Below, one piece after another: positions 1-64,000 of a DNA stretch of 64,000 nucleotides (positions are counted from its first letter, which is position 1; each line of letters begins with the position of its first letter). This DNA comes from Eledone cirrhosa. Its lineage: Eukaryota. Made by a program: the position numbers and the translations under genes. The notes beneath the pieces are model-generated. The model saw only the letters and a list, made by a program, of their open reading frames with translations. It was not told where the DNA came from and made no database searches. The DNA is taken from contig OZ024743.1 of NCBI GenBank assembly GCA_964016885.1, forward strand, positions 121,272,001 to 121,336,000, in the 5' to 3' direction.

Positions 1-30378: not shown

Positions 30379-30595
30379 GGTGTTTGTTGTTATTGCAATA
30401 TAATCATAGGTCAGCTCTGATTGAGCAGCTATATGCTATATTCTAACCATGATCATACATATTTTTTATCTCGAATTATATTGTTCAATGTGCCTTTCAT
30501 TTTTCTTATGCAGAAGGGTGACATTTTATGGAATTTGCTAGTTATTTCTAGCAGGTCAAGTGACTGTCCAGTGTCCCACTCATTAGCCATAGCAT

Positions 30596-30800
30596 TTGGC
30601 AGTATCGGTAGAGGGTCGGACGCCATGCTTTGCAGTATCGAGTTACGGCCATTTATGATCTGGGTTCAAATCCCGGTGAGGTTAACTTTGCCATTCATCC
30701 TTACGGGGTCGATAAAATAAAGTACCAGTCACGCACTGGGGTCGATTTAATCGACTTTCCCCTCCCCCAAAATTTCTGGCCTTGTGCCTATATAAGAAAG
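30596..30800 (+). mobile_element. tRNA-derived SINE
   Basis: Family match. Confidence 0.88.
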
Positions 30801-32102
30801 CATTAGTGTTTAATGTCGAAGTTGACAAGGACACGTCGTTGGTTTTTAGTTCGGAATCAAAATCTACAATACACAAATTTCTGTGCAGAAACCAATAAAG
30901 TGCTAGAGCAAGAAAATAAAAATAAATGAAACTTCGAGATCAAAAGTATTCAAATGTTCTGTGTACTATGGCTTAATCTCGAAACTGTCTCAACTAGTTT
31001 GATGGTATATTAAAGGTGGGATCATTGCGCATCGGAAACAAATCCAAAAGTACATAAACTGATGACAACATCATATTTACAGAAAAGAACAGCATAAAAA
31101 TAGACATATCTGAAAGTAATAATATCAAACCGGAGTATTACATAAGACCAGTAGTGTTTCAACCGAAAATTAAGAAGTCAGGAAAAACATTGCTTTTTAT
31201 TTGATAAATAAGAAATGAAGCATGAAGTTGTGCTCAGAGTGATCAAGTATTATATGTCGTCGATTAAATTGATAGAAATACGTATTAAGAAAGTGTTAAT
31301 TATCTAATTGTTATTAAATGTATCTCAAGGTTGTGCCATTGTGAAAGCTTTATGATATACATTAATAATCATTGTGAGGAGTACAAAGCTGCTGAAGGCG
31401 TAAGTGTGAAAATAGTTCTTAATCATTCGTTCAACGTGGAAAAGGATGTTTAGTGTGGTGAAATGCAAGCTAGTAGATAAGCCTAAGTTCCAGACGCACG
31501 ACGTGACGAAACAATCTGAAATCTAGATTTTGACGGACAAAATGTGAGCTTGACGAAGGATTTTCACGTGTGGACATTCTTATTCGACATTTAGTAGAAG
31601 AAATAAAGTGATCCATAAGGGCAATTACTAAATCTGAACTATAAAAGAGATTAGGCAGCTGCGTGGAGGGAGGGGTGGTAATAGATGATACATGCCGGGC
31701 TTGTTTGCTGCTGTTTAATGTGTACTGAAAACTGTAGTGGATTGAGCGGATTATTAGATGTATGGATGAAAATACGGTTGCACTGGCAAAAGACGTGGAC
31801 AACAGATGCAGTTAGTCGTTTAAGCCTATTATTATCCTCGGAACAAAATTGAAAATATGAATCAAAAGTTCGGCGCATATATTTATATGATTCAAATTAA
31901 AATCTACTGAAGAAAATTTGCAATTAAATACATTTGCCCTTGATGAGACTCAGACCAAGTTACATCAGTTCAGAGTTCTGACACAAATGACCATCATTAT
32001 CAAAATCGAATCAGTTACACTATATAGGTTTTTCTTCAGATATGGTGTCGCCGAAATATATCTAGGGAAATTGTGAAACTATATAGCAATATCTTCTATA
32101 TA

Positions 32103-32262
32103 CAGTGAAATTCCATCATAATGAAATTCACGGAGTATAAAAAAAATTCGTTGTAACGAAAAATTCTTTATAACGAGATCGACCGAAACACATCGATTTT
32201 GCGGCCTTGGTTGAAAAGATTTCGTTGTATTGAAAATTCGTTATACTGATGAATTTTACCTG
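32103..32262. mobile_element. Tc1/pogo-type MITE with TA target duplication
   Basis: TA|CAGTGAAATTC ... GAATTTTACCTG|TA; internal TTCGTT(A/G)TAAC subrepeats. Confidence 0.6.
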
Positions 32263-32891
32263 TAATCTATATGTATCTGCTAATAAAATGATACACCAAC
32301 CACTTAGTGATTTGATATCCCAAAGGAAAACCAGGTTTGTCAATCCATAGAGATGTTTGAGATGATGTTGAATCGTCTGCTTGACACCAACTGCTTGTCC
32401 TAGCGCAATAATCAGAAAGTTCATCTGCTCTCAATACGAACTCTAGTTATGTTTCTGAGGCAGCGAAGTCAATATCAATACTTGTAAGGTCATCAGGTGT
32501 TGTATTTTCCACGACTCTTTTCTTTTTACTGAACTATGGTAGTCAGTCGAGAATATCTTAGGTACAAAACACTAAGAGCGTTCTCTGACGCTCACATCTC
32601 TATTCCAACTGAATAATTTTGCAGGTATTCCGTATATTTTTTCATTCTATACAAATCTAAAGAGAAGACTTCGAATAGACATATCCCAATATATTTATAT
32701 CGAGATATATGGATAATTTCCATAATATAGACAAGTGAAATGGTAGTTCGGCTTAACTGACTACACCGCTGCTACAAATTTAGTTGTTTTATATATATAT
32801 ATATATATATATAGTGGTAGAACACTGGAAGGTAATATCCGTAGTGGTAGAGCACTCAGTCCATGGGACGAGTTAGGTAGAAGTGTAACCA

Positions 32892-32941
<50 letters not shown>

Positions 32942-33014
32942 GTAAACAGGAATAACACAATCTGTACAGTAGGAGGAATATATTAGGTTATTGCTTGAAA
33001 TAGCAGGAAGAGGG

Positions 33015-33050
33015 TTTTAACGTTTCGGACGCTGGTCCTTCACTAGAAGA
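33015..33050 (-). ncRNA. Degenerate hammerhead motif (same family as 504-538)
   Basis: tctt CTAGTGA a-ggac-cagc-gtcc GAAA CG TT aaaa; core altered. Confidence 0.35.
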
Positions 33051-33170
33051 AAGAATGAGAAATAAGATAGATTGAAGTGACGGGCGGGTGGAATTGGAAA
33101 AAATGTCTTTAGATAAAAATAACAGGTCCATACATGTTGACATCTACATATATATATATACACGCATATA

Positions 33171-33968
33171 TATACCAGATAGAAAAATGCGTACAGCAAA
33201 AAAAAGTAATATTGTTCGAATATAAACCTTTAAAAATACAGGACAAGAAACTAAAATAAAACTTTAAAAGAATAGGACAAGAAACTAAGATAAAACTTTA
33301 AAGAATTGGACAAGAAATAAAAAATTTCCAATAATATTAGTGGCAAAATCCATCTTCTCCTTGCATCTTGTCCTTGAGTTCAAGTCCGGCAGTCCAGATG
33401 AATGCGTGCCACAGCTTTCTGGTACAGGAAGGGGGGGCAGGAGGACTGGAGGGATCACGGGACAGAGGGAGGGAGGACCGGTGGTTGAGGGAGGTGCCGT
33501 AGTCGGTGGTCAGAGTCGACATCTTATCCCATCTTCGTCTGGTGTTGCGGGACCAGAAGTGCATTCTTGGAGGAGACCTGCAGCTGCATCGGCCAATTCT
33601 TCTTGCAATGGTTATTCTGACGGAGCAGAACTGCTCAGCCAACCAACCCCAACCAGAACCAACCGCTCAGGGGCAACGCACAATGAGAGCATGACAATTA
33701 TTATGCACTAATCAAGAAGATACTGGGGCATAGCACAGGAAACGAATAAAAAAATGTTGCCACTAATATTATTGTAAATTTTTTTTATTTCTTGTCCAAT
33801 TCTTTAAAGTTTTATCTTAGTTTCTTGTCCTATTCTTTTAAAGTTTTATCTTAGTTTTTTGTCCTATTCTTTTAAAGTCTTATTTTAGTTTCTTGTCCTG
33901 TATTTTTAAAGGTTTATATTCCAACAATATTACTTTTTTTTGCTGTACGCATTTTTCTATCTGGTATA
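33171..33968. mobile_element. Foldback element with long inverted arms around a GC-rich core
   Basis: 33171-33346 pairs with 33757-33968; arms carry ~30-bp subrepeats; both ends TATA. Confidence 0.75.
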
Positions 33969-34377
33969 CTATTTTTTAAGGCAATGCAAGCAACAACTAT
34001 CTAATAATTAAATGATCATAGTGAATTACTGACAAGTGATTGACATTTTAAAGTTCTTTTGAGTATAATTGCAGTCTAGATGATGCAACTGGCTTAATGA
34101 CAAAGCTACGTCCTTTCTGGATTACCTCCCCTAGCGTCACGCTTACTACTGACTCACTTGAACACAAGATTTATCAGCAAACTTTGATTATAAACTTTTT
34201 ACTGCTGGACCAAATTTCTAGATTTTTAAGCCAAAAGATGCGTAATGATCGACTGTTCATGCTCATATAAGTTTTATCTCAGTTAAATAAAGTAGAGCCG
34301 CGCTGTACTGTTGTAAACAGACGATTGCCAACGAAAACACGACCACAACAATATTACTACGGACTACCGTCCGTTTA

Positions 34378-34435
<58 letters not shown>

Positions 34436-34934
34436 CGAAGGAATTGTGGTAATTTTTTTCTATTCCCAATTTTTTTCTAATCCCAACTTATTAACCTGTA
34501 ATTGTAAGATAGCATTGTGATTTTTTATTTATTCATTTCTCACTATCTAGTTTTATATATATATTTTTGTTTCTATTATCTTTTATTGTCTCCTACTCTC
34601 ATTTTAATTACCTATTCTATAACCTCCCTCCTCCATTTCATACACTATCCTTAGAATCTGCTGTATACATATCACTTTCAACGCTTGACCGGCTCCACTC
34701 ACTCCCCTATTGTTCTACAGGCAAGTTCAGTCACCCCTACCTCCCACCAAATGCAATGATAGACTTATTTGTGTTTACAACAAATTTTAACCAAAACTCT
34801 TGACAACTACAATCTTCCCATATAAGGAAGTACCCATTGACAAGTTCGGCTATTTATTCACCAGGCTAAAAATTCTAATTTAGTCCAGAAATAGCCGTCG
34901 AAACGGCTTGAGCTCTGCCATCGGGGTCATACCT

Positions 34935-35023
<89 letters not shown>

Positions 35024-36899
35024 GGGGGTATTTGTTTGTATGTGTGTGCGCGTGTCCTAAATTTTGTCTGAATTTATGAGATGAGGATTATTTGGATTTG
35101 TGTTTATCGGTGGAAGCGATACAATTATAGCAAGATGAGGACACGCTGTGTATAACGTATATTAAATTCCATCGCTTACAAGAGACATTGTGAAATAGAG
35201 TTAAAAGTGTTTTCGAAAGCAGCTACAGTCGGTAAAGACAGAAGCAAACAAAAGCTAGGGTTTCCACTTTTCTTTTATTTCAATATTTTCGCTTATAAAT
35301 TCTATATATGGAAAAGAAAGTTGCATTGTAGCCTAGCTACGATCTTCACACATAACACAACGCCATTATACTGCGTTATGCGTAGATTTGTATTTTTATA
35401 TTAGTCAATTACTGTTGTGCAGCACATGCTTGTTGTTGATTGTGAGGCTTGAATTATTCATAAGAACGTATTCAGGGACGTCTTAATCCACAAATGTCCA
35501 ATATGCCGCTTGGATGCTGAACATGATATCTTACTTATGGCATCTCTCCTTCTGATTTTTAGCAGCTACTTTAAATGTGTTGAGTAACGCTGATATGCAG
35601 TTTGTAAATGGTGCTTCTGACGTAAACTCCACCACATTTATCCGAAAACATGTCCCCAATTTTTGATAGAGCAGTTAGCCATTATACAAGAAAAACCCAG
35701 AGTACACGATCTATATATGCAGTCCCTTCCTAAGGATCGATTGGCAGATTTCTTCCATGATTAGAAAACAAGTGGTGTCGTTGAAAGTGTGGATATTTTA
35801 TGGGTGGCGGGCCATGCAGTACGGACATGATAAGGTGGTATTAATTATCACTGATAGTAACAGTGTGATTCAGAATAGAGTCGTATACGGAAGCATAAAC
35901 AATAGGTTTATATAGAATAAACATACATAATTCTCTGTACATATTTTGAGCTGTGATCAGATCACGGCAACCCCAGTAACCACGTACGAATGCAAAATAC
36001 TACCATTTATATGTTGTTATTCCTGTTTTATTTTGTTATTATTCCTTTTGCTGTAATAAGATGAGGCCAGCGCTGAGAAAAATTATCTATGATCAATAAC
36101 CACATGACAAAGAAAAATACTAGCATTTCAGGGCTTTTGGTTATCTTCCTTATATGCTTATCTTATATATTTCGAAACATGGGCCTTAATCTCATTGTTT
36201 TAATGTGTTCTCTTACATCTAGAGTCTAACATAATCTTGCCACTCGATGAAATCGTGAATTGATTTTCAAATTACGAATGTGTATATAAAGTGCTCTCTT
36301 TCCAATTCCACCCCGCCTGTCCTTTCAATCTAATTTCTCATTCTTCTGTGTATATATGTGTGTGTGTGCGTGTCTGTGTATTTGTGTGTACCTGTTATCA
36401 GCTATCGGGAGGAAAGGTCAATGATTTCGGATACTCCAGACAGTATTGCACACTCCAGTTGAGCCAAATAGCATTGTAGCTACCAACAGAAAGCTATGTT
36501 GTTTTCAAACTGCACAAAAGTATATATTTTTCTTTCGTTACCCATTCATTCAGCTAGCATTCATAGCCAGCCTAGTGTCATAGCTCCAAAATGTAAAATA
36601 TATATATATTTCTCGGCGACATCTTTTATTTACACTCAACTTTGGTTTTTATCTCAAATAATTCGGCCAGCAACATAAGGAGTATTTCTACTTGTCTCTA
36701 CAATTTATGAAACAACCTTTCCTGCTGTCTTATCTAAGTTCAATACCAGCCAGTCAGGAAGTAGTGGATCAAGCTACAAATTTATAAAATGCCATTTTTA
36801 ATCGAAGCACCCTTTACTACCTTCTTCGTACTCACTTGATTCCTATACATACATATCATGTAAAACGCTCCTCTCTATGATTATTTTCCTGCTAAACAT

Positions 36900-36960
<61 letters not shown>

Positions 36961-37173
36961 TCTCTCTCACTCTCTCTCTGTATATATATATAAAAAGAGT
37001 CAGGAACTCGACGGCTGAGCTCCGGCCATTTCGACACCTGGATCCGAACTCAGCTGTTGCAGGACCTCAGCCGCTGGGGTCCTGACTCTTTTCCTATTAC
37101 CTACTCTACTACGCTAAATATCGAGTACTCTGCTGCGTTATGGTCGACCTGGTTTCTTACCACACTTTCTTTG

Positions 37174-37248
<75 letters not shown>

Positions 37249-37456
37249 AACCTGATTGGTTCTTTCGTTGTTTTGGTATTGTGTGGTTGGGTTTTGCCTA
37301 CCGCAATTTTCAATTTGTCAAGCTATTTCAACGTAATCTTATTAATCTAAGGACCTACCCTTATTGAGTGCTTAGCTACTCATTCCTTATTGTAGGTCGA
37401 CTTTGCTTGACCACAGCCAAAGCTTCGATTTTACTAAGCTTCCACTTGTATATATA

Positions 37457-37530
<74 letters not shown>

Positions 37531-37534
<4 letters not shown>

Positions 37535-39771
37535 ACAATAATAAATTTGAAGAGTAAAATCTAAAGAGGGCTCGATAAGGATAAATATATATCATATATA
37601 TAAGAACCGTAGAACAAATATTTATTAAAATAACAGATTAAAGTTTAAGCAGAAAATCGCTTCTTCCACCCTTAACGGGATCTTCTGAAACTATCAATCT
37701 GTGAACGCAGAAGTAAATATTTCAAAAAACGTTGCAACCGAAGGAAGACTGGAAGACGATACTTTGGTTCGTGGAAACGTTCCCTGGCAAAGAACGGAAA
37801 AAACGATTTGTCGAATGGCTTGCATTACCCGTATAGAAAGCCGAATGATACGCTTAATTACATAAGTAAGCATTCTAACCATCTTGCCAGCATAACCAAG
37901 AACCTGGTAACAAACGTTTCTTTGAGGCTTTCCCGTCTATCTACAAACGAGCATATTTTCAACGACCATTCCACATATTACAATGAAGCTCTTGCTCGGA
38001 GTTGATTTGTCGATAAGGTAGCTTATACAGAGTACGAGAATAGACCTAAGAAAAATAGATCCCGACGAATTATATGGTATAACCCACCAAATAATATGGA
38101 GGTGGCCACACATTCAGCTAAGATCTTTCTCTCCCTTATTATGAAGCATTTCCCCCCAGCACAGAAATATAGTAAAATTTTTAATAGAAATACCATTAAA
38201 ATGTCTTACTCTACGACTCCTAACCTTGCACATAACATCACAGCTTCAAATCTAGCTAAATTACCTAGCCGTAGGAACACGTGCAACCCTGTAGCTAGTA
38301 CTAATTGTAATTGTAGGAATCGGGTTGACTGCCCCCTATCCGGGAAATGCCTCTCTAGTAACATTGTCTACAAATGTAAGGTTGAAACACCCATGTCCCG
38401 TAGGGCCTACATAGGGTTAACCGTCAATAGATTCAAGCAGCGTCTTTACAATAATACCCATTCTTTTCTTAACCCTTTAAGAAGGAATATGACGTCACTT
38501 TCAGCTTATATCTGGAGTGTAAAAGATAACCACGCCCAATATAAGTTACACTGGGAGATCCTAGCTAAGGCTAGATCGTATAACGGAAATAAAAGACCAT
38601 GTGACCTCTCCTGGAAATACTCTACTCCAAAGACCACATCTTAAACAAAAAATCTGAGGCAATTTCGGCTTGTAAACATAAATTCTACAAAACTTTTCTG
38701 TATTACAGCCCCACATTATACCCTAACGGATAGTACGAACTATACGCGGATATTTTACGTCTTGATGTGTTATGTAAATACCATTACTTATTGGCGTATA
38801 TATTATATATACTGGTACATGTGCACTTGGTTATGTGTATACGTGAGTTTTGCGTTTGTGTGAGTATGCGGGTTCGTACGTATGAAGGGCGTGTGTATAT
38901 GTGTACTTTGTGTTTTGGTTGAAGTACGGCCGCGAACATATGTGTCTTTACATGTGGGTGTGTGTGTGTGCGCGCGTTGTATGCGTATTTATGTGTGTAT
39001 ATTTATATACGTTTATTTAATTATGTATACACGCACACACACACATGTGTATATATATATGTTTTTATTTAATTATTTTTATGTGTATGTGGTGTATACG
39101 TTCGTATGTGTGCGGTACAGGCGTTGCGTGGGTGCTGTGTGTTCGTGTGTGTGTTTTCTTGTGTACGTGCTTGTATTTGCATACCTTGGGGAGTGTTTTC
39201 ACGTATGCTTGTATATGTACCTATATGGATGTGTGTATGTACCTATATGGATGTGTGTATGTATATATTTAATTTCAATTACCTCTGTATTTTATTTACT
39301 TTATTCTTAACTCTGAAGCCAAGAATCATTCGGTTTCCTAAATAGAATTTTAGTCTACGACTTCAGTTATACCATTTACGTGGTTTTGTCTTTGCGTGTA
39401 ATTGTTCTCCTTGCTCCACATAATCACGTATTATCTTCGTTTTTTTCGTTCATTGCCAGAGAACGTCTCCATGAACCACCTAATAGAATATTAGTCTACG
39501 ACTTCATTTATACCATAAACGTGGTTTTGGCTTCGCGTGTAATTGTTTTCACTGCACGAAATAATGACGTATTATCTTCGTTTTTTCCGTTCTTTGCCAG
39601 GGAACGTTTCCACGAACCAAAGTATCGTCTTCCTGTCTTCCTTCGGTTGCAACATTTTTTGAAATATTTACTTCTGCGTTCACAGATTGACTTTTTTAGT
39701 TTCAGAAGATCCCGTTAAGGGTGAAAGCAGCGATTCTTTGCTTAAACTTTAATCTATTATTTTAATAAAAA

Positions 39772-39772
<1 letters not shown>
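37531..39772 (+). mobile_element. PLE family A copy: inverted pLTR (37531-37807), 5'-truncated RT/GIY-YIG body and 3' pLTR
   Basis: ORFs 37808-38005 and 38096-38644 (CNCRNRVDCPLSGKC, IVYKC, YIGLT); high identity to 13035-15085; TA runs on both sides. Confidence 0.93.
39698..39748 (+). ncRNA. Type I hammerhead-like fold with CAGAAGA core (PLE family A pLTR)
   Basis: Identical to 13053-13103; a mutated copy lies at 37642-37692 (minus). Confidence 0.65.
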
Positions 39773-39857
<85 letters not shown>

Positions 39858-40897
39858 GCATAATTATGGGTGGACTTCCGGTGGATATCAGGAGGTGACC
39901 ACAATTAAAAACGTTACTCAATATGTTGATGGAGTGTATCATCTTAATTTTATATATAAATTAGCGGAGCTACCCGGTGATACCCGGGTATTTTATGAAA
40001 GTTACAATATATTTGGCACACATTACAAAATATTTGACCATTCAAATATGATTACTGAATTTTAACCAAAGTAGGAATTATAGCAGAATATTTATTGCCA
40101 TTTGGTCAATGTAAATCATCTAGATAAAAATATTAGTTTTTTTCCAGTGGTGATTTCTTGAATACTGCTCACTATTACAGTCAACATATATAATGCTTTA
40201 CTCATAGATGAATATGAGGTATGTTGTCAGGGCATGACGAAAAAAATACATTTAGATTTTTTATCCTTTTCTTTCTTTCTTTTTTTTCTTTTGCTCTCAA
40301 ATTCAAACAACATGTAAAGACTATATTAAAAACCATAAATAAAATAAGAAAATAAATTTAGCATTGGTTTATGATTGAATGAAGCATTTACTTAGCATTT
40401 CTGAAATTCGGGGAAAGTGTATTTAAATTTGTACACTGTAGCTTTCACCAATCGTTGGCCTCTATGGCAGTAAGATCTTGTTTGAGGGAGATTTGTGTTC
40501 TATTTCTATTAGCTATACCAACAGTTATAGTGGCTCACATGACATACATAGATACATACATACACACATGTATGTGTGTAAGACAGTTGTTTGTGATTTG
40601 AAATGGATTTTGCTAATATTTCTAGTAGATCGAGTTATCACATAGAACCATTCCTTTTTGCTTCATACATATATACATACCTGAGAAAGTAAGGTGGAAT
40701 TTGAAGGAAATTTGGCTGATATTTCTACCCAACAAAATCCTCACGTATACTACTTTATATAGCAGAGGGAATATCTGCATATTCTTCCAAAGTAACACCA
40801 AGCAGTAAATTTGCGGCTTCAGAATTCCTTGCAAACTACATGACTAAGGAATTAGGATCTGTGTGTATTGTCATTGAATGAGGAATTACGACATTGC

Positions 40898-43800
40898 TCA
40901 TTCCAAAGCCTCTGGATACACAACATTCTTGGTTTTGCCCTGTGGTGCCACAATGAAGGGACAATCAGGGTTCCCAACCCTTGTTGTGCCAACATAGAGT
41001 TGACCCTGTGAAAAGACAGGATCTACCAGATTCAACCCAACGACTTTCAATGATTGCCCTTGAGATTTATTAATGGTCATGGCAAAACTGAGCCTGATCG
41101 GAAATTGAAGTCTTTGAAATTCAAATGGCAAATCAGTTGGCTTCAGAGGTATTCTGGGAATTAAACAATTGTCACCAGCAAATTTTCCTGACATGATTGT
41201 AACTTCTAGAATATTGGACATCATATTTTTGATGATGAGTCTTGTGCCATTACAAAGTTTTGGAGGATCCAGATTGCGAAGTAGCAAAACCGATGCTCCA
41301 AGCTTCAGTATTAGGTTGTGTGGAGGAATTCTAGCTTGTTCAAGACTGTTCAAAAATTCAGCTGGATAGTTTACAGCCTGGTCTTGAGAAGTGATTGTGT
41401 CAACTGATTTGTAGCATATTTTCTCTCCCAGTAACATCTCCAGCAGTTGATTTCTTTCACAGCAACATTTTTAGGTGCTAAGATTGCTCGTTCACAGAGC
41501 CATTTCGGATCACATTGCCTGGTCTGACTGTTTGGAAACACCCTGGCAATCAGTTCTTGTTCTGTGTCAATGATATGGCCAAATGACAACTGAATATGGT
41601 CATTGGAGTCCTTTTCAAGAAGTCCATTTCCCAATTTAAGTAGTTGGATGGCAAACACACTGACACCTTCGTCACCAGTTAAGTGCACTCGCATGTTGGT
41701 TGTAAGTCTCAGCAGCTGAAAGTGGGGCCAGAGATAGGATGTTTTCAGACAGGCATTGACCTGATCAGCTCGAGTCCCTCGAAAAATTACAGGCAGAGTT
41801 TGTCTGAAATCACCAGGAAGAACCATTGTCACTCTTCCCATTATGCAACAAGTTTCTCTCGATCCATTATCGTCCGGTCCAAAGCTTCAATTGCTCCTTT
41901 ATGGATCATAGTAGCCTCATCCCAAATTATCATCTTGCATGTTTGCAGAAGCTTGCCCTTGGGTGAGTTATTCTTGATGTTGCAAAAAGATTGTTCATGT
42001 CGTGTGGGACCTATGGGCAGCTTAAACATGGAGTGTGCAGTTCTTCCTCCATCCAGAATTGTTGCTGCAATGCCACTTGAAGCCACAGCAAGGGCAATAT
42101 GTTGCTTTTGGCGAACTTTTGCAAGCACGAGGTTTATGAGGAATGTCTTGCCTGTGCCAGCAGGAGCCTCGATAAAGAAAAGTCCTCCCCTGTCATTTTG
42201 AATGTTTTCGATGATGTTGTGGTAGGCGTATTTCTAGTCATCCATCAATCGAAGTTCATTTTCATCCACAAACTTACGCAATGCTTGAATATCGTAGTTT
42301 GTCTCCTGAAAAATGTCTTGTGCTACCTCCATTTCTTCATCTGGCTCTGGCATCCCGCAGTTAGCTAATGTGCTATTCATTGCCCGAACTGGATGGGACA
42401 GGTCACACAGAGCTTGATTGTAAATCCTGGGGGTATATTCCATATACATATTGCCATGATGTCTTCGGGCTAGGTGTAGATAGTCGTCCGACATATTGTT
42501 TTTATACTCCTGCCAGAGTAGATGAGCTTTATCAATTTCACATGGTGTGAGCATAATAGCAAATAATTGTCTTATTTGACTGGCTACTTGAGTGATTGCT
42601 GCTTCTTCTAGGCACTTCTTCCAGTGACCATTGTCATACAGAAGTCCATGCTGTTTATATTCTTCTTGGTATGTTGCGCACTCCCTTCCTCTGAAGCACC
42701 TAAGATCCTCAAATGACGTTGGTCCTCGAACAGTAGCCGTAAATAAAAACATTCTCTGTTGTTGGGATGGACATTGCAAACACGCCCAATAGCATCATTT
42801 GACTTGACTTCATGACCTTCCACTAAATGACCCTGCTTTCTTCGATTCCAGTTCTTGCAATTTGTCCAGGTGTAGTATGTTGGGACTTCAGCATATAGGA
42901 GGGATCGAGCAAATTCATCATTCTGGCAGAGTTTACTGAAAGCAATTAGTGTAGTGTCATGTGATGCTTGTGCCAACTGATGAGCAGTGATCTCAGTGAA
43001 GTACACTCTCTGTCCATTTTCCAGATGGACTGTGAGGTTGACTACTGTTGGGTGGCGCTGGTGGATATCAAATCCAAAGATTCGCCAGATAGCTTCATTG
43101 CTGGAGATGTATCGACCTGTTTGATACCGTTTGACCTCATCCAGCCCACCATCATTGAGTTCTTTGTCAGTAATAAAGGTAGCCATGTCACTGCCCTTGT
43201 TGATATATTTTGTGACATATAGGATTGCCTTGACGGAGCTGCAATACTCAACATTGATATGAGCTTTTAAAAGTTTACACAATTTGTTATGTGGGACGAC
43301 CCACTGATTGTTTATGGTCAGCTCCTCTCCTCGAACTGTTAGGCTTGCAGTATTGCCTCCATGTTCTGGTCTACGCCTACGATAAATGGGGTATCCTTTA
43401 TTGTCAGTCCGAGTTTCCCGAATAAAACTATAGGATAATGTTGGCTGCATTTTTTATCTTTCATGCAGAGAGAGGCTGGATTGATAACTCCACATGGACC
43501 ATGAATGAGTTTTGACTTGATGGTTTCAAAGAGCTCTGGATCACCACCTTTATCAGGCAACTCTGCTGGAATGATCTTATCAACATCATCTGATCTCATC
43601 TTCTCCTTGCACCAGATTAGTGTGTGAGAGTGAGGAAGACCTCCCGTCTGCCACTCAATAGTGGTCATCCAAGCACTAAGCTCACCAAATAACCTTCCTT
43701 CTTTAAGGAGCCAGACATGTTTTCTCTTTGCTTTTCATGGGAAATCCGAGCAATGAGGTCATGTCGATCCTTTGGTTTTTGATTTTGAAATAATTCATTT

Positions 43801-45262
43801 GATATTTCTGACCAGTTTGAATTGCATGTAAATGTAATGAAGAGATATGGCCGACCAAATTTTCTGACAAGCCATTGCATCTTGCGTACGTTCACGCATG
43901 TAACGTGGTCCTCCCGTGAAGCTTGATGGTAGTATGACTGGCTGGCCAATATTTCTTGGGTCAACATCAGAATTGATGGCATCTCTAAGGTGGATGTAGT
44001 TATCTGCCCTCAACTTAGTTTGATTCCTTCGCAGAAAACCCAATCTTTCTGTTTCAATTTTGGCATACATGCCAACCTTGAACTGGCTGGTTACTTCTTT
44101 GAATCGCAGAACTTGGTTGAAGTGAGCACGTACCATGAAATATTAAGCATAGAATTATTTGCAGCTGATTGATCGGCCAGTTTCTTGTCCCGTTCCTGGG
44201 CTGATCTGCCATAGCTGAAAATGATATTCATCTTGACCATTCCAAAAGATGAGCAGATATTGAAGTGAATCATAGGCTCTATGAGTTTCACAAATTCGCT
44301 CCAAATGTCCACTTTGTTTTTAAAACAATGTTACGTCGTTCATGCTGTTCATCAACCATTATGATTGCAACTTCATCAGTGACAGGTGCATTGAATCTGC
44401 GTTCATGTTCTGAAGCTGGGCGTTTGTCTGCCCTAATGATGATTTTACGATCTCTGGTGTCGTTCGTATGCTCCAGTGAATATTTAAATACACTGACGTA
44501 CATGTGATGTTGGTGAAGCATTTCTTGTAACTTTATGACTATGTAGAACTGCAATCCACCATGAACATTGGTACATCTTTGTTGTGCCTGTGTTTCATTT
44601 CCACCCATGAAGTAAACCTGCACAAATTTGTGAGGCTCCTGTGAAAGTGGCAGAAGGCCACCCATTAAGTGGTAACACTGTCCCTGAATTTTATAAGTTG
44701 TACAGAATCTAAAGTCAGTCACATTCCTGTCAGCCCCAAAAGATGTCATTTGAAAGGCAGAATTATATTTTATGATGTATTTATTGAAGTGTTGTGCTTC
44801 TGGTGTATGCTGAAGGAGCAGATTCTTCAGAAATTCAGGAGCTTCTTGTATTATTTTAAGGGTCACTTTGCCTTTTGAGCTGCATAAGCATGGTGTTTGT
44901 GCTGCCCACTTCTTGACACCACAATACTGGCAGCATTTGTTCATTTTCCCAAAGTTGATTTGGGGATTACTGCTGTAGTCCTTTTGATGGTCATAAGAAA
45001 AAGCACGCATCAGCCAGTTCATTTTATTTGTGGCTCGTTCTCCTGCTCGGGCAGTAGAAACGATGTGCTTGATTAGCATTTCATCTGATGTGCTGCTGTC
45101 CCTTAATTTGTTGTTCTCGTAGTAGCAGCAGTCCTTTGTTCCCTTTCACCCAAATGGTGTGCTCGTGTTAAAGCTGTTTGGGCTCTGTTAGCGCTGTGTT
45201 TTCTTTCTCTTAGCCTCTGAAGCGGACCTTCCATATAATGATCTGGAACGTTTTCTAGGCAT
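40898..45262 (-). pseudogene. Helitron Rep (HUH-Y2)/PIF1-like helicase, frameshifted
   Basis: IEWQTGGLPHSHTLIW, YVTKYINKG, IALAVASSGIAATILDGGRTAHS, GDFRQTLPV, FAMTINKSQGQSL, GQLYV. Confidence 0.95.
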
Positions 45263-45287
45263 TTGAAGTGATATTATTACACACCAC

Positions 45288-45358
45288 ACGATAAAATAAA
45301 GTACCAGTAATGCACTGGAATAATTGCTGGCCTTGTGCCAAAAGTAGTAACAATTATT
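45288..45358 (+). mobile_element. SINE 3' fragment inserted in the Helitron 5' region
   Basis: CGATAAAATAAAGTACCAGTAATGCACTGG...GCCTTGTGCC; ATTATTACACACCACAC is repeated on both sides. Confidence 0.8.
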
Positions 45359-45619
45359 ACACACCACACTCTTTCCAAAATACAAACAACTATAGAATGT
45401 ATTGTTCACTCAGTAAAGTTGTTTTAAATTATCTCTTTATACGAATGTATACAAGGTGTAATTAATTTTAGAAAATATTGGGATTTCAGATTGAATCCAA
45501 AAAAACGACAAACACTACAAAAAAAATATTTTCTGTGTTAATTCAAATAACACCGGAAAATAATATATTCAATTAATATCTTTTAAAAATACCGTTTTTT
45601 TGTTTTTTTCGTCTGTTAA

Positions 45620-45668
<49 letters not shown>

Positions 45669-46100
45669 ACTTCTATAAAAGTATCTGTGATTTCTTTAGA
45701 CATATGTAGAAAATAAGCTTTGATGTAATATATATCGTCTGCTAAAGAACCCCCCATAACACACATATGTGTGTGTTAATATATATATAAACGCGGACAC
45801 GTTAGGTAAATAATCCTTCCAATCACCCTCCCTCTCTGCTGCCTCTTTACTTGTTTTTCTCGCTCCCATCTTTTCTCTTTTCTTAATGTCTTTCTCTCCC
45901 CATCCGCCTCACTCCTTTTCTCTTTTTCATCTCCTCTCTTTCTTTCTGTCTTTCTTTCTCTCACTCTACAGAATAGCAAACAAAAAATAAATAAAAGATA
46001 AAAAACATTGGAAGACTTAAGAAGTGTGTATAAATAATAAATAAATAAAAGTTAATGAACGCTAGCTGCTTTCCCTCTCTCTCTCTCCCTCCCCATTACA

Positions 46101-46147
<47 letters not shown>

Positions 46148-46890
46148 ACATCCCCCCTCTCTCTACGGAATAGAAAACCAAAAAAGATAAATAACGTTAA
46201 GGAAGCAGGAGAGTTAAAAAGTGTGTAAAAATAATAAATAAATAAAAGTTAAGAACGCTGATTACTTTCCCTCTCTCTCTTTCATCGTCTTTCTCTCTCA
46301 TCCTCTTACTCTCTTTCTTTCTCTCTCACATCCCTTTACTCTCTCTCTCCCATCTCCCACTCTCTCTCTCTCATCCCTTACTCTCTTTCTTTCTCTCTCA
46401 CATCCCCTTAGTCTCTCTCTCTCCCATCCACTCACTCTCTCTCTTTTTCTCTCATCCCCTTAGACTCTCTCCCATCTCCCACTCTCTCTCTTTCTCTCTC
46501 ATCTCTTACTCTCTCGCTTTCTCTCTCCCATCCATCACTCTCTTATCTACAGACTGGGGAACATAAAAAAACAAAATGGATGATCTCTTTTGCTATTCAT
46601 TAGAAAATAAGATAAATTGAATTTAAATGAATTCCTTGCTTTACAAAGTAAAACTATTTCCGACCGTTACCTGTCCGAGTGTATAGTGAATATGTGCATG
46701 TAATTTTGAGGAGTTTGGTCGGGTAGTTTGCTAGTTTTAGGCGGACACACAGAATCGTAAACTTGCATTTATATATATATAGATGACTTCTACAGGACTA
46801 GAACTGTTTCATCCATATAGACTTTCTTGATGAGTTCGTGCGAATGAAACAGTTCTAGTGTTTTAAAAGATATTCCCACACAGACACACA

Positions 46891-46938
<48 letters not shown>

Positions 46939-47028
46939 TACATACATACATACATACATACATACATACATACATACATACATACATACATACATACATA
47001 CATACATACATACATACATGTGTATATA

Positions 47029-47070
<42 letters not shown>

Positions 47071-47689
47071 CGGAACCAAATAAATATATATTATTTTAAA
47101 AAAAGATTCCAGTTGCATTTTCGATTTCATCCTTTTTCCTTATACTTTCACTCGTGTAGGAAACCGGTTATTTTTCATTTTGTAAAAACAACCTATATTA
47201 TATATAGAGTTATAAACTCAAATAGTCTTTTACAATTAAATAGCTCAAAGAAAGGAATATTTCTGAATCGTGTAATACAAATGAATATATGATAGGGATA
47301 AACACTGATACAAGTATACATGTGTTCGCATTGCAAATGACCAAGTTAGCTAGATTGAAAAATACTAATTAAAATAATACGGTTTGCCTCTCTCGATTTA
47401 AAATAATAAATCAATAAAAACAAAGCTATATTGGCAATAGCCGTGATACCTGGACAAATTTTAAATTCTAAATTTTAAATTTGTTTCGCAACAATTAAGT
47501 GAAATTTCCTATTCCTGTGCTCTTCTGCAGGTATCCAGAAATTGGTAATTTTCACTTCAAAATACTTAAGAAGACTAAGAGAAATGTGCTGTTGAAAGCA
47601 CATGTATCACAGCACGTCCCATACTCGTGCCGCTAAAAATAGCAGCCGGTTTTATGGGACTAAAAATTAGCTCAACGCATGGAGCCGAG

Positions 47690-47740
<51 letters not shown>

Positions 47741-47746
<6 letters not shown>

Positions 47747-47866
47747 TAACAGATTAAAGTTTAAGCAAAGAATCGCTGCTTGTATATTTGATCGCTGTTC
47801 TTATATATTTGATATATATTTATCCTTATCGAGCCCTCTTTGGATTTTAGTCTTCAAATTTATTAT
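47741..47866. mobile_element. Two PLE family A pLTR fragments in opposite orientation
   Basis: 47741-47781 (minus, 3' half of the HHR) and 47797-47866 (plus, pLTR end). Confidence 0.75.
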
Positions 47867-47933
47867 ATATATATGTATGTATGTGTATGTGTATACGTAC
47901 ATACATATATGTATACAGACGTACAGTAGCATG

Positions 47934-48011
<78 letters not shown>

Positions 48012-48177
48012 CATATATATACATACAGGTACACATACATATATGCACGTATCAGTTTAGCGGACGCTTATTATAACGCCGCTTTGTTCGTTTGTAAACA
48101 AACTGAACAGCCTGAATTTTTATGCCGTACGGTGTTAAGGCAACCACGTCACCTTTTTGTTCAACACTGACACAGGA

Positions 48178-48220
48178 ACGATGTACTAGTTTCAAGCTTG
48201 TTAGCTATCATCAGCACCGT
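48178..48220 (-). ncRNA. Minimal type I hammerhead ribozyme
   Basis: acggtg CTGATGA t-agct-aaca-agct-t GAAA ctag TA catcgt. Confidence 0.85.
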
Positions 48221-48454
48221 ATACCCTTCTGCCAGATGGTTGAACGTTCGAAAGTATATACTTTCCTTATGAAAATTAACGGCTGAGCAGCCTAATTTGC
48301 ATATCAAGTGAGTTCGGTCAGGCGTACCGAGAACGATAAGTTGTAATAAAATGAAAACGAAATTTCATTTCTCACTCTTAGTACGGCACTTACTTAAATG
48401 TAAGTATGTGTGTATACGTACATACATATATGTATACAGACGTACAGTAGCATG

Positions 48455-48554
<100 letters not shown>

Positions 48555-48729
48555 TACAGGTACACATACATATATGCACGTATCAGTTTTCGTTTTCATT
48601 TTATTACAACTTATCGTTCTCGGTACGCCTGACCGAACTCACTCGATATGCAAATTAGGCTGCTCAGCCGTTAATTTTCATAAGGAAAGTATATACTTTC
48701 GAACGTTCAACCATCTGACAGAAGGGTAT

Positions 48730-48772
48730 ACGGTGCTGATGATAGCTAACAAGCTTGAAACTAGTACATCGT
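48730..48772 (+). ncRNA. Minimal type I hammerhead ribozyme
   Basis: Same motif: 6-bp stem I with one G-U, palindromic CTAG loop III, predicted cleavage after GUA at 48766. Confidence 0.85.
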
Positions 48773-48931
48773 TCCTGTGTCAGTGTTGAACAAAAAGGTG
48801 ACGTGGTTGCCTTAACACCGTACGGCATAAAATTCAGGCTGTTCAGTTTGTTTACAAACGAACAAAGCGGCGTTATAATAAGCGTCCGCTAAACTGATAC
48901 GTGCATATATGTATGTGTACATGTATGTATA

Positions 48932-48999
<68 letters not shown>

Positions 49000-49690
49000 C
49001 ATGCTACTGTACGTCTGTATACATATATGTATGTACGTATACACACATACTTACATTTAAGTAAGTGCCGTACTAAGAGTGAGAAATGAAATTTCGTTTT
49101 CATTTTATTACAACTTATATATATATATATATATATATATGATAGGAATAAACACTGATACAAGTATACATGTGTTCGCATTCCAAATGACCAAGTTAGC
49201 CAAGATGGGTTTGTTTTTATTGATTTATTATTTTAAATCGAGACAGGCAAACCGTATTATTTTAATTAGTATTTTTCAATCTAGCTAACTTGGTCATTTG
49301 CAATGCGAACACATGTATACTTGTATCAGTGTTTATCGCTATCATATATTCATTTGTATTACACAACTCAGAAATATTCCTTTCTTTGAGCTATTTAATT
49401 GTAAAAGACTATTTGAATTTATAACTCTATATATAATATATATATATACATTTATGAACATATATGCAAGGACAATCTCATAATATTCAACTCCCCACAT
49501 CTCACATTTCCAGAAGAAAGACTCCATCGTCAATGAGTGTGTATGTAGGTATATATGCATGTATGTATGTTTGCATGTATGTGTGTATGTACGTAAGTAT
49601 CTATATATGTATGTATATATATATTTGTGTGTGTATATACATACATACATACATACATACATACATACATACATACATACATACATACAT

Positions 49691-50726
49691 GGTTGCTGCC
49701 AACTCGTTTTCGAGTACGGCCACTACTTTATATCCATGTAGGAGAACCCCTACCGATGCGCTGAACGAGTGTGACTTTTTAGTCCAGCCAGCGACTTGAA
49801 AACTCTGGTACAAACACTACACTTGTGACAATTATTGACACATAGTGCTGGGCCCATGGTACCATGTGACGACAAGTGCAGAGAGATCTCCAGATATAAA
49901 GTAATGCCTGTGCCGTGAAGCTTTTATAGTGAGCAAAGGCACTGCACAAAGCCAGTCCCACTCTCTTAACGAAGATGATATTTAACAAAAAGAAGAACAA
50001 GTCAACATCATTGGATACCATCAGGGTTGCAGGTGTTATATCAGAGTTTTCCTTCTCCTAGAATTCTGCCTTGACAAATGCTAAGGGGTCATCTCTCCCG
50101 GTGATTTTGGATGGCCATTGACTCTTAAGAGCTCCTTTGCCCTTTGACAGGTTTTGTTTTTAGTCCTGCAGGATGTCCAAAGTCACCCTCCTCACCAAGA
50201 AACCTTGGTGCGTTGCCAGTTTAGTCGCCAACGACTCGACCATGAGACAGGTTGTACTGGGATACATGTTACCAGTAGCACCAACTGGTGACCTGACATA
50301 CATACATACATACATACATACATGGTTGCTGCCAACTCGTTTTCGAGTACGGCCACTACTTTATATCCATGTAGGAGAACCCCTACCGATGCGCTGAACG
50401 AGTGTGACTTTTTAGTCCAGCCAGCGACTTGAAAACTCTGGTACAAACACTATACTTGTGACAATTATTGACACATAGTGCTGGGCCCATGGTACCATGT
50501 GACGACAAGTGCAGAGAGATCTCCAGATATAAAGTAATGCCTGTGCCGTGAAGCTTTTATAGTGAGCAAAGGCACTGCACAAAGCCAGTCCCACTCTCTT
50601 AACCAAGATGATATTTACCAAAAAGAAGAACAAGTCAACATCATTGGATACCATCAGGGTTGCAGGTGTTATATCAGAGTTTTCCTTTCTCCTAGAATTC
50701 TGCCTTGACAAAGGCTAACGGGTCAT
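49691..50726. repeat. Tandem duplication of an unclassified ~600 bp unit (period 633) embedded in (CATA)n
   Basis: GGTTGCTGCCAACTCG at 49691 and 50324; the second copy is truncated. Confidence 0.9.
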
Positions 50727-50754
50727 CATACATACATACATACATACATACATA

Positions 50755-53700
50755 TTGTAGAACACCTATTTATATGAATGATACATAAACTTTAACATAT
50801 AAATACAGCGTTGTTATATTATATTACATTCATAAAGGAATATACTAAGTAACGGTTCTTTTTGTTCTCGATTCAACCGATTCAAGAACAACGTTTAAAA
50901 CACAGTTGTAGAATTAAAAACTAACTGAAAAGAAATATTACCCAAGCTGTGAATAACTTTAAATTTGATTCTGACAGAACTTTGTCGTAACTTTTAAAGA
51001 TCATCGACTATGTTGAAAAATAAATACGAAATATTAGTGAATAGACGAACTCATCATGGCAAAAGGTACAAGTCTCCTTCGACCAAATCGCAACTACAAC
51101 CGTTGTACACAGTGGAGCTACGAGCTTAACAAAGTATTATATGAAGCATACAAACAATCTGAACCCCAAAAAGTTCGGTTTTATGCAAAGGCTAAAAACT
51201 TTATGGAACTCCAAACACCCAGAATTAGACTTTTCTCCAAAGCATTTAAATGAACAGGCAAAACGTATCATTAGATGTAAATTGATACATCTAACGGAAT
51301 TGAGTGATACTACAAATACAGCCCTTGTATACAACCACCCCACCTCCAATGACAGACAAAGAGAATGGCCAGCTAAATCTAACAGTGAACAGCTCACCAA
51401 CAATTTTGCTGAAATCCATCCCACTTCCACTGAAGAACAGCGAGAAAGGTCAGCTGACTCTAGTAGTAATTGTCACCACATCAACACCGAGGCTGAAATT
51501 CATGACTCTACTGAACAAACAGAGCACCAAAAACTTGTGGGCACCCTACAAGTGATATGGAACGATATGTTTCAAGAGATACACAGCCTTAATGTGAGTG
51601 ACAGACCATACAACACTAGAGTCAGTAAAGAACCCACTAAATTGGAATTGGAAGCGGTGAACGAAATAGCTGGCAATTATCTGAAGGCTATACGATCTAA
51701 AGGTATAGAAACGACATTCGAAACGCTTAATGTTTTGTTATATGTTTCAGCTGTCACATTGCTATCATATAACACACATCTAAAACCACGCAATCAAGAT
51801 ACAAACAGAAAGCCTGAACCAGCGTGGATGCGAAATTTAAAAACCAAAATTTTGTCCCTGAGACGAAGTATCTCACACATCGCAGTCGTTATGAAATGCA
51901 ACATAGAGAGCAACTTCACACGACACCAGGAAGACCTAAAGAAAAAGTTAGAGACGATTTGGAGATGCAAAATTTTAAACTTTGAACTCCAAATTACATC
52001 AGTTGAAACAACAACTCACAGCTACAACAGAAAGACTAAAATATAAGTCAACAGCACATAAACGACAAGTGCTAAATAGATTGTTTGCCAGAGATCCTAA
52101 ATCAGTTTATCGCAACTTCGGTGGCAAAAGCTCAATCCCTGTAAACGACAGCCCTTCAAAAGAACAGGTTGAGAGCTACTGGAGATCTGTATGGGAAACG
52201 GATGACGGATTCAACAGACAAGCTAATTGGCTAAAAGAACTGGAACAGGACTACTGCCAACATGTCCAGACAAAACAATATGACATAGATGGGTCAATAC
52301 TGGAAACAGCTCTACAGAAAATGTCGAATAGGAAATCGCCAGGCCCAGACCTCATTACAGGATACTGGTTGAAGAATTTCACTTTCTATCGGCAAGATCT
52401 CATACGGCTGTTTACAGAAACCATTAAGGGCACGCAAGAACTGCCCAGATGATTATCAACTGCCATTACTCTCCTCATTCCCCAAAATAGCCAAACAACC
52501 CTTGCTAAAAATTACCGCCCAATTGCCTGCCAAAACATCATGTATAAATTATATACTGGGTGCCTTAACCTGTTCTTACAGGATCACTGTGCTACCAACA
52601 ACATCATAACACCCGAGCAAGCTGGTGGAAAGAGGGAGGCGTGGGGTTGCATAGATCACCTACTAACTAACAAAATGATTCAGGAAAAAAAAAAAAAGAA
52701 TCGCAGAAACATGACTGTCGTGTGGCTGGACTATCAAAAAGCATTTGATAGTGTACCTCATGGGTGGATTATTAAGGCTTTACAGTTAGCTAAAGTCCTA
52801 CAACCATTGGTAGCTGCTGTTGAACGCCTGACCAAGAACTGGTACACCAATTTGATCCTTAGAGGTGAGAAGGAGCAGGTTAAGACTGATAAGATACATT
52901 ACCAGAAGGGCATCTTTCAGGGTGATAGCTTGTCAGTGCTTCTCTTCGTTCTCTCACTGAATCCACTATCTTACCTACTCAGGAAACAAGGTGGACAAAG
53001 AAGTGGGCCCAGAAGTATCTCCCATCTTTTCTTTGTTGATGACCTGAAGTTGTATGGGCCAAATATCAATGACATCAAGAAACAATTGGACCTCATTACA
53101 CAATTTTCAGCCGACATCAAAATGAAATTTGGTAAGTCCAAGTGTGCATATTTGGCAGTAAAACGTGGAAGAGCTGTGCCCTCCTCTAGAAATTTAGAGA
53201 TGAACGGCCTGACAATACAACCTCTGCAGTCAGGTGACAACTACAGATATCTTGGACAGGATGAGAATGTCAGATATGATGGACCCATAAATAAGGAGAG
53301 AACCAGAACTGAATACCTCAGAAGAGTAAAGAAAATATGGTCATCAGAACTGTCAGCATACAACAAATACATTGCCCACAATACTTATGCTGTGCCAATT
53401 CTAACGCCAACATTTGGCCTACTGAACTGTCATTGCAAGAACTAAGTGAGATGGATGTTAGAACTCGAAATCTTCTCAGTGTTACTGGGAACTTTAACAT
53501 CAATGGTGATGTGGATAGGCTATACTTCCCACGCAAGAAAGGTGGTCGGGATCTAAAATCAATATTAACAACATATGAGACCCGGATAGTAACAATGAAG
53601 CAACACCTTCAACAGAGGAAAAAGGTTGGCAGCCATCTTGCCCAGGTTTATGAGCATGAAAAAAGAAATATCATTAGAATAGCGACTGATCTGGAGGAGA

Positions 53701-54638
53701 GATATGGAATAAAGCCTGATATAAATCTCTCACCCAGAGAAATAGGAAGATCCTATTCAATGTTCAAACAAGATAAAAAAATTGACCAATTTACAGAAAA
53801 AGTTTTGCATGGATACTTGAGGCGTAAAACACAGACCATAGAGGGGATAAACCACTCAAAAAGCCTGGCATAGAGTTCCGACAAGTTTATGACATCACAC
53901 CTTGAGGGATATCTATATGCAATACAGGAACAAGAACTCCCTACCAAATATCTGCTGCACAAAAGAGGAGGGCCAACAGCTGACAATAAATGTAGGCTAT
54001 GTAAAACAAAGATCGAGGATGTAAGCCACATTGTTGCCAGCTGCGAAAGAATGTCATCTCGCTACTACTTCCCCATGAGACACGATGGGATAGCTAGAAC
54101 CATCTGGAACGCAATTCGGAAAACAAAATTAACAAACGAGGAAGAATATATTGAGACAGATGGCACTAAGGAATACTGGTGGAACCTGAAAATAAAAACT
54201 GCCACCAAATTAAAGCACAACCGGCCTGATATTGTAGTTTGGGACCACACATTGAAAACGTGTTCTGTTGTGGAGATCAGCTGCCCACTTGATGTAAACG
54301 TTGTCAGAAAAATACAGGAGAAGGAGAACATCTACGGACCATTGATGAGGAGATTACAAATCCAGTATCCAAGATACACCTTTAGCTTCATACCCATCAT
54401 TATTGGGGCTACGGGTTATATAGCAACCCGCTTGGACCAAAGTATGACTGAACTTGGATTTGCGGACAAAAAGCGCAGCTCCCTAATTCATAGTCTACAA
54501 ATGGCTGCGATAGCTGGCACCTTCAAAATTTGCAAAACATTCTTGCGATTCAAGGGATGACAATTTCTTTTCTTTTACAACCTTGCCACCAAGAAGGTGG
54601 CCGGTCAAAAAAATATACTCGAAATTAAGAGAAAGAGA

Positions 54639-54640
<2 letters not shown>
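50755..54640 (+). mobile_element. Near full-length R4/Dong-type non-LTR retrotransposon; ORF 51056-54560 disrupted
   Basis: KSPGPD, WLDYQKAFDSVPH, GIFQGDSLS, HLFFVDDLKLY, CRLC..HIVASC, RHD, NRPDIV; frameshifts and two in-frame stops. Confidence 0.92.
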
Positions 54641-54705
<65 letters not shown>

Positions 54706-55056
54706 AAAATGGAACGGGAACAAAACAGAGAGGCAGTACAAACAAAGGTTTATTAGTTTCACGCTCTCGAATATATATATATAGACAAGATTTATATACG
54801 TATACATACATAAATACATATAAGCGATGGAGTCATTCTTATGGAAATATAAAATGTAGTGAGCTGAGAAATATCAATATTATGAGATTATCCTTGCAGT
54901 TTGTATACAGAATGCTGTTGTCTCCAATCTGTCAGGATAATCTCAGTTAATTGAAGTTTCCAGCTCACTAACTTTTATGTGAGAATTTGACATGATACGG
55001 GCATATATACATATATATATATGACAGGTTGATCGGACAATTCCTATATACATATA

Positions 55057-55108
<52 letters not shown>

Positions 55109-55141
55109 ATATATATATATATATATATATTATATATTATA

Positions 55142-55220
<79 letters not shown>

Positions 55221-55524
55221 GAAGTTATATTTAATTTGTTGGGATACAACAAGCAAATATTTTTATAACTGATATAAAGCACTCAACAAATTATTGGAGT
55301 AAAAATACAATATATTAACAAATGGAAACTATATTTATAAAACCATATTTATTTCAATATACATATTTCAAGGACACCAAAGCAAATTATGGTGCGCTTT
55401 CATCAGATAAAATATAATATAGATCAGTTTTATAAACAAATATTGACATACCCTTAAAGAATGCGACCATGTCGGTTGGAAGCTCACAGATAGTGGGGTT
55501 ACTAATTTTACCATTTGTTAATAT

Positions 55525-55568
<44 letters not shown>

Positions 55569-55569
55569 C

Positions 55570-55621
55570 GTCTTGTCCGATGAACCTGTCATAAACAGGC
55601 GAAACCCTAGAGTAACAAGAC
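55570..55621 (+). ncRNA. Type I hammerhead-like fold with CCGATGA core
   Basis: gtcttgt CCGATGA a-cctgt-cataa-acagg-c GAAA ccctagag TA acaagac: 7-bp stem I, 5-bp stem II. Confidence 0.65.
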
Positions 55622-55840
55622 TCACTATTCAGCCATAATAAAATGAATATGTATATACACATATATACACACACATATGTGTGGATATATATATATATAT
55701 ATATATGTATAATAAATTCATAGGGTTGGGTATATTTTATCTAATAATTCTTCAAACTTGTAATTTTATATATATATACAAATGTGTGTGTGGTGTGTGT
55801 GTGTGTATGTATGTATATATATATGTATTTAAATATATGT

Positions 55841-55904
<64 letters not shown>

Positions 55905-56153
55905 AAAAGAATGAAATGAAATTTCATTTCTCACTCTTAGTACGGCTGTTACTTAAATATAAGTATGTATACGTACATACATATATGTATACAGACGTAC
56001 AGTAGTATGTATATATATACATTCATGCACACACATATATATGAACGTATGAATTTACCGAACATTTATTATAATTTTCGGTTTGTTTGTAAACAAACAG
56101 CCCGACAGTGTTCGGCAACCATCGTCGCCCTATTGTTCAACACTGGCAAAGAG

Positions 56154-56196
56154 ACGATGAACTAGTTTCAAGCTTATTAGCTATCGTCAGCATCGT
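56154..56196 (-). ncRNA. Minimal type I hammerhead ribozyme
   Basis: acgatg CTGACGA t-agct-aata-agct-t GAAA ctag TT catcgt. Confidence 0.85.
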
Positions 56197-56924
56197 ATAC
56201 CTTCCTGTCATATGATTGAACGTTTGAAAGTATATAGTTTCCTTATGCATATTAACGGCTGAGCAGCCTAATTTGCATATCGTGTGAGTTAGCCGGCCGG
56301 GCGCTCCGAAAACGATAAATGAAAAAGAATGAAATGAAATTTCATTTCTGACTCTTAGTACGACTGTTACTTAAATATAAGTATGTATACGTACATACAT
56401 ATATATATACAGACGTACAGTAGTATGTATATATATATATATACATACATGCACACATGTATATATGTACGTATGAGTTTACAGAACATTTATTATAATG
56501 TTCGGTTTGTTTGTAAACAAGGTATACGATGCTGACGATATTGTAAGTGTTGAACATAAGAGCAACGATGGTTGCCGAACACTGTACGGCTTAATTCGGG
56601 CTGTTTGTTTACAAACAAACCGAACATTATAATAAATGTTCGGTAAACCCATACGTACATATATATATGTGTGCATGTATGTATATATATATACATACTA
56701 CTCTACGTCTGTATGCATATATGTATGTACGTATACATACTTATATTTAAGTATTAACCGTACTAAGAGTGAGAAATGAAATTTCCTATCATGCTTTTCC
56801 ATTTATCGTTTTCGGTACGCCCGGCCGACTAACTCACTCGATATGCAAATTAGGCTACTCAGCCGTTAATATGCATAAGGAAAGTATATACTTTCAAACG
56901 TTCAATCATATGACAGGAAGGTAT

Positions 56925-56967
56925 ACGATGCTGACGATAGCTAATAAGCTTGAAACTAGTTCATCGT
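56925..56967 (+). ncRNA. Minimal type I hammerhead ribozyme
   Basis: Same motif; perfect 6-bp stem I acgatg/catcgt; predicted cleavage after GUU at 56961. Confidence 0.85.
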
Positions 56968-58984
56968 TCCTTTGTCAGTATTGAACAAAAGGGCGACGAT
57001 GGTTGCCGAACACTGTACGGCTTAATTCGGGCTGTTTGTTTACAAACAAACCGAACATTATAATAAATGTTCGGTAAACCCATACGTACATATATATATA
57101 TATGTGTGCATGTATGTATAAATATACATACTACTGTACGTCTGTATACATATATGTATGTACGTATACATACTTTTATATATATATATATATATATATA
57201 CAGAGAGAGAGAGAGGGGGGGAGTGTATGTAAGACCGAGAAAGAGAAAACAATTTTTTTAAATTACCCATTTGCAGATTTCATATGTATTTCTTCTTAAA
57301 TTCTTTCTGTAAACAATGTTATTCAGATTCGAATTACATATAGTTTCACAAGCTGTTGATCTGGCAGAGTTGTTGGAACCTTGCATTAGATACCATACAG
57401 TATTTGTTGAACCCTCTTCCCCAAGGTTAACTAATCTTATCATTCTTTTAGCGTCGCCAAATAAAATAGTTGTCAAAGGCATTTGATTAATGGGGTTTTT
57501 CGAGCGTTAAAATTTATGACTTGTGATATTTATTTCAGCCCTTTGCATTCTGAGTTCGCCTGTGACGTCAATGGTGCTAAGCTGTACCACCCCTACCTTT
57601 CTGTAGGACAATATTGATGACGTGGCGAATGCTGGTCTCTCTTAAAAATAATTATTACACATTCTTGCACTTTGGAGAGGGATTTTTCTGGTGGAGATCT
57701 ATTAGAAATGTAAAGTCACCAAAAGCTTCAGAGCAATAAAGAACAAACACTCATGATAATTTAGATATTATATTCTGAGCGAGGTTTTGACAGATTCTAA
57801 ATAAGATTTGCGTTGAGATAGATTTAGCTAAGAACAAAAAAAGCATTATAGCCCACAACTTGAAACCTCACAGATTTGGGCTTCTAGTAGAGCAAAACTG
57901 TGTTGTAAGATCTTATATTGCCTTCGAAATATTTGTGATTGGAAATCGTTTTTTTACTCATTAAATCACGAAGATATGATGTTCGTCTTCGCTTAGGCAA
58001 TATGACTGTGTAACAACAGTTATTGGATTTGCCATCAAAACGACATTCTGATAAATGTTTTCCACACTAACCTTGACAAGCAATATCCATGGGCCCACAC
58101 AAATTACCAAATGACGCAGTTGGGTTCCTTCTGAACAATTAGTTGTTGACTGTTATTTTGAACTATCTCCTATTTTATACTTAACCTTCTCTTTCTTGTT
58201 TCTTCTATATTTCTACGGTGCCTTGCCTCTTTTTCTCTTGCGCTTCATTTTTTTTTTGTCTCATCCTTATTCTTTCTCCTGTCTCCTTCCTTCTGTTTCT
58301 TGAGGACGTGTTACAGCCATTTTGTTTCTTGCCAATTCCCGTGAAGCATTGATAATTACGAGATCTTGTTCCCTTGCTGGAGAGTTAGAATTGCGTCTCG
58401 CTGTTCTCGAGGTTTTTATGTTCATAGCCCTCGTCTCGAGCCATCTTTGTATCTAATCTAAACTATAATAAAGTAAGGAGCGCGGGACTGCCTACGGTTT
58501 ATAATTTTTTATCCCCTTAGTAAAATAAGTTGGATTACTTTGAATAAATAATGAATGAATATTACATAATTTATCTACTAAATTTCGTGGCTGTTGATTA
58601 AATATATTTTGTTTATTTAAAGATTCACTCCTTTAAAATTTCCGAAATGTCAACACTTCTGGTTGGCGATCGCTTAAAAAACATACTAATTTTCTCCTAA
58701 TGCAGTTTATATATAATATCGTCTTTTTTTATTGTATCATGGATTACGTTAGTGATTACAAAAGACAGTGTAACGCAGTCTTCATTCAATTTCTATGTAT
58801 ATTGTGAATTATGATTTTATTTGATGTATCATATCTACATGTATATATACTTGCGTATAATATCAATATACACACTTTTTTCTGGTTTTTCTGCTAGTCA
58901 CAATAATGAATTTACCAATAATGAATTTACCAACTGCTAGTCACAATAAAGAATTTACCAACTGAAGACCATTATTTGATAACA

Positions 58985-59145
58985 GGGCGGTGGATTGGCA
59001 GTATCGGTAAAGGGTCAGACGTCATGCTTTGACGCATAGAATAACGGCCCTTTCCATTCTGAGTTCAAATCCCGCCGAGGTTAACTTTGCCTTTCATCCT
59101 TACGGGGTCGATAAAATAAAGTACCAGTAATGTACTGGGTAATTG
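58985..59145 (+). mobile_element. tRNA-derived SINE
   Basis: Family match with A/B boxes. Confidence 0.88.
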
Positions 59146-59524
59146 CATATATATATATGTATATATATGTATATGGTAAAATGTCTACTATTATAGCATC
59201 AATTTCTCCAATACCTTGTAAAACGGTAAATGTCTGTTTGTGTCAGTGTTCTCGATCCTCGAGTTGTGTCCCTTCTTGTCAAAATGTCATTTACTGATTC
59301 GATAGAGATCTATCAAATATGTACCAAACTGAAATACATACTGGTATCAATATATTCGACAAAAGCACTTGAGAGTGATGGGTCCCAATATAATGACAAA
59401 AAAGAAGAAATGTATTAAAGAATATATTACTGGTGTTTTCCTAAAATTTATTTCCAAATTTCTATTCGTAGGCATATGTTCAACCGTGTCGTATTTCTAT
59501 TATACATACGGGATTTGAACTCAC

Positions 59525-59670
59525 ACTGTTACAGCCCTTTACAGTCTGAGTTGAAATCCCGCCGAGGTTAACTTTGCCTTTCATCCCTACGGGGTCGGGT
59601 CGATAAAATAAAGTACCAGTAATGCACTGGGGGTAATTGCTGTCCTTGTGCCAAAAGTAGAAACAATTAT
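59525..59670 (+). mobile_element. SINE 3' part with short inverted 5' piece
   Basis: Family match; GGGATTTGAACTCA (inverted B box) at about 59510. Confidence 0.75.
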
Positions 59671-60276
59671 GGTTACTAAATATTGTTGGGAGGTGACACA
59701 AACAGCATTTTATGTCCCTTAATGTTCTGAGTTCAAATGTTGCTCATCCTTTTGGGGTTGGTAAATGCCCAAGAAAAAGTGATGAATACCTCACAAAAGC
59801 CCATTTACACCAGCCTAACTAGATTCAGTTCCTGTCGATATAAAAAGCAATTATATCGCAATTGTTTCTCATGAGTGTTATTTCTGTTCATACATCCATA
59901 CACCCATTTACCTTCTTCTCATGTTTCCCCTCTGTTCGTGACACATTCTCTATCATATACCAGTTTAATCAATTATTCATTCGCTGTTTCTTGCTACATT
60001 ATCACTTATTTGTTTTATTTATTCCTGATATTAATGTTACTTCTCACCCCCCGCATCTATATATATGTGTAGGTGTGTAATCACATACGCACGTTAAACA
60101 TTTCTATGTGTGAATATATGTAAATGTGTGTGTACATGTGTGAGTGAGTGAGTGAGTGTGTGCGTATATGTGTTTGTTTGTAATCAACTATTTATGTATG
60201 GGTGCAAGAAAGTTGGCATGTATGTACAGCAGAATGTATGATTGGTTGGAATCACTTCACGTTTGTTCGTACTAAA

Positions 60277-62030
<1,754 letters not shown>

Positions 62031-62292
62031 ATGTATATACAGAGTGATAGAGTGAAATATATTGGTGTGGTGTATACCTAAGAGAGTAGAAATGTGGACA
62101 TCTGGTAACGCTACTTTGAATGTAAGTATTGAGAAAAAACCGAGGTACAGATATGTAGATATACATACATACATGCATACATTCATACATTCATACATGC
62201 ATACATACATACATACATACACACATAAACACATACATATATGCATACATACACACATTCAAATATGTTTACATGTGTAGATATCTATTCTC

Positions 62293-62487
<195 letters not shown>

Positions 62488-63892
62488 CTAACTGATGTTT
62501 TTGAAATACATTTTACGTTAGAAATTTTAATTATTTCAATCTTTTCAATTTAAACTAATAGCATTTATAAATCCGAAATTCTTATTTCACCATACCCCCA
62601 CATACGTCTTGTTTTCCTGTTGTGGCAAACTAATTAGGGAAATGTAGAAAATGAAGATACTGCACACACGTAAATTTGTATTTACAATATATTACCACAG
62701 CATGTGAGTGTATGTGTAACAATACCTATTCTTTATTTTCAATATGCATACACATTAGTGCTAAGGACGAATATATGTCTCCCTCGTTCGATATATATGT
62801 TTGTATGTACGTATATGTGGGGGTCGGGAGGATGTCTGCGTGTGTTGGAGGAGTAGGGGGTGATTGCTGAATTGTTTTATCTTAATTTCTTCTATATAGT
62901 TTTCTATGAAATTGCCAAAAGCAGAGAAGAGGAAGCGATGTGGAGTAATTTGGTTTGTGAAATCACATGAAGTGCCACGTTTTCAGCCAATCTCTAAGTC
63001 TGCTACTGATACTCAGTATCAATGCTGTTCGCTATTACTGCTAACTAGCAAATAGAGTAAATGAAATTTTTTCGAGCTAAAATCTATTTTCAAAAACAAA
63101 TAATTAAAATTCTATTTATCTGTTTTCCACACATTCTTCGAAACTGGAGACAAAATAAACCTTCTCTAAATATAATGGAAATTTATTAAATCTAATCTTT
63201 TATAACTAAATATTTCATTTCATTACTAGAGTTTAATTTGAGACACTTAATTAGAGAAAAATAGTTAATTTTATGTATCAATGAACAAATTAAAATATTT
63301 CACATTATTTACCGCCCACAGCGTTCACAGTAGACACAGGAGAGATGATATTTTATGTTATTTTATTCTTCAAGTTTGGAGGCATACAATATCCACCTTT
63401 ACAAAATCTGACTACTTACTATCTATTGAAGTATGCCTCACAACAGCTGTTTATTAAACTACTTGCCACATCCTTCAATACACATTAGCGTTATTGAAAA
63501 CGATACAATATTTCCTTGCAATTAATTCTCACCGATGAGGAGTGTATGTTCATTCCATGAACTTAGATCATAGGAGCAACATTTTATTCGAAGCACTTTT
63601 ATTTGAATCTCTGAATCACGAAAAGACGCCCTTTACAGTTTGGAGTAGGGGGTAGAGATATAATGAGAACATTATTACTGATAGAGCTCCTTGACATATA
63701 CTATCGAAAGTGTATAGATTGAGGGATTAATTGGGAGGGAACATAACTGACCAACTCTTTGTATATTTAACACCCATTGTGACACATCAGATTATAATTA
63801 GTTTTGTTCAATAACTAAGATTGTTTATATTAGTAGTTTACTCAGAAAATAATAGGATTTTGATGAGATTATATGTATAATATATCGAGTGT

Positions 63893-63973
63893 TTCTTCTT
63901 CTTCTTCTTCTTCTTCTTCTTCTTCTTCTTCTTCTTCTTCTTCTTCTTCTTCTTCTTCTTCTTCTTCTTCTTC
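63893..63973. repeat. (CTT)n microsatellite
   Basis: Direct sequence. Confidence 0.97.
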
Positions 63974-64000
63974 ACCCACATATTCCTGAGGGTCATTGGG

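What the first reader, a model, noticed from the sequence alone, without database searches (positions are those of the whole stretch)
55902..57176. Diverged second subfamily keeps the ribozyme intact, with changes only at tolerated positions
Seen: the monomer differs from 47880-49118 at many sites. The HHR (56154-56196 minus, 56925-56967 plus) differs at only four: stem I G-U to A-U, core N7 T to C, loop II aaca to aata, and H17 A to T. Known: N7, loop II and H17 are the variable positions of the HHR consensus. Inferred: selection for the fold in two lineages, each of which also produced the same tandem-plus-inverted architecture.
Basis: partly seen in the sequence, partly recalled or inferred. 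Interest (0 to 1): 0.72.

Follow-up and report, generated by a model that had tools for sequence, protein, structure and literature searches.

The report
Retrozyme subfamily keeping its hammerhead ribozyme
This is one decayed copy of a very abundant non-coding jumping repeat that carries a predicted self-cutting RNA motif; the two neighbouring versions are too alike to show selection on that motif, but more distant sister families show it clearly, and the mirror-image layout is likely produced anew at each insertion by Penelope-type enzymes.

Summary
The four differences in the 43-nt hammerhead are real, at the stated coordinates. They do not show slower evolution: 4 of 43 inside against 35 of 307 outside (p 0.46), and none changes both sides of a pair. 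Only their placement at tolerated sites is mildly unusual (p about 0.03). Wider sampling supports the idea. The family has over 25,000 motif copies. A sister family 37-40% diverged keeps 11 of 11 core bases, and 6 stem pairs change on both sides across 9 variants. The layout is not convergence: about half of sampled insertions of either subfamily are inverted, and 31 of 34 two-ended loci end at two fixed sites 57-72 nt apart, the Penelope 'tail' signature. A box upstream of the ribozyme matches the host's U6 upstream motif. Verdict: a new member of a known kind (non-LTR retrozyme). Cleavage and expression are untested. This scan had already reported the family, its ends and the promoter at other places in this genome.

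The parts
55902..56519 (-). Minus arm, about 1.4 units of the 431-nt monomer; outer end at the distal terminal site (E2), against a (TA)n tract
55902..55960 (-). About 57-60 nt 'tail' between the two fixed end sites, present on this end only; holds a palindromic hairpin (55913-55930)
   Evidence: edges approximate to a few nt because the end merges with TA repeats
56154..56196 (-). Intact type I hammerhead motif; predicted cleavage between 56160 (U17) and 56159
56231..56279 (-). Upstream box (56268-56279) and TATA-like word (56231-56236) of the minus arm
   Evidence: function inferred
56520..57176 (+). Plus arm, about 1.6 units; outer end at the proximal terminal site (E1), against a (TA)n tract
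56526..56540 (+). Third, broken hammerhead next to the inversion point: 5' strand of stem I and CUGACGA remain, 32 nt (stem II to 3' strand of stem I) are missing
56842..56890 (+). Box TATGCAAATTAG (56842-56853) and TATATA (56885-56890); candidate U6-type promoter
   Evidence: longest invariant block outside the ribozyme; same box at -77 to -79 of the 3 top U6 loci and the top U6atac locus; function inferred
56900..56986 (+). Long hairpin that extends stem I and carries the ribozyme at its tip
   Evidence: predicted folds
56925..56967 (+). Intact type I hammerhead motif: stem I 6 bp, CUGACGA, stem II U.U plus 3 bp with loop UAAUAA, GAAA, palindromic 2-bp stem III, U17; predicted cleavage after 56961
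57050..57075 (+). Hairpin outside the ribozyme with two-sided base changes between subfamilies A and B
47880..49118 (.). Comparison element of subfamily A (minus arm 47880-48588, plus arm 48589-49118), hammerheads at 48178-48220 (-) and 48730-48772 (+)
55806..55901 (.). (TA)n target tract on the left; a shorter one follows 57176

Best explanation
This is an inverted, decayed insertion of subfamily B of a non-coding hammerhead repeat family with tens of thousands of copies, a non-LTR retrozyme that is likely copied into TA microsatellites by Penelope-type enzymes and whose source copies were likely selected for a working ribozyme fold. Shown here: a 431-nt monomer, copy number, subfamilies, an invariant core, two-sided stem changes, two fixed end sites and TA targets. 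Inferred: a source array is transcribed, probably from the U6-like box plus TATA inside each unit. Neighbouring ribozymes would pair through the palindromic stem III and cut the RNA into units that are ligated into circles. A Penelope-like RT/GIY-YIG protein would cut a (TA)n tract and prime both DNA ends at two sites 57-72 nt apart on the RNA. Copying of more than one unit gives tandem arms; priming from both ends gives the mirror layout with the tail on one side. Selection would act on source RNAs only; inserted copies decay. This locus has one intact ribozyme per strand and would not release a unit-length RNA.
For: 25,824 exact matches to the A/B-type motif, control 0; 30,609 to a pattern outside the ribozyme; 3,000 to a B-specific pattern. 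No ORF of 110 aa or more in the element. Core 11 of 11 invariant over 8 consensuses against 145 of 303 outside. 95.6% of cells paired and 6 pairs with two-sided change in 9 variants; 0 of 500 shuffles reach the covariation score. B vs D: all 9 pairs kept with 10 of 18 positions changed, 289 of 400,000 simulations. Family D also comes up with a pattern that holds no ribozyme bases; 27 of 30 loci gathered that way have an intact core. 144 of 153 mapped sense 3' ends fall at two sites, 126 of 153 are followed by (TA)3 or more, and 31 of 34 two-ended loci have one end at each site, none both at the distal site. Tail, tandem/inverted layout and microsatellite bias are described for PLEs (PMC8557442 passages; PMC11167929 parts 1-2). 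RT plus GIY-YIG ORFs exist in the genome. A U.U-based stem II with 2-bp stem III self-cleaves in axolotl (PMC7229834 part 3).
Against: The A vs B comparison itself is flat. Five of the six two-sided pair changes sit on the single long branch to family D, so they are not independent events, and only 117 of 500 shuffles is reached on the 'pairs with two-sided change' measure, which is not significant. Part of the sample was collected with core patterns. The highly conserved G10.1-C11.1 pair is lost in A, B, C and F, and U17 is not one of the two fastest triplets (PMC3138052 passage), so activity may be weak. Eight of nine Xenopus retrozyme dimers did not cleave in vitro (bioRxiv 10.64898/2026.07.22.740005 part 3), and PLE mobilisation in vitro did not need ribozyme cleavage (PMC11167929). 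No autonomous PLE sharing sequence with the monomer was found in 50 GIY-YIG loci. Inner (5') ends are not enriched at the cleavage site, 4 seen against 4.4 expected, in a test disturbed by microsatellite artefacts. Box-to-TATA spacing is 43 nt against 47-49 in U6 genes.
Confidence: 0.8

Rival explanations
1. The ribozyme was active in the common ancestor (G10.1-C11.1, as in family D) but is a weakened or idle passenger in the A/B branch; what is selected there is the overall RNA fold, the promoter and the RT start hairpin, and the core survives because A, B, C and F are only 2-18% apart.
For: Flat inside/outside rate for every A/B/C/F pair tested (chance of zero core changes 0.15-0.33 per pair); loss of the G-C pair at the base of stem II and its further drift to C.A in subfamily C; constraint elsewhere in the unit; PLE insertion without cleavage in vitro (PMC11167929).
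Against: Within A/B/C/F no consensus changes a core base, while N7, H17, loop II and one stem I pair (G.U, A-U, U.G) change repeatedly; the four A/B changes all fall on tolerated sites (p 0.027); the axolotl U.U variant cleaves (PMC7229834).
Confidence: 0.2
2. The units are only the truncated terminal repeats (pLTRs) of an autonomous Penelope-like element, not an independent retrozyme.
For: Tail, tandem/inverted layout and TA targets are PLE features (PMC8557442); retrozymes are related to pLTRs in Xenopus (bioRxiv 10.64898/2026.07.22.740005).
Against: Sequence past the distal end site runs on into the next monomer, not an ORF, in the copies read; long pure arrays exist; no monomer homology at the ends of PLE ORFs in 50 loci, only 3 loci with apparently independent insertions; the ribozyme has the canonical retrozyme build, not the minimal PLE build with an extra base after A9 (PMC4209133).
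Confidence: 0.07
3. A DNA-level satellite or foldback/MITE element; the inverted layout comes from recombination or a transposase, and the motif is incidental.
For: Palindromic layout; local arrays that spread a core mutation (12 of 16 listed copies of one array carry a C3 change) show DNA-level amplification does occur after insertion.
Against: About half of the insertions have no inverted arm; the two outer ends differ by a fixed tail instead of being equal terminal repeats; two-sided changes keep an RNA fold.
Confidence: 0.03

Closest known systems
Metazoan non-LTR retrozymes (Cervera and de la Pena 2020, PMC7229834; parts 2-4 of 6 read, plus passages)
   Same: Non-coding 150-450-bp tandem units, low GC, canonical type I hammerhead, thousands of copies. 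The axolotl HHR_Amex2 has the same U.U at the base of stem II and a 2-bp stem III.
   Different: Unit 422-506 nt; many insertions are short inverted pairs; fixed two-site ends and TA targeting are not described in the parts read; expression and cleavage not shown here.
Vertebrate retrozymes as non-autonomous PLE derivatives (Li, Clavereau, Pollet 2026, bioRxiv 10.64898/2026.07.22.740005; parts 1-3 of 5 read)
   Same: Co-occurrence with PLEs; monomers, dimers and multimers.
   Different: Their evidence is pLTR homology, which I did not find here; mine is the end signature. This locus fails their 'active' criterion of two consecutive complete ribozymes.
Penelope-like element insertions (Craig et al. 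2021, PMC8557442, passages; Frangieh et al. 2024, PMC11167929, parts 1-2 of 4)
   Same: Partial tandems, inverted arm, one-sided tail between two RT start sites, microsatellite or AT-rich targets.
   Different: No ORF; tail 57-72 nt rather than 30-40 nt.
PLE minimal hammerheads (Cervera and de la Pena 2014, PMC4209133; parts 1-2 of 4 read)
   Same: Type I, palindromic stem III region predicted to need dimers, many subfamilies with covariation.
   Different: Ours has the canonical 6-bp stem I and 4-position stem II without the extra base after A9, and lacks G10.1-C11.1 in the A/B branch.
Newt satellite 2 with snRNA-type promoter (Coats et al. 1994; not held, seen only as a citation passage in PMC2220036)
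   Same: Hammerhead repeat with an internal snRNA-like promoter.
   Different: Cited as Pol II; here the match is to U6/U6atac upstream regions and not to U2.

Membership tests
Type I hammerhead ribozyme | Core CUGANGA, GAAA, U16.1-H17 | tested here: met
   11 of 11 invariant over 8 consensuses
Type I hammerhead ribozyme | Stems I-III supported by covariation | tested here: met
   stems I and II: 6 pairs with two-sided change; stem III never varies, so no covariation there
Type I hammerhead ribozyme | G10.1-C11.1 pair (highly conserved, not absolute) | tested here: not met
   U.U in A, B, F; C.A in C; G-C in D; U.U precedent that cleaves in PMC7229834
Type I hammerhead ribozyme | Match to an Rfam hammerhead model | tested here: not met
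   0 at gathering; none among 130 matches at E up to 10
Type I hammerhead ribozyme | Site-specific self-cleavage | not testable with these tools
   needs in vitro assay or raw RNA reads
Non-LTR retrozyme | Short non-coding low-GC tandem unit with one type I hammerhead per unit | tested here: met
   periods 422, 431, 466, 506 nt; about 40% GC (base counts); no ORF of 110 aa or more in the element
Non-LTR retrozyme | Two consecutive units with complete ribozymes | tested here: met
   met by the family (arrays); not by this locus, which has one intact motif per strand
Non-LTR retrozyme | No LTR, PBS or PPT | not tested
   no dedicated search; ends do not form LTR pairs
Non-LTR retrozyme | Expressed as linear and circular unit-length RNA | not testable with these tools
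   no RNA holder listed
PLE-mobilised element | One-sided tail between two fixed end sites; tandem/inverted layout; microsatellite target | tested here: met
   144 of 153 ends, 31 of 34 two-ended loci, 126 of 153 in (TA)n
PLE-mobilised element | Sequence shared with the pLTR of an autonomous PLE | tested here: inconclusive
   none in 50 of 150 listed GIY-YIG places, out of 10,595 candidates
U6-type (type 3 Pol III) promoter | Host upstream box plus TATA at matching spacing | tested here: inconclusive
   box matches 3 of 17 U6 and 1 of 10 U6atac upstream regions, the top-scoring ones; spacing 43 vs 47-49 nt; activity untested

The most novel reading that the evidence does not exclude
A self-sufficient RNA parasite whose whole cycle is written in its 430 bases: a borrowed host U6-type promoter, a dimer-dependent hammerhead that has survived loss of the G10.1-C11.1 pair, and a hairpin where a Penelope enzyme starts copying at two sites from both ends of a cut TA tract. 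Its subfamily tree is a natural mutagenesis series of the ribozyme (G-C to U.U to C.A at 10.1-11.1; U, A and C at position 17).
Probability: 0.45. Interest if true: 0.58.

Novelty: new member of a known kind. Interest (0 to 1): 0.33.

Why it matters
The finding as written (a second subfamily with an intact ribozyme) is ordinary: subfamilies with covarying hammerheads are described for PLE repeats and retrozymes. What has value is the family context. The one-sided tail and TA targets are genomic evidence for the proposed but unproven link between animal retrozymes and Penelope-type enzymes. The U6-like box offers a testable answer to how such repeats are transcribed. The natural series at 10.1-11.1 and position 17 can be assayed directly. 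The scan had noted the ends and the promoter at other loci of this genome, so this locus adds mainly the quantitative test of selection.

Tried and rejected
Rfam: no hammerhead match; the miRNA-like matches there are microsatellite artefacts below gathering score. Inside/outside rate for A vs B: not significant. Sequencing runs: no RNA holder listed; contigs of two unlabelled runs were laid and show subfamily variants only, which says nothing on expression. Autonomous partner: 50 GIY-YIG loci screened by BLAST and a profile, no shared terminal sequence. More distant families: a canonical-pair pattern gave 19 places, 7 of them D variants and 12 isolated motifs; only one of the 12 had a weak profile match. 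Pile-up of inner ends at the cleavage site: none, but the test was disturbed by the internal TA palindrome; the scripted inversion tally in the same call was unusable for A (27 of 27) and I used read by eye instead (one search gave 18 of 30 for B). U2-type promoter: no octamer in the 300 nt upstream of 12 U2 loci. RNA-editing lead: A>G 96 vs T>C 57 on the sense strand (p 0.004), but G>A also exceeds C>T (159 vs 108) and array copies are not independent, so left open. Coats 1994 is not held. Literature searches for a published description of this family listed none, but they cover only the held open library; I read no supplements, and those of PMC7229834, PMC4209133 and the 2026 preprint, or Repbase/Dfam entries, may list it. 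The tool repeat finder was swamped by TA tracts.

Full report
Setting. The window lies in a 3.0-Gb animal genome rich in TA microsatellites. The finding covers one insertion (here B, 55902-57176) and compares it with another (A, 47880-49118). Subfamily letters are my labels.

Observation. They differ from those of A at the four named sites and no other. The register is that of a canonical type I motif: 6-bp stem I, CUGAYGA, a four-position stem II with a 6-nt loop, GAAA, a palindromic 2-bp stem III and H17. Two things were missed. The base of stem II is U.U instead of the usual G-C in both lineages. A third motif at 56526-56540 has lost 32 nt including the cleavage site, so each strand has one intact ribozyme. 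Rfam does not recognise the motif.

Is four few? No. Outside the motif the window copies differ at 45 of 307 aligned columns and the subfamily consensuses at 35 of 307; one-sided Fisher p is 0.24 and 0.46. 163 of 308 windows of 43 nt have four or fewer differences, and zero changes in 11 core bases has probability 0.17-0.26. The single stem change alters one side only. What carries some weight is placement: four random substitutions land only on tolerated sites in 2.7% of 200,000 simulations.

The family. An A/B-type motif pattern matches 25,824 places, a B-specific pattern 3,000, and a pattern outside the ribozyme 30,609; controls 0. A pattern excluding the U.U gave 11,006 places, mostly family D, a 466-nt unit homologous over its length and 36-40% diverged. 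From the fetched loci I took 183 distinct near-full monomers, kept 159 (two per locus) and built 8 consensuses from clusters of three or more; 27 monomers, including subfamily C, were left out of that tree. On it the 11 core columns never change while 145 of 303 ungapped outside columns are invariant (p 4e-4); stems I and II change 16 times over 20 columns. On nine real copies, one per variant, 95.6% of cells pair, six pairs change on both sides, and the only unpaired cells are at 10.1-11.1; 0 of 500 shuffles reach the covariation score, though 117 of 500 reach the count of pairs. Five of those six changes lie on the one branch to D. For that branch, 10 of 18 paired positions differ and all 9 pairs hold, against 289 of 400,000 simulations. 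Some loci were gathered with core patterns, but D also appears with the outside pattern, and 27 of 30 loci so gathered have an intact core, the other three a single core change. One stem I pair takes four forms: U-A, A-U, G.U, U.G. U17 is shared by B, C and most D, so A17 is probably the derived state.

Where selection acts. Inserted copies do decay in the core. Among the first 100 of 3,000 B copies listed with fixed flanks, 16 belong to one array (12 with a C3 change); of the other 84, six have a core change, 6 of 504 sites (counted by eye), the same order as 2.3% private divergence outside. This fits selection on source RNAs and not on genomic copies (inference). The rest of the unit is not neutral either: a hairpin at 57050-57075 shows two-sided changes between A and B, and TATGCAAATT is the longest invariant run outside the ribozyme.

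Architecture. Read by eye, 17 of 30 B loci and 13 of 26 distinct A insertions have arms on both strands, with different unit numbers and turning points; these loci are the best matches to a 301-nt query and so lean to full units. Sense 3' ends cluster at two sites: 144 of 153 mapped ends, 57-60 nt apart in A, B and F and about 72 nt in D, and 126 of 153 run into (TA)3 or more. In 31 of 34 loci with ends on both strands one end is at each site; none has both at the distal site (ends upstream of the anchor are not seen). The finding's element follows the rule (55902 distal, 57176 proximal). PMC8557442 (passages) describes partial tandems, inverted arms, a one-sided tail and microsatellite bias for PLEs; PMC11167929 (parts 1-2) shows a PLE protein cutting and extending both strands and starting at two internal RNA sites that bound the tail. 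The layout is thus best read as a product of each insertion event, inherited as a mechanism, not as convergence. RT plus GIY-YIG ORFs are present (9 of 12 ORFs scanned carry both domains), but none of 50 loci shares terminal sequence with the monomer.

Promoter lead. The invariant box matches, with 0-1 mismatch in 12, a box at -77 to -79 of the three top-scoring U6 loci and the top U6atac locus, each with TATA at -30; 14 other U6 and 9 other U6atac places lack it and may be retrocopies. U2 upstream regions lack the octamer. In the repeat a TATA word follows at 43 nt rather than 47-49, which would put a start near 56915, just before the extended stem I. T runs inside the unit would be expected to stop Pol III, so read-through or another polymerase is needed (own knowledge). 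Untested.

Known relatives. PMC7229834 (parts 2-4) defines metazoan non-LTR retrozymes and reports an axolotl motif with U.U at the base of stem II and a 2-bp stem III that cleaves weakly as monomer and well as dimer. PMC4209133 (parts 1-2) already reports hammerhead families full of covariation in single genomes. The 2026 preprint (parts 1-3) links retrozymes to PLE terminal repeats and found cleavage in 1 of 9 dimers tested. GUC and GUA are named as the fastest triplets in PMC3138052 (passages). The element works like a non-LTR retrozyme and meets the sequence-level criteria at family level; cleavage and circular RNA could not be tested.

Earlier notes of this scan report sister or identical families, two-armed insertions with fixed ends and the U6-like box at other places of this genome; none near this locus. 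They are unchecked notes; I count only my own tests.

Verdict. Observation confirmed; interpretation partly supported. New member of a known kind; interest 0.33.

Noticed in passing
window 500-545 (+): A different hammerhead of the PLE minimal type (extra base after A9), next to a long TA tract; not homologous to this family's profile.
   Followed up: partly
window 7635-7675 (-): Another hammerhead-like motif; a similar one lies in the neighbouring stretch L231.
   Followed up: no
window 4903-5187: Inverted remnant of subfamily A without the ribozyme part.
   Followed up: partly
window 40898-45145 (-): Broken Helitron: Helitron_like_N, PIF1 and Pif1_2B matches in separate ORF pieces.
   Followed up: partly
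window 51045-54950 (+) and 21540-22307 (+): Broken LINE-type retrotransposon pieces with RVT_1 (and zf-RVT) matches.
   Followed up: partly
window 47270-47360 and 49142-49410: The A element is flanked by related inverted sequence of another repeat, suggesting nested insertion.
   Followed up: no
G000:C1:70056827-70076894: Array of subfamily B in which 12 of 16 listed units share a C3 core change: a probably dead ribozyme amplified locally.
   Followed up: no
G000:C1:5738327-5752443 (L151-L170): About 31 tandem units of family D plus an inverted unit.
   Followed up: partly
L283, L285, L286, L293-L301: Isolated, probably old hammerhead-like motifs, most with a CATG or CACG palindrome in stem III, with little or no homology to this family.
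   Followed up: partly
L242, L255, L259, L275: Minimal hammerheads beside GIY-YIG ORFs, as described for PLE terminal repeats.
   Followed up: no
family-wide: Sense-strand A>G excess over T>C among copy differences (96 vs 57), a possible RNA-editing trace, with an unexplained G>A excess too.
   Followed up: partly
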